A DNA stretch of 64,000 nucleotides. It comes from a phage. The position numbers were made by a program, and so were the translations under genes. Where the stretch lies: NCBI GenBank assembly GCA_014687725.1, contig GCA_014687725.1_4094.1; one strand, 5' to 3'. This document shows positions 1 through 64,000 of the stretch, piece by piece. Position 1 is the stretch's first letter. The number at the start of each line of letters is the position of its first letter. Below the pieces are notes generated by a model, which made no database searches, was not told the DNA's origin, and worked only from the letters and a program-made list of their open reading frames with translations.

Positions 1-22
1 CTAAATAGTTCAGTACTGATAA

Positions 23-224
<202 letters not shown>

Positions 225-228
225 ATTA

Positions 229-300
<72 letters not shown>

Positions 301-321
301 CATAAACAATGAGAGGTATAA

Positions 322-579
<258 letters not shown>

Positions 580-587
580 GAATTTAA

Positions 588-989
588 ATGAAAAAGAATG
601 ACTTGATCAAAATGCTTCAAGAAATTGACGGCAATCCAGAGATTGTTATTTGGAATGGATACGTCGATGATTATATGAACATCGAAAAAGGCTTGACTAA
701 AATCACTCTAGTCAAAGAAACCGAACAGTTTCTTCAGGGTGCATTAGAGCACGAATGGTGTGAACGTAACAATACATTCGACATTCCAGAAGACCAACGA
801 ACCAAGATTGCAGAACGTGCTAAAGAACTGCATAAGAAACGCGAATACGATTTCCAGAACCCATATGTCACTGAAGACGAATTCAATCGCTGGTACGGTA
901 AAAAGAAATTGACAAAGTATGTCCTTTCACCTAAACTACGTGGTAAGACTTCACTTGGTGTATTCAACGCCGCAGACTTAAACTACTAG
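588..989 (+). CDS. hypothetical protein (133 aa), paralog of 1002-1217
   Basis: N-terminus MKKNDLIKMLQEIDGNPEIVIWNGYVDDY resembles MKAKDLIKILQNNPEADILIHASPYDDY of next ORF. Confidence 0.6.
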   Translation: MKKNDLIKMLQEIDGNPEIVIWNGYVDDYMNIEKGLTKITLVKETEQFLQGALEHEWCERNNTFDIPEDQRTKIAERAKELHKKREYDFQNPYVTEDEFNRWYGKKKLTKYVLSPKLRGKTSLGVFNAADLNY

Positions 990-998
990 CGGGTATTA

Positions 999-1363
<365 letters not shown>

Positions 1364-1364
1364 T

Positions 1365-1402
<38 letters not shown>

Positions 1403-1421
1403 AGAGGTACTTCGAGTATGC

Positions 1422-1547
<126 letters not shown>

Positions 1548-1549
1548 TA

Positions 1550-1636
<87 letters not shown>

Positions 1637-1691
1637 GACTGCCAAACAGCTTGAAGTACTTTGTAGTGCTGCACCTATGCCGACACTTGGC

Positions 1692-1792
<101 letters not shown>

Positions 1793-1804
1793 TATCTTAC
1801 TTCT

Positions 1805-1894
<90 letters not shown>

Positions 1895-1900
1895 TACACT

Positions 1901-2326
1901 ATGAAATACAACATTGTTAGAATGGTGAACTATGTATTAAAAAACAACGCATGGTCATTGCATGATGTACAATTAGAAGATATTGGTGAAGTTAGAGTAT
2001 TTTGCTATGATCCAGATTTGAATCAAACCACAGATTTGAGTAAATGTTTTAATATTTTTCTTGGTTATGAATTCAATAATCATTTTTATTCATTTGATGT
2101 GTATTTTGAAAAAGTTATATTCAGAAGTTATGAATGTGATAATGAAGATTATGATTATGATGACGAATCAATTGAATTGAATGTTAACGATATTGATACT
2201 GAAGAAAAATTCTTCCAGTACTGCCTCCTTAACGACATATTAGGATTAACATTTGAGGACATTAAAGCTATACTTAAAGTTCAAAAGTTGATTCCAGAAG
2301 AGGTACTAAATCCATTAAATGACTAG
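1901..2326 (+). CDS. hypothetical protein (141 aa), C-terminal FQY-NDI-GLT motif family
   Basis: C-terminal FFQYCLLNDILGLTFEDIKAIL shared with 2319, 3404, 3825 ORFs. Confidence 0.6.
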   Translation: MKYNIVRMVNYVLKNNAWSLHDVQLEDIGEVRVFCYDPDLNQTTDLSKCFNIFLGYEFNNHFYSFDVYFEKVIFRSYECDNEDYDYDDESIELNVNDIDTEEKFFQYCLLNDILGLTFEDIKAILKVQKLIPEEVLNPLND

Positions 2327-2684
2327 TCTAATAGTACGTATAATGCAAGATGTTTGTAATAACCTTTATACAGGCAATTTTGACGATCCGAACATAAAAA
2401 TATTATGTTATGATGGTTTTACAATGGTACATCCAGCCTATTCAAATAATATCTACGTAGCATATACAGGTGAAAATCTATTATATCAATTTGATATATA
2501 TAGTACAATGACAAAGATAATTTTGGATGCCTCTAAACCAGCAATCTTTATTGCTTCTCATGATTACCATTACACTGAAGAATCACTATTTCAGTACTCA
2601 ATGATTAATGACATTGGTGGGTTGACATTGGATGAGGTTAATGCTATACTAGCTGTCTCACGTTTGGTTAAAACCCACAATTAG
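2319..2684 (+). CDS. hypothetical protein (121 aa), same family
   Basis: C-terminal LFQYSMINDIGGLTLDEVNAIL. Confidence 0.6.
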   Translation: MTSLIVRIMQDVCNNLYTGNFDDPNIKILCYDGFTMVHPAYSNNIYVAYTGENLLYQFDIYSTMTKIILDASKPAIFIASHDYHYTEESLFQYSMINDIGGLTLDEVNAILAVSRLVKTHN

Positions 2685-2693
2685 GAGATTCAT

Positions 2694-2885
2694 ATGTTCT
2701 GGAATTTATTATGCTTGTTTGGTCGTACATTGGTTCTTGCTATTATTCATACACCTGGTATTCGTAATTATGTTTCTTATGAATTTAAGAAAAATTATCA
2801 CAACGGTACTGAAGTTCGTACAACTAAGATGTGCAAAGACTTCAAGGTAGATGTTCCACCATTCAAGAAGTACGAGGATGAATAA
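2694..2885 (+). CDS. hypothetical protein (63 aa)
   Basis: AGGAG RBS 7 nt upstream of ATG. Confidence 0.5.
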   Translation: MFWNLLCLFGRTLVLAIIHTPGIRNYVSYEFKKNYHNGTEVRTTKMCKDFKVDVPPFKKYEDE

Positions 2886-3169
2886 TGGAATTCATTGTTG
2901 CACCTGATGAACTTAAAACATTCACGTTCAGAGATAATAACAATTATCCTTATACAAATCATTCATTGAATTCATTACATGTTATTGCAATCATTGCATC
3001 TGAATACAGGGATAATCCATGTATTGATTTTAAAACCACTGATGGCGAATATACATGGGTGATCCCAAAAGATAAATATAGTTATCAAGGGGCAGTAGAA
3101 ATTCGTGACTCGATTCTAAAACAAATCGAAGATGGAAATACTCATCCTAAACTAAACACTCAGTACTGA
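2885..3169 (+). CDS. hypothetical protein (94 aa)
   Basis: Overlapping stop/start with previous ORF. Confidence 0.5.
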   Translation: MEFIVAPDELKTFTFRDNNNYPYTNHSLNSLHVIAIIASEYRDNPCIDFKTTDGEYTWVIPKDKYSYQGAVEIRDSILKQIEDGNTHPKLNTQY

Positions 3170-3182
3170 AATCGTTTAACCC

Positions 3183-3238
3183 GATAGCTTCTAGTCAGTA
3201 CTGATTCCTCCTTATGTATAGAAGCTATCACTTTTTTA
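3183..3238 (+). terminator. rho-independent terminator-like hairpin (11-bp stem GATAGCTTCTA/TAGAAGCTATC) plus T-run
   Basis: Inverted repeat 3183-3193/3219-3229 followed by TTTTTT; long 25-nt loop contains CAGTACTG. Confidence 0.5.
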
Positions 3239-3325
3239 CGTATAATGATATTACCCTCAAATTCATTATATTCGTTACCCTCTAACAGTATCTTTTTATT
3301 CCTCTTGGATGCTGTAATTTAGAAG

Positions 3326-3385
3326 TTGACTTTTTAACTTCTACTGTGTTATACTTAAGGCTGATTCGATGAATCGGCCTTTTTT
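3326..3385 (+). promoter_or_regulatory. promoter (TTGACT-N18-TATACT) followed by leader hairpin plus T-run
   Basis: TTGACT 3326-3331, TATACT 3350-3355, hairpin GGCTGATTC-GAT-GAATCGGCC 3359-3379, T-run 3380-3385. Confidence 0.45.
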
Positions 3386-3403
3386 CTTATATAGGTGAAT
3401 GCA

Positions 3404-3823
3404 ATGAGTTATTTGTTTACTTTAATTGATAAGTATGTTGACATTGTATACCGTCAAGTTTGTAGTGATACGTTTGAAACAAAAAATCCAATTAGAGATG
3501 GCATTTTTGATGTTGTCGTTGGATCATTTTTGAATGGATACACCGAGACATTATACAACAGTAATAATATTTTTATTTCAGTTCAATCCAGACATACATC
3601 AGACTATGCTGTTAGCATTGATATTTGGGAAAATAATATAGAAATAGATATAACGGAACATACTAACATTTGTGTTGATGATACATTTAATCAATTAACT
3701 GAAGAAATGTACTTGCAGTTGAATTTTGTACATGATCTTACAAATATCAGTTATGATACATTAAGGAAAATATGTTTTCTTAGTGGGGTGATCCGTAGTA
3801 ATATGAGTAAGGATAGGAAGTGA
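3404..3823 (+). CDS. hypothetical protein (139 aa), FQY-NDI-GLT family member
   Basis: Track ORF starts at GTG 3395; first ATG at 3404; C-terminal MYLQLNFVHDLTNISYDTLRKI. Confidence 0.55.
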   Translation: MSYLFTLIDKYVDIVYRQVCSDTFETKNPIRDGIFDVVVGSFLNGYTETLYNSNNIFISVQSRHTSDYAVSIDIWENNIEIDITEHTNICVDDTFNQLTEEMYLQLNFVHDLTNISYDTLRKICFLSGVIRSNMSKDRK

Positions 3824-3824
3824 A

Positions 3825-4241
3825 ATGTTAAAAATTCCACCTAAGTCGTTAACACATCTTATTGAATGTGGTGTAATATTTTCCGAAGGTGATACCTCAT
3901 CATACACATTGGTCGATGAACCTTATAATTTTTCATACCAATCTTATAAAAATAATTCTAAAATTTCTTGTAGATATGCTGAAAACATATTAATAGATGT
4001 TTCGTTACATAATGTTCCGAAATTTTACATTGATATCTTTGGTGATTCTTTGACAATTCGAACATATGATTATTTTATTAACAAAGACCTCTTGAATCTT
4101 CCAATTGAACATGATAGTATAGATTCAGAACTTTTCTTTCAACTATCAACTGTTTATGATTTACAGGGTTTAACTGTTGAACAGTTGAATGGTATTTTTG
4201 AGATTTCACGAAACATACGAAGCAGGAACACAAATGTCTAA
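3825..4241 (+). CDS. hypothetical protein (138 aa), same family
   Basis: C-terminal LFFQLSTVYDLQGLTVEQLNGIF. Confidence 0.6.
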   Translation: MLKIPPKSLTHLIECGVIFSEGDTSSYTLVDEPYNFSYQSYKNNSKISCRYAENILIDVSLHNVPKFYIDIFGDSLTIRTYDYFINKDLLNLPIEHDSIDSELFFQLSTVYDLQGLTVEQLNGIFEISRNIRSRNTNV

Positions 4242-4644
4242 TATTTTAAATGAAAAAACAGTTGATGTTGCTATTGGCGTTCTTAACACCGCAACTTCAT
4301 TTCAGAAGAAACACAGTGTTGTATACTTTGGTGAAGATTGTTGGCTGAACTATACTAATAATTCGTTTATAATTCGTGTAGAGGCTGATGATATTGGATT
4401 AACCGTTCAGGTAGGATATACCAAAACTGGTAAACAAATCACTGTCATTGTCGATAAACTTACGTCTTCTTTTTATGATAGTATAAATGATTGTGAACAC
4501 TATAGTTCAACATTTTATGATACCGAAGAAGAACATTTTATGGATAGTACTGTTAAAGAGTTAGCTATTCCATATAATCTAATGAAAGCCGTGAGTGATT
4601 TAATTTTAAAATATAAAAAAATAGGAGTTACTAATGCAATTTAA
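4234..4644 (+). CDS. hypothetical protein (136 aa)
   Basis: Internal ATG with AGGA upstream; track ORF 4189-4644. Confidence 0.5.
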   Translation: MSNILNEKTVDVAIGVLNTATSFQKKHSVVYFGEDCWLNYTNNSFIIRVEADDIGLTVQVGYTKTGKQITVIVDKLTSSFYDSINDCEHYSSTFYDTEEEHFMDSTVKELAIPYNLMKAVSDLILKYKKIGVTNAI

Positions 4645-5080
4645 TGGTAAAGTTTCCAAAGTAGGTTTGGTTTTTGAAAACTGTGAATTTGTTGATATTG
4701 ATGTAAAGAATGTTTTATGGATGCATATTGCTGATGAGAAGACTCTTTGTAGCCGTTTTTCAAACGGACTGACAATTAGTACTGTTATCGGTGAGTTTGG
4801 TATTGCTTTACGCAGCAATACACCATCTGATTTCATGGATAACTCTACATTGTTGGAACGTTTGAAAATGCGTGACGTGACACACGTTTATCTTTATGAT
4901 ACTAACGGTGTTATTCAACGTTATGTAGTCGAATGGGCTGATTACAACCTTAATGGGCAATATTCAGTTAACCAGCGTGTTCAACTAACGCCCGGTGGAA
5001 ATATTGTGTTTGTTAGTTCAACTGGCAAATTAATCAGTGTAGATGATAAAAACATTGACCTATTCACAGCATATAACTAA
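4634..5080 (+). CDS. hypothetical protein (148 aa)
   Basis: ORF in codirectional cluster. Confidence 0.55.
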   Translation: MQFNGKVSKVGLVFENCEFVDIDVKNVLWMHIADEKTLCSRFSNGLTISTVIGEFGIALRSNTPSDFMDNSTLLERLKMRDVTHVYLYDTNGVIQRYVVEWADYNLNGQYSVNQRVQLTPGGNIVFVSSTGKLISVDDKNIDLFTAYN

Positions 5081-5091
5081 TACGAGCTTCT

Positions 5092-5511
5092 ATGAAAACA
5101 ATCAAAATTCATTTCAAAGACACTTGGACAGAAGTAAGTACTGGTAATATTCAGGATATTTTATATAGTACTGAAACTATTCATGTTTATGATGAAGAAA
5201 CTGCTGCCGAGCAGTTAAAAGTTTTGCATCGTAGTGTTGGTGAGCACACTGAATATGGAATTAAACATACTCGTGAATTACTTAATACTAATCACATTGA
5301 AACCCGTAAAGCAAACTTATCAAAAGAAGAAATGTTTGATTTCATCCTGAACCATAAAGTTCATATTGAACCTGATGGGTCGATATGGGAGAACACTGCT
5401 GGACAAAAAGTGCTGAAAAAATATCATGTTTCTATTGATAATGTAAAAATGTCAGGGTATGATTTGGAAGATGCAATTAATGAATATGTATCTAGGCAGA
5501 GGGCAAATTGA
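5092..5511 (+). CDS. hypothetical protein (139 aa)
   Basis: ORF in codirectional cluster. Confidence 0.55.
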   Translation: MKTIKIHFKDTWTEVSTGNIQDILYSTETIHVYDEETAAEQLKVLHRSVGEHTEYGIKHTRELLNTNHIETRKANLSKEEMFDFILNHKVHIEPDGSIWENTAGQKVLKKYHVSIDNVKMSGYDLEDAINEYVSRQRAN

Positions 5512-5882
5512 TGAGCTTGATCACATTTACAATTATTTGTTGCATTACTATTGTACTTTGTCGCCTGATTCATGTATACTCATATCATAAAGCGTTGCGA
5601 ATCGAACAAGAGATTTACAACGAAAACCGAGAACCAGAACCAGTCAAGAAGCCACCTTCCCCTTATGGGTTGAAACGTGAGATGCATTCTCAAAGTAAAA
5701 AGTGGGGTTATGCAATTACTAAAAATGGCTACATCTACACTGCAAGTAATGGTTATTTTCAAATTCACCACGAATTAGAAGTGGCAGTTCAAATTTTGTG
5801 GGAGATGGAGGACATTGGTGGTTATGAGCGTACTAAGTTTGAATTCATATCAAATGATCCAGGAACTTCACGAGAAACATGA
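5508..5882 (+). CDS. hypothetical membrane protein (124 aa)
   Basis: N-terminal hydrophobic helix LITFTIICCITIVLCRLI. Confidence 0.5.
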   Translation: MMSLITFTIICCITIVLCRLIHVYSYHKALRIEQEIYNENREPEPVKKPPSPYGLKREMHSQSKKWGYAITKNGYIYTASNGYFQIHHELEVAVQILWEMEDIGGYERTKFEFISNDPGTSRET

Positions 5883-6027
5883 TATAATTGTTGATGTGGA
5901 GAAGAAGGAAGTCGTTATGAAAACGCAAGCATATAGAATTTTAGAAGACTTCCATCTAAAAGCATTTATAATGAAGTTCTGTACAGATGAACATCTTACC
6001 GGACGAGTAATACGTAAGGAGTTGTAA

Positions 6028-6369
6028 ATGAACTTAAGTTCAACAATTCAGTACTTGAGCAGTAACTTCGAGAAAATTATTTCTCGCGGTGGGATGATTG
6101 TACACCCAGAAACAGAGGAAATGTACATCATTGGATTTGATAAAAATTCTTATGATCAAGTACTTGTAATTTCCAAGTTAGAAAGTTATAATGAAGTTGT
6201 TCAGTTTTGCTGTACCGAATTTGGTATCTATATTAAAGACGCTGAAACTAATACAATTTCGCATTATTTTTATCACACACTGATGGGTACTAAAGATTTC
6301 GGATTGAAGTTCAATGATTTAGTACAATGTCACTATATGTTTAAAACCTTCCCAGCTAGTGGGCACTAA
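6028..6369 (+). CDS. hypothetical protein (113 aa)
   Basis: ORF in codirectional cluster. Confidence 0.55.
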   Translation: MNLSSTIQYLSSNFEKIISRGGMIVHPETEEMYIIGFDKNSYDQVLVISKLESYNEVVQFCCTEFGIYIKDAETNTISHYFYHTLMGTKDFGLKFNDLVQCHYMFKTFPASGH

Positions 6370-6382
6370 GGAGTATATCAAT

Positions 6383-7171
6383 ATGAGCAACATTTTCTTC
6401 AAAACTATTTCTTTCAAAAAAGCATCTTACTCCTACGCCTACGTTGATGGTAAAGTGCTTAATATTGTACTGGATGGTGTTGATGTACCAGTTGAATTTA
6501 AAACACATGAAGAAGCAGTTGAAGGTGCTAAAGAATTGAATTCAATTCTTAATGGTGAAGTAAGTCAAAAACAAAATGTAAAATCTGATTTAGATGTACT
6601 TTTGGAAAAAATCAAAACTGGTGAAGTATTAGAAATTTTAGACAACTGTAATGAAAAACTTCGTAATGTAGTTAATAATGTTCGTGACCAGATTCAAGAA
6701 AAAGCACTAGAGCAAGCATTCAAACATGTATCCAAGAATGCTGAATCTCGTATTGATGGTATGGTTAAAAATCTTGATGATGTACTATCCCATCTCTTTA
6801 CTAAAGAATACGAACAAGAAGTTGAAGAAGAACCAGTAAAAGAAACCAAAAAAGAAAAACGTAGCTTTGGTTCAGGTGATGATGTGTTTGGCTTTACGAA
6901 TGTCCGAACAAGTGCAGATGAACCAAAAGAAATTAGTGAGATGCTCATTGGTGACATGACAACTAAGCAGCTTCGTAATGAAATTGACAAGTTTGTAACT
7001 AGTTGTATCAAATCAGAACGTGCACAAAGTATGTTTAAAAGCATTAGTGAGAACTTTGGTCCAGAAGCAACTGAGCAGGCACTAACTGCATTTAAAGAAT
7101 TGATTTATAATGTAGCCATTAGCAATCCAGATAAAACACTTGAAGAAGTTCTACGTGACAATTTCAAATAA
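6383..7171 (+). CDS. hypothetical protein (262 aa), acidic/coiled-coil-like
   Basis: Track ORF begins at GTG 6359; GGAG RBS 8 nt upstream of ATG 6383. Confidence 0.6.
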   Translation: MSNIFFKTISFKKASYSYAYVDGKVLNIVLDGVDVPVEFKTHEEAVEGAKELNSILNGEVSQKQNVKSDLDVLLEKIKTGEVLEILDNCNEKLRNVVNNVRDQIQEKALEQAFKHVSKNAESRIDGMVKNLDDVLSHLFTKEYEQEVEEEPVKETKKEKRSFGSGDDVFGFTNVRTSADEPKEISEMLIGDMTTKQLRNEIDKFVTSCIKSERAQSMFKSISENFGPEATEQALTAFKELIYNVAISNPDKTLEEVLRDNFK

Positions 7172-7186
7172 TTAGATAAAATTAAA

Positions 7187-7213
7187 GCCACTACAATGTA
7201 GTGGCTTTTTTTT
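7187..7213. terminator. bidirectional intrinsic terminator between convergent genes
   Basis: Hairpin GCCACTACA/TGTAGTGGC 7187-7205 flanked by A-run and T-run. Confidence 0.65.
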
Positions 7214-7214
7214 A

Positions 7215-8369
7215 TTATGCGTTGTAACCAACTATTACGACTGAGCAGTCAAGCGGTTCTACTACTTTAAGAATTACATTATCATCTTCATCCACTTGTA
7301 TTTCACTATGAACTACATGATTGTCTGAAGAATATAATTGAACTTGTGGTAGTGCTTTACCATGTTCAGTTACTGGAACTGAGATAGAGTACATAGAGTC
7401 TTCACCGAGAACCCACTCACTTAAAGTATATTCTTTATGGAAAGGAGTAGTATGCAGTGTTTTTCCGATTATACTCAAAGAAACAGGTAAATTATCAGTT
7501 TGATACACAGTAATATTACCTTCTGCGTCTACAGAAAGATCTACACCAACTTGATATAAGTCACCACTGTATGCTTGAAGTGCTAAGTACTGTCCACGAT
7601 CATGAACATCAAATGGAACAACCGCAGAAAATACACCTTCCGAAACAGGTTCAAATTGGGATAGAAGAACTGATGTAACAAAATCAATATCCTCACCACT
7701 TTCAAGAACATCAAATTCCACCACTTTAGTGTTATAATATGGAGAAGTGAGCGTAGCAGTACCTTTCCCTGATTGTGTGATAACATCAACTGGAATTGTA
7801 AATGCATCATTAACAAATTGGGTAGTAAAGTATTCTGTCCCGTCTGGTAATACGATTGTTATTACCATACCGTTAGTATCAATTTCTGAACCAGTGTTGA
7901 ATAATTTACCACTAATTGAGTCATTACCAACAAATACTGGTGAAATGAGAATATTATCTATATCACGATCTATAATACCACATTCAGGTGTATACATATG
8001 ATACAAGGTTTGTGAACTACCTAAAATTGTTTTATGTAGCATGAATTTATATACAAATCCAGTATCAGTTTCTTGTGGCTCTTCGGAATATCCACGAACA
8101 AAGAAACAATTTTTATTAATTTCACTTAATAGTTGGTCATTAGTTTTATTGTAATTTAATAGATAACCTTTATTATCTTTAGTTGTTATTTGTACTTTAC
8201 GATATATTATATTAGTTCTTGGGTCAACTAAATCATATAATCTATGGCTTCTTTGGCGATAGATTCTAATATTTTTTAGTCTAGTTCCATCGTTGAGGAT
8301 TGCACCATCAACAACATAACCACATTCACCAAACTTATAGCGTCCAGCCGCAGCAATTGACCTTGACAT
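7215..8369 (-). CDS. hypothetical protein (384 aa); lone minus-strand gene, possibly structural or adhesin-like
   Basis: Long ORF, GGAGGG RBS and TATAAT upstream on minus strand, terminator downstream. Confidence 0.65.
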   Translation of the reverse strand: MSRSIAAAGRYKFGECGYVVDGAILNDGTRLKNIRIYRQRSHRLYDLVDPRTNIIYRKVQITTKDNKGYLLNYNKTNDQLLSEINKNCFFVRGYSEEPQETDTGFVYKFMLHKTILGSSQTLYHMYTPECGIIDRDIDNILISPVFVGNDSISGKLFNTGSEIDTNGMVITIVLPDGTEYFTTQFVNDAFTIPVDVITQSGKGTATLTSPYYNTKVVEFDVLESGEDIDFVTSVLLSQFEPVSEGVFSAVVPFDVHDRGQYLALQAYSGDLYQVGVDLSVDAEGNITVYQTDNLPVSLSIIGKTLHTTPFHKEYTLSEWVLGEDSMYSISVPVTEHGKALPQVQLYSSDNHVVHSEIQVDEDDNVILKVVEPLDCSVVIVGYNA

Positions 8370-8429
8370 TTATCCCTCCATTGGTATAATTATTATAACG
8401 TATTTATTATGCATATCCAAAAAATGAGC

Positions 8430-8458
8430 TTGACTGGTGTATGATTTGGTGTTATCAT
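8430..8458 (+). promoter_or_regulatory. sigma70-type promoter TTGACT-N17-TATCAT (divergent from minus-strand gene)
   Basis: TTGACT 8430-8435, TATCAT 8453-8458; GAGG RBS before ATG 8486. Confidence 0.5.
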
Positions 8459-8485
8459 GTAGTGAATGAATAATGAGGTGTTTTT

Positions 8486-9070
8486 ATGAATGTTATTGAT
8501 AATAGATTAGTACTGAAAAATGGAAAAATGACTGTTAAGTTATATAAAGATGAAGCTGATTCTTTTATGGCAAAAGCGATTGAAAAATCAGAACGATATA
8601 AACTTTTGGCTCCAGCAAGTAAATCGCCATATGGTTTTAATCATGCACATAGTCATTTTGTTGGTATGGTGTGTGAGCACGCATCTTTAGTACTTTTTAA
8701 TGAAATTGAAAACAATACTGGTATTAAACTTAATATCGATCCAGCATTCCAAAATGAAGCACGTGACGGTGAATGTGATATTAAGGTAAACAACCTTCGT
8801 ATTGAAGTAAAAGGTATCAAGTATAAATCATGGACTGACTTTGGACCATGTGTTAGTACTCGACAGTTAAAAAATATCCAGAAAAAAGCTGACGTAATAC
8901 TATGGGTATTGTATAATGAGAAAAAACAAGAGTTCACGTTTGAGGGATTCAACTATGTAAAAGATATTAGTTCTATCCCAGTTATCCTCACTGGTGTACC
9001 AGGGCGACCAATGATTGAAAATCACCCAGTACTCGGTATTATGAAACCACTACAGGAGTTACCATTGTGA
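8486..9070 (+). CDS. hypothetical protein (194 aa); weak PD-(D/E)xK-like D...EVK motif
   Basis: ORF with RBS; motif ECDIKVNNLRIEVKG. Confidence 0.55.
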   Translation: MNVIDNRLVLKNGKMTVKLYKDEADSFMAKAIEKSERYKLLAPASKSPYGFNHAHSHFVGMVCEHASLVLFNEIENNTGIKLNIDPAFQNEARDGECDIKVNNLRIEVKGIKYKSWTDFGPCVSTRQLKNIQKKADVILWVLYNEKKQEFTFEGFNYVKDISSIPVILTGVPGRPMIENHPVLGIMKPLQELPL

Positions 9071-9294
9071 TTACTGCAACTGTATATCAAGATATCAATG
9101 AAGAATTTCATTCTAAAATTGCGTTCTTATCATTTCCTGTACTCCCAGTAGTTGGGTCAACGTTGAATCTTACCATTTGTGGGTTTGAGAAATATTATAA
9201 AGTTCTAGATATTGAGTACTGTGCTGATGTATATTCATGTAATAGTGAAATTGCAATTCCAGTATCAATCGATATTATTGTAAAAGAGGTTTGA
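9067..9294 (+). CDS. hypothetical protein (75 aa)
   Basis: GTG start overlapping previous stop, GGAG upstream. Confidence 0.4.
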   Translation: MITATVYQDINEEFHSKIAFLSFPVLPVVGSTLNLTICGFEKYYKVLDIEYCADVYSCNSEIAIPVSIDIIVKEV

Positions 9295-9296
9295 TT

Positions 9297-9752
9297 ATGT
9301 TTAAGAATTTTATGGTTATCGTAGCAGTACTGTTTGGTACATCATGTTTTATTTCCCCAGTACACGCAGAAGAACAACGTCAAACTATTAAAACTATTGG
9401 GACTGGTAAAACTCCCCCTAAACGTACTGCTGACGAATACATGCCTGAAATGCGTGAACGTTATCGTCAGACATACAGGGAAAAACATGCTAATGATAAA
9501 CCCATCAAGAAGCATAAATGGGAAGTTGTTAAATCTCCTTCATTTTGTGCTGGATATGCTAAAGTAAAGATTGAGCAGCACAAAAACCAGTACTATAAAG
9601 ATATGTATTACTTCTATGACTCCAGAATTTCTGACACAGATATGATGGCAGGGAAGGTTGATAAAGAAGAATTTCTACAAGGCTATGATATGATGGACGA
9701 TGACAAAATCATGGAATGCGTTGAAGTGTATGAAAAATACAGAGGCTTCTGA
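9297..9752 (+). CDS. hypothetical secreted protein (151 aa)
   Basis: Signal-peptide-like N-terminus MFKNFMVIVAVLFGTSCFISPVHA; GAGG RBS; track ORF starts TTG 9291. Confidence 0.55.
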   Translation: MFKNFMVIVAVLFGTSCFISPVHAEEQRQTIKTIGTGKTPPKRTADEYMPEMRERYRQTYREKHANDKPIKKHKWEVVKSPSFCAGYAKVKIEQHKNQYYKDMYYFYDSRISDTDMMAGKVDKEEFLQGYDMMDDDKIMECVEVYEKYRGF

Positions 9753-10228
9753 TGTTAACAATAGTGTTGTTGGTAAGTCCATTTGTGTATTTTGTGCTGT
9801 ATAATATTTTTAGTAATGCTAATCATTTTAAATATGCACAAACAATTGCAAAGCATGAAGGTTTTTGGAATTTTTTCCCAGCATTACTATGCTCATATCT
9901 ATACCATGAACGCTATTTCATTTTTCCTGAATATAAAAATTATGGTTATGATTCTAAAGTAAATGGTATAATTGAGTACTGTATAAGAAATTATCTTAAT
10001 AATAATGATAACGTCCAAGTAAGAATAGGAAATGGTAATATATCAAGAATAGTTTTCATACCTGATATACAAGATCCAATATACTTATATCCATATGATT
10101 ATAGTATTAGTGTAGGTTGTTCGATACATGGTAGTAAATCTATGTACGATTACTTTATCTTACCACCAACACAAATTAGATTAATAGAAAAATATTTGAG
10201 GGAAAAGTTTGACAACAAAGATTCTTAG
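9752..10228 (+). CDS. hypothetical membrane protein (158 aa)
   Basis: N-terminal hydrophobic segment; ATG overlaps previous stop (TGATG). Confidence 0.5.
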   Translation: MLTIVLLVSPFVYFVLYNIFSNANHFKYAQTIAKHEGFWNFFPALLCSYLYHERYFIFPEYKNYGYDSKVNGIIEYCIRNYLNNNDNVQVRIGNGNISRIVFIPDIQDPIYLYPYDYSISVGCSIHGSKSMYDYFILPPTQIRLIEKYLREKFDNKDS

Positions 10229-10269
10229 TATTATAATTAACACACCAAGTAACCCAAGGGGGATGGAAA

Positions 10270-10728
10270 ATGGATGTATTAGCTACAAATTTCAAACGTA
10301 ATGTTGAAGAGCGTGAAGGTTATTTTAGTATTAGTGAAGTTGTCGATGACAATTTTAAACAATACATTTTTAATAGTGCAATTAAATTAAAATGCACAAA
10401 AGATTCACCTGATCGTAGCTTTACTAAATGGATTGCGTATTGGGAAGATTCACCAGTTGCAATTGAAATGACTGTGATTACAACAGTACTTGAAACTGGT
10501 TACATCAAAGCCATTATAGTTGATAAGAAAGTCCGTACTCTTGATGAAATTAATCCATATCCAGCCCGAAATTCTAAAGTTTTTGGTGTGTTGGTTGATG
10601 GTAAATTTATGATAGAAAAAGATGCAAAGGAATATGTAATTAATAAACTTCAAACTACATCAGAAAAAAAGGAAGTAGTGGACCAAAACTCTGTTGATGC
10701 AATCAAAAAAGCATGGGGACTAAAGTAA
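10270..10728 (+). CDS. hypothetical protein (152 aa)
   Basis: ORF with G-rich RBS. Confidence 0.55.
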   Translation: MDVLATNFKRNVEEREGYFSISEVVDDNFKQYIFNSAIKLKCTKDSPDRSFTKWIAYWEDSPVAIEMTVITTVLETGYIKAIIVDKKVRTLDEINPYPARNSKVFGVLVDGKFMIEKDAKEYVINKLQTTSEKKEVVDQNSVDAIKKAWGLK

Positions 10729-10729
10729 T

Positions 10730-11152
10730 ATGTTCACACTAAGTAATGCAAAATATCTTTTTCTTATTAGTATTATTGGTTGGGTTATGGCTCCAGTGCT
10801 AAATGCACTGGGGTTTTCCGATGAACATAAACTTGTAAATGTTTCAGGTTTAATTCAGGGTATTTCATGGTATACATTAATTACATTTTCAGTGTGCATC
10901 AATACATTTGCCCGTGATTATCGACGTTTGTTATATCTGAAAGTATTTGGAACTACACGATATAGTTTTGTTTACACTTTCATTTTAGTACCGTGTATGT
11001 TATATGCATTTGTATTTGATTACTATACATATCTATGGGTATGTGGAACTATGTTTGTTATGTTGGAATACATCAGAACTGTTCAAAACTCATATGCCGA
11101 TGAGTTTCATGATCTAGAAGTTAAACGAAAATTAACGGAGCTAAACAAATGA
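10730..11152 (+). CDS. hypothetical membrane protein (140 aa)
   Basis: Multiple hydrophobic segments. Confidence 0.5.
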   Translation: MFTLSNAKYLFLISIIGWVMAPVLNALGFSDEHKLVNVSGLIQGISWYTLITFSVCINTFARDYRRLLYLKVFGTTRYSFVYTFILVPCMLYAFVFDYYTYLWVCGTMFVMLEYIRTVQNSYADEFHDLEVKRKLTELNK

Positions 11153-11574
11153 GAGGCTATAATAAGATTTGTATTTTTGTATTTTTAGTTTGTGCATTCA
11201 ATTCGTTTGGTTACTACTGTACAGAAAATAATATTTCATATGGTTTAAATCCTTTGTGGTTTACAATTTCCAATGTAGCACAAATTGGTATTGCTCTTAT
11301 GTCTGCACTTATGTTCTGTCCAATTGTCACTATGGATACTGATCATGAAAGGCTTGGATTTCTCCGTGATACTGGAGACGAACCTTACAGTAGATTGATT
11401 GTGTTGTATCCATTTATTGTTATTTTAGGTACTAACATCCAACTTGGGTCATTATCTAATAGTGTTACATCAGCAGCTATTGCTATATTTGCATTCACAT
11501 TTTTTATGGTACACAAATCAGTACTTAATTGGTATATCACAAAAATGGCAGAAGAAGGTACTAAAAATACTTGA
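11149..11574 (+). CDS. hypothetical membrane protein (141 aa)
   Basis: Multiple hydrophobic segments; overlapping start. Confidence 0.5.
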   Translation: MRGYNKICIFVFLVCAFNSFGYYCTENNISYGLNPLWFTISNVAQIGIALMSALMFCPIVTMDTDHERLGFLRDTGDEPYSRLIVLYPFIVILGTNIQLGSLSNSVTSAAIAIFAFTFFMVHKSVLNWYITKMAEEGTKNT

Positions 11575-11599
11575 CATAATTTAGTATGTTATATATAAT
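11571..11599 (+). promoter_or_regulatory. sigma70-type promoter TTGACA-N17-TATAAT
   Basis: TTGACA 11571-11576, TATAAT 11594-11599, upstream of ATG 11634. Confidence 0.55.
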
Positions 11600-11633
11600 T
11601 ATTTTGTTAAAAACAAATTAGAGTAAGGAACTT

Positions 11634-11885
11634 ATGAACATCGATAAGGTCAAAGAACTTAGTGCTGCACTAATTAAGAATGAAGAAGTTTGTGAAGAAC
11701 TTCGCAGTACTATCAAAGTTGAGTACGCACGACTCCAAGGTATGCTTCAAGAATCAGAATGGGTAGTAACTAAATCTATCGAAGCAATCTATAAGGATAT
11801 TGAATCCCTTTTCAACAAGAAAAGTAAGATTGAATCTGATTCATATAACAAACGTAAAGAGTTATCTACTGCACTTGGTATCTAA
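11634..11885 (+). CDS. hypothetical protein (83 aa)
   Basis: ORF downstream of promoter, AAGGAA RBS. Confidence 0.5.
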   Translation: MNIDKVKELSAALIKNEEVCEELRSTIKVEYARLQGMLQESEWVVTKSIEAIYKDIESLFNKKSKIESDSYNKRKELSTALGI

Positions 11886-11959
11886 AAGTATTTTACATAA
11901 CAAATAATATGGAGTACAATGTGCTCCTAATTTAATTATCAGCTAAAAAGGAAAACATT

Positions 11960-12220
11960 ATGAAATCTATTCTCGTTGCAGTTAACCTGGTTGCTTCCCC
12001 ATCTTTCAACTTCAAACAAGTTGTTGCTGATAATCTGAAGAAGATCTGTCCAAACGCTGAATTGACTTTCTGTGTATTTGATTCAGAAAAAGTAACTAAA
12101 GTTGATCTAAACTATCTTTTGAACGAAGTACAAAGCGTTTCTGGTGAAAGTAACTTAAAAGTTCTTCATGAGATTGCAGAAGATTATGATGACACTCTAG
12201 TAATTTCGGAGAAATTCTAA
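11960..12220 (+). CDS. hypothetical protein (86 aa)
   Basis: ORF with AAGGAAA RBS. Confidence 0.5.
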   Translation: MKSILVAVNLVASPSFNFKQVVADNLKKICPNAELTFCVFDSEKVTKVDLNYLLNEVQSVSGESNLKVLHEIAEDYDDTLVISEKF

Positions 12221-12225
12221 ATCAA

Positions 12226-12645
12226 ATGATTACATTCATTCAGTACTTAATCATTAAATTTTTTGGCTATTATACGATTGAGGGCAAAGCTACGCTTGCA
12301 CATAAAATCTTTGTAGCATTATGTACGGGTGATTATGACGTATTGAATAAGTACTGTAAATCTAAAGAATGTATTGATATAATGGCACTTCGTATCTATG
12401 AGTGCCGATCCAATAGATACAATTTTTACCAGTACAGATTTGATAAAGAAGAATTTGATAGCATCAAAATGCTAAAGAATTTATGTAACAATAAAAAGAA
12501 TATGCATATATCAGAATTTGTTGCTTTGTATTTTTATTTAAAAAGTTCATTGTATATGAACACGATGCAAAGATTCGATACTAGAATTAATGTATTCACC
12601 GATAAAGAATTTTATATATACGATAAATTCTTAGATAAGGTTTAA
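12226..12645 (+). CDS. hypothetical protein (139 aa)
   Basis: ORF in cluster. Confidence 0.5.
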   Translation: MITFIQYLIIKFFGYYTIEGKATLAHKIFVALCTGDYDVLNKYCKSKECIDIMALRIYECRSNRYNFYQYRFDKEEFDSIKMLKNLCNNKKNMHISEFVALYFYLKSSLYMNTMQRFDTRINVFTDKEFYIYDKFLDKV

Positions 12646-12646
12646 T

Positions 12647-13144
12647 ATGACAACTGTTTATATTGATAAACGATTAAATTTATTGATTACCGATTCTAGA
12701 GTTACGTCAACTATACCACGAAACTTATTTGGTTTTTTCCCACTAAGACCAAAATATCAATATGGAGTTGTTAATCAAAAAACTTTATATGTACATGACC
12801 GTTTATTCAGTGCTAGTGGGTCAGTAAGTGAAATTGATAAAGTACTGGATTGGTTAATTAATAAAGTACCAGTTATACCTGACAGAAAGTTAAGTTGCCA
12901 TTGTGTGCTTCTTTCTAAAGATTATGTTATTCATATGATTTTAACTAAAGGAAAGTTTATTAAAAAACTTGAATATCTACATGAAGACTACACTTTCTTT
13001 ATGGGAAGTGGTGGAGAATACATGCTAGATGCTGCTATTCATGAAGAACATACAACTTTATATGATAAAGTGTTTAGTACTTTCATGGATGTGCATAACC
13101 ATGATTGCTTCACAGATGATAATATTAATGTATATCGATTTTGA
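12647..13144 (+). CDS. hypothetical protein (165 aa)
   Basis: ORF in cluster. Confidence 0.55.
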   Translation: MTTVYIDKRLNLLITDSRVTSTIPRNLFGFFPLRPKYQYGVVNQKTLYVHDRLFSASGSVSEIDKVLDWLINKVPVIPDRKLSCHCVLLSKDYVIHMILTKGKFIKKLEYLHEDYTFFMGSGGEYMLDAAIHEEHTTLYDKVFSTFMDVHNHDCFTDDNINVYRF

Positions 13145-13165
13145 TTTCGTCATTAGGAGATGTAA

Positions 13166-14131
13166 GTGAAAAAGCTTGATTTAAATACAATTGCCGAAGA
13201 AGTTCTGGATGAATGTTTTGCTAATGAAGAAGTCAACACACTAGAAGCCTTAGATTTCGTTGAAGATAAAGATGAAAATGAAGGTAAAGTACAAAGCAGT
13301 TTCAAATATAATATTACACTTAAGCGACCACCAAATGTTTCCAATGAAGATCTAATTCGTGATATTCAAGCTGGTATCAATGTAAAGAAAAACACTGAAC
13401 TGTTAGTTCGTTACAATTATGGACTTATTATTGATGTAGCAAGTAAATGTACTTGTTATATCCCATTTGAAGATAAGATTTCATATGGTGTTGAGGGGTT
13501 CATGAGAGCACTAAAAACCTTTGATCTTAATAAGAATGTGAAGTTCATTACCTATGCTTCTTCTAGTATTTACATGACAGTTTATAACGAAAGTTCTGAC
13601 GCTAACTATATGGTACACTTCCCACGTTATATGAGTGTTCATAAGATCAAAGTAAAAAGATTCTGCCAGGAATATATGCGTAAACATGGTGTTCGCCCAA
13701 CTCCTGAAATAATCTCAGAGGGTACTGGGATTGAGATTCAGCATGTTAATAACTGTTTGTTATTTCAAAGCGAATACACTTCTCTGGATGCACCATTAGA
13801 CGGTGTTACCGATGGTACACTAGGTGACATTATTCATTCACCTGCTTCTGATTTTAACCTCAATGTTGATAGTATTCGTGCACCTTTACGTTATGCTATC
13901 AATGAACTGACTAACGAATTGAGTACTAAAGAACGTGAGATTATCCAGCGTGTTCATGGTCTAGGTGAATATGAACCTGAAACGCTTCGTGAGATTGCTG
14001 ATAATGGTTTTGTTGATGATAATGGAAAATATGTTAAATCCCGTTCATCAATACATCGAAAGTACAGTGAAGCTATGCAAAAGCTTAAGAAGCTAGTACT
14101 TGCAAAAGGGTACGAATACGAAGATTTCTAA
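13166..14131 (+). CDS. sigma-70 family RNA polymerase sigma factor-like protein (321 aa)
   Basis: Region 2-like GVEGFMRALKTFDLNKNVKFITYASSSIYMTV, region 3-like KHGVRPTPEIISEGTGIEIQHV, region 4-like EREIIQRVHGLGEYEPETLREIADNG; GTG start with GGAG RBS. Confidence 0.65.
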   Translation: MKKLDLNTIAEEVLDECFANEEVNTLEALDFVEDKDENEGKVQSSFKYNITLKRPPNVSNEDLIRDIQAGINVKKNTELLVRYNYGLIIDVASKCTCYIPFEDKISYGVEGFMRALKTFDLNKNVKFITYASSSIYMTVYNESSDANYMVHFPRYMSVHKIKVKRFCQEYMRKHGVRPTPEIISEGTGIEIQHVNNCLLFQSEYTSLDAPLDGVTDGTLGDIIHSPASDFNLNVDSIRAPLRYAINELTNELSTKEREIIQRVHGLGEYEPETLREIADNGFVDDNGKYVKSRSSIHRKYSEAMQKLKKLVLAKGYEYEDF

Positions 14132-14139
14132 AGAAAAAA

Positions 14140-14164
14140 GGTTGGCTTATGCCAACCTTTTTTT
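14140..14164 (+). terminator. rho-independent terminator
   Basis: Hairpin GGTTGGC-TTAT-GCCAACC followed by T7. Confidence 0.75.
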
Positions 14165-14165
14165 A

Positions 14166-14689
14166 TGGGATGAAGTAAAAGTTTGTGATATAATTATCTT
14201 GTACAATTCTGTTGGCATGATATTCATGTACCTGATCCACTCGAAAACGTAGAGGGCAGTTGAGCAGTCCGACAGTGCGAACAGCAAAAGAAACCCGTTA
14301 GATGTGGGCATAGTTTGAACCCCTCACGGCAATGCGGCTGTATAAAGAACCACGTTAGGATAGCTGGTGGTTCCTTGATAGACATATAAGGATAACACCT
14401 TACGAATTATCTAAGGGAGAGTTATCAAATTTTGTACAGGAAAGTTGCGTCCAAAATTTGAGTACTCACATTAAGTATTTGATTGCATAGATACTTAATG
14501 AAGATACACTATGTTTAAAAGTGTAGACCGTCATATGAAACTGAAGTAGAGAGAAACAGGATGACCCGCTTTCGCACTCGTTATGAGTAATCTTCAATGC
14601 AATAGCTCTGATACCATCAGCGTCAAATTTCCCTCCTTGTGGGGGGGAAGAAAAATCCCTTCCTCAAATCCCGTCAATATTAAAAGTCC
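14166..14689. other. ORF-free, relatively GC-rich region; candidate structured noncoding RNA or regulatory region
   Basis: No ORF of 60 aa or more on either strand over about 520 bp despite dense coding elsewhere; internal hairpins such as GAACCAC...GTGGTTC. Confidence 0.3.
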
Positions 14690-14718
14690 TTGACAGTTAT
14701 TAATCATTCGCGTAGAAT
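14690..14718 (+). promoter_or_regulatory. sigma70-type promoter TTGACA-N17-TAGAAT
   Basis: TTGACA 14690-14695, TAGAAT 14713-14718. Confidence 0.5.
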
Positions 14719-14782
14719 ACGTAGTATTAGAAGCGAACAGACATCTCGAAGAGATGGATGATTAACCATTAAGGAATATCCA

Positions 14783-14992
14783 ATGAATTCAGTAATCTTT
14801 TTAGTAGTCGCTTTCTCTGTTAATTCCGGTATACAAATAACCCCAATGAATTCCATGAATCAATGCATAGCAGTACGTGATAGTACATACGAACAAGTAA
14901 ACAAAGATATTTGGATTACAGTTAATAAAGAACAAATGTGGTGTTACAATAGTAATACTAACACAAAGCTTATTGTAGGACAAACTCAATGA
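14783..14992 (+). CDS. hypothetical protein (69 aa), N-terminal hydrophobic
   Basis: ORF with AAGGAA RBS. Confidence 0.45.
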   Translation: MNSVIFLVVAFSVNSGIQITPMNSMNQCIAVRDSTYEQVNKDIWITVNKEQMWCYNSNTNTKLIVGQTQ

Positions 14993-15219
14993 GTTATGGT
15001 GTTCGTTTTGAGATTCGTTCTATTGTCATCGATGCAGAGAAACAAGTATCGTTAGATGGTGATATACGTGAAATTTATCTATCATGTATCCGTGCGAAAT
15101 CTGAAGCAGATGCCTTAGTACAAATGTATAGTTTTAACTTTTCAAATGGATTCTATTTGGTACGAGTTGTTGAAGTTAAAAAAGTAATTCTTGGTTGTTG
15201 CATAGAAGGAATAATGTAA
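14989..15219 (+). CDS. hypothetical protein (76 aa)
   Basis: Overlapping start with previous ORF. Confidence 0.45.
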   Translation: MSYGVRFEIRSIVIDAEKQVSLDGDIREIYLSCIRAKSEADALVQMYSFNFSNGFYLVRVVEVKKVILGCCIEGIM

Positions 15220-16008
15220 ATGAGCACTATCGATGAACTGATTCAACGGAATTCAAAATATTACCAACCATCAGAAATTGTGGATAACATTACTAAATCT
15301 GAGTTTGGACCGAACACACGCAAACTCATTCATGTAATGTCACGTGATGGCTTTAAATGTGATTGTTGTGGTGAATCAAATGTAGTATTCACTTTACACA
15401 AGCACAGTACTAAAGAACGTTATAAATTCAGACCTTATGTACTTAAAGGGAAACGCCTTGTACGCATGACGTTAGACCATAATGTACTGGACTGTCTTCA
15501 GGGCGGTAATGATAAAGAGAACATGACTGCACTGTGTGAAGATTGTAACGCATTACGCCAGCATAAGTTTGCTGAATACAGTGAGTTTAAACACTGGTAT
15601 CATAACGCGGATCGTTCAATCGAGCCTGACGTCAACTACTGCTTCATTGAGTACATTAAGAATGCCAAAGATACATACATTCTTAAATCAATGTCACCTA
15701 TTACCGTGTTTCCTGAGAACCTATTCACTACATTAAAGAATAGTTTTATTGTAGGTGATATTGATGCATTCAAGTATTTTGACAAAGGTGCAAAACATTT
15801 TGAAATTCAATGTCTTAGTACTGCACTATGTGAACTCATTAAAATTTACATAAAAGAGTATTTGGGTATTGACAATGTACGTGTACCAGAGTATACTTTT
15901 TCTATTGAATTCGATTGTGAATCAATCAAAGAGTTTGGAATTCTTTTCAATAAACAAATAGAACTTGCAATTCAACACGAAATCAAGTACTATACTACTA
16001 ACATTTAA
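15220..16008 (+). CDS. HNH-family endonuclease (homing-endonuclease-like), 262 aa
   Basis: Cys pairs CDCCG and CEDCN flanking DHNVLDCLQGGNDKENMTALC (HNH beta-beta-alpha-metal motif). Confidence 0.7.
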   Translation: MSTIDELIQRNSKYYQPSEIVDNITKSEFGPNTRKLIHVMSRDGFKCDCCGESNVVFTLHKHSTKERYKFRPYVLKGKRLVRMTLDHNVLDCLQGGNDKENMTALCEDCNALRQHKFAEYSEFKHWYHNADRSIEPDVNYCFIEYIKNAKDTYILKSMSPITVFPENLFTTLKNSFIVGDIDAFKYFDKGAKHFEIQCLSTALCELIKIYIKEYLGIDNVRVPEYTFSIEFDCESIKEFGILFNKQIELAIQHEIKYYTTNI

Positions 16009-16023
16009 TCAGAGGAAATTATC

Positions 16024-16206
16024 ATGCAAATTATCATTCTTATTGTTGGCATCATGCTGGGTGTTTACGGTCACTCCTGGATGAACGAGAAGTTTCCTAA
16101 TACGCGTCCTGAGTATTGCAGTTCTAATGTATTCCAGAATGGTGAGAAACCAAAGGAAAGCATTGGTAAAAAGCTGGATAAAGTACTTGATGTGATCAAT
16201 GAATAA
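16024..16206 (+). CDS. hypothetical small membrane protein (60 aa)
   Basis: N-terminal hydrophobic helix. Confidence 0.4.
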   Translation: MQIIILIVGIMLGVYGHSWMNEKFPNTRPEYCSSNVFQNGEKPKESIGKKLDKVLDVINE

Positions 16207-16417
16207 GGGCCATAAAATGTTTAAACCGAATTCCAATGTTGGAAAGAAAGTTCAATTACTTGAGGATGTATCCACTCTGAGTGGGATTTTCCCAAGAGGT
16301 CACATCATGACTATTATTGCCGAAACATCCCGTGGTTGGGACTTGGAAGATGCTGATGGTAATCGCATCCTTGAGGCTGGCTTCTATGGTCATCGTGAAT
16401 ATAAAATTATCGATTAA
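16199..16417 (+). CDS. hypothetical protein (72 aa)
   Basis: ORF in cluster. Confidence 0.45.
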   Translation: MNKGHKMFKPNSNVGKKVQLLEDVSTLSGIFPRGHIMTIIAETSRGWDLEDADGNRILEAGFYGHREYKIID

Positions 16418-16514
16418 GGATATAAAATGATGTTAGAGGCTATCGTTGGTATTGTTAGTTTTAGTCATCTGTGTTGCTTGCTTTGGGTATATGATGATTT
16501 TTGATGATTAATAC

Positions 16515-16542
16515 TTGACAGAAGATATCAGTACTGTATAAT
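16515..16542 (+). promoter_or_regulatory. sigma70-type promoter TTGACA-N16-TATAAT with CAGTACTG in spacer
   Basis: TTGACA 16515-16520, TATAAT 16537-16542. Confidence 0.6.
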
Positions 16543-16572
16543 GTTTATATCAAACGAAATCCACTTTAACAA

Positions 16573-16866
16573 ATGATAGGAAATATTATGTCTTTTTCTA
16601 AAGAAGAACGTGACCTTATTAAAAAAGCAATTTGGTTTTATGCTAATGAAGGGAAGTGCGATGAAGAAAAAGCACGTGAACTGTGTAATATCCTTGAGAA
16701 GAAACAAGAACTGAAAGTGTATCGTATCCGTGATTTGGATGAAGGGGATCGTATTGTCCTAGCTGAAACAAAAGAAGAAGCAGAACAAATCTTCACTGAT
16801 AAAAACGAAAATCCACATTGGATGGAAGAAGTCTGTGATGTTAAAAAAGGTACTTATATCGATTGA
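16573..16866 (+). CDS. hypothetical protein (97 aa; alternative start 16588)
   Basis: ORF downstream of promoter. Confidence 0.5.
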   Translation: MIGNIMSFSKEERDLIKKAIWFYANEGKCDEEKARELCNILEKKQELKVYRIRDLDEGDRIVLAETKEEAEQIFTDKNENPHWMEEVCDVKKGTYID

Positions 16867-16962
16867 CAGTACTGAATAATAGCAGTATAATGTTTATATC
16901 AAAGGGAATGCAGTGAAAGGAAAGACAGCATAATCGTACTCGTCACTGCGTTCCCGCCCTTT
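16863..16962 (+). promoter_or_regulatory. promoter TTGACA-N17-TATAAT plus long leader stem-loop followed by U-tract (attenuator-like)
   Basis: TTGACA 16863-16868, TATAAT 16886-16891; 13-bp stem GGGAATGCAGTGA/TCACTGCGTTCCC 16904-16955 then GCCCTTTT. Confidence 0.5.
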
Positions 16963-16984
16963 TAAATTAAATGAGGAATTAACT

Positions 16985-17293
16985 ATGTTTCAAACTAACA
17001 CTCAAGGTTTTGTAATCATCGATTTGAATCAAAACAGCGGTCATTGGATGAAACCTACTGACGCATGTATGCAGTTTGATTTCTTAGGTTACAAAATTAG
17101 TGTAAGTACTGGTGCTTCTGTACTGAGAGGTGGTTGTATCGTTGAACATCTGGTAACTGATCCAGAAGGTCGTGAGTATGAAATCGCAGGTTCAGTACAA
17201 GATGCCATTATGTTTGTATGTCAGCGTGAAATGAATGGTTCGAATTCAAATGCACTGACTCATGCTCTTTCTCAAGAAGTGGAGGTTCGTTAA
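16985..17293 (+). CDS. hypothetical protein (102 aa)
   Basis: GAGG RBS upstream. Confidence 0.55.
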   Translation: MFQTNTQGFVIIDLNQNSGHWMKPTDACMQFDFLGYKISVSTGASVLRGGCIVEHLVTDPEGREYEIAGSVQDAIMFVCQREMNGSNSNALTHALSQEVEVR

Positions 17294-17538
17294 TGAAATA
17301 CATTGTAGCAGTACTCGTCGCATTTCTACTCACTGCATGTGATGCTTCTACCAAAGAACGTACAAGTGATTTTGTTCTACCTGCTGAATTAAAAGAAGCA
17401 GGGTGTAAGATTTATCGTATGCAACAAGATGGTGCTGGTGCGACTTTATACACTGTGTACTGTCCTAATGCAAATACAAGTACTGGATACACTAGCGGTA
17501 AAACACGAATCAACACTTCCGTAATTCATGGAGAATAA
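17293..17538 (+). CDS. putative lipoprotein (81 aa)
   Basis: N-terminus MKYIVAVLVAFLLTAC with lipobox-like LTAC. Confidence 0.55.
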   Translation: MKYIVAVLVAFLLTACDASTKERTSDFVLPAELKEAGCKIYRMQQDGAGATLYTVYCPNANTSTGYTSGKTRINTSVIHGE

Positions 17539-17540
17539 CA

Positions 17541-17909
17541 ATGAGCCTTGATACAACACGTGCAGCAGATTTATTAACTCGTCTGAATGATGAAGAATAT
17601 CTTGCTGAGATAAAGTACAAGCTTGACAAACTTGTTCGAAGTGCTGAAGTAATTGAAGTTGAAGGTCACTTACCGATGGATCAATACCATAGGTTCAAGG
17701 AAGATATGGTTTATTATCCTAATGAAATTTGGATTGAGTGGCAACATTGGACTAACAAAACTCTTCGCATTGAAGGGTATTGTGTGAAGTATGAAAGTTC
17801 ACCTGGTGATGTTACAAAAACTCTATCAATTTGGTGTACAAAAACAAATGAACTCGTTGAGGTGAATTTGAATTATATGAATGGATTCCGTTGGGGTGAT
17901 GTTAAATGA
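17541..17909 (+). CDS. hypothetical protein (122 aa)
   Basis: ORF in cluster. Confidence 0.55.
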   Translation: MSLDTTRAADLLTRLNDEEYLAEIKYKLDKLVRSAEVIEVEGHLPMDQYHRFKEDMVYYPNEIWIEWQHWTNKTLRIEGYCVKYESSPGDVTKTLSIWCTKTNELVEVNLNYMNGFRWGDVK

Positions 17910-18181
17910 TTAAAAAACTCTTGACTGGAATCATTGTGTGCAGTACAATGTTTCTTACAGCATGTAATGATGACGGCAGGTTTAGTGCAAAAGACTTAGT
18001 TCGTCAGGATTGTACATTCACAGGTAAGTCTTTTATTAACGAGTATGAAATATGTACACAATCAGGTCGTATCTGTGGTGGTTGGGAAAAACGTCAGGAG
18101 CGATTGTATGTATATGAATGCCCTGGACATCACAACAAAGTATTAAGCACACACAAACTTGTTTATGATAAGGTTGAATAA
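17906..18181 (+). CDS. putative lipoprotein (91 aa)
   Basis: N-terminus MIKKLLTGIIVCSTMFLTAC with lipobox-like FLTAC. Confidence 0.55.
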   Translation: MIKKLLTGIIVCSTMFLTACNDDGRFSAKDLVRQDCTFTGKSFINEYEICTQSGRICGGWEKRQERLYVYECPGHHNKVLSTHKLVYDKVE

Positions 18182-18396
18182 TGACTACCAATGAAATGAT
18201 GCAGGTTATTTGGGATAAAGGTTGTGATATTAAAATCACTAGTACTGATGTTCGTGTATTCAAAACTGAATATATGGAGTACTTGGACCTTGATACTTAT
18301 AATAATATTGTATCAATTGAACACAAAGGTGCAGTACTGGAAACCATTGACGTAGTACTCAAGAAAGCTACCGACCTATTAGGAGGGGCAGTGTGA
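18181..18396 (+). CDS. hypothetical protein (71 aa)
   Basis: ORF in cluster. Confidence 0.5.
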   Translation: MTTNEMMQVIWDKGCDIKITSTDVRVFKTEYMEYLDLDTYNNIVSIEHKGAVLETIDVVLKKATDLLGGAV

Positions 18397-18549
18397 ATAA
18401 CAAAGAGTGGGAAGATTACCGCAAGAAGTGCAGGGAGTTTGATAAAGAACTTACTGGTACAGTGAATGCAGTAATGTGGGTATCTGTAATTATTGCAGTT
18501 CTTGCGTTGGGTGCTATTATTATTAATAAATTATTCTAAGGCGAATATC

Positions 18550-18750
18550 ATGTTTACTTTATATCTCGCAGTAGTTCTCACCAATGGTGAAATCACTCGT
18601 ACTATTGGTGAAGGTGTATATAAAACACCAGACCAGTGCTACTCTGCCACTCATTGGCCTCGCGATAGTGGGGATGAAACTCGCACTGAATTCAAATGCA
18701 TGAAAGTAAAAGGTGATTTTGTTAACCTTAAGGTTATCGAGGCGAAATAA
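18550..18750 (+). CDS. hypothetical protein (66 aa)
   Basis: Internal ATG of track ORF 18493-18750. Confidence 0.4.
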   Translation: MFTLYLAVVLTNGEITRTIGEGVYKTPDQCYSATHWPRDSGDETRTEFKCMKVKGDFVNLKVIEAK

Positions 18751-19268
18751 TGGATATTAATGAGTTGTTGAAATTAGTGTTTAATCGTGAACGCCGCGAT
18801 ACAAGACCAATTGAATGTCAAGATGTGATACGCATTGAAACTGATTTCTGTTATGGTAAAACAACTCATGACCTTTTGAATCTCTCTGGAAAACGCTATG
18901 CTGATGTTTGTTTTTCAGAGAGAAGTGATGGTTCAGAAATAACGAGTACTGATATTGTTTGTTACGCACGCAGTGCTGATAAATCTTATGAAATAGAACT
19001 TATATATTCCCCTAGTTCTAAAACAAATCATCACCGCCATATTTTATATGATGTTTACACACCACCTGGTATTGCTGAATATTTTGTTATTGATTATAGT
19101 ACTGAAGAAAATGTGTTTCAACAAAGTTTGATTCATAACTTTGAGGTGAATGATCCATTAGTACCAAAGTTGTTCAAACTACTTGACACCATAGATGTTG
19201 ATTTTGAATTTGTTATGTGCATTAGAACTTCTTTATTCAATGAATTCATGGAACTTTTTAATATATGA
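18750..19268 (+). CDS. hypothetical protein (172 aa)
   Basis: ORF in cluster. Confidence 0.55.
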   Translation: MDINELLKLVFNRERRDTRPIECQDVIRIETDFCYGKTTHDLLNLSGKRYADVCFSERSDGSEITSTDIVCYARSADKSYEIELIYSPSSKTNHHRHILYDVYTPPGIAEYFVIDYSTEENVFQQSLIHNFEVNDPLVPKLFKLLDTIDVDFEFVMCIRTSLFNEFMELFNI

Positions 19269-19486
19269 ATAGATACTATGTTGTGTATGAACACGTCTCT
19301 GAATTTAATAACATACGCGGGTTTTCCAGAGTAGTCACCAAGATGGATGTATTCATTCGTGCTCTTAGTGAAGTAGATGCACTGTTTAAATTGTTTGATG
19401 AAATTACAAAGTATAACACACCTAAAACACACCGCTATGTGGAAACTGTACATAGCATTATGCTAACTGAAAGTGATGAGGAATGA
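19265..19486 (+). CDS. hypothetical protein (73 aa)
   Basis: Overlapping start. Confidence 0.5.
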   Translation: MNRYYVVYEHVSEFNNIRGFSRVVTKMDVFIRALSEVDALFKLFDEITKYNTPKTHRYVETVHSIMLTESDEE

Positions 19487-19489
19487 TAA

Positions 19490-19708
19490 ATGAATTTATA
19501 TCTAGTTGAAGGTTTAGTACAAGTCTATAAACCAGAAGGTGAAGGTCAACGTTTTTCACACGTAGAAGAATTTAAGTACGTTGTACAGGCTGATGGTCAG
19601 TACGATGCGGAAATTCAAGTAGATGAATCATTCCGTAAGAAAAATGAAATTGGTAAATTTCAATACCAGAACTTACAATATAAAGTATGGCCTAGTATAA
19701 ATGACTAA
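19490..19708 (+). CDS. hypothetical protein (72 aa)
   Basis: ORF in cluster. Confidence 0.5.
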   Translation: MNLYLVEGLVQVYKPEGEGQRFSHVEEFKYVVQADGQYDAEIQVDESFRKKNEIGKFQYQNLQYKVWPSIND

Positions 19709-19916
19709 GATGTGGTGGTGTCATGGTGTATATAACGTGTATGTAAATGGTAGATATAAAATGTCTAGTACCTATGCAAGACGTGTTAATGCGAACAACC
19801 AAGTTGATGCTGCTTGTGAGATCATTGAGTGGTATGCTGAGTTCAATGCACCTGACTATATGTACGAAATAGTTACAATAAATGTTGTACAAATCGATAC
19901 ATCTTTGATACAATAA
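19701..19916 (+). CDS. hypothetical protein (71 aa)
   Basis: ATG overlapping previous stop. Confidence 0.4.
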   Translation: MTKMWWCHGVYNVYVNGRYKMSSTYARRVNANNQVDAACEIIEWYAEFNAPDYMYEIVTINVVQIDTSLIQ

Positions 19917-19948
19917 CCACATCAAAAAAATTGCATCTGAGGATACTT

Positions 19949-20611
19949 ATGTTAGTTAATCTTAATTTCATCACTTCACCTGACTGGGCATTACGTGGAG
20001 TTTCTTTAAACTTCAAGGAAACTATGTTTGACTACATTGGTGAGTGTACATTGGTAAATGCAACTTTTGATCCAAATCATCCGTTTTGGGCTGAAATTCA
20101 TGATCCAAATGTAAACAACAATACATCTGTTATGACTATTGTCCAGACTAAACATGCAGGTATCCTTGCAGGTTATCGACCTGCACATGCAATTGAACAC
20201 TTCACTGATTACGATGTCGTGGATGAATACCCAATGATCCATGAAGATGGAAGTCTATACACATCTGAAGACTTCCGTGCTATCTTTAATAGTACTGATG
20301 ATATTCTACCAAGTGGACGTCCACGTCCTGAGTCTTATCTTATGCATCCATCTTATGGTGTAGCAGATACGCTTGAACAGATTATGAATAAGTACAAGAA
20401 CCTAATTGAAGGTCCAGAAGAAATTGTCCTGTGCTATCACCCAGTACTGAAGTCTGAACAACCAAAGGATGGTGGATGGCGTTGGCATAAGAATGGTGAG
20501 TATATCGGTACTAAACGAAGTAAAGAACGTTTTGAGTACTTGTATGATGAGCCAGATGTTGATGTGGTTTTGTGTTATAATTTTATTAAGGTGAAAAAGA
20601 AATGTATCTAG
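19949..20611 (+). CDS. hypothetical protein (220 aa)
   Basis: GAGG RBS before ATG 19949; track ORF begins at TTG 19931. Confidence 0.55.
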   Translation: MLVNLNFITSPDWALRGVSLNFKETMFDYIGECTLVNATFDPNHPFWAEIHDPNVNNNTSVMTIVQTKHAGILAGYRPAHAIEHFTDYDVVDEYPMIHEDGSLYTSEDFRAIFNSTDDILPSGRPRPESYLMHPSYGVADTLEQIMNKYKNLIEGPEEIVLCYHPVLKSEQPKDGGWRWHKNGEYIGTKRSKERFEYLYDEPDVDVVLCYNFIKVKKKCI

Positions 20612-20844
20612 TACTAAGTTTTGTTGTTGCACTATTGTTTATGTTCTATCCTACACTAGTGGCATTAGCCACTAGACGAACGATGGTAGATCTCACTACT
20701 GTATTCTTGCTAAACGTGGCATTAGTACTGGTTTCTATTATCATTCCAGTGAGCTTTACAGTTATTGATATTATTTCGGTATTACTCTTCGTGTTAAGTT
20801 ATCTTATGCTTATTGAAGAAACAAATGTTGACAAACGTTCGTAG
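20602..20844 (+). CDS. hypothetical membrane protein (80 aa)
   Basis: Two hydrophobic helices. Confidence 0.45.
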   Translation: MYLVLSFVVALLFMFYPTLVALATRRTMVDLTTVFLLNVALVLVSIIIPVSFTVIDIISVLLFVLSYLMLIEETNVDKRS

Positions 20845-20855
20845 TACTGTATAAT
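20828..20855 (+). promoter_or_regulatory. sigma70-type promoter TTGACA-N16-TATAAT with AGTACTG in spacer
   Basis: TTGACA 20828-20833, TATAAT 20850-20855. Confidence 0.6.
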
Positions 20856-20902
20856 GGTTCCTGTAGTCTGAAACTTAACACTTAAACTTGAGGTAAAAAA
20901 AT

Positions 20903-21229
20903 ATGCTATCAGTACTAATTTCAATTCCGTCTTTAATTCTGATTTGGCTTCTGGTTTACGAATGCTTCATTACTGATGATAATGATAAAAAAGAGTTCTC
21001 TGAGTTGTTTATGCTTGATTCACCGATTGTGCGTATTTTCTATGCAGTCGTTGTGGTTTCAGTAATTGTATGGGTTTTGAGTTTTATCTTCCCACTCGGT
21101 GCAGTAGTTAAAACTTTGGATTTAGTTGAGAACTTTGTTGCAATTATGTGGCTAATCAAAGCACTATTTGCAGGAAATGTTAAAATTTGGATTGATATTA
21201 TCAAATTCAAGTTCACGAATAAGATGTAA
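20903..21229 (+). CDS. hypothetical membrane protein (108 aa)
   Basis: Hydrophobic helices; downstream of promoter. Confidence 0.5.
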   Translation: MLSVLISIPSLILIWLLVYECFITDDNDKKEFSELFMLDSPIVRIFYAVVVVSVIVWVLSFIFPLGAVVKTLDLVENFVAIMWLIKALFAGNVKIWIDIIKFKFTNKM

Positions 21230-21307
21230 CAGTGAAAATATCTCTATAGTATTAAATACTTCTGTACATATATATAGTACAGAAGTATTTCTCGTTAGAG
21301 GTTTGTT

Positions 21308-21667
21308 ATGAAGAGTTATATAAAATTAATAGCACTTGTGTGTGCATTATTTTCATGTTTTAGTTATGGTGCAGCAGCAGAAACATATTGTCGTAGTACT
21401 AAGGGAACGTGGCATGTATTGACTAACGACCCTAGAAATGGTAAAAATATAGTTGTTGATGGTGTGATTTATCGTTTTAAAGTAGAAAGTATTATCGGTA
21501 ATAAAAAAATCTCGACTTATAGAGATGATTCTGGTACATTAGCAAACGTAATATTAATTGTAGACCCAAGAACTGGTAATGGTGATATCTATATAGTAAT
21601 TTACTTGGACTCATCGGTACGCCGTGACCTAGATATAGATAAATTGAACTTACACTGTGAAATATAG
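21308..21667 (+). CDS. hypothetical secreted protein (119 aa)
   Basis: Signal-peptide-like MKSYIKLIALVCALFSCFSYGAAAE. Confidence 0.55.
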   Translation: MKSYIKLIALVCALFSCFSYGAAAETYCRSTKGTWHVLTNDPRNGKNIVVDGVIYRFKVESIIGNKKISTYRDDSGTLANVILIVDPRTGNGDIYIVIYLDSSVRRDLDIDKLNLHCEI

Positions 21668-21677
21668 GACTTAAAAA

Positions 21678-22055
21678 ATGGTAAACACTATTTTACTTTT
21701 GTTGTTGAATATTCCAATTATTCTGTCTTTTTTAATTTCTATTTTTATGGCAGGATATTGTTTAGTTGCAGTAATTCATTTCATTTTAACAAACAAATAT
21801 GTCCTAATTTCTAAGCTTGATTCTATTTTTGCTTGCGATTCGATTGCTTATAACTTGTGGTTAATTTGTTCTTGCATTATGGGAGTAACTTTCCTTCTGT
21901 ATGTATTTGATGTCCTTGACCAAAAGTTCGTATACATCAGTACTGGATTGGCTCTTTATCCTGCTACGTGGTACTTGATTTACGTTGGTGATATATGGTA
22001 TAGTACTTATAAAGAATATCAGTACAAGAAATCACTTAACGTTGGAGGAAAATAA
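21678..22055 (+). CDS. hypothetical membrane protein (125 aa)
   Basis: Several hydrophobic helices. Confidence 0.5.
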   Translation: MVNTILLLLLNIPIILSFLISIFMAGYCLVAVIHFILTNKYVLISKLDSIFACDSIAYNLWLICSCIMGVTFLLYVFDVLDQKFVYISTGLALYPATWYLIYVGDIWYSTYKEYQYKKSLNVGGK

Positions 22056-22057
22056 TC

Positions 22058-22408
22058 ATGAAAATTATTTTATTTTTTGTATGTATGTTAATGTGTGGAT
22101 TGTCATATGCTGAACCATTGGAAGGTTTAGTTTGTACCGATGGTAATATTAAACATATCTATCAAGGTGATAGTGACGATCGAGATATTGTATATATTGA
22201 TGGACAATCATATACGTTTGTTAAAGAGCATACAGTAGGCGACATTAGCTTCACTGAGTTTTCTAACGACACAGACCCTAACTTCTTAGCGTTTATTGAA
22301 GTAGATGTATATGAAGATAGTAATGGTACACAATATGCTAAATTAGTTATGATGCGTCGTGGTGCTAAAGAAACTAGTTTTGGTGGCTTGTGTAAATATA
22401 AGGATTGA
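22058..22408 (+). CDS. hypothetical secreted protein (116 aa)
   Basis: Signal-peptide-like MKIILFFVCMLMCGLSYAEP; AGGAGG-like RBS. Confidence 0.55.
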   Translation: MKIILFFVCMLMCGLSYAEPLEGLVCTDGNIKHIYQGDSDDRDIVYIDGQSYTFVKEHTVGDISFTEFSNDTDPNFLAFIEVDVYEDSNGTQYAKLVMMRRGAKETSFGGLCKYKD

Positions 22409-22412
22409 TATT

Positions 22413-22604
22413 ATGTTGATTTATCAAGGTGATAATATTCGTGTTATGCAGCATCCCTACTTACAAATCTTTGATGTGCAGCAGTATATGGAAGGTGATG
22501 ACCCAAGAACCTATGGTCGTAAGTATGATTACTTCACTGTAAAGCAGTGTAACAATATTAACGAAGTACGACAATTAGTTCAAGAACTTCAAAACAAAGG
22601 TTGA
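22413..22604 (+). CDS. hypothetical protein (63 aa)
   Basis: AAGGA RBS before internal ATG; IYQGD motif shared with previous ORF. Confidence 0.4.
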   Translation: MLIYQGDNIRVMQHPYLQIFDVQQYMEGDDPRTYGRKYDYFTVKQCNNINEVRQLVQELQNKG

Positions 22605-22630
22605 CTTCGGTCAGCCTTTTTTGTTATAAT
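22599..22630 (+). terminator. terminator hairpin GGTTGAC-TTCG-GTCAGCC plus T-run; TTGACT in stem with TATAAT 18 nt downstream (terminator-promoter cassette)
   Basis: Hairpin 22599-22616, T-run 22617-22622, TATAAT 22625-22630; overlaps stop codon at 22602-22604. Confidence 0.7.
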
Positions 22631-22658
22631 TCTCTTAATAAATTAGAGGATTTTAATT

Positions 22659-23099
22659 ATGTATGTATATCGTTTTGAACTTAAATTTAGTTACATTGAA
22701 CCTAACTTAGATCCTGCACGAACTGTAGGTCCGTTTGCACGGTATTCAACCAGATACAGTACTAAAAATGGATTTGACCGTTTGCTCATGACTACACCTT
22801 CTCAATTCCAACCTGAACCAACTGAGGATGGGATCTATTCAATCAAAAGTGGATGGGTATTTGGCTGTCAAAGTTTGAAAGATTTGTTCAGATTCTTCAC
22901 TATGGACTTAGGTAAATTGCATCGTGCTGGGTTTGCTATATCTGTATATGAAGTTCCAGACCACCATGTAGACATTGGTCGTAATCAGGTTCAGTACTAT
23001 TGCGGTAGTGCTAAATTAGTTCGTATCATGTCAGTTAAGGAAGCAAAGGATGAGTTCCGACAAAGTAAAAGAGAAACACATGAGGTAATATATGGATAA
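22659..23099 (+). CDS. hypothetical protein (146 aa)
   Basis: ORF downstream of cassette. Confidence 0.55.
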   Translation: MYVYRFELKFSYIEPNLDPARTVGPFARYSTRYSTKNGFDRLLMTTPSQFQPEPTEDGIYSIKSGWVFGCQSLKDLFRFFTMDLGKLHRAGFAISVYEVPDHHVDIGRNQVQYYCGSAKLVRIMSVKEAKDEFRQSKRETHEVIYG

Positions 23100-23436
23100 A
23101 ACTCAAATAGAATTAAAGAAATTTGTTTCATTCTATCTTCCTGATGACCCACGTAATTCACAAAAAGATATTGAATATTATAATATCCTATCTAAACAGT
23201 TAATGAGAAAGTTTCAACAGTGTTTAACTATATTCAATACAGATGGAAGACGTAGATACCGAATCGTTTCAATGAATGATGAAAACGCAAATTTCTTTGA
23301 TTACGATGTGGTTTTTAGAGCATATAATGATGATCGTATAAAATTAAATTATGATCAAATTATACTTGACCTGAATGTTATATGTGTTATAATCACTCAC
23401 GTAGCCGAACTTAATGGTTTTAAAGAATGGTATTGA
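23092..23436 (+). CDS. hypothetical protein (114 aa)
   Basis: Overlapping start. Confidence 0.5.
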   Translation: MDKTQIELKKFVSFYLPDDPRNSQKDIEYYNILSKQLMRKFQQCLTIFNTDGRRRYRIVSMNDENANFFDYDVVFRAYNDDRIKLNYDQIILDLNVICVIITHVAELNGFKEWY

Positions 23437-23450
23437 ATAAAGGATAACAT

Positions 23451-23717
23451 ATGAAGCTTAAATTACAATATAATGGATTTACTTTACGTAATGATACTGA
23501 ATTTATTAATCGTTCTCCTGGTGCTGAACTGTTTTTACGAGAGATGAACATTCCTTTCATCATTACTACAGTGGGCGACCGTGAAGTTCTACAATACGCA
23601 GAGCATCCGATCATTGATGTTCCTTGGTACTCTGAGCATATGTACATGGATATGGCACGTCGCTACAACTGTAAGTTCGTAGTTGAAGGTGATAAAATTA
23701 CAGTCGAATTTAAATAA
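23451..23717 (+). CDS. hypothetical protein (88 aa)
   Basis: AAGGA RBS. Confidence 0.5.
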   Translation: MKLKLQYNGFTLRNDTEFINRSPGAELFLREMNIPFIITTVGDREVLQYAEHPIIDVPWYSEHMYMDMARRYNCKFVVEGDKITVEFK

Positions 23718-23728
23718 GGTAAATTAAA

Positions 23729-24022
23729 ATGATCAGTACTTCAGTTAATGAAAGCATCGTCGCTGACGTAGAAATGGTTAAAGAATGTGCAGATGAAACT
23801 CTTCGTGATATGTACATTAATGATTTAATTACTGAATACGGTAGTCGTGGTGTACACGAATTTATTCGTTTAAGTGGAGAGTTGATGAAAAATCGAATTC
23901 GTATGAAGCTTAACGTACATCCAAAAGCATGGGCATTTACATTAAAATACGCAGAAGATATTGTTAATTTACGTCGAACTGAAGCATATGAACGTTTACA
24001 CAATGGTATGTTAGATAAATGA
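23729..24022 (+). CDS. hypothetical protein (97 aa)
   Basis: ORF in cluster. Confidence 0.5.
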   Translation: MISTSVNESIVADVEMVKECADETLRDMYINDLITEYGSRGVHEFIRLSGELMKNRIRMKLNVHPKAWAFTLKYAEDIVNLRRTEAYERLHNGMLDK

Positions 24023-24031
24023 TTGTAAAAT

Positions 24032-24058
24032 AGGAATTCTTAAATGAATTCCTTTTTG
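24032..24058 (+). terminator. rho-independent terminator
   Basis: Hairpin AGGAATTC-TTAAAT-GAATTCCT followed by TTTTT. Confidence 0.65.
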
Positions 24059-24074
24059 TTTATAAGGTATTGTA

Positions 24075-24194
24075 ATGAAATATATAGTACTTGTACTGAT
24101 ATTATTCAGTACTGTTGTAAGTGCTAAACAAAAAGAATATGTTAAATGTATAAATTATGAAGAGAAATATGTTGAAACATATAAAAAAGTATAA
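24075..24194 (+). CDS. hypothetical small secreted peptide (39 aa)
   Basis: MKYIVLVLILFSTVVSA signal-like N-terminus; below 60-aa track cutoff. Confidence 0.35.
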   Translation: MKYIVLVLILFSTVVSAKQKEYVKCINYEEKYVETYKKV

Positions 24195-24302
24195 TTAAAA
24201 ACGTTTCGATTACTAACAGAGCAACAATCATTGTACTTAAAAATGGGTTAATTATGCTATATAAACCACACGTTAAATGTGAAATTATTAATTGAGGAAA
24301 TT

Positions 24303-24875
24303 ATGAATCGTAAAGGTCGTTTTAAAGTATCAAAAAAGAACAAAAGTTCTAGGTTTAAACCTATTGTTTTAACAGTTAAATCTAACAAAGAATTAACTGC
24401 ACTTAGTAAAAAGATAATTTCATCTAAGATTGAAGTATCATACGTAAATTCATTAAAATATATGAATGTCAAACCACTGGACCAACTCATTTCACTTATA
24501 TTTGAACGTAATGATTTTGAGATATCAGTAGATGATTATAGAGCCTATAATGCTGGTTTCATTAATGTTACTTGTAATAAAAAACTAACTGAGTTGGAAA
24601 ATTTGTCATGTATAATAAATCTAGATAAAGGTGTTGTGAAGTACCATTTTGTACATTTCACTAATATCAATAATGGAATGGGTGTACAATCCAGACCTAT
24701 AGTACCTACATGTGATGTTACTAAATTAGCAAAGCTCAATGATGAAGAATATTTTCAAGAAAGTATTGTGACTGAGCATTTAGATGATATAATAGCTACT
24801 TACAAAGAGTGCATATGGGTTTTGAATGCTATAAAGCCTAAATTGTGTTTAATGAATATTGTTCGTGATTTATGA
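24303..24875 (+). CDS. hypothetical protein (190 aa)
   Basis: GAGG RBS before ATG 24303; track ORF starts GTG 24279. Confidence 0.5.
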   Translation: MNRKGRFKVSKKNKSSRFKPIVLTVKSNKELTALSKKIISSKIEVSYVNSLKYMNVKPLDQLISLIFERNDFEISVDDYRAYNAGFINVTCNKKLTELENLSCIINLDKGVVKYHFVHFTNINNGMGVQSRPIVPTCDVTKLAKLNDEEYFQESIVTEHLDDIIATYKECIWVLNAIKPKLCLMNIVRDL

Positions 24876-24888
24876 ATGGGGAATCGTA

Positions 24889-25332
24889 ATGAGTTGGGTA
24901 AATGTTAATAGTATTGAACTTAACGAACAAGATATTTTTGCATTTGTAAATTTAACCAATAATACAGTACTAAAAGGGCGTTTGTTCAGTGCGAGTGATG
25001 GATATAAATGGATCTCTTTGATGGATGATAGTGGTGTGATTTATAATGTAATGCAATTACCCCAATGGGTATATAGTAACACTGCTGACGATGTTCTTGC
25101 CGCAGTTATGCGTGAGTTTGAAAAACTCCCAGGTGGTGATATCAAAAACAAAGTTTTTAATGCAGAACGTAAAAATTATACAGCACAGCAATTGGAATCC
25201 CTTGCCATTGCTGCTTATCAAGCTGCTATTAAGAAGCCAGAGTGCGTTATTCTTAAGTATGTACCAGACTTAAAACTTACGTTGGAAGACATGGATGCAT
25301 TCATTTTTACATCTGAACTTGATCAGTACTAA
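24889..25332 (+). CDS. hypothetical protein (147 aa)
   Basis: Internal ATG of track ORF 24859-25332. Confidence 0.5.
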   Translation: MSWVNVNSIELNEQDIFAFVNLTNNTVLKGRLFSASDGYKWISLMDDSGVIYNVMQLPQWVYSNTADDVLAAVMREFEKLPGGDIKNKVFNAERKNYTAQQLESLAIAAYQAAIKKPECVILKYVPDLKLTLEDMDAFIFTSELDQY

Positions 25333-25447
25333 TTTAACTTTGGGACAACCATTCTTATTATGATATAATGTTTTATGTCATTCGATATAAATGACAACGG
25401 AACTATAAATATTATAGTAAAATTTATCTCTTATAGGAGTTATAAAA

Positions 25448-25831
25448 ATGGTTGATAAATGGAATAAGAAAGATCCATCACATGATGTTGATATTTCTGG
25501 TCTAGACAATGCACATAAGCACAAGTATCTAGATTCACTAGGTCTTCTAAAACCAGACCAAAGTCTTGCACATGATCGTCCATCCCGTGAAAAAGCATTT
25601 AGCCTAGAATCACTAGGTCATGAGCTTAATCGTGTGTTTGAGGATCACCCAATCTATGTACGTGATATTATCGAGAAACTTAAAGTAACTCCTAAAGAGC
25701 ACTTTAAAGCAACAGTACACTCTGCATTCCGTGCATTGCATGATTCTCTCAAGAAAACTCACAATCTTCGTAAAATTCATGATGAAATCGTGAATGCAAT
25801 CGAAAGTGAAAAACATAAGTTCAAGAAGTAA
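25448..25831 (+). CDS. hypothetical protein (127 aa), shares Y-x-x-SLGLL motif with 26077 ORF
   Basis: HKYLDSLGLLKPDQ motif; AGGAG RBS. Confidence 0.55.
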   Translation: MVDKWNKKDPSHDVDISGLDNAHKHKYLDSLGLLKPDQSLAHDRPSREKAFSLESLGHELNRVFEDHPIYVRDIIEKLKVTPKEHFKATVHSAFRALHDSLKKTHNLRKIHDEIVNAIESEKHKFKK

Positions 25832-25838
25832 TAAAAAG

Positions 25839-25871
25839 GGGTTGACTAAGGTCAGCCCTTTGTTGTATCAT
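25839..25871 (+). terminator. terminator-promoter cassette variant (GGGTTGAC-TAAG-GTCAGCCC)
   Basis: Hairpin 25839-25858, T-rich tail, TATCAT 25866-25871. Confidence 0.6.
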
Positions 25872-25900
25872 AACTTCTCAATATAACTGAGGTATCATAT

Positions 25901-26014
25901 ATGCAAGGTTTGAAATTTGTAGTTGCTGCACTCATCGCCGCAGTACTGGTTGGTGGTGTATTCTATGTAGTGGATCAAAAAGTAAATCCACCTGCACAAG
26001 AACAATCTAAGTAA
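25901..26014 (+). CDS. hypothetical small membrane protein (37 aa)
   Basis: MQGLKFVVAALIAAVLVGGVFYVV hydrophobic; between two terminators; below track cutoff. Confidence 0.35.
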   Translation: MQGLKFVVAALIAAVLVGGVFYVVDQKVNPPAQEQSK

Positions 26015-26022
26015 CAAAATAA

Positions 26023-26053
26023 GGTTGACTTCGGTCAGCCTTTTCTTTATACT
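26023..26053 (+). terminator. terminator-promoter cassette (GGTTGAC-TTCG-GTCAGCC)
   Basis: Hairpin 26023-26040, T-run, TATACT 26048-26053. Confidence 0.65.
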
Positions 26054-26076
26054 ATAAATATAGACATAGAGAAAAA

Positions 26077-27630
26077 ATGAAATCTATGGAGAGAAATCAA
26101 ATGCCAAGTAATTTTACTGATAAAAATGGTGGTAACATGGCTGGTCACTCTGATAAATGGAGTGAACGCAACCGCCGTCCAAATAGTTATCAAGCAGGTC
26201 AAGGTTCACGTGGGTCACGTAATCAAGGAACTGGTCTAGCTGGTAAAGCAAACGCAGAAGCAGGTGAAGTTAAGAGTACTGAGAACATGACTGAGCTAGA
26301 AAAGCTACGTTATGTTAATTCATTGGGACTTCTTAATGCTACACAAAAACAACGCCTAGCTGATATGGAACGTGAAGAAAAAGAAAAGTCTTCTCCTGCG
26401 AAAGAAGAACCAAAACAAGAAGCACCAAAGGCGGTTAACCCTGTCAAAGAATTGTCTGATAAGTTAGGTAAGATTTTTGCTAATAAACCACAACTTATCC
26501 AAGGTATTGTGAAAGAATTGCAATCTGTACCTAAAGAAGAATTAAAAGTCAAAGCACAAGCTGTACTTGATGCAATGAGTGGAAATACCAGTACTGAACC
26601 AACTGAAGTATTCAGTACTATAATGCGTGCACTTGAAGGTAAACCACAGGGTGACGAGACTGCACAAGAGGAAGTAAGTCTTGAAAGCGTACTTAAAACA
26701 TTTGATAGTATTGGTAAAGAAGACCGTGCTAATGCTCAACAAGTTAAGAATGTACTAGCTAAGTTAGAAAACCGTCTGGAAGGTAAAGACGATAAGATTA
26801 AATTAGTATCTGATGCAGTTAACGATGCACTTAAATCTTACGTACAAGGTGAAAAGAGTCGTTTTGTAACTGCAATGGATGCTGCATTCAATACTATGAA
26901 AAAGTATGAAGCTGATCATGGTGAGAAGGTTACACGAGATGGTTATCTGATGCGTGATGATGAAGAAGGTGCAGTTGACCAGAAAGATGCTGAAACATCT
27001 CATGATGATTTACCTGATACTGTTGATATGGATGGTTACATTCATCGTCCAGAAATGGGAGAGTTTGGTTCTGACAAAGAAGGATTTGAACATGCAATGG
27101 CAGTGTACAAAGCTCTCGTGGACAATCCAGATTATGCCAACCGATTTGTAGATGAGTTTGATAGTGCATGGAACAACTACAAAGACAAAGGTTATGACTT
27201 CCCTGCTGAGGCAGCATTCTTTGAACTTGGTAAACTATTAGCTAAACATGGAATTGATGTAGGTTCTAAAGATGGTACTGATACTGATGGCATGGAAGCA
27301 GAATTGGCTAAAGATCGTGAAATGAACGACAACTCCATTCATGAACTCCAAAAGCTAATGATGTGGATATCCGATATTGGTAAAAAAGCTGGTGCTGATA
27401 ATAAGAGTATCAACAAAAACATTAGTTGGATTAAAAGTAATGTTGGTAAAAATGCTCGTAAACTACAAAAAGCATGGACTGATTTAGTAAATGGTGCTGA
27501 TGATGTTGACATTGAATCACCTGAAGCATACGAATATGCATTAACTACTCTTGATAATTCCTTTAAAGATTACGATAACGGTAACGTAACTCATTGGGAA
27601 AAGGACATCATGAGCAAATACGGTAAATGA
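26077..27630 (+). CDS. hypothetical protein (517 aa), hydrophilic, acidic/lysine-rich; paralogous N-region to 25448 ORF
   Basis: LRYVNSLGLLNATQKQ motif; long ORF flanked by terminators. Confidence 0.65.
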   Translation: MKSMERNQMPSNFTDKNGGNMAGHSDKWSERNRRPNSYQAGQGSRGSRNQGTGLAGKANAEAGEVKSTENMTELEKLRYVNSLGLLNATQKQRLADMEREEKEKSSPAKEEPKQEAPKAVNPVKELSDKLGKIFANKPQLIQGIVKELQSVPKEELKVKAQAVLDAMSGNTSTEPTEVFSTIMRALEGKPQGDETAQEEVSLESVLKTFDSIGKEDRANAQQVKNVLAKLENRLEGKDDKIKLVSDAVNDALKSYVQGEKSRFVTAMDAAFNTMKKYEADHGEKVTRDGYLMRDDEEGAVDQKDAETSHDDLPDTVDMDGYIHRPEMGEFGSDKEGFEHAMAVYKALVDNPDYANRFVDEFDSAWNNYKDKGYDFPAEAAFFELGKLLAKHGIDVGSKDGTDTDGMEAELAKDREMNDNSIHELQKLMMWISDIGKKAGADNKSINKNISWIKSNVGKNARKLQKAWTDLVNGADDVDIESPEAYEYALTTLDNSFKDYDNGNVTHWEKDIMSKYGK

Positions 27631-27640
27631 TAAAACTAAA

Positions 27641-27665
27641 GGTTGACTTCGGTCAGCCTTTTTTT
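27641..27665 (+). terminator. rho-independent terminator (GGTTGAC-TTCG-GTCAGCC plus T7)
   Basis: Hairpin 27641-27658, T-run 27659-27665. Confidence 0.75.
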
Positions 27666-27700
27666 GTAAATACAAAAGAGGAATTAAGAAGAGGATTGCA

Positions 27701-27952
27701 ATGAAAAAATATATTATATTTGGAATTGTATTATTTTCCAGTACTGCTTATGGTGCAGATTATCATTGCTCCGTAGCAAGGCAGGATTTCAGAAATGGGG
27801 AGTTCTATACTACCTCATACACAAAAGGAATAATACACGACACCGACAGAACTATTGGATTTAATGCGTTTGACAACAAAGATTCATATACTTCAGGTAT
27901 ACTATCTGAGCGTAAGACTGATGTTATGGGAATAGAAAAAGAGTTCCGGTGA
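27701..27952 (+). CDS. hypothetical secreted protein (83 aa)
   Basis: Signal-like MKKYIIFGIVLFSSTAYGA. Confidence 0.5.
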   Translation: MKKYIIFGIVLFSSTAYGADYHCSVARQDFRNGEFYTTSYTKGIIHDTDRTIGFNAFDNKDSYTSGILSERKTDVMGIEKEFR

Positions 27953-27962
27953 TTCAGTAGCA

Positions 27963-28262
27963 ATGTGCAATGACATTGAAAGTACTAAAACAATTTATTA
28001 TAATAATGAACGTAACTATCGTTTTCATAATTTAACCACAAATAAAAGTTTACTATTTTACAATTGTAAAGAAGTAATACTCCCATCAGACAATAGCTGT
28101 ACTCCAACTAATCAACCCCCAGCACAATGTAATACTCCCTCTGAACCTGATAAAAATAAAAAAGACAAAAAACCTTTAAAAGATAAAAAGAAAGATAAAA
28201 AACCTAATCCGTTTAAAAATAATAAACCAGCACAACCCGATATGACGTGTAAAATAAAATAA
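27963..28262 (+). CDS. hypothetical protein (99 aa), Cys-containing with Lys/Asp-rich tail
   Basis: ORF in cluster. Confidence 0.4.
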   Translation: MCNDIESTKTIYYNNERNYRFHNLTTNKSLLFYNCKEVILPSDNSCTPTNQPPAQCNTPSEPDKNKKDKKPLKDKKKDKKPNPFKNNKPAQPDMTCKIK

Positions 28263-28271
28263 GGATATATA

Positions 28272-28691
28272 ATGAAAAAGATTTTTTTAAGTATTATTTT
28301 AGTACTTTTTAGTTTTAATGTATATGCAGCAGATGCTAAACAGGTTGCAAATACAGTAAAAGATGTTATAGTAGATAATGCTCCTACATTAGAGGAAATT
28401 GGGGTAAAAACTTGTGATATAGTAATATATAATTTAGTTAATGATGAACGAGTTATGTTGAATACGTATGAACAAGTAGTCCCATTGGTTGAATCTGGTG
28501 ATGCTTTTAGCTTTACATATAAAGTTAAATTAACAGGAGGGGTTGAAGTTAATCTTGACATTGATACCGCTTCAGTACTAAAAGATAAACTAGGATATGT
28601 GTTCAATCGTATTCGTGAAGAAGGTCATCTTAAGTATGTTTATGAAAGTAAAATACTAAAACGTGCAATAGTTATAGAAAACTGTAAATGA
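28272..28691 (+). CDS. hypothetical secreted protein (139 aa)
   Basis: Signal-like MKKIFLSIILVLFSFNVYAAD. Confidence 0.55.
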   Translation: MKKIFLSIILVLFSFNVYAADAKQVANTVKDVIVDNAPTLEEIGVKTCDIVIYNLVNDERVMLNTYEQVVPLVESGDAFSFTYKVKLTGGVEVNLDIDTASVLKDKLGYVFNRIREEGHLKYVYESKILKRAIVIENCK

Positions 28692-28698
28692 TAATAAA

Positions 28699-28732
28699 AG
28701 GGTTGACTTCGGTCAGCCTTTTTTGTTATGAT
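28699..28732 (+). terminator. terminator-promoter cassette
   Basis: Hairpin 28701-28718, T-run 28719-28724, TATGAT 28727-28732. Confidence 0.65.
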
Positions 28733-28760
28733 GTTGGTATTAACTACAGAGGATAAAGTA

Positions 28761-29402
28761 ATGACTAAGCAAGAAATATTCAAAACTTTAATTGACATTT
28801 TGCGTCCATCAAAAACTCGTTGTGCGATGGAGTTTGATATTCCTTATGCTGAACGCGTAATCTTTCCACAAGTTAAAGCTGCTGGACTTACTTTGCTTGG
28901 AATGGGGATGTACTCTGTAGTAGTTGAACATAAAAACTATCCTGGACGTGCATTTAAAGTAACCACTTCACGCTGGGATGGTTTTCGTGCTTATGCAAAG
29001 TACTGCATTGAAAACGCAGGAACCAAGTTTCTTCCAGTGATCTACAGTGCAAACGAACAAGGAAACTTTGGATGGTATGAGATGGACAAGTACTATCCTA
29101 TAATTAAACAAAAAAATAATTATGATGACTTTGTTAGTACTAAAATTGGAGATTTGTATTCGTATGCACATGCTGGTCAGTACGCAACTTCAGTGAATGA
29201 TATGCGTGGAAATTCTGAAGAGATTGCTATTGCAACGGTCGCTGCTAACATCATGAAAGAGTTTCACGGGCGTTTTGTACCAGACATTCATTCAAGTAAT
29301 GTGATGATGGATAAAGATGGGAATGTATTCATTACTGATCCTCTTTCGTGTGATGTGCGTAGAGAAATACCAATTACTGAAGAAGATCCAGTTTTTTATT
29401 GA
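28761..29402 (+). CDS. protein-kinase-like fold protein (213 aa), putative
   Basis: Gly-rich LLGMGMYSVV, Lys in RAFKV, catalytic-loop-like DIHSSNVMMD, then ITDP; AGGA RBS. Confidence 0.5.
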   Translation: MTKQEIFKTLIDILRPSKTRCAMEFDIPYAERVIFPQVKAAGLTLLGMGMYSVVVEHKNYPGRAFKVTTSRWDGFRAYAKYCIENAGTKFLPVIYSANEQGNFGWYEMDKYYPIIKQKNNYDDFVSTKIGDLYSYAHAGQYATSVNDMRGNSEEIAIATVAANIMKEFHGRFVPDIHSSNVMMDKDGNVFITDPLSCDVRREIPITEEDPVFY

Positions 29403-29463
29403 CAGAACTGATGTTATGATGTATTCTTAATAAACCATAAAAATTGCGGTAAAGGATAAAATC

Positions 29464-29745
29464 ATGCGTTCATTTGAAAACTTAATAGGTAAGCATCTTT
29501 TATCTGAAATTGATGCAGACGTTAAAGAATTATCCAAATCAAAAAGTTACATTCATTTGGATGAACTGTTTATTAAGTACGGTGAGATTGGTTTTAAGTC
29601 ATTATTTGTTTTTACTATGAAAGTACATAGTTTAAAGTACTTCGATTTGAGTGCTAAAGATGGTGAACCGAATCTATATTACATGTATTACCTTAAGAAC
29701 AAAGATGAAGCTAATACATTACTCTCTGAATATATATTGGGGTAA
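29464..29745 (+). CDS. hypothetical protein (93 aa)
   Basis: AAGGA RBS. Confidence 0.5.
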   Translation: MRSFENLIGKHLLSEIDADVKELSKSKSYIHLDELFIKYGEIGFKSLFVFTMKVHSLKYFDLSAKDGEPNLYYMYYLKNKDEANTLLSEYILG

Positions 29746-29747
29746 AA

Positions 29748-30086
29748 ATGGAACAATATTTTGAATTAATAAACAAAGTATCATTTTATGTAGTATCTTT
29801 GGTTTGGGTGTATTATATGTTTTGCTACATTATTGCATTCTTCCGATACACTACTTTATATGAACGTATCTACTATGATGCCCCAATTTCATTCTTGATG
29901 TTTTGTGCATGTACGTGGGGAATATTAGAAGTACTGATATGTGGGTATAGTACTGATGAATTAAATCTGGTATCGGTCTTGACTGGGTTTTCATTTGTTG
30001 TTATGATAGCTGCCGTTCCAGTATGGTTGTTCTTTGTACTAGTTCATCGCATTGATATATGGCGTTCTAATATCCCTGAAAAGTAA
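29748..30086 (+). CDS. small membrane protein family (W/F-Y-F-K ... R-x-N-x-P tail), member
   Basis: Two or three hydrophobic helices; C-terminal RIDIWRSNIPEK. Confidence 0.55.
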   Translation: MEQYFELINKVSFYVVSLVWVYYMFCYIIAFFRYTTLYERIYYDAPISFLMFCACTWGILEVLICGYSTDELNLVSVLTGFSFVVMIAAVPVWLFFVLVHRIDIWRSNIPEK

Positions 30087-30095
30087 GGATTGGTA

Positions 30096-30437
30096 ATGAT
30101 TTATTACACTAACATGTTTGCCTATGCTGTTGCTTGCATTTACATTGTTTACTTCTTATTCGGTGGAGTACTGTGCTTCTTTAAGTACAAAACGTTGTTC
30201 AACCGAATGTACCCAAATCATCCAATTGTAGTTGTACTTTTGATTCTTTCAGTTTCTCAAATAATCGTTGAAACTACAATGGGTATCAGTAGTGTACATT
30301 ATAGTTTTGGTACTATAGTAATTATTACTATGCTTATTGCATACATTTTAGTACTTGGATATGGTATCTTTGGTAATATTGGTATGAAAATGTATCATCG
30401 AATTAAAACATTACGTGATAATCTACCGGAGCGTTGA
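30096..30437 (+). CDS. small membrane protein family member (113 aa)
   Basis: FKYKTLFNRMYP motif, C-terminal RIKTLRDNLPER. Confidence 0.55.
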   Translation: MIYYTNMFAYAVACIYIVYFLFGGVLCFFKYKTLFNRMYPNHPIVVVLLILSVSQIIVETTMGISSVHYSFGTIVIITMLIAYILVLGYGIFGNIGMKMYHRIKTLRDNLPER

Positions 30438-30438
30438 T

Positions 30439-30783
30439 ATGTATAATTTGAACCTAATCTCATATATTATAACAACACTGTTTACATTCTATGCCTTTGT
30501 TGGTATAATCCTACTGTACTTTAAATTTTATAAAGTGTTTAACCGTTTCTATCCTTCAATGGAGAATGAGTTTTTCTTTGTATTGTACGTAGGTTACACA
30601 TTAATGGCTACATGTTTCACTGTAGCCGATGGTGTCATCGGCATTAAAACTGATTCCCCAAATGGTAGTACGCTGGTTGCATTTATTCTTACCGGATTCC
30701 TTGCAACTTATATTGCCTTCATTACAACATGGTCAGTGGTTGAATTTCTCTTGCGACTACGAAAGAATATGCCGAATCGATAG
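30439..30783 (+). CDS. small membrane protein family member (114 aa)
   Basis: FKFYKVFNRFYP motif, C-terminal LRLRKNMPNR. Confidence 0.55.
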   Translation: MYNLNLISYIITTLFTFYAFVGIILLYFKFYKVFNRFYPSMENEFFFVLYVGYTLMATCFTVADGVIGIKTDSPNGSTLVAFILTGFLATYIAFITTWSVVEFLLRLRKNMPNR

Positions 30784-30792
30784 GAGACATAT

Positions 30793-31047
30793 ATGTTTGC
30801 ATTGCGTAACAAAAACACTAAAGAATTATTATGTATTGATACCGTATGGGATTGTGCGGGTTCAACTACAGTTCTTGAAGAAGGAACTGGATATTGCGTG
30901 TTTGTTGTACATGATAGGAATGAACTCGAATTATTACTTGCTGAGTTCAATGCTGGTGGTAATCCTAACAGTACTGAATACCCTGAGATTATCAATCCAG
31001 CACCTCCAGGTTCATATGAAATCCTACCACTATGGGTGTTGAAATAA
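30793..31047 (+). CDS. hypothetical protein (84 aa)
   Basis: Strong AGGAG RBS. Confidence 0.5.
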   Translation: MFALRNKNTKELLCIDTVWDCAGSTTVLEEGTGYCVFVVHDRNELELLLAEFNAGGNPNSTEYPEIINPAPPGSYEILPLWVLK

Positions 31048-31427
31048 TGCGACAAATGTACAAAGTAACCGAGCTAAACAAGCGTCTGGTTAAACAATCT
31101 ATGTTTGAGGATAAAGAGTCTTACTATAACTTTAAACGTGCTGTAGAGGCTGCTATCCACATTCAGAAGCTTAAAGAACGTGGTTGTATTATTCTGGAAA
31201 ATGGTTCGGAAGTTGTAACGGATGACTTTAGTGTAGCGTTTGATGTTTCACCTGATGGGACGCTATCAATGCCCCGCTTAGGAACTGGAAACATGACTGT
31301 TTGGGTTGGCTTCACTATGGGGAATGTACCTGGTACTGTGTACGTAGATGCTGCGGAATTGAAAGACAGTTTCAAAAACTTATCTTATCTTGAACCACAA
31401 TACGCACATGAAATGAATTTATTTTGA
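31047..31427 (+). CDS. hypothetical protein (126 aa)
   Basis: Internal ATG of track ORF 31032-31427. Confidence 0.5.
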   Translation: MRQMYKVTELNKRLVKQSMFEDKESYYNFKRAVEAAIHIQKLKERGCIILENGSEVVTDDFSVAFDVSPDGTLSMPRLGTGNMTVWVGFTMGNVPGTVYVDAAELKDSFKNLSYLEPQYAHEMNLF

Positions 31428-31428
31428 G

Positions 31429-31487
31429 TTGACAAACACATTCAGTACTGTATAATGCTTATCAAGGGGGATGAACTTCTCATCCCT
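31429..31487 (+). promoter_or_regulatory. promoter TTGACA-N16-TATAAT plus leader stem-loop (PeSL-like)
   Basis: TTGACA 31429-31434, TATAAT 31451-31456, hairpin GGGATGA-ACTTC-TCATCCC 31468-31486. Confidence 0.6.
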
Positions 31488-31504
31488 ACAATCGAGGAAC
31501 TACC

Positions 31505-32059
31505 ATGATTACTTTTAAGAAAACTGCTAACCACATCCATGAAATCTACATTAACGGTCATAAAGCTGGCCTTCTTCGTTTACTCGCCCATCATCCTAAT
31601 GCTACCGTATCTGATAATGAACCTAAAGATTGGCGTGTCTTTTTCTTTGGAAAGTACAGTGATTTTCAAGTATCAAACCTGAAGAACATTCGTTCAGTAT
31701 GCACGTTAACTGAAATTAAAGAAAAGTTAGCACAAGCCTTGAAAACTAATCCAGATGGTGTTCTTCCACCTGATAACTTTGTAGAGAAAGGTTATGCCTT
31801 AGCTCATTTCAAAGATGGTACTATTCAATCTATCAGTACTGAATATGAATATCATTGGACTGAGTACTTCACTTATGGTTCGAGTAATACATTGATGGAT
31901 TCACGTAGTAAATTGGAAGAAGTACTGACTCGTATGAATGAACGCGAGCGTCAGTTATATGACAAACCAGAAATGTGGAGTTCAACTTACATTGACCGTA
32001 TTGACTATGTTATTATGACTCCAATCTTTGACACTGCTTACTATGATTCTTTGAAATAA
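31505..32059 (+). CDS. hypothetical protein (184 aa)
   Basis: ORF downstream of promoter. Confidence 0.55.
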   Translation: MITFKKTANHIHEIYINGHKAGLLRLLAHHPNATVSDNEPKDWRVFFFGKYSDFQVSNLKNIRSVCTLTEIKEKLAQALKTNPDGVLPPDNFVEKGYALAHFKDGTIQSISTEYEYHWTEYFTYGSSNTLMDSRSKLEEVLTRMNERERQLYDKPEMWSSTYIDRIDYVIMTPIFDTAYYDSLK

Positions 32060-32070
32060 GGATAACTTAT

Positions 32071-32247
32071 ATGAAACTACGTACTCGTAATCGACTGATG
32101 GATGCACTGTACCATGAACAGCTTTCACTGAATGAAGTGAAGCGTCAGTTAATGTACACATATCAGTTTCCCGCTCGCATTGCAAAACAACGTGCTAAAG
32201 AATTGCTGAAAGAAGCAATCGAGTACTGGGAATCTGATTCGTACTAA
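32071..32247 (+). CDS. hypothetical protein (58 aa)
   Basis: AAGGA RBS; below track cutoff. Confidence 0.4.
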   Translation: MKLRTRNRLMDALYHEQLSLNEVKRQLMYTYQFPARIAKQRAKELLKEAIEYWESDSY

Positions 32248-32251
32248 CATT

Positions 32252-32623
32252 ATGAATATAGATTTGAAAGGTGCAACCCGAACTGTTATCCTCATTGGGG
32301 AATATGCTATCAAGATTCCAACCTTTAAAAGTTGGAAGCTATTCTTAACAGGGATGATAGCTAACCTCAATGAACGTTCGTGGATGCAGTACTCCAATCG
32401 TAGTGATAGTAGTATCTGCCCTACGTTGTGGTCATCATGTACTGGACTAGTAACTGTACAGAAACGTTGTAAGCCAGTACAACATAGGGGTTTATTTTGG
32501 GTGGAGTTGTGTGCTTTAGCATTGAATTCAGAGTTAAGTACTGACTTCTTCTATTCAGATGCGAAGCCAGAAAACTTTGGGTATCTGGGTGGTAAGTTAG
32601 TTAAACTTGATTATGGAGATTAA
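32252..32623 (+). CDS. hypothetical protein (123 aa)
   Basis: ORF in cluster. Confidence 0.45.
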   Translation: MNIDLKGATRTVILIGEYAIKIPTFKSWKLFLTGMIANLNERSWMQYSNRSDSSICPTLWSSCTGLVTVQKRCKPVQHRGLFWVELCALALNSELSTDFFYSDAKPENFGYLGGKLVKLDYGD

Positions 32624-32624
32624 T

Positions 32625-32894
32625 ATGTACGCACTGTATAATAAAGAAAAGAAACGATTTGCTAAGGTTGAAATTTCGATTGATACATTTGATATGTTGG
32701 AGTACTGTATTGTAACGGACCTATATGCTAACTTGTATTACGTTCTTGATGACGTATCAGTACTGCAACGATTGCTTGAGAATTCCAAAAGTCAATGCCA
32801 AGGCATCCATGATGGTTCATCTTATGAAACACCTGAGTGTTCCTACGGCTATCTGGACGGGTATGAGATTGTGAAGTTGGGGATCATTGAATAA
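32625..32894 (+). CDS. hypothetical protein (89 aa)
   Basis: GGAG RBS before internal ATG. Confidence 0.5.
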   Translation: MYALYNKEKKRFAKVEISIDTFDMLEYCIVTDLYANLYYVLDDVSVLQRLLENSKSQCQGIHDGSSYETPECSYGYLDGYEIVKLGIIE

Positions 32895-32898
32895 AGAA

Positions 32899-32933
32899 AA
32901 GGGTTGACTTCGGTCAGCCCTTTTTGCTATAAT
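32899..32933 (+). terminator. terminator-promoter cassette (GGGTTGAC-TTCG-GTCAGCCC, T5, GC-TATAAT)
   Basis: Hairpin 32901-32920, T-run 32921-32925, TATAAT 32928-32933. Confidence 0.75.
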
Positions 32934-32961
32934 TATTTCATCAAGACGAGAGGATGAATAC

Positions 32962-33477
32962 ATGACACGCATTAACTTAGTACACGTTAAAGAACTTGCT
33001 GACCAACATCTGATGGCTGAATATCGTGAACTCCCACGTGTATTTGGTGCTGTACAAAAACACGTTCAAGCACGTAAGCGTGTACGTGATTTCAAAATTA
33101 ACAGTACTTATCTGTTAGGTTCAGGTCATGTGACATTCTTTTACGACAAGTTGCTGTACTTACAGAAGCGTCATATCGATATTGTTAACGAATGTTTGCG
33201 TCGTGGTATGAAGATTCAAAACACTGAAGTAAACGACATTAGCGGCTTCCCTGCTGAGTTTTGTAATGACTACGTACCAACGGAGTCAGAGATTAAAATG
33301 TCTCGTGATCGTTTGATTGAGAAGCTCCAGATGAAGCCTACGTGGTATAAGTTTACTGATGTTGAATGTCCACAGTACGTTAAAGATATGCAGAACGTAA
33401 GTAGTAAGAACGAATCTAGTACTGATATGTTCGACGAAATTGAAGAACAAATCAAAGATGAAATGAATAATTATTAA
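32962..33477 (+). CDS. denV: pyrimidine dimer DNA glycosylase / AP lyase (T4 endonuclease V family) with C-terminal extension
   Basis: N-terminus [31 protein letters not shown]...RVRDFKI...[10 protein letters not shown] closely matches recalled T4 endonuclease V; 171 aa. Confidence 0.9.
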
Positions 33478-33515
33478 AGGAAAGGGTTGACTTCGGTTAC
33501 ACAAAGGAACATAAC

Positions 33516-33710
33516 ATGTTATTAGTATATTCAAAGCGTTTCTGGATTTCTTTTATTGTACTATCGCTAATCGGCTTCGGTTTGAGTATACTCTTTTCGT
33601 GGGATGAATTGGGTACATGGTATTATGAAGTCCCGTGGTACATGAAGATAGCTCCTTGTTATGCGGCATTGTTCGTGTCATTCCTTATTGTTGTCTTCAG
33701 CGAGGATTAG
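33516..33710 (+). CDS. hypothetical small membrane protein (64 aa)
   Basis: Two hydrophobic helices. Confidence 0.4.
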   Translation: MLLVYSKRFWISFIVLSLIGFGLSILFSWDELGTWYYEVPWYMKIAPCYAALFVSFLIVVFSED

Positions 33711-33816
33711 TTGATGTAGTATGTGCTACACCAAAGTATTTGGATATTTTAGATATAAACATTGACACCTGTTCTATCTTTCTGTATTATGTACATCACC
33801 AAATGAGGAATACAAC

Positions 33817-34176
33817 ATGGCATCTTTAAGTGAAATCGCAGAATACAACCCACTAACAATCTCAACAATTCAACGTACAAAAACTTTTTATTTCCGTCCT
33901 GCTGATGGATGGAAACGTGGAATGAATGGTGACTATCGAGTACTGGAAGATTCACTAATCGAGCGTATCAACTCTGAACTACAGAAGTATGAAGGTGTTA
34001 AAGTTGTGCGTTCAACTTCTCGTTATTTTGAGTACTACATTGAGTCTTCAACTGTAAATGAAAACTCATCATTCTCGGTGGACAACACTGATATTCTTCG
34101 TAATGCTGTTGGTCTTTTATGCAGGATTGCAGAAGAAATTGGATTAACTATCACCACAATGAGTGAGTTAGAATAA
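33817..34176 (+). CDS. hypothetical protein (119 aa)
   Basis: ORF followed by terminator. Confidence 0.55.
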   Translation: MASLSEIAEYNPLTISTIQRTKTFYFRPADGWKRGMNGDYRVLEDSLIERINSELQKYEGVKVVRSTSRYFEYYIESSTVNENSSFSVDNTDILRNAVGLLCRIAEEIGLTITTMSELE

Positions 34177-34180
34177 CATA

Positions 34181-34215
34181 AAGGGTTGACTTCGGTCAGC
34201 CCTTTTTGCTATAAT
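34181..34215 (+). terminator. terminator-promoter cassette
   Basis: Hairpin 34183-34202, T-run, TATAAT 34210-34215. Confidence 0.75.
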
Positions 34216-34241
34216 TATTTTATCGAAACGAGAGGTAATAC

Positions 34242-34475
34242 ATGAAACTATCTTTTATACGTTTAGCAGAATTCTTCGGTACTGATATTATTACTTTACA
34301 ACAAATTGCAGACAATACTTCATTAAGTACACAAGAAGTACTTGACTTGGATGTAATTAAGTGCGATAATACTTCCATCGATTACAAAGAAGGTCTTGTC
34401 GAAAAAGATAAGATTCAGGCTAAGATTAATGGTGCTGGACGGGTTCAGTACTGGAAAGGAGTTTTAAGTAAATGA
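34242..34475 (+). CDS. hypothetical protein (77 aa)
   Basis: ORF downstream of cassette. Confidence 0.45.
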   Translation: MKLSFIRLAEFFGTDIITLQQIADNTSLSTQEVLDLDVIKCDNTSIDYKEGLVEKDKIQAKINGAGRVQYWKGVLSK

Positions 34476-35896
34476 AAATTTATATTGATAAATTTGGAAC
34501 GACTTATGAATATTATGATTATACACATTATAATTCATATATACAAAAAAATCATAACCAAATGTCACCTTATTTGCATTATGAAGATTTAATGGAACTA
34601 TTCTCTAAAAATTTAAATTCTATTAAATTTATTGGTTTTAAAGATCCAACATGGAAAAGTTCACATACGCATGTGTATTTTGAATATGATAATATGGTAT
34701 ATGAACATTCAATATCAAATATCAAAACAAAATTCGCTGATCATAGATATAAACCAGGTAGAATATGTAGAACCTTGGAACAAATTATAAATGAGTCCAT
34801 TTATATATTTAAAAAATATGATAAATTTAATTTTCATAGCATTGCATCATTTAATGGAGCACGAACTATAATCAATTATACAATTGAAGGACGTGAAAGA
34901 ATATTTTCTATATCATTCAATTCATTAATAAAAGATTTTAAAGGGGGAAGCCCATGTTATTCATATGAAGAAGTAGAAAATATATCTATAAAAAAATTAA
35001 ATGAACATAATTTGAGATTTATCTCAATTAGTAAATTTAATGGTGTGTTTAGTTGTATTGAATATGAACAACCAACTCAGAAAGGAAAAAAATATGTTGA
35101 TTTTAATATATTAATCTATAATGAATGGAAAGGTAATCTACCGAATATAACTAATGAAGAGGTGAATAATCGAATTTCAGAAAAAATGAAAAAACTAAAT
35201 ATCAATGAATATGAAATTGTAGAATATAACAGTACTAGGAGCATGGTTGAATATACAGTTGATGATATTTCATATACAACTAGTTACGATAAGATTATGC
35301 ATCCAACTTGGAAAGGTAATCCAAGATATACAAAAGAAAGAATAATAAAATTGTCGAAAAAATATTGCAAGGGTAAAAAATTTCAATTTAATAAAATAAT
35401 TGGTAATGTTAAAGGAATTAATACTATCATTGAATTAGAACTTGAAAATGGTATGTTTATATATCCAAAATTTATACAATTAAAAGGAGGTTCTGACTTT
35501 AATACATCCACTGATGGTAAGATTTTAACAGAAATAATTTATCCTTTGTTCGACAATTATATCACACAAAAACGTTTTGAAAATTGTAGAAATCCTGAAA
35601 CTGGATACTTGTTGCCATATGATTTGTATGTTCCAGAATTTAATTTATTATTAGAAAAAGATGGAGTGCAACATTACAATCCAACAGCATATTTTAATAA
35701 AACATATGAATCATATTTGAAATTGAGAGAGAGAGATGAATTTAAAAACAAATATGCCATATCAAATGGTTATAATTTCATGCGAATAGCAGATTATGAA
35801 GATCATGAAAAAATATTGAAATCTTTCCTTAAACTCATTGAAGAGAATCCAGGAAAGCAAATTGTGCAGATCTATGGTGAAGTACAAATTATCTAA
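34472..35896 (+). CDS. putative PD-(D/E)xK (Vsr-like) endonuclease with N-terminal repeated modules; homing-endonuclease-like
   Basis: C-terminal YDLYVPEFNLLLEKDGVQHY ... RDEFKNKYAISNGYNFMRIADYE; N-terminal roughly 50-aa repeats; Lys/Asn-rich. Confidence 0.5.
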   Translation: MKIYIDKFGTTYEYYDYTHYNSYIQKNHNQMSPYLHYEDLMELFSKNLNSIKFIGFKDPTWKSSHTHVYFEYDNMVYEHSISNIKTKFADHRYKPGRICRTLEQIINESIYIFKKYDKFNFHSIASFNGARTIINYTIEGRERIFSISFNSLIKDFKGGSPCYSYEEVENISIKKLNEHNLRFISISKFNGVFSCIEYEQPTQKGKKYVDFNILIYNEWKGNLPNITNEEVNNRISEKMKKLNINEYEIVEYNSTRSMVEYTVDDISYTTSYDKIMHPTWKGNPRYTKERIIKLSKKYCKGKKFQFNKIIGNVKGINTIIELELENGMFIYPKFIQLKGGSDFNTSTDGKILTEIIYPLFDNYITQKRFENCRNPETGYLLPYDLYVPEFNLLLEKDGVQHYNPTAYFNKTYESYLKLRERDEFKNKYAISNGYNFMRIADYEDHEKILKSFLKLIEENPGKQIVQIYGEVQII

Positions 35897-35901
35897 AACA
35901 A

Positions 35902-35936
35902 AAGGGTTGACTTCGGTCGGCCCTTTTTGCTATAAT
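35902..35936 (+). terminator. terminator-promoter cassette (variant GTCGGCCC arm)
   Basis: Hairpin 35904-35923, T-run, TATAAT 35931-35936. Confidence 0.7.
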
Positions 35937-35964
35937 TATTTCATCAACTGATGAGGATAACGAA

Positions 35965-36735
35965 ATGACCAGAGAAGCACGTAGCATTCAAATCCAGAAA
36001 AACTTCAACTCCATGATGGTTGCTCTTGAGTGTTTGCTCGACGATAGCAGTACTGTAAAAAGTATGGTTGTCAGCGGTGCACCTGGTGTTGGTAAGACTT
36101 ACACCCTGTCACAACGCCTCCAGAAAGCTCATGACGCAGCAGAATGGAACGTAGCCACTATCAGTGGTAAGATGACTACTCTTGCTCTGTATGAAGTTCT
36201 GTACAAGAATCGTCACAGCACTAATGTATTAGTACTTGATGATATGGATAGCATCTTTGAATCAGAAGATGGTATGAACCTACTTAAAGCTGTTTTGGAT
36301 AGTGGTAAGCGTACTGTATCTTATATGACTAGCTCTAAGTACTTGAGCACTAACGGCATTCCTAATAGCTTTGATTTTAATGGTCGCATCGTATTCATTA
36401 CTAACAAAGATTTAGCGTTAGATGCTAAAGCTAAAACTAAAATGTCTGCTCATTATGCTGCTCTTATGTCTCGTTCTGTGTACGTGGATTTACAGATTCA
36501 GACTAAAAGTGATATCATGATTCATATTGAAAATGTAATGACTAAGACTAATATTCTTGCATCTAAAGGTGTTAACAGTAACGGCAGTAAAGCAATTCTG
36601 AACTGGATGTTAAAACATGAAGATAATCTTCGTGCACCATCCCTGCGTATGCCTTTGTTGATTTCAGCAGTATATAACAACAATCCGTATGATTGGGAAG
36701 AACAATGTGAAAACTTGTTCCTTGAGAAAATCTAA
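35965..36735 (+). CDS. P-loop NTPase (AAA-like ATPase)
   Basis: Walker A SGAPGVGKT, Walker B-like VLVLDDMD. Confidence 0.65.
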   Translation: MTREARSIQIQKNFNSMMVALECLLDDSSTVKSMVVSGAPGVGKTYTLSQRLQKAHDAAEWNVATISGKMTTLALYEVLYKNRHSTNVLVLDDMDSIFESEDGMNLLKAVLDSGKRTVSYMTSSKYLSTNGIPNSFDFNGRIVFITNKDLALDAKAKTKMSAHYAALMSRSVYVDLQIQTKSDIMIHIENVMTKTNILASKGVNSNGSKAILNWMLKHEDNLRAPSLRMPLLISAVYNNNPYDWEEQCENLFLEKI

Positions 36736-36744
36736 TTACATATG

Positions 36745-36773
36745 TTGACAGTACTACCATCGTGTAGTACTAT
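36745..36773 (+). promoter_or_regulatory. promoter TTGACA-N17-TACTAT
   Basis: TTGACA 36745-36750; GGAG RBS before ATG 36803. Confidence 0.45.
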
Positions 36774-36802
36774 AACTTAATATTCACCACCGGAGATACG
36801 AT

Positions 36803-37144
36803 ATGCTTGAGTTTTTTAATTCAGATACAATGCTTGGTATCACGCTAATTTACATGTTTGTATTTTTGTGTTATCATTCAATTGTAATTAGTCTGTGGTA
36901 TTTTAAAAGGAAAATTGTTTTTAAATTGTATTCGGATGATAATGTAGTCTTAGTTTTATATAGTATTATCCAAGGTGGGTTTATTTTATTTGGTGTGATG
37001 ACATATGCGATTTACATGTTACAAATTGATAATACACCACACATTACACAATATCTTGTGTTTTCAGGTCTAATCGTGTGGTTGTTGGTGTGTAGCATGT
37101 ACTTTATTATTAAAGCTCGTGATAGAATTAAAGGGGATTTCTAA
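36803..37144 (+). CDS. small membrane protein family B, member 1
   Basis: WYFKRKIVFKLY motif, hydrophobic helices, C-terminal RDRIKGDF. Confidence 0.55.
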   Translation: MLEFFNSDTMLGITLIYMFVFLCYHSIVISLWYFKRKIVFKLYSDDNVVLVLYSIIQGGFILFGVMTYAIYMLQIDNTPHITQYLVFSGLIVWLLVCSMYFIIKARDRIKGDF

Positions 37145-37482
37145 TGTTAACATTCTTTAAGTCAGATACAATGCTTAGTATTACTTTGATTTATCTGTTT
37201 GGTTTTTTCTTTTATCATGCACTAGTTGTAGTACTATGGTATTTTAAAAAGAAAATTGTTTTTAAACTGTATCCAGTGAGGAATTCATCACTAGTTCTTT
37301 ACACACTTGTTCAAGGTTTGTTTGCAATTGTTGGTCTTATGGCACACTTAATTTATTGTGCTAATCCTCACTTGAACTCAATCTCACAATATATTGTATT
37401 CTTTGGGTTGTTCATTTGGTTAGTTGTATACTTAATCCATCTCATTATTCATGGTAGAGATAAAATTCGCGGAGACTTCTAA
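37144..37482 (+). CDS. small membrane protein family B, member 2
   Basis: Near-duplicate of member 1 (MLTFFKSDTMLSITLIY...RDKIRGDF). Confidence 0.6.
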   Translation: MLTFFKSDTMLSITLIYLFGFFFYHALVVVLWYFKKKIVFKLYPVRNSSLVLYTLVQGLFAIVGLMAHLIYCANPHLNSISQYIVFFGLFIWLVVYLIHLIIHGRDKIRGDF

Positions 37483-37829
37483 TGTTTGAAGCTTATCTTG
37501 AGTTTTTAAGGAGTAGTCCAGTTGCACATTCAATTGCAGGGATTATTCTAACAGGTTATGTAACATTTTGGGTAGTTATGTTTCTAGGATGGTATTTTAA
37601 ACGACAATTCTATAAGCGTAATGGTGAAGATTTTATGAATTCTTTCATTAATCAATCGTTGTTTGCATCAACATTGATTGCATGTATTGTGGCTGTTCTA
37701 GCCGGAAAAGCACTACCTGCTTTTTCAGTCGTTTATGGAACAATTGGTATGATATGTGTAGTTTTTCACTTGATCATTAAACTTTGTTGTGTTATGATTG
37801 ACCTTCGAAACAAGATACCGGAGGAATGA
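37482..37829 (+). CDS. small membrane protein family B, member 3
   Basis: WYFKRQFYKRNGEDF motif, C-terminal LRNKIPEE. Confidence 0.55.
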   Translation: MFEAYLEFLRSSPVAHSIAGIILTGYVTFWVVMFLGWYFKRQFYKRNGEDFMNSFINQSLFASTLIACIVAVLAGKALPAFSVVYGTIGMICVVFHLIIKLCCVMIDLRNKIPEE

Positions 37830-38164
37830 TGGAATATTTTTTACACTTACTGCCGTGGTATATGAAAGTTAGTACCATGTACTATATTATTAGTGCTGGA
37901 TTCTACTTTCTGATGTGGTTCTTTAAACGACCAATTTCAGTATTCATCGCTGATAACATGCTGCAATTAAAATTACACGCATGGTTTGGTCTGGCGATGA
38001 TTATGCCTATTATTCACTACTCAATGATTAGTAGAGGTTTCCGTTCTAATGGTGAACCAATTGTATTAGTATTCTATTGGGGTTCAACTATTGCATATGT
38101 AAGTTTGTTGTTGTTCCCAGTCGTTCATAAGTTACGTGCTAAAGTTCCTGATGCGAGGTACTAA
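37826..38164 (+). CDS. small membrane protein family B, member 4
   Basis: WFFKRPISVFI motif, C-terminal LRAKVPDARY. Confidence 0.55.
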   Translation: MMEYFLHLLPWYMKVSTMYYIISAGFYFLMWFFKRPISVFIADNMLQLKLHAWFGLAMIMPIIHYSMISRGFRSNGEPIVLVFYWGSTIAYVSLLLFPVVHKLRAKVPDARY

Positions 38165-38478
38165 TGGATATAGTAACATTGATTTACACGTTGTATTCAT
38201 TCTATTTCATTATGTGTTGGGTTGGATTTTTATTTGTACTCAAGATGTTTGATTATGTTGAAAAACAGATAAAAGAATTTTGTATTCCTTTTATCGGTTC
38301 AACCATTATTAGTGTTTCTTGTGTGTATTTTTTGGTTTTTGATCCACCAGATAACACTGCAATGATTGACTTGATGTTACTACCAACAACTGTTACTTTT
38401 TTATGTAGTCTGATGCCGCCGATTAGCCGTGGACTAACAGAATTTAGACGCAATCAAAAGCGTAAACGAGGGATGTAA
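38164..38478 (+). CDS. small membrane protein family B, member 5
   Basis: Hydrophobic helices, basic tail RRNQKRKRGM. Confidence 0.5.
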   Translation: MDIVTLIYTLYSFYFIMCWVGFLFVLKMFDYVEKQIKEFCIPFIGSTIISVSCVYFLVFDPPDNTAMIDLMLLPTTVTFLCSLMPPISRGLTEFRRNQKRKRGM

Positions 38479-38846
38479 TGGAAATTGCTCTTATTATCTT
38501 AACTGCTATGTTGTTTATTAGTACTGTGGTTATAATTGGTAAATTCTTTTGTGTATCATTTTTAGAAACGGTATACGATGAAATTGCTGATGATTATGAA
38601 CTACAAGCCGGATTTTTCATTACGTATTGGCTTAGTTTATTTTGTCTAGTCATTGCTTGGATTTTACATATCTTTAAATGGGGTATGGTAGACGGTGATC
38701 CTATTATGGCAATTATTGTTCTAGTGTTTGGTATCCTTGGTGGTGCAGTGCATAATCTAATGGTTATCTGGCAAACTGTTCAATATGTTTTGGTTCCCTA
38801 TTTCGAAAAGATGCACAGTACAATTAAAAAACGTAAACGAGGTTAG
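38478..38846 (+). CDS. small membrane protein family B, member 6
   Basis: Hydrophobic helices, basic tail IKKRKRG. Confidence 0.5.
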   Translation: MEIALIILTAMLFISTVVIIGKFFCVSFLETVYDEIADDYELQAGFFITYWLSLFCLVIAWILHIFKWGMVDGDPIMAIIVLVFGILGGAVHNLMVIWQTVQYVLVPYFEKMHSTIKKRKRG

Positions 38847-38847
38847 T

Positions 38848-48399: not shown

Positions 48400-49590
48400 T
48401 TACAATTGTCTAGGTGTATCCAGAACATATCTATTTGTACTAGGTCCACCATCATCATACGTTCCGGTTGAATATATATTTTTCATATCAGCAGTTAGAA
48501 AAGTACGATACGAACCGCGATATATTTTTATTTTATCATACATAGAATATGATATTTCTGCTGGCATTGGACATATAGTAAATCTACCAATAGTAACATT
48601 AGAACCAACACCTAATGTACCAGCATAACCACTCGCATTTAAACCAGTTGCATATACACCTGTACTCGTAACTAGTATACTAGATTGTGCTGCATATCCA
48701 GTATGGATTGAATAATAAGTTCCTGATGGTAATGTAGTACTATTATTCCCTAATACTGCTAGTGCTGTACTATTCGTAGTGTTATTACCCCATGCCCCAT
48801 TATTAGCGTTACCACCTACTAGGAACTGACGTGCTCCTGTACTTGGATTCTCTACTAAAGCACTGACAGCACCAATTGAACAACCAGTATATTGTAATGT
48901 TTTTGTATATGTGGTACTTGGCTTATACAAAGTATATTCATTAAATGGTGTCCATGTGGTACTAGTACTTATGCCAGATGTACTACCACCAATATATAAA
49001 TTATTTTGTGTATCAAAAAACATTACACAGTAATTTGTTGACTGTATTTGTGCAATATCTACATCTGGTGTTACCGCTTTAACAAATGAACCATCTGATA
49101 TTTGATAAGTAGTTCCTGTACCATCTGCGAATTGTCTAGCACTATTCCACCCTGTACTCCATATTGTATTATTATCCATTAAGAAAGTAAACCACGTAGT
49201 ACCTGCATACATCTGTTTAATTGAAGTACTTGAACTTTGTGTGTACAAATTTTCAATATATTGGTTATAACTTAAAAATGATGTAGTACTAGTTTCTAAA
49301 CCAATATGACTACCATATCCACAATAAAAATAATTTAAGTCCTTATCTTGAACTAACAAAGTTCCTTGTGTCATCCAGCAATCTTTGACATTTTCTCTAA
49401 TTAATGTCCACGACCTTACTGCATTATTATTTCCTCTACCAAACTTCCCAAAACTATTACTGCCTCGTGCGTATAGTTGACCATCAGTATAAAGTACAAC
49501 AACATCAGTATCAGTTGGTATTATTTTCTTAATTTGTAGTGGTACAGGCACAATATTCCCATAATTCATCATTCTTGCAAAAGGTAACAT
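48400..49590 (-). CDS. RCC1-repeat beta-propeller protein (unit 8)
   Basis: MLPFARMMNYGNI; motifs GWNSARQF, GGNANNGAWGNN. Confidence 0.7.
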   Translation of the reverse strand: MLPFARMMNYGNIVPVPLQIKKIIPTDTDVVVLYTDGQLYARGSNSFGKFGRGNNNAVRSWTLIRENVKDCWMTQGTLLVQDKDLNYFYCGYGSHIGLETSTTSFLSYNQYIENLYTQSSSTSIKQMYAGTTWFTFLMDNNTIWSTGWNSARQFADGTGTTYQISDGSFVKAVTPDVDIAQIQSTNYCVMFFDTQNNLYIGGSTSGISTSTTWTPFNEYTLYKPSTTYTKTLQYTGCSIGAVSALVENPSTGARQFLVGGNANNGAWGNNTTNSTALAVLGNNSTTLPSGTYYSIHTGYAAQSSILVTSTGVYATGLNASGYAGTLGVGSNVTIGRFTICPMPAEISYSMYDKIKIYRGSYRTFLTADMKNIYSTGTYDDGGPSTNRYVLDTPRQL

Positions 49591-49655
49591 AATTCCCTCC
49601 TTTATTCATTATACTATATTTAATACAAATAAGAATGCCAGTATCAAGTACTGGC
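49591..49655 (-). promoter_or_regulatory. array intergenic module (hairpin overlaps stop of unit 9)
   Basis: GCCAGTA...TACTGGC around 49637-49655. Confidence 0.55.
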
Positions 49656-50831
49656 ATTGATTGTTGGAAGTGGGAACTCTTTCATGACAGATGAACTACT
49701 TGCTGAAATATTATCAGGGGATTTCCCCGCGTAGTATAATTTATTATTAATGTACATATACAACGTTGCATCGTTCCCAGCTACAAGTGATTCACTTTTC
49801 TTAAAATTAACACCATCAGGTAAAATTGCTTCAACAAATGAACCAGAATTAATTGTACTGTTATTTGCCAATTGACCATTGTTATTATAACCAGTACTAT
49901 AAATTTTACCAGAGCTATAATATACCAGGCCACGGGATGAGATGTTTTCAATTCGAATGAATTCACTATCATCTGGAACGGTTTTCGATAACGTTGGCGT
50001 TAATTTATAACCCCCTGCTGTAGTATTATTACCCAACTGACCATCAGCTTGATAGCCCATTGTATACATAGGACATGATTCTGGTGTACCTTTAGTTATA
50101 ATACCAATATAACTCGCACTACAAAAAACGTCTATAGCTTCGGTAACAGGTGTGCCCTTATATTGAACCCAAGGAAATATATATGTGTTTTGAACTCCAT
50201 TTCCCAACGTTCCATGAGATGTTGTCCCAGTACGCCATATTGTATTATCTAGTTTAATAATCCAGTTAGAGGGTGTGATGGATGAACAGAATTTTTTAAC
50301 ATTATCGACTAAAAATGTAAATTTATTAAAATATGATGCAGTGTTTAAACCAAACTTTGAATTTTTATTATCACCTAACAAATATAAACTATTATCAGTA
50401 CCTAAAATCAAAGCATAATCAAGACCTACATATATCTCTTTGATTTTTGAAATACCAAATTGTGTAAAATAACTCGTACATTCAGTGAATGTTGTTACAG
50501 TATTTGTTGTATTATTACCTAGCCATTTATCTAAACCACTATAAAAGAATCTATCATCATTTGTTCGTATTAGACAAAACCCATTCCCTGTACTGCACCA
50601 AAAATCTTTAACATTGCTATATATTTTTGTCCATTCAGTAACCTGTGTAGTATTCCCTAACCCAAAAATTCCACCATTCTGAAGACCCATAGCCCACACT
50701 GATCCATTTACATCCAGCAGCATTGTGCATGTAAATGAATAACCAACTGCTGGGGTGACTAATTTAGTAAAATTGGGAACATATGGAATGACTTTATTCC
50801 CGTACTTAACCATTCTTGTAAAAGGTAACAT
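49644..50831 (-). CDS. RCC1-repeat beta-propeller protein (unit 9, 395 aa)
   Basis: MLPFTRMVKYGNK at internal ATG 50831; motifs GYQADGQLGNN, GYNNNGQLANN. Confidence 0.75.
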   Translation of the reverse strand: MLPFTRMVKYGNKVIPYVPNFTKLVTPAVGYSFTCTMLLDVNGSVWAMGLQNGGIFGLGNTTQVTEWTKIYSNVKDFWCSTGNGFCLIRTNDDRFFYSGLDKWLGNNTTNTVTTFTECTSYFTQFGISKIKEIYVGLDYALILGTDNSLYLLGDNKNSKFGLNTASYFNKFTFLVDNVKKFCSSITPSNWIIKLDNTIWRTGTTSHGTLGNGVQNTYIFPWVQYKGTPVTEAIDVFCSASYIGIITKGTPESCPMYTMGYQADGQLGNNTTAGGYKLTPTLSKTVPDDSEFIRIENISSRGLVYYSSGKIYSTGYNNNGQLANNSTINSGSFVEAILPDGVNFKKSESLVAGNDATLYMYINNKLYYAGKSPDNISASSSSVMKEFPLPTINAST

Positions 50832-50901
50832 AATTCCTCCTTTATTCATTATACTATATTTAATCAAAAAATAAAAGCCAGTATCAAGTACTGGCTTTAA
50901 T
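50832..50901 (-). promoter_or_regulatory. array intergenic module
   Basis: Conserved unit with GCCAGTATCAAGTACTGGC hairpin. Confidence 0.6.
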
Positions 50902-52050
50902 TCATTGTATAAATGACATATCAACTTCGGTATATCTTGTAGTGTACTGCCCAGAACTTCCACCCATTACTAGATTGGAAAAACCAGTATAAAATAACTT
51001 CCCTTCATCTGTGAGAATCAAACTACCGATGTTATTCAGTACTAAACTGTAAGAACTATTAAAATTTTCATAAGACTTGGTATAATAGAACTGATTTGTA
51101 AGATTACCAACACCCAATTGCCCACCAGTGTTAACCCCAGATGCAAATATTGTAGTCCCAAATCTGAGAATATGTGAAGCCATATTACCAACACAACAGT
51201 ATATATTCTGTACATCCGAATTCAATAAAGTTGGTGTTGTGTATTGCTTAAGTGTTGTGCCTGTGCCGAATTCATTACCATATGATACTCCATATTGTGT
51301 ACCACAAGCGTACAATTTATTATCATCTTTAATAAAAAATGTACTCTGATAACTTACATCGACATCTATAACATTAGTCTGTATTCTAACAACACCAGTA
51401 CTAGCAGTTTGATTGCCTGTCCCTAACTGATAGTAAGTGTTAATACCACAACCCCATAATGTATTATCTTCTTTTAGGTATATGTTACCAACAGCTTTTT
51501 TTACCGATGATATGGCTTCAATCTTAACAAAGGCGTTAAATGAATTTGTATTTGTGCCATTACCAAAAGATGATCTGGTTGATGTGCTGTTTGTTCCGCA
51601 GCAATATAAAGTACCATCAGTTGTTATCAAATTCACTTTAAGATCACTGTAACTACTCATGTATTTTATATCAGAAACATTAATACCACTGGATGTTATC
51701 CATGAAGTACAATCTGTCCACGTGTTATAATATGCACCTGAACCAGAAAACGCACTCGGACTTCCAGTTATAAACACTTTTCCAGTACCGTCTTCTTCAT
51801 ATAATTGACAACCACTACTGTTATTTTCCAAAAGGACTCTTTTAACATTAGTCGCACTAAGAATAAATTTACTCGACGCTACACCAGTTCCAGTACCCTG
51901 ACTGACTGCCGCTGATGCATACAAATTTTTCGTGTATGTATCATGAAAATACATAGCACTACCGCCGGAATATATTTTAAAACGTGTACTAGGATCAGGC
52001 GGGTTAGGTGCAATATTTCCGTACTTAATCATTCTTCCAAAAGGTAACAT
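50902..52050 (-). CDS. RCC1-repeat beta-propeller protein (unit 10)
   Basis: MLPFGRMIKYGNI; motifs GVNTGGQLGVGN, GINTYYQLGTGN. Confidence 0.8.
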   Translation of the reverse strand: MLPFGRMIKYGNIAPNPPDPSTRFKIYSGGSAMYFHDTYTKNLYASAAVSQGTGTGVASSKFILSATNVKRVLLENNSSGCQLYEEDGTGKVFITGSPSAFSGSGAYYNTWTDCTSWITSSGINVSDIKYMSSYSDLKVNLITTDGTLYCCGTNSTSTRSSFGNGTNTNSFNAFVKIEAISSVKKAVGNIYLKEDNTLWGCGINTYYQLGTGNQTASTGVVRIQTNVIDVDVSYQSTFFIKDDNKLYACGTQYGVSYGNEFGTGTTLKQYTTPTLLNSDVQNIYCCVGNMASHILRFGTTIFASGVNTGGQLGVGNLTNQFYYTKSYENFNSSYSLVLNNIGSLILTDEGKLFYTGFSNLVMGGSSGQYTTRYTEVDMSFIQ

Positions 52051-52121
52051 ATTTCCCTCCTTTATTCATTATAGTATATTTAATACAAATAAGAATGCCA
52101 GTATCAAGCACTGGCATTATG
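52051..52121 (-). promoter_or_regulatory. array intergenic module
   Basis: Conserved unit. Confidence 0.6.
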
Positions 52122-53231
52122 TTATTTTGGTAAATCAATTTTAGTAAAGACTGCAACATCCTCGATTGCACCTGGAATGGCGTAATACGATCCAGTACTA
52201 TACACATCTCCATTTTTGGTTAATATCGATGTCAAACCATCACTAAAAAGAACATCTCTAATCTCACTAACTTCAACGGGTAATTGTAAATTGGTAGCAC
52301 TATATATAGCACCAGTTTGAGAATTGTTTAATCCCAAACCACGGTTCGCCCCAACACCCTTCTGATATGTACTAGTAATTACCATTTGTGTAGCAGTATT
52401 TAATGCAGGTGAATTCGTCATAAACAACGGAGAACTATTAGGCAAAGTACTTACAGGAACTGCACGGAATGTAGTCGTACCTGAACTAAGAAAGTTTGGA
52501 GTTTGACCACATACGAAATATGATGTACCATTATAGTAATTTAATGCATTACCACCAATGGCTGCATCGATTACACCAGAACTACGCAATCCCCAAGTGT
52601 TAATTTGTGTTTGGTTCCCCGTACCATGCTGCCCACTACTATTCCATCCAGAACTATATAGCTTATTATCTAATGTAAGATACATACTATCATTCGCATT
52701 GGTCATTACTTTACGAACGTTCGTAGCACATTGAGTTAATGTATAAATTGATGATGAACCAATACCCAAAGAACCACGATATCCATTATCTCCTGCACCA
52801 TAGAGTACTGAATTAGTGCTAAGTACAAATATTAAACCATTTGTACATACAATATTAGCAATTTCACTTACTGGTATAGCATTGGTAAACCAATTAGTCC
52901 TTTCAACTAATACAGTACTGTAAGAAGTAGTCGTAGAAGATGAGAACCAGTACGTTTGACCTGATGTCCATATAGTATTATCATTTTTAATAATAACAAG
53001 TGTACGATCACCCACGAAAAAATTAGAAACATCTGCACTTACTAATATCCATGAAGATACCGTGTTGGTATTACCATTTCCAGATTCACCACCTTGATTT
53101 CTACCTATGTAATATAAATCATGTGAATCAGTCAATAAGAATTGACCTTGTGTAGAAGCACCAACTTTAATTATATTTTTAGGACCAGGTACAATATTTC
53201 CGTACTTAACCATTCTTCCAAAAGGTAACAT
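52122..53231 (-). CDS. RCC1-repeat beta-propeller protein (unit 11, 369 aa)
   Basis: MLPFGRMVKYGNI at internal ATG 53231; motif GWNSSGQHGTGN. Confidence 0.75.
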   Translation of the reverse strand: MLPFGRMVKYGNIVPGPKNIIKVGASTQGQFLLTDSHDLYYIGRNQGGESGNGNTNTVSSWILVSADVSNFFVGDRTLVIIKNDNTIWTSGQTYWFSSSTTTSYSTVLVERTNWFTNAIPVSEIANIVCTNGLIFVLSTNSVLYGAGDNGYRGSLGIGSSSIYTLTQCATNVRKVMTNANDSMYLTLDNKLYSSGWNSSGQHGTGNQTQINTWGLRSSGVIDAAIGGNALNYYNGTSYFVCGQTPNFLSSGTTTFRAVPVSTLPNSSPLFMTNSPALNTATQMVITSTYQKGVGANRGLGLNNSQTGAIYSATNLQLPVEVSEIRDVLFSDGLTSILTKNGDVYSTGSYYAIPGAIEDVAVFTKIDLPK

Positions 53232-53304
53232 AAATCCCTCCTTATTCATTATACTATATTTAATACAAAAAAGAAAAGCCAGCATCAAGTACTGGCATAT
53301 CAAA
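53232..53304 (-). promoter_or_regulatory. array intergenic module
   Basis: Conserved unit with GCCAGCATCAAGTACTGGC hairpin. Confidence 0.6.
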
Positions 53305-54453
53305 TCACTGCAAAAATGACATATCGACTTCGGTATAATTAAGAACGTTCTGTCCAGCAATACCTCCCATTACTACAATTGAAGCCCCACAATAATATAA
53401 CTTCGAAGTGTCAGTAAGTATAAGTGAACCAGATGGGGTGCGTACCAAATTACACGAAGTATTAAACGAAGTATATGAAGGGGTATAAGAGTACTGATTA
53501 ATATTATTACCAACACCTAATTGACCAGACGAGTTGCTTCCAGATGCATAAAGTACTTCATCACCTTTAACTATATGTGACGCCATGTTACCAACACAAG
53601 TATATAAACTATAAACTCCTGAACTCAATAATGTTGGAGTTTTGTATTGTATATCTGTAGATGAAGAAGTACCACCTGTGCCAAATTCGTTCCCGTATTG
53701 TGCACCGAACTGTTTACCACATGCGTACAAATTATTATCTGATTTAATAAAAAATGTACTCTGATAACTTACATCAAAATCTATAACATCCGAAGCAATC
53801 ATCGTCACCCCAGTAATAGAAGTTTGATTACCTGTACCTAACTGATAGTAATAGTTAAAACCACAACCCCATAAAGTATTATCTTCTTTTAGGTATATGT
53901 TACCAACTGCCTTTTTAACCGAAGTTATAGTATCTACCCTTTTGAATGTGTTAAAAGAATTAATGTTTGTACCATCACCAAATGATGATAGGTTAGAGTT
54001 ATTGTTAGCTCCACAACAATACAATGTACCATCGTTTGTTATCAAATTTACCTTCATATCATTAAAACTACTCATGTATTTTATATCAGAAACATTAATA
54101 CCACCTGATGTTATCCACGTAGTACATTCCGTCCACAAAGTTTTTCTATCAGTTACACCAGTGAATGCCTTCGTGTTACCAGTGATAAAAACTTTTCCAG
54201 TACCTTTCTCTTCATACAATTGACAATCACTACTGTTATTTTCCAATAGAACTCGTTTAACATTCTCCGCACTAAGAATAAATTTACTCGACGAAACACC
54301 TGTTCCAGTACCCCAATTCGTCGCAGAAGATGCATACAACTTATCAGTATAAGTATCATGAAGATACATGGAATCACTGGAATATATTTTAAAACGTCCA
54401 TCATCACCAGGGGCAATATTCCCGTACTTAATCATTCTAACAAAAGGTAACAT
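53305..54453 (-). CDS. RCC1-repeat beta-propeller protein (unit 12, 382 aa)
   Basis: MLPFVRMIKYGNI; motifs GSNSSGQLGVGN, GFNYYYQLGTGN; close paralog of unit 10. Confidence 0.8.
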   Translation of the reverse strand: MLPFVRMIKYGNIAPGDDGRFKIYSSDSMYLHDTYTDKLYASSATNWGTGTGVSSSKFILSAENVKRVLLENNSSDCQLYEEKGTGKVFITGNTKAFTGVTDRKTLWTECTTWITSGGINVSDIKYMSSFNDMKVNLITNDGTLYCCGANNNSNLSSFGDGTNINSFNTFKRVDTITSVKKAVGNIYLKEDNTLWGCGFNYYYQLGTGNQTSITGVTMIASDVIDFDVSYQSTFFIKSDNNLYACGKQFGAQYGNEFGTGGTSSSTDIQYKTPTLLSSGVYSLYTCVGNMASHIVKGDEVLYASGSNSSGQLGVGNNINQYSYTPSYTSFNTSCNLVRTPSGSLILTDTSKLYYCGASIVVMGGIAGQNVLNYTEVDMSFLQ

Positions 54454-54501
54454 ATTTCCCTCCTTATTCATTATATCATATTTACCCCATAAAGAAAACC
54501 C
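54454..54501 (-). promoter_or_regulatory. upstream region of array unit 12 (TATAAT and SD on minus strand)
   Basis: Minus strand GATATAATGAATAAGGAGGGAAAT then ATG. Confidence 0.5.
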
Positions 54502-54530
54502 TTGACATCCTTTCAGTACTGGTGTACTAT
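54502..54530 (+). promoter_or_regulatory. divergent promoter TTGACA-N17-TACTAT for plus-strand small-gene array
   Basis: TTGACA 54502-54507; AAGGAG RBS before ATG 54556. Confidence 0.5.
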
Positions 54531-54555
54531 AGAAGGAATATAAGGAGAACTACAC

Positions 54556-54783
54556 ATGACAAATACTCTTAAGCACTACCTCAATACTCTAAATGAACTA
54601 GAGTACGGGGAATTTCTCGCGGATAGTTCGTGGCTAATTGAGCTAAAAAATTATAATAGTCCAGGATGCACCCTTATGATGAACAATGCAATTGATACCC
54701 TCATTGTGAGTATTTTACACAGCAACATCTGCGGGGATAGCAATAAACAATTATCAAAAATCTTAGTACTGCTATCTATATGA
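54556..54783 (+). CDS. small paralog array protein (divergent member), 75 aa
   Basis: First gene of tandem array; hydrophobic C-terminus ILVLLSI. Confidence 0.5.
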   Translation: MTNTLKHYLNTLNELEYGEFLADSSWLIELKNYNSPGCTLMMNNAIDTLIVSILHSNICGDSNKQLSKILVLLSI

Positions 54784-54983
54784 ACATTGAACAGTACTAC
54801 ATCGATGCACTACCAACAAAAGGTCTACGAGAAAGCCTACTGTATACACAAAATACTTTTATACACTACAAACGTTGTCCTAAACTCCTGAACTCGTACA
54901 GGAGTAATATCATAAGAAATGCTTTACAAGGGGCAGAAAGTATGCAATACTATTATATCCTTGCCCTTTTAATCGAGTACTAA
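54780..54983 (+). CDS. small paralog array protein, 67 aa
   Basis: MNIEQYYIDAL ... YYYILALLIEY. Confidence 0.55.
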   Translation: MNIEQYYIDALPTKGLRESLLYTQNTFIHYKRCPKLLNSYRSNIIRNALQGAESMQYYYILALLIEY

Positions 54984-54984
54984 T

Positions 54985-55194
54985 ATGAATACTGAACATA
55001 AAGAATTCTACACCAAATACCTTAGCAACGAAGAACAATTGTTTCTAAGGAGTGTATCACCTGTAAGTACCAATACTCACTTCGGTAGAGATTGCTTTAA
55101 TAATTGTATACGTAGTACTCTAGAAGCAATCGAATGCAATAACAAAAATATTATGTACTCAGGTTTAATAGGACTAATCTACTTCTATGAATAA
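54985..55194 (+). CDS. small paralog array protein, 69 aa
   Basis: MNTEHKEFYTKYL ... FNNCIRSTL ... LIGLIYFYE; close paralog of 57998. Confidence 0.6.
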   Translation: MNTEHKEFYTKYLSNEEQLFLRSVSPVSTNTHFGRDCFNNCIRSTLEAIECNNKNIMYSGLIGLIYFYE

Positions 55195-55381
55195 TCATAA
55201 AGATTTCTATGGTAGTAAACTACACAAGCAAGACCAGCTATCATTCTCTTTAGCACCACCTATGAGAAAGGATAATCTATATTACAATTACGATTTCAGG
55301 ATGGCGACACGTTATGCAATAGAACATCAGTTCCCTGAAACTAAGTACCGCTCTATCCTGAACCTCATCTTTAAGTTCTAA
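55187..55381 (+). CDS. small paralog array protein, 64 aa
   Basis: MNNHKDFY ... ILNLIFKF. Confidence 0.55.
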   Translation: MNNHKDFYGSKLHKQDQLSFSLAPPMRKDNLYYNYDFRMATRYAIEHQFPETKYRSILNLIFKF

Positions 55382-55433
55382 AAGGTGCAACAGGAACCGA
55401 GTACTTTAATATAGTAAGGCTAATTACATTATA

Positions 55434-55619
55434 ATGAATCATATAAGCTACTACTACCAACAACTATCAGACAGAGACAAGTACAGTCACAACTCCCATG
55501 TGTGGTACTACAAACGCGGCAGTATAAGAGACAAACAACATTACTTCTGTATTTCTATTAAAGAAGCACTGACAACTAAGTACACGTACCGAGCAGTACT
55601 GAAACTTATTGAAATGTAA
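55434..55619 (+). CDS. small paralog array protein, 61 aa
   Basis: KYTYRAVLKLIEM C-terminus. Confidence 0.55.
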   Translation: MNHISYYYQQLSDRDKYSHNSHVWYYKRGSIRDKQHYFCISIKEALTTKYTYRAVLKLIEM

Positions 55620-55627
55620 GGAAGAAA

Positions 55628-55810
55628 ATGAACATAGAATTCTATTTAACTAAACTACAACACGCCGAAAGATTCAACTTCAATAAGTTCAATATTTTCT
55701 ACAATTGCGGGAACAAAAAAGATAAACACACCTTCCTATATGTCGTCACAAGAGATGCACAAAACGAAAAGTACACATACAGAGAAGTAATGAAACTAAT
55801 CGCTATTTAA
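55628..55810 (+). CDS. small paralog array protein, 60 aa
   Basis: KYTYREVMKLIAI C-terminus. Confidence 0.55.
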   Translation: MNIEFYLTKLQHAERFNFNKFNIFYNCGNKKDKHTFLYVVTRDAQNEKYTYREVMKLIAI

Positions 55811-55818
55811 GGAATACT

Positions 55819-55998
55819 ATGCAACAATTCTATAGAGAACGTATAACCATAAAAGACCGTTTCATGTACGACACCTTCGTGAAGTACTACAAACTAGGAA
55901 CAAAAAGTACTAAAAATATTAATCTCAATAGCTGCATTTATGCTGTACTAACACAAGATAATCCCTACAGGGAAATCCTCGCCCTGGCATCTATATAA
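55819..55998 (+). CDS. small paralog array protein, 59 aa (below track cutoff)
   Basis: MQQFYRERI ... NSCIYAVL ... ILALASI; fills gap in array. Confidence 0.45.
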   Translation: MQQFYRERITIKDRFMYDTFVKYYKLGTKSTKNINLNSCIYAVLTQDNPYREILALASI

Positions 55999-56008
55999 AG
56001 GAAACCAA

Positions 56009-56680
56009 ATGAAACTTAATGCACACAGCAAACAATACCTTAAGCACTTTAAGTACCTCAATAGTATTCAGGCAGAATCAGTTACATCTGCATATACGTA
56101 TCACCCGAATGTACTAAAGAAACGAAATAAAAAGGAAAAATCCAGTACAAATGGAGTTAACGTATCAAAGAACCTTGAATTGTACATGAAGAAAAATAAT
56201 ATAGCTGTTCATTATATGAATATCTATAATACTGATTTAAAAGTATTGAGTACTAATACGAGCACAAAGGTACTAAAGAACGCATCCTTCATCATCAATA
56301 TGCAGTTGGATAATACCCCGTGCACTTTAATGCTATACTTCGGGAATACATACTTCTTCGGGAATTGTAACACCTCCCACGATGTCAATACAGCACAATT
56401 CCAAATGGGTGGCATATACAATATGGGTTCAAAAAAAGTACACGAGAATATGCACTTCTGGCAAGCACAACGTACAGAAGAAACTAAATCAATTGTAGAT
56501 TTCCTCAAAGAACTAGAACACAAAGAACTACAGGAAGAAGAACTATTCATGTACAGTACTGTAATCGATAATCCAGTACTCTATAAAAACGCGTACAATC
56601 TGACAAAACATGTACAGGAAATTATCAGTACTAATAAGAAAATGCATCACCTCATTACGTATATTACAAACTATGTATAA
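56009..56680 (+). CDS. hypothetical protein (223 aa) embedded in small-gene array
   Basis: Larger ORF interrupting the array; next gene start overlaps its stop. Confidence 0.55.
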   Translation: MKLNAHSKQYLKHFKYLNSIQAESVTSAYTYHPNVLKKRNKKEKSSTNGVNVSKNLELYMKKNNIAVHYMNIYNTDLKVLSTNTSTKVLKNASFIINMQLDNTPCTLMLYFGNTYFFGNCNTSHDVNTAQFQMGGIYNMGSKKVHENMHFWQAQRTEETKSIVDFLKELEHKELQEEELFMYSTVIDNPVLYKNAYNLTKHVQEIISTNKKMHHLITYITNYV

Positions 56681-56855
56681 AGAATACTACCAAGAACATC
56701 TCCCAATGCATCTCCAACACCTTGTACCCAAAGAACCAATAGGAATAAAAGATCACGCAAAAATAATGTTCCAACAATGTACTAAGTACACGCTCATATA
56801 CGATGATAATCCATATATGCTGTACTACGTAGTAATGCTAACATTCAGGTACTAA
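56673..56855 (+). CDS. small paralog array protein, 60 aa
   Basis: MYKEYYQEHLPMHLQHLVP ... VVMLTFRY; paralog of 57045. Confidence 0.55.
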   Translation: MYKEYYQEHLPMHLQHLVPKEPIGIKDHAKIMFQQCTKYTLIYDDNPYMLYYVVMLTFRY

Positions 56856-56856
56856 T

Positions 56857-57036
56857 ATGCACAAACATAAAGAATTCTACCTCTCGTACCTTAATTCCGA
56901 TATAGTAACATCCAATACCTTCAGTACTAAAATTATCTATAATGAATTAATAAAAGAATGTATTAAAGGTGCTATTAACCCTAAAGATACGTATGACTTG
57001 TACTATGCAGTACTAACCCTTGTTTTCACGAAATAA
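56857..57036 (+). CDS. small paralog array protein, 59 aa (below track cutoff)
   Basis: MHKHKEFYLSYL ... AVLTLVFTK; TAATATG stop-start junction. Confidence 0.45.
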   Translation: MHKHKEFYLSYLNSDIVTSNTFSTKIIYNELIKECIKGAINPKDTYDLYYAVLTLVFTK

Positions 57037-57044
57037 CACATAAT

Positions 57045-57236
57045 ATGAATAACCACAAAGAATACTACATAGAGAAACTCCCAATGTATCTCCAACACCT
57101 TGTACCAAACGTTGCATTGGGTATAGAAAAAAACTACGAAAAAGACTACTTCATTCAGTGCACTAAATCCTCGATATATATTGACGACTATAATCGAGTA
57201 CTGTATCACATCCTTTTACTAATATATAGGTACTAA
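57045..57236 (+). CDS. small paralog array protein, 63 aa
   Basis: MNNHKEYYIEKLPMYLQHLVP ... LLLIYRY. Confidence 0.6.
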   Translation: MNNHKEYYIEKLPMYLQHLVPNVALGIEKNYEKDYFIQCTKSSIYIDDYNRVLYHILLLIYRY

Positions 57237-57237
57237 T

Positions 57238-57420
57238 ATGCACAAAGAATACTACACACAATTTCTCCCCAGCATTTTTGAACACTACGCCAGATATAAA
57301 GTCCCTATGGATAACGATTTGGCAGTACTGGGATTCAATAACTGCATAGAACGAAGTATAGAAAATAGTAGTAGTTATGACCAGCTATATAACACTATCC
57401 TACTTATATTCAGGTACTAA
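57238..57420 (+). CDS. small paralog array protein, 60 aa
   Basis: MHKEYYTQFL ... FNNCIERSI ... LLIFRY. Confidence 0.6.
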   Translation: MHKEYYTQFLPSIFEHYARYKVPMDNDLAVLGFNNCIERSIENSSSYDQLYNTILLIFRY

Positions 57421-57421
57421 C

Positions 57422-57610
57422 ATGCATAAAGAATACTACACAAAATATTTCCCAATGTACCTCAGAACTAATCTATTAGATAAACCTCGCGGTATCAATG
57501 CACAAAATGATAAAGTGTATTTTACTATGTGCACTAAAGCATGTATACTAGATTTTGACAGCTATCATCGAGTACTGTATCATACCCTGTACCTAGCTTT
57601 CGTATTCTAA
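57422..57610 (+). CDS. small paralog array protein, 62 aa
   Basis: MHKEYYTKYF ... LYLAFVF; internal ATG of track ORF 57377-57610. Confidence 0.55.
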   Translation: MHKEYYTKYFPMYLRTNLLDKPRGINAQNDKVYFTMCTKACILDFDSYHRVLYHTLYLAFVF

Positions 57611-57619
57611 GAGAACAAT

Positions 57620-57805
57620 ATGCATAAAGAATTCTACTTAAGCCATCTGGATCTAAACTCCCAAATGCTTATACCACTAATCCCAATAGATATCAAGGAT
57701 AAGAAAAATACCGAACAATTCATTTACCATACACAGTGTGCGATCACCCCAAATTACATTCCATATGAATTGTACTACATTATCGCCCTAATATATAGGT
57801 ACTAA
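57620..57805 (+). CDS. small paralog array protein, 61 aa
   Basis: MHKEFYLSHL ... IIALIYRY. Confidence 0.6.
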   Translation: MHKEFYLSHLDLNSQMLIPLIPIDIKDKKNTEQFIYHTQCAITPNYIPYELYYIIALIYRY

Positions 57806-57806
57806 T

Positions 57807-57992
57807 ATGCATAGAGAATACTACACACAATTTGTTAAAGGGAACTACAAACATGCCGTACCCAGAACCCCTTTAAATTCTCATGACCCAAGTACTATAT
57901 TCTTGTTCCATGACGCAATACGTACAGTACTCAATACTAAAGATGAAGATGTGCAGTACGTATTCTTACTATTACTTATATACAGACACTAA
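57807..57992 (+). CDS. small paralog array protein, 61 aa
   Basis: MHREYYTQFV ... LLLLIYRH. Confidence 0.6.
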   Translation: MHREYYTQFVKGNYKHAVPRTPLNSHDPSTIFLFHDAIRTVLNTKDEDVQYVFLLLLIYRH

Positions 57993-57997
57993 CTAAT

Positions 57998-58207
57998 ATG
58001 AATAAAGAACATAAAGAATTCTACTCCAAATACATAAGCCCCTCAGAACAAATGTTTCTAAGGACTACACCACCTTTAAGTACTAATACATATTTCGGCA
58101 GAGTATGCTACAATAATTGTATTCAAATGACTTTAAACGCAAACGAAGATGGTAACAGTACTAACCTGTACTCAGGTATCATAGGTATACTATTCCTGTA
58201 TGAATAA
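57998..58207 (+). CDS. small paralog array protein, 69 aa
   Basis: MNKEHKEFYSKYI ... YNNCIQMTL ... GILFLYE. Confidence 0.6.
   Translation: MNKEHKEFYSKYISPSEQMFLRTTPPLSTNTYFGRVCYNNCIQMTLNANEDGNSTNLYSGIIGILFLYE

Positions 58208-64000: not shown

Follow-up and report, generated by a model that had tools for sequence, protein, structure and literature searches.

Paralogous virion-protein genes in late-promoter cassettes of an Asteriusvirus jumbo phage, with a candidate location in the head interior

The internal proteins of phage T4 (IPI, IPII, IPIII and Alt) reportedly carry an N-terminal capsid-targeting sequence. This sequence is a peptide of about 10 aa that is cleaved off, and the gp21 cleavage site reads L/I-x-E. 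The inner-body proteins of phiKZ include gp89, 90, 93, 95, 97 and 162. Paralog families of inner-body and head proteins have been described for phiKZ and 201phi2-1 (Thomas et al. 2012, as relayed in PMC7247149), and the authors of the phAPEC6 study stated that no phiKZ inner-body protein was similar to any phAPEC6 protein. Against this background we analysed a window of 64,000 nt from an Asteriusvirus jumbo phage with 99.9% identity to vB_Eco_slurp01, in which a sequence-only reading had proposed a pair of paralogous, possibly internal or injected virion proteins. The explanation that best accounts for all observations jointly is that the two genes are virion paralogs expressed from late cassettes, with a shared module as the loading part and the head interior as candidate location, a reading to which we assign a probability of roughly 0.4.

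Two open reading frames were confirmed, at 25448..25831 (127 aa) and 26077..27630 (517 aa); all features given here lie on the + strand. The first encodes the small paralog (14.8 kDa, pI 9.05, 12 His), which begins MVDKWNKKDP and is the orthologue of 121Q gp199 and phAPEC6 gp037c (phrog_16530; family HMM E=6.2e-56). The true start of the large paralog is most likely ATG 26101 (M9, MPSNF...), because distant homologues all begin with MPG or MPS and a GGAG lies upstream. The protein predicted from this start (26101..27630) has 509 aa (56.6 kDa, pI 4.99), begins MPSNFTDKNG and is the orthologue of 121Q gp201, phAPEC6 gp035c and RaK2 ORF275 (phrog_20398; HMM match at 1.9e-218). Between the two lies a 37-aa ORF with one hydrophobic helix (25901..26014; orthologue of 121Q gp200, phrog_35037), which is unrelated to either. 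Gene order around both paralogs is identical in 121Q, G17 and phAPEC6, and both genes sit among early genes of the host-takeover type, adjoining a T7 gp0.7-like kinase; tail and fibre modules are far away, and the head genes are not beside them either.

The proposed paralogy was borne out by BLASTP, shuffling and profile tests. The pairwise alignment that had been suggested as a check was significant (BLASTP, 25% identity over 116 columns, E=3e-8), and both pairs of N-region motifs quoted in the sequence-only reading as shared fell in register within it. The Smith-Waterman score was 83 vs 36±5.4 for shuffled sequences, with 0 of 4000 shuffles reaching 83, and hhalign of the two family alignments reported a probability of 99.5% (E=2.9e-22) along the entire small protein, which aligned from end to end with residues 9-191 of the large one. 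Consistent with this, the large paralog also matched the phrog_16530 HMM at 7.6e-38 through residues 9-188. On these sequence comparisons the two genes are true paralogs. Three HMMs run on every six-frame ORF of the window and of the complete 348-kb 121Q genome returned no third paralog.

As had been claimed, the two paralogs are hydrophilic, with a GRAVY of -0.9 and a high content of Lys, Asp and Glu; both were predicted to be all-helical and contain no Cys. The AF2 model of the small paralog was all-helical (mean pLDDT 67.7), and that of the large paralog showed helical modules with disordered linkers between them (pTM 0.28). They match no fold or family known so far: Pfam (E<=1), NCBIfam and PDB-sequence searches gave nothing significant, Foldseek against BFVD retrieved only the query's own family, and fold searches otherwise returned only generic helical bundles. 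A note in the phAPEC6 record, which reports a weak SbcC/SMC match (E=0.039), would make the large protein an SMC/SbcC-like chromosome segregation protein whose similarity to the small ORF is compositional only, but it has no Pfam, NCBIfam or PDB match, the similarity between the paralogs survives compositional adjustment, shuffling and profile-profile tests, and mass spectrometry (MS) found the orthologue of the large protein in virions; we regard this identity as extremely improbable. It was rejected, the Walker A/B ATPase heads also being absent.

The region common to the two proteins is a module of four parts, namely a basic disordered N-region, a hallmark motif, a linker and a 65-residue helical unit. 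In the large paralog it spans ORF residues 9-190 (26101..26646), as delimited by hhalign, family-alignment conservation and segment pI values; the hallmark YVNSLGLL (26311-26334) is followed by a Pro/Glu/Lys linker and then by the helical unit (26443-26637; unit HMM E=4e-30). The small paralog corresponds to this module minus the Gly/Ser/Arg-rich segment, the basic, disordered, Gly/Ser/Arg/Asn/Gln-rich N-region being deleted, and it carries YLDSLGLL at residues 27-34 (25526..25549), the hallmark motif of the family, and a single copy of the helical unit at residues 55-119 (25610..25804; unified unit HMM E=1e-28). The hallmark consensus DTSKMxxxEKLKYFxSLGLL was present in 40 of the 50 family representatives. 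The module was found in 71 records from nine host genera, including phages of Xanthomonas, Yersinia and Klebsiella. Lengths in the family run from 146 to 598 aa. Among distant relatives it forms a stand-alone virion protein of about 175 aa (about 172-177 aa in CBB and 7t3), and in Asteriusvirus and RaK2 it occurs with a C-terminal extension that is mosaic, acidic and all-helical. A small paralog adjoining the module gene was looked for in CBB, RaK2 and 7t3 and not found.

In the large paralog the module is followed by an acidic, all-helical extension (26647..27627), which is mosaic, with domains present in some relatives and absent from others. The family alignment showed a conserved N-module and a mosaic C-terminus; members of the large-paralog family range from 413 to 606 aa through block indels, and pieces of the extension recur elsewhere as stand-alone small proteins (P0089, P0104). 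The unit HMM detected no diverged copies of the helical unit in the C-terminal part.

Each gene is preceded by the T4-type late-promoter octamer TATAAATA, at 25404..25411 for the small paralog (36 nt upstream of its ATG) and at 26053..26060 for the large one (40 nt upstream of ATG 26101), in both cases a conserved copy of a depleted motif. Only two copies of TATAAATA occur in the 64 kb, vs 13.8±3.3 expected, and both are at the paralog genes. The shorter ATAAATA occurs five times vs 44 expected, and three of the five copies precede virion genes verified by MS; one-mismatch variants of TATAAATA were too noisy for use. Across the 121Q genome the late motif shows a depletion of about 5-fold and stands before the genes for MCP, scaffold, protease, sheath, tube, baseplate and fibres, with the full TATAAATA promoter common to the paralogs and to the 121Q scaffold and MCP genes. 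The motif is also conserved upstream of the paralog homologues in G17, 121Q, RaK2 and 7t3. The CBB paper reported the same motif before structural genes together with a gp55-like sigma factor, and the 121Q annotation lists a late sigma factor as gene 591. The two hallmarks of T4-type late genes, TATAAATA tens of nucleotides upstream and a gp55-like sigma factor in the genome, were both found. Sigma-70-like promoters upstream may also transcribe both paralogs, so their expression need not be strictly late.

The claim that each gene is isolated by its own terminator stood in part. A stable hairpin does follow each paralog, but the hairpin at 26021..26042 (-12.4 kcal/mol, z=-4.8) ends the 37-aa ORF rather than the small paralog, and there is no hairpin immediately upstream of the small paralog. 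The terminator of the small paralog (25836..25861; -17 kcal/mol, z=-4.8) is of the GGGGTTGACTAAGGTCAGCCCC type and belongs to a 9-copy repeat family, all copies lying on the + strand between 22.6 and 35.9 kb. It has a TTGACT -35 box inside the hairpin and TATCAT after it, and is therefore a PeSL-like terminator/early-promoter cassette. A TATAAT-like box lies downstream of the stem TTGACT in most of the nine copies, 17-18 nt away where the promoter scan made a call. The cassette ending the 37-aa ORF contains a sigma-70-like promoter in which 17 nt separate TTGACT (26025-26030) from TATACT; this promoter overlaps the late octamer that precedes the large paralog. A further PeSL-like hairpin terminates the large paralog (27638..27661; -13.3 kcal/mol, z=-4.2), with homologous hairpins 3' of RaK2 ORF275 and 7t3_0190. 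By the definition of PMC4122927 we found stem-loops of -12 to -17 kcal/mol with a U-tract and a sigma-70 pair, repeated in a variable-gene region. As in the PeSLs of T4-like phages (PMC2839356, PMC4122927), a stem-loop terminator is combined with a near-consensus sigma-70 promoter (TTGACT, 17 nt, TATAAT), and the elements are repeated along a stretch of small, variable genes, with single genes bracketed by them; unlike in those phages, the -35 box lies within the stem, the setting is a jumbo phage of the RaK2-like group, and a late promoter is present in addition at the bracketed genes.

The suggestion of virion proteins is supported by published proteomics of orthologues; this second check had thus already been carried out, with a positive result. 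In the virion MS of phAPEC6 (Table 1), gp035c, the orthologue of the large paralog, was detected with 8 peptides, and gp037c, that of the small paralog, with 5 peptides and 48% coverage. CBB_038, GAP32_032 and RaK2 ORF275, which carry the module found in the paralogs, were all MS-positive in virions (CBB paper, Table 4 and Table S1, the latter giving presence or absence of detection for CBB, GAP32 and RaK2). Peptide coverage of the orthologues and homologues in mature virions was 29-57%, and the 121Q annotation lists both genes as structural. MS on orthologues in relatives thus supports the conclusion that the paralogs of this RaK2/121Q-type jumbo coliphage code for virion proteins.

Such data give virion association rather than location, and the papers on phiKp24 cryo-EM, Sharanji, PA5oct and JP4 contained nothing on where these proteins lie. 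The paralogs might accordingly be external or peripheral parts of the virion, either anchors or accessories of the hair-like fibres on capsid and tail of phAPEC6, CBB and 121Q-type phages or accessories of the neck or tail, with the variable C-terminus facing outward. phAPEC6 and CBB do bear unusual hair-like fibres, and fibre and receptor-binding proteins usually combine a conserved N-terminus with a C-terminus that varies. However, the paralogs, for which prediction gives an all-helical structure with long linkers of disordered sequence, lack beta-rich, trimeric or coiled-coil fibre features, their genes lie among early-type genes far from the tail and fibre modules, and the module is conserved in the 71 records across nine host genera. 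We consider an external position unlikely.

The proteins could plausibly act in the head interior or be ejected. The idea of an internal or injected protein fits with the late promoter, with the location of the genes among early ones, with an N-region that is basic and disordered and with a C-terminus that is mosaic. For the head interior, the hydrophilic, all-helical, Cys-free character of both proteins and their host-takeover-type early neighbours fit as well. The presence of a T4-type head module (gp21/gp22/gp23-type) and the inner body of phAPEC6, visible by bubblegram, also favour this location. The large paralog is strongly acidic, and its net charge of -23 suits poorly a protein that would be surrounded by packed DNA. 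[LIV]-x-E sites were listed in both proteins, and none was callable as a T4-type protease site from sequence alone.

The same helical, charged and hydrophilic composition is found in scaffolding proteins, and the full TATAAATA promoter shared with the scaffold and MCP genes, together with the gp21/gp22/gp23-type head module, would also suit prohead-core or assembly proteins resembling a minor scaffold, which help to build or size the large T4-type head and become partly trapped, with no role after ejection. But the genes do not adjoin those for the head, the role of major scaffold has already been given to 121Q gene 602, a mosaic, indel-rich C-terminus would be unusual under the constraints of assembly geometry, and the peptide coverage in mature virions argues against extensive degradation. 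These considerations make an assembly role quite improbable.

Each gene forms a self-contained expression cassette among early-type genes. The TATAAATA late promoter, read with the phage gp55-like sigma factor, would drive each paralog, and the terminator hairpin would close the cassette and restart early sigma-70 transcription for the next gene. Under the preferred head-interior reading, the shared module would be the part that brings the protein into the particle and may be sufficient alone, because it occurs as a stand-alone virion protein in CBB, GAP32 and Salmonella phages; in the long paralog it would bring with it into the virion an acidic, helical extension that changes fast. Loading would most likely place the proteins in the head interior by way of a T4-type prohead core with its gp21-like protease and gp22-like scaffold, and once in the head they could belong to an inner body of the phAPEC6 type or exit with the DNA.

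Taken as a whole, the feature is ordinary and known in part, as these hypothetical virion proteins had already been catalogued by proteomics. The publications consulted gave no description of the paralogy, the modular architecture or the late-cassette organisation, and in databases the families phrog_16530 and phrog_20398 ('virion structural protein') stand as hypothetical and unrelated; the two are now linked. The analysis also sets right the misleading label 'chromosome segregation protein' and what is probably a wrong start codon, and documents the late-promoter motif and PeSL-type cassettes for this clade. A defined, portable module of about 120-180 aa that is probably sufficient for virion incorporation in several genera offers a candidate and a testable handle, and it bears on the inner body of 121Q/phAPEC6-type phages and on protein loading into 350-kb phage heads.

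Like phiKZ and 201phi2-1, the phage studied here has paralogous proteins in a jumbo-phage virion and a close relative, phAPEC6, with a bubblegram-visible inner body, but it has two copies only. With the T4 internal proteins the paralogs share a conserved N-terminal element common to otherwise different virion proteins, genes located away from the head module, predicted late transcription, cargo that is polymorphic between related phages, and a prohead of the T4 type that includes a gp21-like protease and a gp22-like scaffold. They differ in having no sequence similarity to them, and in a shared element of about 120-180 aa that persists as a stand-alone virion protein; neither N-terminus looks like the T4 capsid-targeting sequence, and the first [LIV]-x-E comes well away from it, at residue 63 in the small and residue 115 in the large protein. 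We tentatively propose, as a possible though rather doubtful extension, that DTSKM...KYFxSLGLL and the 65-residue unit constitute a new module that loads proteins into the capsid interior at the T4-type prohead of RaK2-like jumbo phages, the small and stand-alone forms residing in the inner body seen in phAPEC6 and the long form delivering a rapidly shuffling helical effector into the host with the DNA. The function of such a module would parallel that of the T4 capsid-targeting sequence or of an encapsulin cargo-loading peptide, although it is unrelated to them in sequence and would be retained in the mature protein.

The 2.5-kb region encoding the pair is 99.9% identical to Escherichia phage vB_Eco_slurp01 and 90-99% identical to the other Asteriusvirus jumbo phages SHEFM2K, G17, Sharanji, PBECO4, 121Q and phAPEC6. 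On the plus strand, the small paralog (127 aa, 25448-25831) is the orthologue of 121Q gp199 and phAPEC6 gp037c, and the large paralog (517-aa ORF, 26077-27630) that of 121Q gp201 and phAPEC6 gp035c. The sequence-only reading had proposed their paralogy from two shared motif pairs, both of which fell in register in a BLASTP alignment with compositional adjustment that was itself significant (E=3e-8, 25% identity, 116 columns). The Smith-Waterman score of the pair was 83, compared with 36±5.4 after shuffling either sequence, and none of 4000 shuffles scored as high. Likewise, large-paralog residues 9-188 matched phrog_16530, the small-paralog PHROG, at 7.6e-38, and hhalign of the two family alignments matched the entire small paralog to large-paralog residues 9-191 (99.5% probability, E=2.9e-22). 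These sequence comparisons newly demonstrated that two separately filed PHROG families, phrog_16530 and phrog_20398 (the large-paralog family), are paralogs. In HMM scans of all six-frame ORFs, neither the window nor the complete 348-kb 121Q genome yielded a third copy.

Using family alignments, an exhaustive protein search and a unified HMM, we defined four parts of the shared module: a basic, disordered N-region rich in Gly/Ser/Arg/Asn/Gln (pI about 10), the motif D-T-S-K-M-x3-E-K-L-K-Y-F-x-S-L-G-L-L, a variable Pro/Glu/Lys-rich linker, and a helical unit of 65 residues. Since 40 of 50 family representatives have this consensus, with little variation in its position, SLGLL is a hallmark of the family. 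Each paralog has a single helical unit (E=1e-28 and 4e-30 with the unified HMM), whereas the unit is duplicated in tandem in some metagenomic relatives. Two Ala/Arg/Glu-rich proteins unlike the phage family members, P0098 (850 aa) and P0101 (580 aa), may be bacterial. Both contain a tandem array of 5-7 repeats, and over its first ~28 residues (ENPFAEISDQLTRLYAQKD...) a repeat matches the beginning of the phage helical unit (NPVKELSDKLGKIFANKP...) with a per-repeat value of about 1e-6, reflecting either homology or convergence. P0013, a divergent 171-aa member of the small-paralog family, retains the full large-paralog N-terminus (MPSNFTDKNG...GSRGSRNQGTG...KAN), indicating that the Asteriusvirus small paralog is the module minus ~30 residues of the Gly/Ser/Arg-rich segment. 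The rest of the large paralog was modelled as a string of helical domains and disordered linkers (AF2, pTM 0.28). Among its relatives, block insertions and deletions give lengths of 413 to 606 aa with the N-terminal module conserved, indicating a mosaic extension, and some of its C-terminal domains are found on their own elsewhere, as small proteins (P0089, P0104).

With 40 matches among 1.84 billion representative proteins and 71 phage records, the family is small and confined to one clade. Every named record is from a phage that infects enterobacteria or Xanthomonas and has a genome of about 310-384 kb; the RaK2-like phages RaK2, K64-1, CBB, GAP32 and 121Q are among them, and the host genera comprise Escherichia, Klebsiella, Salmonella, Erwinia, Yersinia, Pectobacterium, Cronobacter, Serratia and Xanthomonas. 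The module forms a protein by itself in CBB (gp038, 172 aa) and Salmonella phage 7t3 (7t3_0190, 177 aa), and short match spans suggest the same for GAP32, Serratia BF and Yersinia fHe-Yen9-04, while in RaK2 and K64-1 it forms the N-terminus of a ~565-aa protein. With the small-paralog HMM, CBB_38 scored 9e-24 against 1e-9 for the neighbouring large paralog, placing CBB_38 closer. Salmonella phages SE_PL, 7t3 and Munch encode a small paralog (P0009, 74% identical to that of the window) and, as a separate 177-aa protein, the full module; the searches run did not point to a long fused form in these three phages. This combination differs from that of Asteriusvirus, which suggests that the C-terminal extension was repeatedly fused or lost.

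The T4 late-promoter consensus TATAAATA occurs only twice in the window, compared with 13.8±3.3 copies expected, both on the plus strand, 36 and 40 nt upstream of ATG 25448 and ATG 26101, respectively. The latter ATG has a GGAG Shine-Dalgarno sequence 7 nt upstream, whereas ATG 26077 (MKSMERNQ...) lies just 16 nt from the octamer; all distant large-paralog homologues start with MPG or MPS, and the 121Q annotation uses that start. The large paralog is therefore most likely a 509-aa protein starting at 26101 (MPSNF...). The longer 26077 form is used in several database entries (e.g. P0014, 517 aa).

The 7-mer core ATAAATA is similarly depleted, with 5 copies in the window (44±7 expected), three of which precede genes of MS-verified virion proteins, and 55 in the whole 121Q genome (~294 expected, about 5-fold). 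In 121Q, the genes for major capsid protein, scaffold, prohead protease, sheath, tube, baseplate and fibres are preceded by it at a distance of 17-50 nt; the paralogs have the full octamer in common with the capsid and scaffold genes, and a gp55-like late sigma factor is encoded. Of the core copies that remain, more than half are followed by a virion or morphogenesis gene at 17-50 nt. The motif is conserved upstream of homologues in G17, 121Q, RaK2 and 7t3, with one mismatch in CBB, and has been reported before structural genes of CBB and GAP32 (PMC5259590). It could serve to predict late and virion genes across the RaK2-like clade. A lone minus-strand 384-aa ORF starting at 8369 in a plus-strand block, orthologous to the Ig-domain virion protein 121Q gp155, has ATAAATA 31 nt upstream (8401-8407, minus strand), and so would be another late-gene island.

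Each paralog was also said to be isolated by its own terminator, and a stable hairpin with U-tract indeed follows both the small (-17 kcal/mol) and the large (-13.3 kcal/mol) gene. The hairpin GGTTGACTTCGGTCAGCC recurs in nine plus-strand copies (22599, 25840, 26023, 27641, 28701, 32902, 33485, 34184 and 35905). A TTGACT -35 box lies within its stem. Downstream, most copies have a T-run and a TATAAT-like -10 box, the latter spaced 17-18 nt from the -35 box where the promoter scan called a pair. The same hairpin lies 3' of homologous genes in RaK2 and 7t3. Composite terminator/promoter cassettes (PeSL) were previously described in T4-like phages (PMC4122927), and the GGTTGACTTCGGTCAGCC hairpins are PeSL-like terminator/early-promoter cassettes from a jumbo phage of the RaK2 type. 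Between the paralogs, a conserved 37-aa ORF with a single hydrophobic (membrane) helix (25901-26014, plus strand; 121Q gp200, phrog_35037) has its own cassette without a late motif. A T7 gp0.7-like protein kinase gene ~1.1 kb past the large paralog (28728-29402, orthologue of 121Q gp205) marks the locus as host-takeover or early-type. Together, late octamers and hairpin cassettes indicate that the isolation by terminators reflects late-gene islands within an early-type gene block, in which early transcription would restart from the cassette promoter after each paralog gene.

Virion proteomics, proposed as a check in the sequence-only reading, had already been published and shows virion association. 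ESI-MS/MS of phAPEC6 virions detected gp035c (8 unique peptides, 28.8% coverage) and gp037c (5 peptides, 48% coverage; PMC7247149 Table 1), CBB_38 was found in its virion with 9 peptides and 56.6% coverage (PMC5259590 Table 4), and CBB_038, GAP32_032 and RaK2 ORF275 were MS-positive, each in its own virion (PMC5259590, supplementary table). Both genes are labelled structural in the 121Q annotation. The label "chromosome segregation protein" on phAPEC6 gp035c (L003 2302-3555) is based on an SbcC/SMC match at E=0.039 that no domain search supports; it is probably spurious and may spread to other records.

We suggest that the module acts as a virion-incorporation element, sufficient alone because its stand-alone forms are MS-positive, and that the long paralog would use it to carry a rapidly shuffling extension. 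The proteins would most likely sit in the head interior (probability roughly 0.4), given a T4-type prohead system with gp21-, gp22- and gp23-like genes, a phAPEC6 inner body without assigned proteins (PMC7247149), and hydrophilic, helical, Cys-free paralogs with a basic, disordered N-region. Against this stand the acidity of the large paralog (net charge -23 over the whole protein, with an acidic C-terminal part) and the lack of homology of either paralog to targeting sequences or inner-body proteins. A peripheral or fibre-associated position for these MS-detected proteins is unlikely, and an assembly or core role with retention in the particle somewhat less likely still. A long tandem array of RCC1-like paralogs (about 41000-58000, minus strand) is labelled "DNA condensation" in the 121Q annotation; several array proteins were detected by MS in phAPEC6 virions and proposed there as inner-body candidates (PMC7247149). 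ATAAATA was not found at the array genes in the window.

The proteins themselves were already PHROG-catalogued and MS-verified, and paralogous virion proteins of a jumbo phage are a solid but ordinary finding; beyond the paralogy, this analysis adds the hallmark motif and architecture of the module, an evolutionary series from stand-alone to fused forms, the organisation into late-promoter and PeSL cassettes, and two annotation corrections. The finding would gain significance should the module turn out to load proteins into the head or to belong to the inner body. T4 internal proteins have an N-terminal element in common, polymorphic cargo, and late genes away from the head module. The paralogs resemble them in their common N-terminal element, polymorphic cargo and late genes outside the head module, a layout that likewise favours the head interior.

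Follow-up and report, generated by a model that had tools for sequence, protein, structure and literature searches.

T4 endonuclease V is the textbook minimal DNA glycosylase, a protein of ∼138 amino acids (aa) that has been studied as a stand-alone enzyme and is used both as a reagent and in skin-repair formulations. In enzymes of this type the α-amino group of Thr2 is the nucleophile and Glu23 is catalytic. T4 endonuclease V is not known to have a protein partner or a regulatory appendage. For jumbo phages, a comparative review mentions only that a subset of them encodes a T4-type endonuclease V (PMC7824862). In the RaK2-like phage CBB, the gene (denV) lies in a presumed early region where RpoD-like promoters are abundant (PMC5259590). 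Promoter-early stem-loop (PeSL) cassettes have been described in T4-type phages, in whose hyperplastic regions they delimit indels (PMC2839356, PMC4122927). Full-text literature searches found no paper describing a C-terminal extension of DenV. The identification of the enzyme treated here is already public, and its tail is apparently undescribed.

The DNA analysed (hereafter the window) is a stretch of 64,000 nucleotides (nt) from a phage. It carries on the + strand a denV open reading frame (ORF), 32962..33477, that starts with ATG and encodes 171 aa. Around this gene, the window is 99.1-99.5% identical to Escherichia phages CRJP21, 121Q and SP27, which are jumbo myoviruses of ∼350 kb. Judged by its sequence, the window is that of a 121Q-like jumbo coliphage, 121Q being an Asteriusvirus of the RaK2-like group. 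The encoded protein does not differ from 121Q gp217 (100% identity), annotated ‘endonuclease V', an annotation already present in 121Q and ∼20 relatives, and the two genes differ at six synonymous sites. Gene 214, which encodes 83 aa and lies between the gp213 and gp215 homologues in 121Q (L001 2031..2282), is missing at window 32247..32252; it is missing from PBECO4 too, and the indel is of cassette scale. With gp214 missing and six synonymous differences in denV, the window comes from a different isolate and is not 121Q itself.

The original prediction, made from the sequence letters, took the gene for a DenV homolog, and database comparison bears this out. Residues 1-131 align without gaps onto residues 1-131 of T4 endonuclease V (PDB 2end, 138 aa; E=2.4e-54, ∼65% identity), the Pfam family PF03013 (Pyr_excise) matches with 55.8 bits against a gathering cutoff of 23, and PHROG 1183, ‘endonuclease V N-glycosylase UV repair enzyme', matches with E=9e-59. 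AlphaFold2 (63 sequences) modelled the core with pLDDT >90, and Foldseek placed the predicted model on 2end with a TM score of 0.94 (target-normalised) and an r.m.s.d. of 1.2 Å over 133 columns; together they predict a compact, all-alpha, single-domain fold for the core. The window protein keeps Thr2, Arg3, Arg22, Glu23, Arg26, Arg117, Lys121, Trp128 and Tyr129. Thr2 directly follows the initiator Met (MTRINL...AEYRELPR), the columns of Thr2 and Glu23 are invariant in the 63-sequence alignment, as are most of the enzyme-defining residues, and the aromatic segment W128-Y129-K130-F131 can be read directly from the protein. Homology thus shows the core to be a complete DenV domain, Thr2 nucleophile and Glu23 included, that retains the basic and aromatic residues for DNA binding, and the product is predicted to be a working cyclobutane-pyrimidine-dimer DNA glycosylase/AP lyase of the T4 endonuclease V type. 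A Pfam match to DUF6376 on residues 104-167 (E=0.006) fell under the cutoff and was disregarded.

At 171 aa, the window protein exceeds the usual size of PF03013 members (∼131-147 aa), which is a variation on the family and no ground for exclusion from it. The claim of an acidic C-terminal extension of 30-40 residues depended on the length assumed for T4 DenV. Alignment to the 138-aa 2end proved that length right, the window ORF being 33 aa longer and running 40 residues past the last position alignable to T4 (131). The acidity is there as well: the net charge is −6 in residues 144-171 and +4 in the core (pI 9.0), and the full protein comes to −2 (pI 6.2). The extent depends on the relative chosen. 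All 40 residues are unalignable to T4, but ∼12 of them form a helix (residues 132-143) common to essentially all RaK2-like DenV proteins (144-147 aa, ending ...TDVELPEYYxxMI), and the extra module therefore amounts to ∼27-28 aa beyond the form usual among these phages. The features of the locus are collected in Table 1.

Table 1. Coordinates of the features at and around denV in the window.
Feature	Position	Strand	Basis or remark
Intact terminator-promoter cassette (PeSL-like)	32896..32933	+	Fold, promoter scan, repeats
Ribosome-binding site GAGAGGA	32948..32954	+	GAGG core 32950-32953, 8 nt upstream of ATG; read from sequence
denV core, residues 1-131	32962..33354	+	2end, PF03013, AlphaFold2/Foldseek, invariant columns
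C-terminal helix, residues 132-143	33355..33390	+	Alignments of 144-147 aa relatives
Polar linker, Ser/Asn/Thr-rich, residues 144-154	33391..33423	+	Length variants, AlphaFold2
Acidic amphipathic tip helix, residues 155-171 plus stop codon	33424..33477	+	Conservation in three sublineages
Truncated cassette, 5' half AAAGGGTTGACTTCGGT	33481..33497	+	3' arm, T-run and -10 element missing
64-aa hydrophobic ORF, 121Q gp218 homologue	33516..33710	+	Two apparent membrane-spanning stretches

The anatomy of the tail was worked out by comparing DenV proteins from GenBank phages and metagenomes. The shared C-terminal helix is modelled firmly in the relative P0009 (helix 138-155, pLDDT 89-95). The linker that follows ranges from 2 residues (P0003 and P0004; 158 aa) to ∼25 (XbC2 and P0009; 179 aa). 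Length variants of 158, 167, 171, 176 and 179 aa arise by in-frame linker indels, and all of them keep the tip. Within the genus, among the seven 171-aa genes compared, differences in residues 144-158 are almost all nonsynonymous. The pLDDT of the linker is 66-69 in the window protein and <50 in the P0009 model.

The tip has the consensus ..[FY][DE][DE][IV]E.QIK[DE]EMN(NY). Its QIK[DE]EMN part is invariant in Asteriusvirus, in the P0008 lineage (tip ..DPYEDIEQQIKDEMNLE) and in the XbC2/P0009 lineage (tip ..DEYEDVERQIKEEMNNY), even though core identity to the window protein is no higher than 69-72% in the latter two lineages. Of the seven 171-aa genes, 5 agree throughout residues 159-171, and the 20-aa tip is identical in 15/19 Asteriusvirus records. 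Conserved hydrophobic positions (F/Y, I/V, I, M and the terminal Y) recur at i, i+3/4 spacing, the other positions being acidic or polar, and the helical hydrophobic moment is ∼0.5. AlphaFold2 gives the tip a pLDDT of 51-78, and in P0009 a segment below 50 parts it from the core. Such a hydrophobic stripe with 3-4 spacing, a high helical moment and a helix predicted by AlphaFold2 could let the tip pair with that of a second molecule in a short coiled coil, dimerising DenV on damaged DNA. We consider this very improbable: the helix would have only ∼4 turns, its other faces are strongly acidic so that like charges would repel, and nothing further supports the idea.

By comparison, the C-terminus of the window protein is shown to be an optional module, in which a flexible, polar linker that varies in length leads to a conserved acidic amphipathic helix of 13-17 residues at the very end. 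The invariance of QIK[DE]EMN over lineages with such divergent cores, together with the frame kept in all linker variants, indicates that the tail is translated and under selection. The tip has no synonymous variation within Asteriusvirus, so purifying selection is argued solely from the three deep lineages.

The surroundings of denV were analysed for how the gene might be expressed. In the upstream cassette, a GC stem (32901-32908/32913-32920) with a TTCG loop is followed by a run of five T residues (32921-32925), and the hairpin GGGTTGAC-TTCG-GTCAGCCC, lengthened by A/T pairs, folds with −18.9 kcal/mol (z −5.7). The promoter, TTGACT-18-TATAAT with a TG extension, scored an 11/12 match in the scan; its -35 element TTGACT (32904-32909) lies within the stem and its extended -10 element TGCTATAAT ends at 32933. 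With this arrangement, denV would be transcribed from an early promoter of the sigma-70 type that sits within a terminator hairpin. The 5' half of the cassette occurs 8 times in the window against 0.03 expected; the upstream cassette belongs to a 74-nt repeat family (D1), and full copies are found also at 34180 and 35901. The whole cassette family (GGTTGACTTCGGTCAGCC plus a T-run and a TATAAT-like element) is represented at 22595, 26019, 27637, 28697, 32898, 33481, 34180 and 35901. All eight are on the + strand between small ORFs, the copy at 33481 being truncated. A known-RNA search of the region placed STnc390 RNA over the cassette with a sub-threshold 21 bits (gathering score 50), and this candidate was set aside.

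According to the original prediction, terminator-promoter cassettes bracket denV and make it an independently expressed unit. The bracketing stands on the upstream side, where the cassette is intact. Downstream, only the 5' half of a copy is left, with neither hairpin nor T-run nor -10 element, and the segment at 33481 does not fold (−1.7 kcal/mol, z +0.65). As this copy is unable to fold or terminate, transcription of denV probably runs into the adjacent 64-aa ORF, so that the two genes are probably co-transcribed and the claim of a bracketed, independently expressed unit holds for the upstream side only. Farther along, a good promoter is reached at 33762-33790 and an intact cassette at 34180. 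At the equivalent site, ph0011, P0003 and P0008 have an intact stem-loop and T-run, of which only the ph0011 hairpin was folded computationally.

The 64-aa ORF, for which a family search gave no match, follows denV in 121Q and UE-S1 and is missing in PBECO4-type phages, and other genes take its place in ph0011, fEgEco12 and EC.P1. Farther downstream, a 474-aa ORF (34472..35896, + strand) shows by eye some five internal repeats, each of ∼45 aa, and after them a nuclease-like C-terminus; it matches PHROG 559 (HNH endonuclease) and PHROG 9084 (homing endonuclease). In relatives, HNH genes are inserted at various positions around denV, which marks the locus as a hot spot for mobile nucleases. Differences in gene content are what suggests that the cassettes may have a role in recombination.

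The distribution of the tail is patchy. Among the best 120 relatives, the conserved tip is present in 6 (P0001-P0004, P0008 and P0009), while 4 more (P0013, P0015, P0017 and P0023) have unrelated long C-terminal tails; the tail is missing from most RaK2-like and all T4-like DenV proteins. In a neighbour-joining tree of DenV cores, tip-bearing forms appear at three separate places. The first is Asteriusvirus, where long and short alleles intermingle and the cores are nearly identical, the long form being found in 19 GenBank genomes and the short form in PBECO4, slurp01, phAPEC6, Turkey3, CMSTMSU and others. The second is P0008, beside the short forms P0011 and P0012, and the third XbC2/P0009, beside the short-form Erwinia phage Kaldavass. 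The original prediction had asked about conservation of the extension in related phages, and the tip is indeed invariant in three sublineages, while being optional in each.

Boundaries of the tail could be read from pairs of relatives. Between XbC2 and Kaldavass, a clean 97-nt indel corresponds exactly to the tail; its flanks are conserved, on into the following promoter and gene. PBECO4 lacks the tail together with the half cassette and the 64-aa ORF, and its denV adjoins the promoter of the gp219 homologue. On the other hand, tailed denV is followed by genes other than gp218 in ph0011, fEgEco12, EC.P1, P0003 and P0008, which makes the tail independent of the 64-aa ORF. In a test for recent lateral transfer of the tail, codon identity of the tip between lineages (8/9) proved marginally, though not convincingly, higher than that of the core (55-65%; P=0.04-0.13). 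The tail may thus be either an old module repeatedly lost or one spread by recombinational exchange. In Salmonella phage SD-2_S15 (L012 2001..2729), an annotated 242-aa ‘endonuclease' begins with DenV residues 1-136 and continues in frame into the gp219 homologue (window 33817..34176), which it enters at about residue 14; this is either a real deletion or an assembly error, the genome being shorter than those of its relatives. Given this fusion and the unrelated long tails, denV is evidently plastic at its 3' end.

This plasticity raises the question of whether the tail is a neutral appendage, tolerated but functionless, that recombination or read-through left behind at a hyperplastic locus between cassettes. 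The tail is clearly dispensable. Its presence and absence among near-identical cores are compatible with that explanation, and so are the repeated cassettes and variable gene content on both sides (HNH insertions, gp218 and gp214 indels), the unrelated tails of P0013, P0015, P0017 and P0023, and the DenV::gp219 fusion in SD-2_S15. A functionless leftover would not, however, be expected to keep QIK.EMN invariant while the cores differ by ∼30% in protein sequence, nor to keep every linker indel in frame, and we judge a neutral appendage to be improbable.

An invariant, sequence-specific amphipathic tip, placed at the extreme C-terminus behind a linker of 2-25 residues, is the signature of a tethered docking helix. 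We therefore tentatively prefer, at somewhat less than an even chance, the explanation that the gene encodes a DenV enzyme with an optional tethered docking helix, most likely acting in trans. The tip would be a short helix that folds upon binding, most likely to another protein, for example a single-strand-binding protein, the polymerase or a downstream repair partner. As a secondary effect, the tail may neutralise the positive charge of the enzyme and so weaken non-specific DNA binding. Its mode of action would be analogous to that of the acidic tails found at the C-terminus of T4 gp32, T7 gp2.5 and E. coli SSB. In these proteins, roles of the tail in binding partners and at the protein's own DNA site coexist. 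The architecture of such tails, a variable flexible linker followed by a conserved acidic/hydrophobic C-terminal tip, is also that of the window protein. Earlier, the tail had been proposed to be a regulatory or interaction appendage; a conserved tip, a variable in-frame linker and occurrence in three sublineages fit that proposal, whereas the role itself is something we infer.

The main rival to docking in trans is an electrostatic flap acting in cis, in which the tip would mimic DNA and fold back on the basic DNA-binding groove of DenV itself. The consequences would be a lower affinity for non-specific DNA, tuned one-dimensional scanning and faster release of the product. Scanning by T4 endonuclease V is electrostatic, and the WYK[FY] segment, where the tail emerges, adjoins the DNA-binding surface of that enzyme (2end/1vas); both speak for a flap, as does a tail of −6 facing a core of +4 and lowering the pI from 9.0 to 6.2. 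However, conservation of the tip concerns specific positions (Q, I, K, M and N) more than acidity, the linker goes down to 2 residues in P0003 and P0004, and the tip is not placed with high confidence by AlphaFold2. In addition, over three comparisons of long and short sisters, no core position co-varied consistently with the presence of the tail. A cis flap is a possible but rather doubtful alternative.

Several of these observations favour action in trans: the length of the linker is unconstrained (2-25 residues), no core residue co-varies with the tail, long and short alleles share near-identical cores, and the tip is docked by AlphaFold2 without confidence (pLDDT 51-78). Against the docking reading stand the dispensability of the tail, missing as it is in most RaK2-like and all T4-like DenV proteins, and the finding by tblastn of the tip on no other protein of these phages. 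Any docking partner is putative. A clamp-binding peptide was considered, as DMFD resembles the C-termini of T4-type polymerases. It was dropped as the leading idea and is unlikely, since RaK2-like phages are reported to lack gp45, gp62 and gp59 (PMC5259590); the reported absence of the gp45 clamp removes one obvious partner.

A more specific version, in which the tip would be a dedicated recruitment peptide coupling DenV to one specific protein of phage or host (candidates being the gp32-like SSB, the replicative polymerase and an enzyme acting downstream in base-excision repair), strikes us as unlikely. If it were true, jumbo phages would have a hand-off or replication-coupled form of DenV repair, and the polymorphism of long and short alleles would amount to the presence or absence of that coupling. 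One weaker lead is the protein encoded at 31032..31427, whose ending, E.Q...EMN.[FY]-COOH, could mean a shared docking signal. This 131-aa ORF (+ strand, 121Q gp211 homologue) ends ...LEPQYAHEMNLF* and so resembles the DenV tip. Only 2/321 window ORFs, denV and this one, have EMN within their last 8 residues. The ending is kept in Asteriusvirus, including phages with short DenV, and is missing in the RaK2 homologue; it could be a shared C-terminal motif or chance.

The tip was also sought outside the window. With the 20-aa tip as query, tblastn against 50,697 phage records (E<=10) returned only the DenV of 19 Asteriusvirus genomes, at one place each, so that at this sensitivity the tip was not found on other proteins of Asteriusvirus phages. 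An IMG/VR scan with the exact back-translated tip found 121Q only, and a looser scan of IMG/VR for QIK[DE]EMN found 37 loci with no DenV besides that of 121Q. Most of these loci are chance matches, to which is added a family of T4-like portal proteins with a longer match. In the portal proteins (PF07230, E=3e-180), the portal domain ends with ...EEDMKEIDEQIKEEMNNPQY..., which agrees with the DenV tip in 10/12 aligned residues; the DNA differs at synonymous sites and the local tblastn E is only 0.5 (L023 647..2311, from an IMG/VR marine myovirus contig, and L022, L024, L028, L033, L040, L048 and L051). The resemblance is probably a convergence of acidic helices.

A conserved, optional helix that docks the enzyme or neutralises its charge would amount to a natural experiment, the long and short alleles being almost identical in their cores. 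Such allele pairs would allow the influence of non-specific DNA affinity, processive scanning or partner recruitment on the repair of dimers to be tested in vivo. The tail also illustrates how genes in the hyperplastic regions of jumbo phages, where cassettes flank them, gain and lose small modules at their 3' ends. The finding is of modest significance, the basic function of the gene being already annotated, the tail dispensable in most relatives and its mechanism inferred.

Set beside described systems, the cassettes resemble PeSLs in having a terminator hairpin that overlaps a sigma-70-type promoter, in being repeated many times between small early genes, and in sitting at indel boundaries between close relatives. 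They differ in their consensus, which is that of Asteriusvirus and not that of T4, RB49 or KVP40, and in the truncation of the copy downstream of denV in the window.

The enzyme itself is collinear with T4 endonuclease V (2end/1vas; PF03013) over residues 1-131, with the same all-alpha fold predicted, the WYK[YF] segment, and Thr2, Glu23, Arg3/22/26/117 and Lys121 in common. The T4 protein has 138 aa and a net charge of +5, compared with 171 aa and −2 in the window, and its last 7 residues, YGKAIYA, are replaced there by the 12-residue helix, the polar linker and the acidic amphipathic tip. The short-form RaK2-like DenV proteins (PBECO4, RaK2, GAP32 and CBB; 144-147 aa) share the locus and the core, being 67-95% identical over 143-145 aligned residues that include the TDVExPxYYxxM helix. 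They end just past that helix, whereas the window allele runs 28 residues further through a discrete indel at the 3' end. Finally, the tails of SSB-type proteins (the T4 gp32 A-domain, T7 gp2.5 and E. coli SSB-Ct) offer a functional analogy, pairing a flexible low-complexity linker with a short conserved acidic tip that has hydrophobic or aromatic residues at the extreme C-terminus. They have no sequence relationship to the DenV tail, which is carried here by a DNA glycosylase and has a longer tip helix of ∼17 residues.

What the first reader, a model, noticed from the sequence alone, without database searches (positions are those of the whole stretch)
34472..35896. Large nuclease-like ORF with internal repeats and a Vsr-like PD-(D/E)xK C-terminus
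The 474-aa protein ends with YDLYVPEFNLLLEKDGVQHY...RDEFKNKYAISNGYNFMRIADYE, matching the D...E-x-K plus R-D...G-x-x-x-R pattern of Vsr-like endonuclease domains. Its N-terminal part contains several roughly 50-aa repeats that could be DNA-binding modules. Together with the HNH endonuclease at 15220 this points to mobile homing-endonuclease-like genes in the region.
Basis: inference. Interest (0 to 1): 0.45.

Follow-up and report, generated by a model that had tools for sequence, protein, structure and literature searches.

The report
Free-standing Vsr-like phage homing endonuclease
This gene of a jumbo E. coli phage encodes what is most likely a selfish "homing" DNA-cutting enzyme, with a Vsr-type nuclease head behind five repeated DNA-binding-like modules; it is a fairly ordinary member of a widespread, already described kind.

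Summary

The window comes from an Asteriusvirus (121Q/PBECO4-like jumbo coliphage). The gene behaves as a mobile ORF:
- It is present in only 3 of 50,697 phage records.
- It is ~99.6-100% identical in phage JNE01, whose flanks are only 55-70% identical.
- It is precisely absent from Salmonella phage SD-6_S16.
- Other nuclease ORFs replace it in the same slot in G17, PBECO4, phAPEC6 and EJP2.
- It has the lowest GC content in the window.

This is a new member of a known kind. No cleavage site or activity is shown here. The adjacent P-loop NTPase gene is my inferred target.

The parts
34176..34215 (+). Upstream copy of a combined terminator/promoter element. It has a UUCG-loop hairpin plus a U-run, and the -35 TTGACT lies inside the stem. 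After an 18-nt spacer comes a TG-extended -10 TATAAT. It drives the small ORF and the nuclease gene.
   Evidence: Exact 35-nt element at 34181-34215. Hairpin -18.3 kcal/mol, z -5.7. Promoter match 11/12 with TG. Phage SP27 has one copy where this window has two copies flanking the two genes.
34242..34475 (+). Small conserved ORF (77 aa, phrog_34150, function unknown). Its 3' end carries the Shine-Dalgarno sequence (AAGGAG) of the nuclease gene. Its stop codon overlaps the nuclease start (ATGA). It forms the left homology arm of the slot.
   Evidence: It is 81-100% identical in 29 Asteriusvirus records, whichever nuclease follows it. All alleles are identical up to ...AAGGAGTTTTAAGTAA and diverge at the nuclease ATG.
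34472..35896 (+). Nuclease gene (474 aa plus stop): a putative free-standing homing endonuclease.
   Evidence: GC is 24.8% against 34.6% for the window, the lowest of all 1425-nt windows.
34565..34759 (+). Repeat R1 (aa 32-96), a cysteine-free CapR-like module.
   Evidence: Model: helix 37-47, strands 52-56, 67-72 and 75-80, helix 81-89; pLDDT 57-73. Similar first modules occur in EJP2 gp481 (P0002) and the G17 allele.
34760..34951 (+). Repeat R2 (aa 97-160).
   Evidence: Module HMM hit in register, i-E 0.0047. Model pLDDT 88-91: helix 102-115, three strands, helix 149-156.
34952..35140 (+). Repeat R3 (aa 161-223).
   Evidence: It gives the best internal match, to R4 (score 64, offset 63). The model is not confident here (pLDDT < 45).
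35141..35323 (+). Repeat R4 (aa 224-284).
   Evidence: Module HMM hit in register, i-E 0.0015. Model pLDDT 80-89: helix 228-241, three strands, short helix.
35324..35497 (+). Repeat R5 (aa 285-342), the module directly in front of the nuclease head.
   Evidence: It aligns in register with a Cys-containing module of Klebsiella phage Muenster gp550, within one HSP that runs on through the nuclease domain (E 3e-28). HMM hit i-E 0.0033. pLDDT 81-88.
35504..35893 (+). Vsr-like nuclease domain (aa 345-474). Conserved residues with their codons: D348, D384 (35621-35623), E395 (35654-35656), D397, H401 (35672-35674), D422 (35735-35737) and K425 (35744-35746).
35822..35893 (+). C-terminal tail SFLKLIEENPGKQIVQIYGEVQII (helix plus beta-hairpin). 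It is almost invariant among otherwise ~50% identical nucleases of related jumbo phages. It is also conserved at the DNA level: the last ~150 nt are 86% identical in G17, JP4 and Sharanji. It is either part of the right recombination arm or a functional element such as a dimerisation surface.
35897..35936 (+). Downstream copy of the terminator/promoter element. It terminates the cassette and promotes the NTPase gene.
   Evidence: 1 mismatch; -16.8 kcal/mol.
35965..36735 (+). Conserved P-loop NTPase gene (256 aa, phrog_1250), the right flank of the slot and my inferred candidate target gene. A patch at 36156-36285 carries 11 third-codon-position substitutions private to the lineage that has this nuclease.
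   Evidence: The 70%-identical orthologue in Klebsiella phage Muenster also has a Vsr-like nuclease gene next to its 5' end.

Best explanation
The ORF encodes a free-standing (not intron- or intein-borne) homing endonuclease of the Vsr-like branch of the PD-(D/E)xK superfamily. Among characterised homing endonucleases, the nuclease head is closest to the EDxHD family, whose prototype is I-Bth0305I.

Shown here:
- The C-terminal 130 aa have a Vsr-like fold with every family-invariant residue intact.
- The N-terminal 340 aa are five tandem ~62-aa alpha-beta3 modules that occupy the place of CapR/treble-clef zinc-finger arrays in relatives but lack the zinc ligands.
- The ORF sits as a precise ORF-sized insertion between the last sense codon of a conserved small gene and a terminator/promoter element.
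- It is co-transcribed with that small gene and translationally coupled to it.
- The slot is polymorphic among Asteriusviruses: empty, this ORF, or other nuclease ORFs.
- The ORF has recently moved between genomes that are otherwise 55-70% identical around it.

Inferred mechanism: during co-infection the repeat array binds a long asymmetric site in the nuclease-less or differently occupied allele of a related phage. That site is most likely in or near the 5' third of the adjacent P-loop NTPase gene. The nuclease head, possibly as a dimer as in I-Bth0305I, uses D384, E395/D397 and D422 for Mg2+ and H401 as general base to cut the DNA. Recombinational repair from the nuclease-bearing genome then copies the ORF into the broken genome. 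The conserved small ORF on the left, and the gene's 3' tail plus the terminator/promoter on the right, serve as homology arms. The private silent substitutions at 36156-36285 would protect the carrier genome from its own enzyme.
For: Fold:
- AF2 model pLDDT 95.4.
- Foldseek: 1vsr and 1cw0 are the top two hits, prob 0.97-0.98.
- The PDB profile search has AbaSI's Vsr-like domain as best hit, E 0.047.
- Relatives hit DUF559, DUF5889, DUF2726 and PvuRts1I_N.

Catalytic set:
- D384, E395, H401, D422 and K425 are invariant in 50 and in 93 relatives.
- They map onto the EDxHD composite motif, which corresponds to Vsr E25, D51, H64, H69 and D97 as defined in PMC3239194.

Modules:
- Repeat statistics.
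- In-register hits of a 331-module HMM to R2, R4 and R5.
- The Muenster HSP.
- The same helix plus three-strand pattern in four of the five repeats.
- Full-length Foldseek alignments to viral proteins named homing endonuclease, treble clef zinc finger or CapR homology domain, E down to 1e-16.
- CapR binds DNA (PMC8096241). Repeated CapR/DUF723/DUF4379 arrays are typical of phage HEGs (PMC10448857).

Mobility:
- Only 3 records carry the gene.
- In JNE01 the cassette is ~99.6-100% identical while the flanks drop to 55-70% exactly at the terminator/promoter elements.
- The gene is precisely absent from SD-6_S16. In SP27 both the small ORF and the nuclease are absent.
- Different nuclease ORFs start at the same nucleotide in G17, PBECO4, phAPEC6, E9.1 and EJP2.
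- GC is 24.8%, the minimum of the window.
- A nuclease of the same kind lies beside the orthologous NTPase gene in another genus.
- PHROG 9084 'homing endonuclease', 7e-14. GenBank annotators already call the gene a homing endonuclease.
Against: - No cleavage, target site or super-Mendelian inheritance is shown. Everything about the target is inference.
- The window protein itself has no Pfam hit and no PDB sequence hit. The family profile does not reach I-Bth0305I by sequence at E <= 10.
- The link between the repeats and CapR modules is weak by sequence: hhalign probability 20% and HMM scores of 3-5 bits.
- The zinc ligands that CapR needs for DNA binding are absent (PMC8096241).
- R3 is modelled with pLDDT < 45.
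- D441 replaces a Tyr conserved in at least 90% of relatives. The helix-1 acidic residue is Asp, not Glu.
- In JNE01 the identity break coincides with the repeated ~50-nt terminator/promoter elements and there is no co-conversion of flanks. Ordinary homologous recombination at these elements could therefore move the cassette without any nuclease action.
Confidence: 0.75

Rival explanations
1. The gene is a domesticated or weaponised nuclease rather than a selfish homing element. It cuts DNA of competitors (co-infecting phages, satellites, or the host chromosome) to the benefit of the phage, as the HEG-derived Odn does in ICP1. Its patchy distribution would then reflect an arms race.
For: The catalytic residues are intact. 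HEG-derived domains are known to be co-opted in phage-satellite conflicts (PMC10448857; PMC8096241). Several different nucleases are kept in the same expression slot behind a conserved small gene. That could mean the slot's function is selected.
Against: Empty alleles exist in viable phages. One allele is split by a frameshift (E9.1), which suggests the gene is dispensable and decays as HEGs typically do. The low GC, ORF-precise indel and recent horizontal transfer fit a selfish element. No satellite or host target is known.
Confidence: 0.12
2. The cassette is a passive 'moron-like' insert. It moves only by ordinary homologous recombination between the repeated terminator/promoter elements and the conserved small ORF. 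The protein is inactive or decaying, or acts only as a DNA-binding regulator, like CapR.
For: The identity breakpoints in JNE01 coincide with the terminator/promoter repeats. Five copies of the element lie in the window and it recurs in many jumbo phages. Three deviations from relatives fit a decaying protein: the zinc ligands of all five modules are lost, a >=90% conserved Tyr is replaced by D441, and R3 is poorly modelled.
Against: All five family-invariant nuclease residues are retained, the ORF is intact in 3 phage genomes plus one metagenomic cluster, and the nuclease domain is modelled at pLDDT 95. The left boundary of every allele is the nuclease start codon itself, not the upstream terminator/promoter repeat. 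In SD-6_S16 the nuclease ORF alone is missing. Recombination between the terminator/promoter repeats alone cannot produce either pattern.
Confidence: 0.1
3. The protein is a Vsr-type mismatch-repair or modification-dependent restriction nuclease (like Vsr, or like PvuRts1I/AbaSI) that acts on damaged or modified DNA, in keeping with the denV repair gene 1 kb upstream.
For: Vsr is the best structural match. AbaSI and PvuRts1I also appear. denV lies at 32962-33477.
Against: Sequence identity to Vsr is only 13-14%. The equivalent of Vsr's FTHGCFWHHH stretch here is LEKDGVQHY, without the Cys/His cluster or the Trp (the Vsr residues are from PMC3239194 and my own knowledge). There is no SRA-like domain as in AbaSI; the partner domains are homing-endonuclease-type modular arrays. 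Repair genes are not sporadically present or absent, and they are not replaced by unrelated nucleases.
Confidence: 0.03

Closest known systems
EDxHD homing endonucleases (prototype I-Bth0305I of Bacillus phage 0305phi8-36; the family also includes T-even phage Hef) - PMC3239194
   Different: - I-Bth0305I is intron-encoded and 266 aa long, and it uses two NUMOD2/HTH motifs. This protein has five CapR-like alpha-beta3 repeats instead.
- The motif here is E-[YF]-D-G-x-Q-H, with an additional invariant Glu (E395) and Lys (K425) and different spacing.
- A sequence profile of the family does not detect 3R3P at E <= 10, so this is at best a distant sister lineage.
- An extra C-terminal helix plus hairpin tail is present.
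E. coli Vsr very-short-patch repair endonuclease (1VSR, 1CW0)
   Different: Identity is 13-14%. Vsr's Zn-binding Cys/His cluster and intercalating Trp residues are absent. Vsr has no DNA-binding repeat array, is a chromosomal repair gene, and nicks T:G mismatches.
T5orf172/GIY-YIG-type phage HEGs with repeated CapR, DUF723 or DUF4379 zinc-finger arrays (ICP1 gp165/gp174, T5 Orf141; CapR of PLE) - PMC8096241, PMC10448857
   Same: The architectural logic is the same: tandem ~60-aa DNA-binding modules followed by a C-terminal nuclease head. These are also free-standing genes at boundaries of genetic exchange, with domain shuffling. Relatives of this protein carry bona fide CapR modules (P0005: PF21817, E 3e-37, five copies). 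Alleles in the same slot (PBECO4, phAPEC6) pair such modules with a different C-terminal head.
   Different: The nuclease head here is Vsr-like, not T5orf172. All five modules lack the CxxC...CxC ligands and do not reach Pfam thresholds.
Allelic replacement of free-standing HEGs in T-even phages (mobE/hef, mobC/segH; Sandegren et al. 2005, cited from my own knowledge and as ref. 24 of PMC3239194)
   Same: Different nuclease genes occupy the same intergenic slot in related phages, with some genomes empty.
   Different: The phage group (Asteriusvirus), the flanking genes and the nuclease types are different. Nothing has been shown experimentally here.

Membership tests
Vsr-like branch of the PD-(D/E)xK nuclease superfamily (Vsr, DUF559, RAP, PvuRts1I-N, I-Bth0305I) | The alpha/beta restriction-endonuclease-like core in its Vsr variant | tested here: met
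Vsr-like branch of the PD-(D/E)xK nuclease superfamily | Conserved catalytic Asp (Vsr D51), His (H69) and Asp (D97) equivalents | tested here: met
   D384, H401 and D422 are invariant in 50 and in 93 relatives. Equivalence is by motif order and secondary structure. A residue-level superposition could not be inspected.
Vsr proper (mismatch repair endonuclease) | Zn-binding Cys/His cluster and intercalating Trp residues for T:G recognition | tested here: not met
   The region reads LLEKDGVQHYNPTAYF, with no Cys cluster and no Trp. Identity to Vsr is 13-14%.
Canonical PD-(D/E)xK | A literal (D/E)-x-K on the third core strand | tested here: not met
   The strand reads E395-K396-D397. K396 is Y or F in relatives. 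The invariant Lys is K425, on the following helix.
EDxHD homing endonucleases (I-Bth0305I) | Composite motif E...D...x...H...D (I-Bth0305I E170, D196, N208, H213, D222) | tested here: met
   D348 (Glu in most relatives), D384, D397, H401 and D422. The first position is a conservative Glu-to-Asp change and the spacing differs.
EDxHD homing endonucleases (I-Bth0305I) | Detectable sequence homology to family members | tested here: inconclusive
EDxHD homing endonucleases (I-Bth0305I) | N-terminal NUMOD2/HTH DNA-binding motifs | tested here: not met
   The N-terminus consists of five alpha-beta3 repeats of the CapR-like type. No HTH or NUMOD family was found by Pfam.
Homing endonuclease genes in general | Sporadic presence/absence at a fixed site among close relatives, with evidence of horizontal spread | tested here: met
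Homing endonuclease genes in general | Site-specific cleavage of the gene-less allele and gene conversion into it | not testable with these tools
   This needs in vitro cleavage mapping and phage crosses.
CapR homology / treble-clef zinc-finger DNA-binding modules (PF21817, PF14311, PF05265) | A significant match to the family profile | tested here: not met
   The window protein has no Pfam hit at E <= 1. hhalign to CapR modules of relatives gives probability 20%, E 1e-3. A custom module HMM hits R2, R4 and R5 in register, but at only 3-5 bits. Relatives do match (P0005, 3e-37).
CapR homology / treble-clef zinc-finger DNA-binding modules | The four Cys/His zinc ligands (CxxC...CxC) | tested here: not met
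   None of the five repeats has the ligand set. By contrast, 323 of 331 modules of relatives have at least 3 of the 4 ligands.
CapR homology / treble-clef zinc-finger DNA-binding modules | The same position in the architecture and the same secondary-structure pattern | tested here: met
   R5 aligns with a Cys-bearing module of Muenster gp550 within one HSP. Four repeats show the helix plus three-strand pattern. Foldseek gives full-length alignments to treble-clef and CapR-named viral proteins.
HNH endonucleases (the label of PHROG 559) | HNH/beta-beta-alpha-Me motif | tested here: not met
   There is no Pfam HNH hit, and the fold is Vsr-like. The PHROG label is a misnomer for this protein.

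The most novel reading that the evidence does not exclude
The five cysteine-free ~62-aa repeats may be a zinc-independent descendant of the CapR/treble-clef module that still reads DNA in a modular way, with one module per short stretch of bases. A homing endonuclease would then recognise a long target through an array of metal-free alpha-beta3 units. This variant has not been described, and it could serve as a simple, redox-insensitive scaffold for programmable DNA binding fused to a naturally separable Vsr-like cleavage head.
Probability: 0.2. Interest if true: 0.55.

Novelty: new member of a known kind. Interest (0 to 1): 0.28.

Why it matters
The finding corrects database labels. The gene is a Vsr-like nuclease, not an HNH nuclease, and in some records it is annotated only as 'hypothetical protein'.

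It also documents a clean natural example of an ORF-precise nuclease slot in jumbo coliphages. All the states are available in sequenced, culturable phages: an empty slot, this gene, a sister Vsr-like gene, T5orf172-type genes, and a frameshifted remnant. That makes homing, allele competition and target-site immunity directly testable in phage crosses.

The nuclease head belongs to a very large family, with about 20,000 clusters at 50% identity. That family has no dedicated Pfam model matching this protein and almost no biochemistry beyond I-Bth0305I.

The cysteine-free modules raise a modest structural question: how does a zinc-finger-derived DNA-binding module work without zinc? None of this changes current concepts.

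Tried and rejected
- Direct Pfam scan of the protein: only sub-threshold noise (CzcE, LRR).
- phmmer against PDB sequences: nothing.
- An 8-sequence profile against PDB: ankyrin/DARPin false positives caused by the 'NGYNFIRIAYYEDH' stretch, plus a weak Avs2 hit. I disregarded these.
- A 50-sequence profile against PDB: only AbaSI, at E 0.047. I-Bth0305I was not found.
- The search for homologous proteins: only 8 hits because of its word filter. The exhaustive search was needed.
- hhalign of the five repeats against CapR modules: in register but only 20% probability. BLASTP of the N-terminal half against P0006 was not significant.
- The afdb50 fold library was unavailable. I used BFVD instead.
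- The simple terminator scan missed the UUCG hairpins. Folding showed them.
- I considered that the small upstream ORF belongs to the mobile unit, because SP27 lacks both genes. I rejected it as obligatory. SD-6_S16 keeps the small ORF without the nuclease, and the small ORF is conserved in front of every allele.
- I considered a second Vsr-like gene in the window. There is none.
- I considered a functional link to the HNH ORF at 15220. Nothing supports one beyond both being nuclease genes.
Full report
**Observation**

The ORF 34472..35896 (+) exists as described. It starts with ATG, encodes 474 aa, and ends with the quoted YDLYVPEFNLLLEKDGVQHY...RIADYE sequence. Its ATG overlaps the stop codon of a 77-aa ORF at 34242..34475 (ATGA), and an AAGGAG lies 10 nt upstream of the ATG.

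By DNA similarity the window comes from an Asteriusvirus, a 121Q/PBECO4/G17-like jumbo coliphage. The gene is ≥99.6% identical in only three of 50,697 phage records: SHEFM2K, BAU.Micro_ELP-22 and vB_EcoM_JNE01. Two of those records already label it 'homing endonuclease'.

**C-terminal domain**

- The protein itself has no Pfam hit and no PDB sequence hit.
- PHROGs place it in phrog_559 (labelled 'HNH endonuclease', 3e-15) and phrog_9084 ('homing endonuclease', 7e-14, aa 362-449).
- A profile of aa 345-474 plus seven close relatives, searched exhaustively, finds about 19,970 50%-identity cluster representatives at E≤1e-3 and 3,824 at ≤1e-10. In most of them the match lies at the C-terminus of a 200-600 aa protein.
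- Across 50 and across 93 relatives, the invariant columns are D384, E395, H401, D422 and K425. G398 and Q400 are nearly invariant. The family signature is LPFDFY...E-[YF]-D-G-x-Q-H...R-D-x-I-K.
- Individual relatives weakly match Pfam DUF559, DUF5889, DUF2726, PvuRts1I-like_N and RAP. As I recall, these are all Vsr-like members of the PD-(D/E)xK clan.
- The best PDB sequence for the profile is the Vsr-like domain of AbaSI, at E 0.047.
- An AlphaFold2 model of aa 345-474 is very confident (pLDDT 95.4, pTM 0.88).
- Foldseek also puts 1vsr and 1cw0 first, followed within the top five by PvuRts1I and AbaSI.

Taylor et al. (PMC3239194) define the EDxHD homing-endonuclease family by the composite motif E170, D196, N208, H213 and D222 of I-Bth0305I. 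These correspond to Vsr E25, D51, H64, H69 and D97. Here the corresponding set is D348 (Glu in most relatives), D384, D397, H401 and D422. There is no literal E-x-K. The strand reads E395-K396-D397, and the conserved lysine, K425, sits on the next helix. One deviation should be kept in mind: D441 replaces a Tyr that is conserved in at least 90% of relatives.

**N-terminal repeats**

Self-comparison shows five tandem units with a period of about 62 aa, not about 50: aa 32-96, 97-160, 161-223, 224-284 and 285-342. No shuffle out of 500 reaches either the best pair score or the periodic sum.

Close relatives carry tandem zinc-finger modules of about 60-65 aa in the same position. These match Pfam CapR homology domain (P0005: 3e-37, five copies), DUF4379 (treble clef) and DUF723.

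The evidence that the window's repeats derive from these modules is consistent but weak by sequence:
- The BLASTP HSP with Klebsiella phage Muenster gp550 (3e-28) runs without a break from R5 into the nuclease domain. It aligns 'PTWKGN...' of the window protein with 'PKCSGN...' of gp550.
- An HMM built from 331 modules of 110 relatives hits R2, R4 and R5 exactly at the repeat boundaries, but at only 3-5 bits.
- hhalign is in register at 20% probability.
- The full-length AF2 model (mean pLDDT 75.7) gives R2, R4 and R5 pLDDT 80-91, R1 57-73 and R3 below 45. Four repeats show the same helix, three strands and short helix.
- Foldseek against BFVD aligns nearly the whole model (370-570 columns, E down to 1e-16) with phage and giant-virus proteins. 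Their names include homing endonuclease, treble clef zinc finger, zinc-ribbon, CapR homology domain and DUF2726.

The repeats lack the zinc ligands entirely, whereas 323 of 331 modules of relatives keep at least three of the four. CapR is an experimentally shown sequence-specific DNA binder whose cysteines are required (PMC8096241). Repeated CapR/DUF723/DUF4379 arrays are a recognised feature of phage homing endonuclease genes (PMC10448857). DNA binding by the cysteine-free array here is therefore an inference.

**Genomic anatomy and mobility**

The small ORF and the nuclease gene lie between two copies of a combined terminator/promoter element, AAGGGTTGACTTCGGTCAGCCCTTTTTGCTATAAT, at 34181-34215 and 35902-35936. 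Three more copies occur in the window. Each copy forms a UUCG hairpin (-18.3 and -16.8 kcal/mol) followed by Us, and contains TTGACT-18 nt-TG-TATAAT.

The slot exists in several states among related phages:
- Phage SP27 has a single copy of the element and neither gene.
- Salmonella phage SD-6_S16 keeps the small ORF, but the sequence passes directly from ...GTTTTAAGTAAA into AAAGGGTTGAC. The indel is therefore the nuclease ORF almost to the nucleotide, window ~34473 to ~35899.
- G17 and Sharanji carry a 372-aa protein with the same Vsr-like head but a different N-terminus. Identity to the window protein is 53% over the last 109 aa, and the final 25 aa are identical.
- EJP2 carries a 365-aa relative.
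- PBECO4 (379 aa) and phAPEC6 (628 aa) carry canonical zinc modules with a different C-terminal head (phrog_681).
- E9.1 carries a frameshift-split copy of the phAPEC6 type.
- 121Q carries yet other content.

All alleles are identical up to ...AAGGAGTTTTAAGTAA and diverge at the nuclease start codon.

In JNE01 the segment ~34240-35900 is 99.6-100% identical to the window. Identity falls to 55-70% on both sides within about 50 nt, at the terminator/promoter elements. This shows recent horizontal transfer between divergent genomes.

The ORF has 24.8% GC against 34.6% for the window. No other 1425-nt window is as low.

**Possible target (inference)**

The downstream gene (35965-36735) is a conserved P-loop NTPase. 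The nuclease-bearing window and ELP-22 are identical across this flank. Relative to SP27, G17, phAPEC6, PBECO4 and 121Q, the lineage carrying this nuclease has 11 private substitutions within 36156-36285. All are at third codon positions, in the Walker-B-encoding stretch. There are no private substitutions in the next 130 nt.

In Klebsiella phage Muenster (Alcyoneusvirus), the 70%-identical orthologue of this NTPase also has a Vsr-like, module-bearing nuclease gene at its 5' side.

These observations fit either target-site immunity polymorphisms or a co-conversion tract, as known for free-standing HEGs of T-even phages. They do not prove a target.

**Mechanism**

The fold, the conserved residues, the modular architecture, the expression context, the slot polymorphism and the horizontal transfer are shown. 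The following is inferred:
- The repeat array recognises a long site in non-carrier alleles.
- The Vsr-like head cleaves with D384, E395/D397 and D422 as metal ligands and H401 as base, possibly as a dimer as in I-Bth0305I.
- Recombinational repair copies the ORF into the cut genome. The small ORF serves as the left homology arm. The conserved 3' tail (the last ~150 nt, 86% identical even in the G17 allele) plus the terminator/promoter serve as the right arm.

I put about 0.75 on this reading. The rivals are:
- A weaponised or domesticated nuclease (0.12).
- A passive cassette moved by recombination at the repeated regulatory elements, with an inactive or purely DNA-binding protein (0.10).
- A repair- or modification-dependent nuclease (0.03).

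**Comparison and novelty**

The protein works like an EDxHD/Vsr-like homing endonuclease and has the architecture of CapR-array HEGs. It meets the fold and catalytic-motif criteria of the EDxHD family. It does not have the NUMOD/HTH N-terminus, and no sequence-level link to I-Bth0305I was detected.

It is best called a free-standing Vsr-like homing endonuclease of a large, poorly characterised sister lineage: a new member of a known kind. The cysteine-free modules are the only unusual feature. Only one such gene lies in the window. The ORF at 15220-16008 is an HNH-type nuclease by PHROGs, but nothing connects the two genes. Interest is low to moderate.

Noticed in passing
window 22596-22630, 28698-28732, 32899-32933, 34181-34215, 35902-35936: A 35-nt combined terminator/promoter element occurs five times on the + strand; none is expected by chance. 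It is a UUCG hairpin whose stem contains the -35 TTGACT, followed by a U-run and TG-TATAAT. A 34-45 nt core is 95-100% identical in very distant jumbo phages: Serratia BF, Pectobacterium CBB, Erwinia pEa_SNUABM, Klebsiella K64-1, Aeromonas phage 65 and a Vibrio phage. Such conservation of a regulatory cassette across genera is striking, and the copies act as recombination boundaries.
   Followed up: partly
slot between the small ORF and the NTPase gene in L002 (G17), L004 (phAPEC6), L005 (E9.1), L006 (PBECO4), L009 (121Q), L010 (EJP2), L003 (SP27), L011 (SD-6_S16): The same slot holds at least five different contents in related phages. These include a frameshift-split nuclease in E9.1 (449 + 193 aa against 628 aa in phAPEC6) and two kinds of empty site. 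The proteins are mosaics: G17 shares its N-terminal 90 aa with PBECO4 and its C-terminal head with the window protein.
   Followed up: partly
window 36156-36285 (inside the P-loop NTPase gene 35965-36735): There are eleven third-codon-position substitutions private to the phages that carry this nuclease. They cluster in 130 nt encoding the Walker-B region, with none in the next 130 nt. SD-6_S16 is mosaic: it is window-like up to ~36111 and common-type after that.
   Followed up: partly
L007 (Klebsiella phage Muenster) 238-2085: A related Vsr-like nuclease with Cys-containing modules (gp550) lies head-to-head with the 70%-identical orthologue of the window's NTPase gene. The nuclease-NTPase neighbourhood therefore recurs in another genus, in a different orientation.
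   Followed up: partly
window 36803-38846: Six consecutive + strand ORFs of 104-122 aa are tightly packed or overlap by a few bases. All are hydrophobic and membrane-protein-like. The first two (MLEFFNSDTMLGITLIYMF... and MLTFFKSDTMLSITLIYLF...) have near-identical N-termini and both end in ...GDF; the other four have different termini. It looks like a tandem paralogue array of small membrane proteins.
   Followed up: no
window 15220-16008 (+): This 262-aa ORF matches PHROG HNH endonuclease families strongly (phrog_35175, 1e-187). It matches Pfam HNH and HNH_5 only below threshold (E ~0.02). It is a second nuclease gene in the window, and I did not examine it for presence/absence polymorphism.
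   Followed up: partly
window 32962-33477 (+): A homologue of T4 endonuclease V (denV, pyrimidine-dimer glycosylase) lies 1 kb upstream, as annotated in the related records. In JNE01 the gene order between denV and the cassette is rearranged: the 119-aa ORF is relocated and only 76% identical.
   Followed up: no
window 35822-35893 and proteins P0002-P0018: The last ~24 aa (SFLKLIEENPGKQIVQIYGEVQII) are almost invariant among nucleases that are otherwise about 50% identical. The model shows a helix plus beta-hairpin that most of the wider family lacks. Selection (for example for dimerisation) and repeated recombination in the 3' end are not distinguished here.
   Followed up: no
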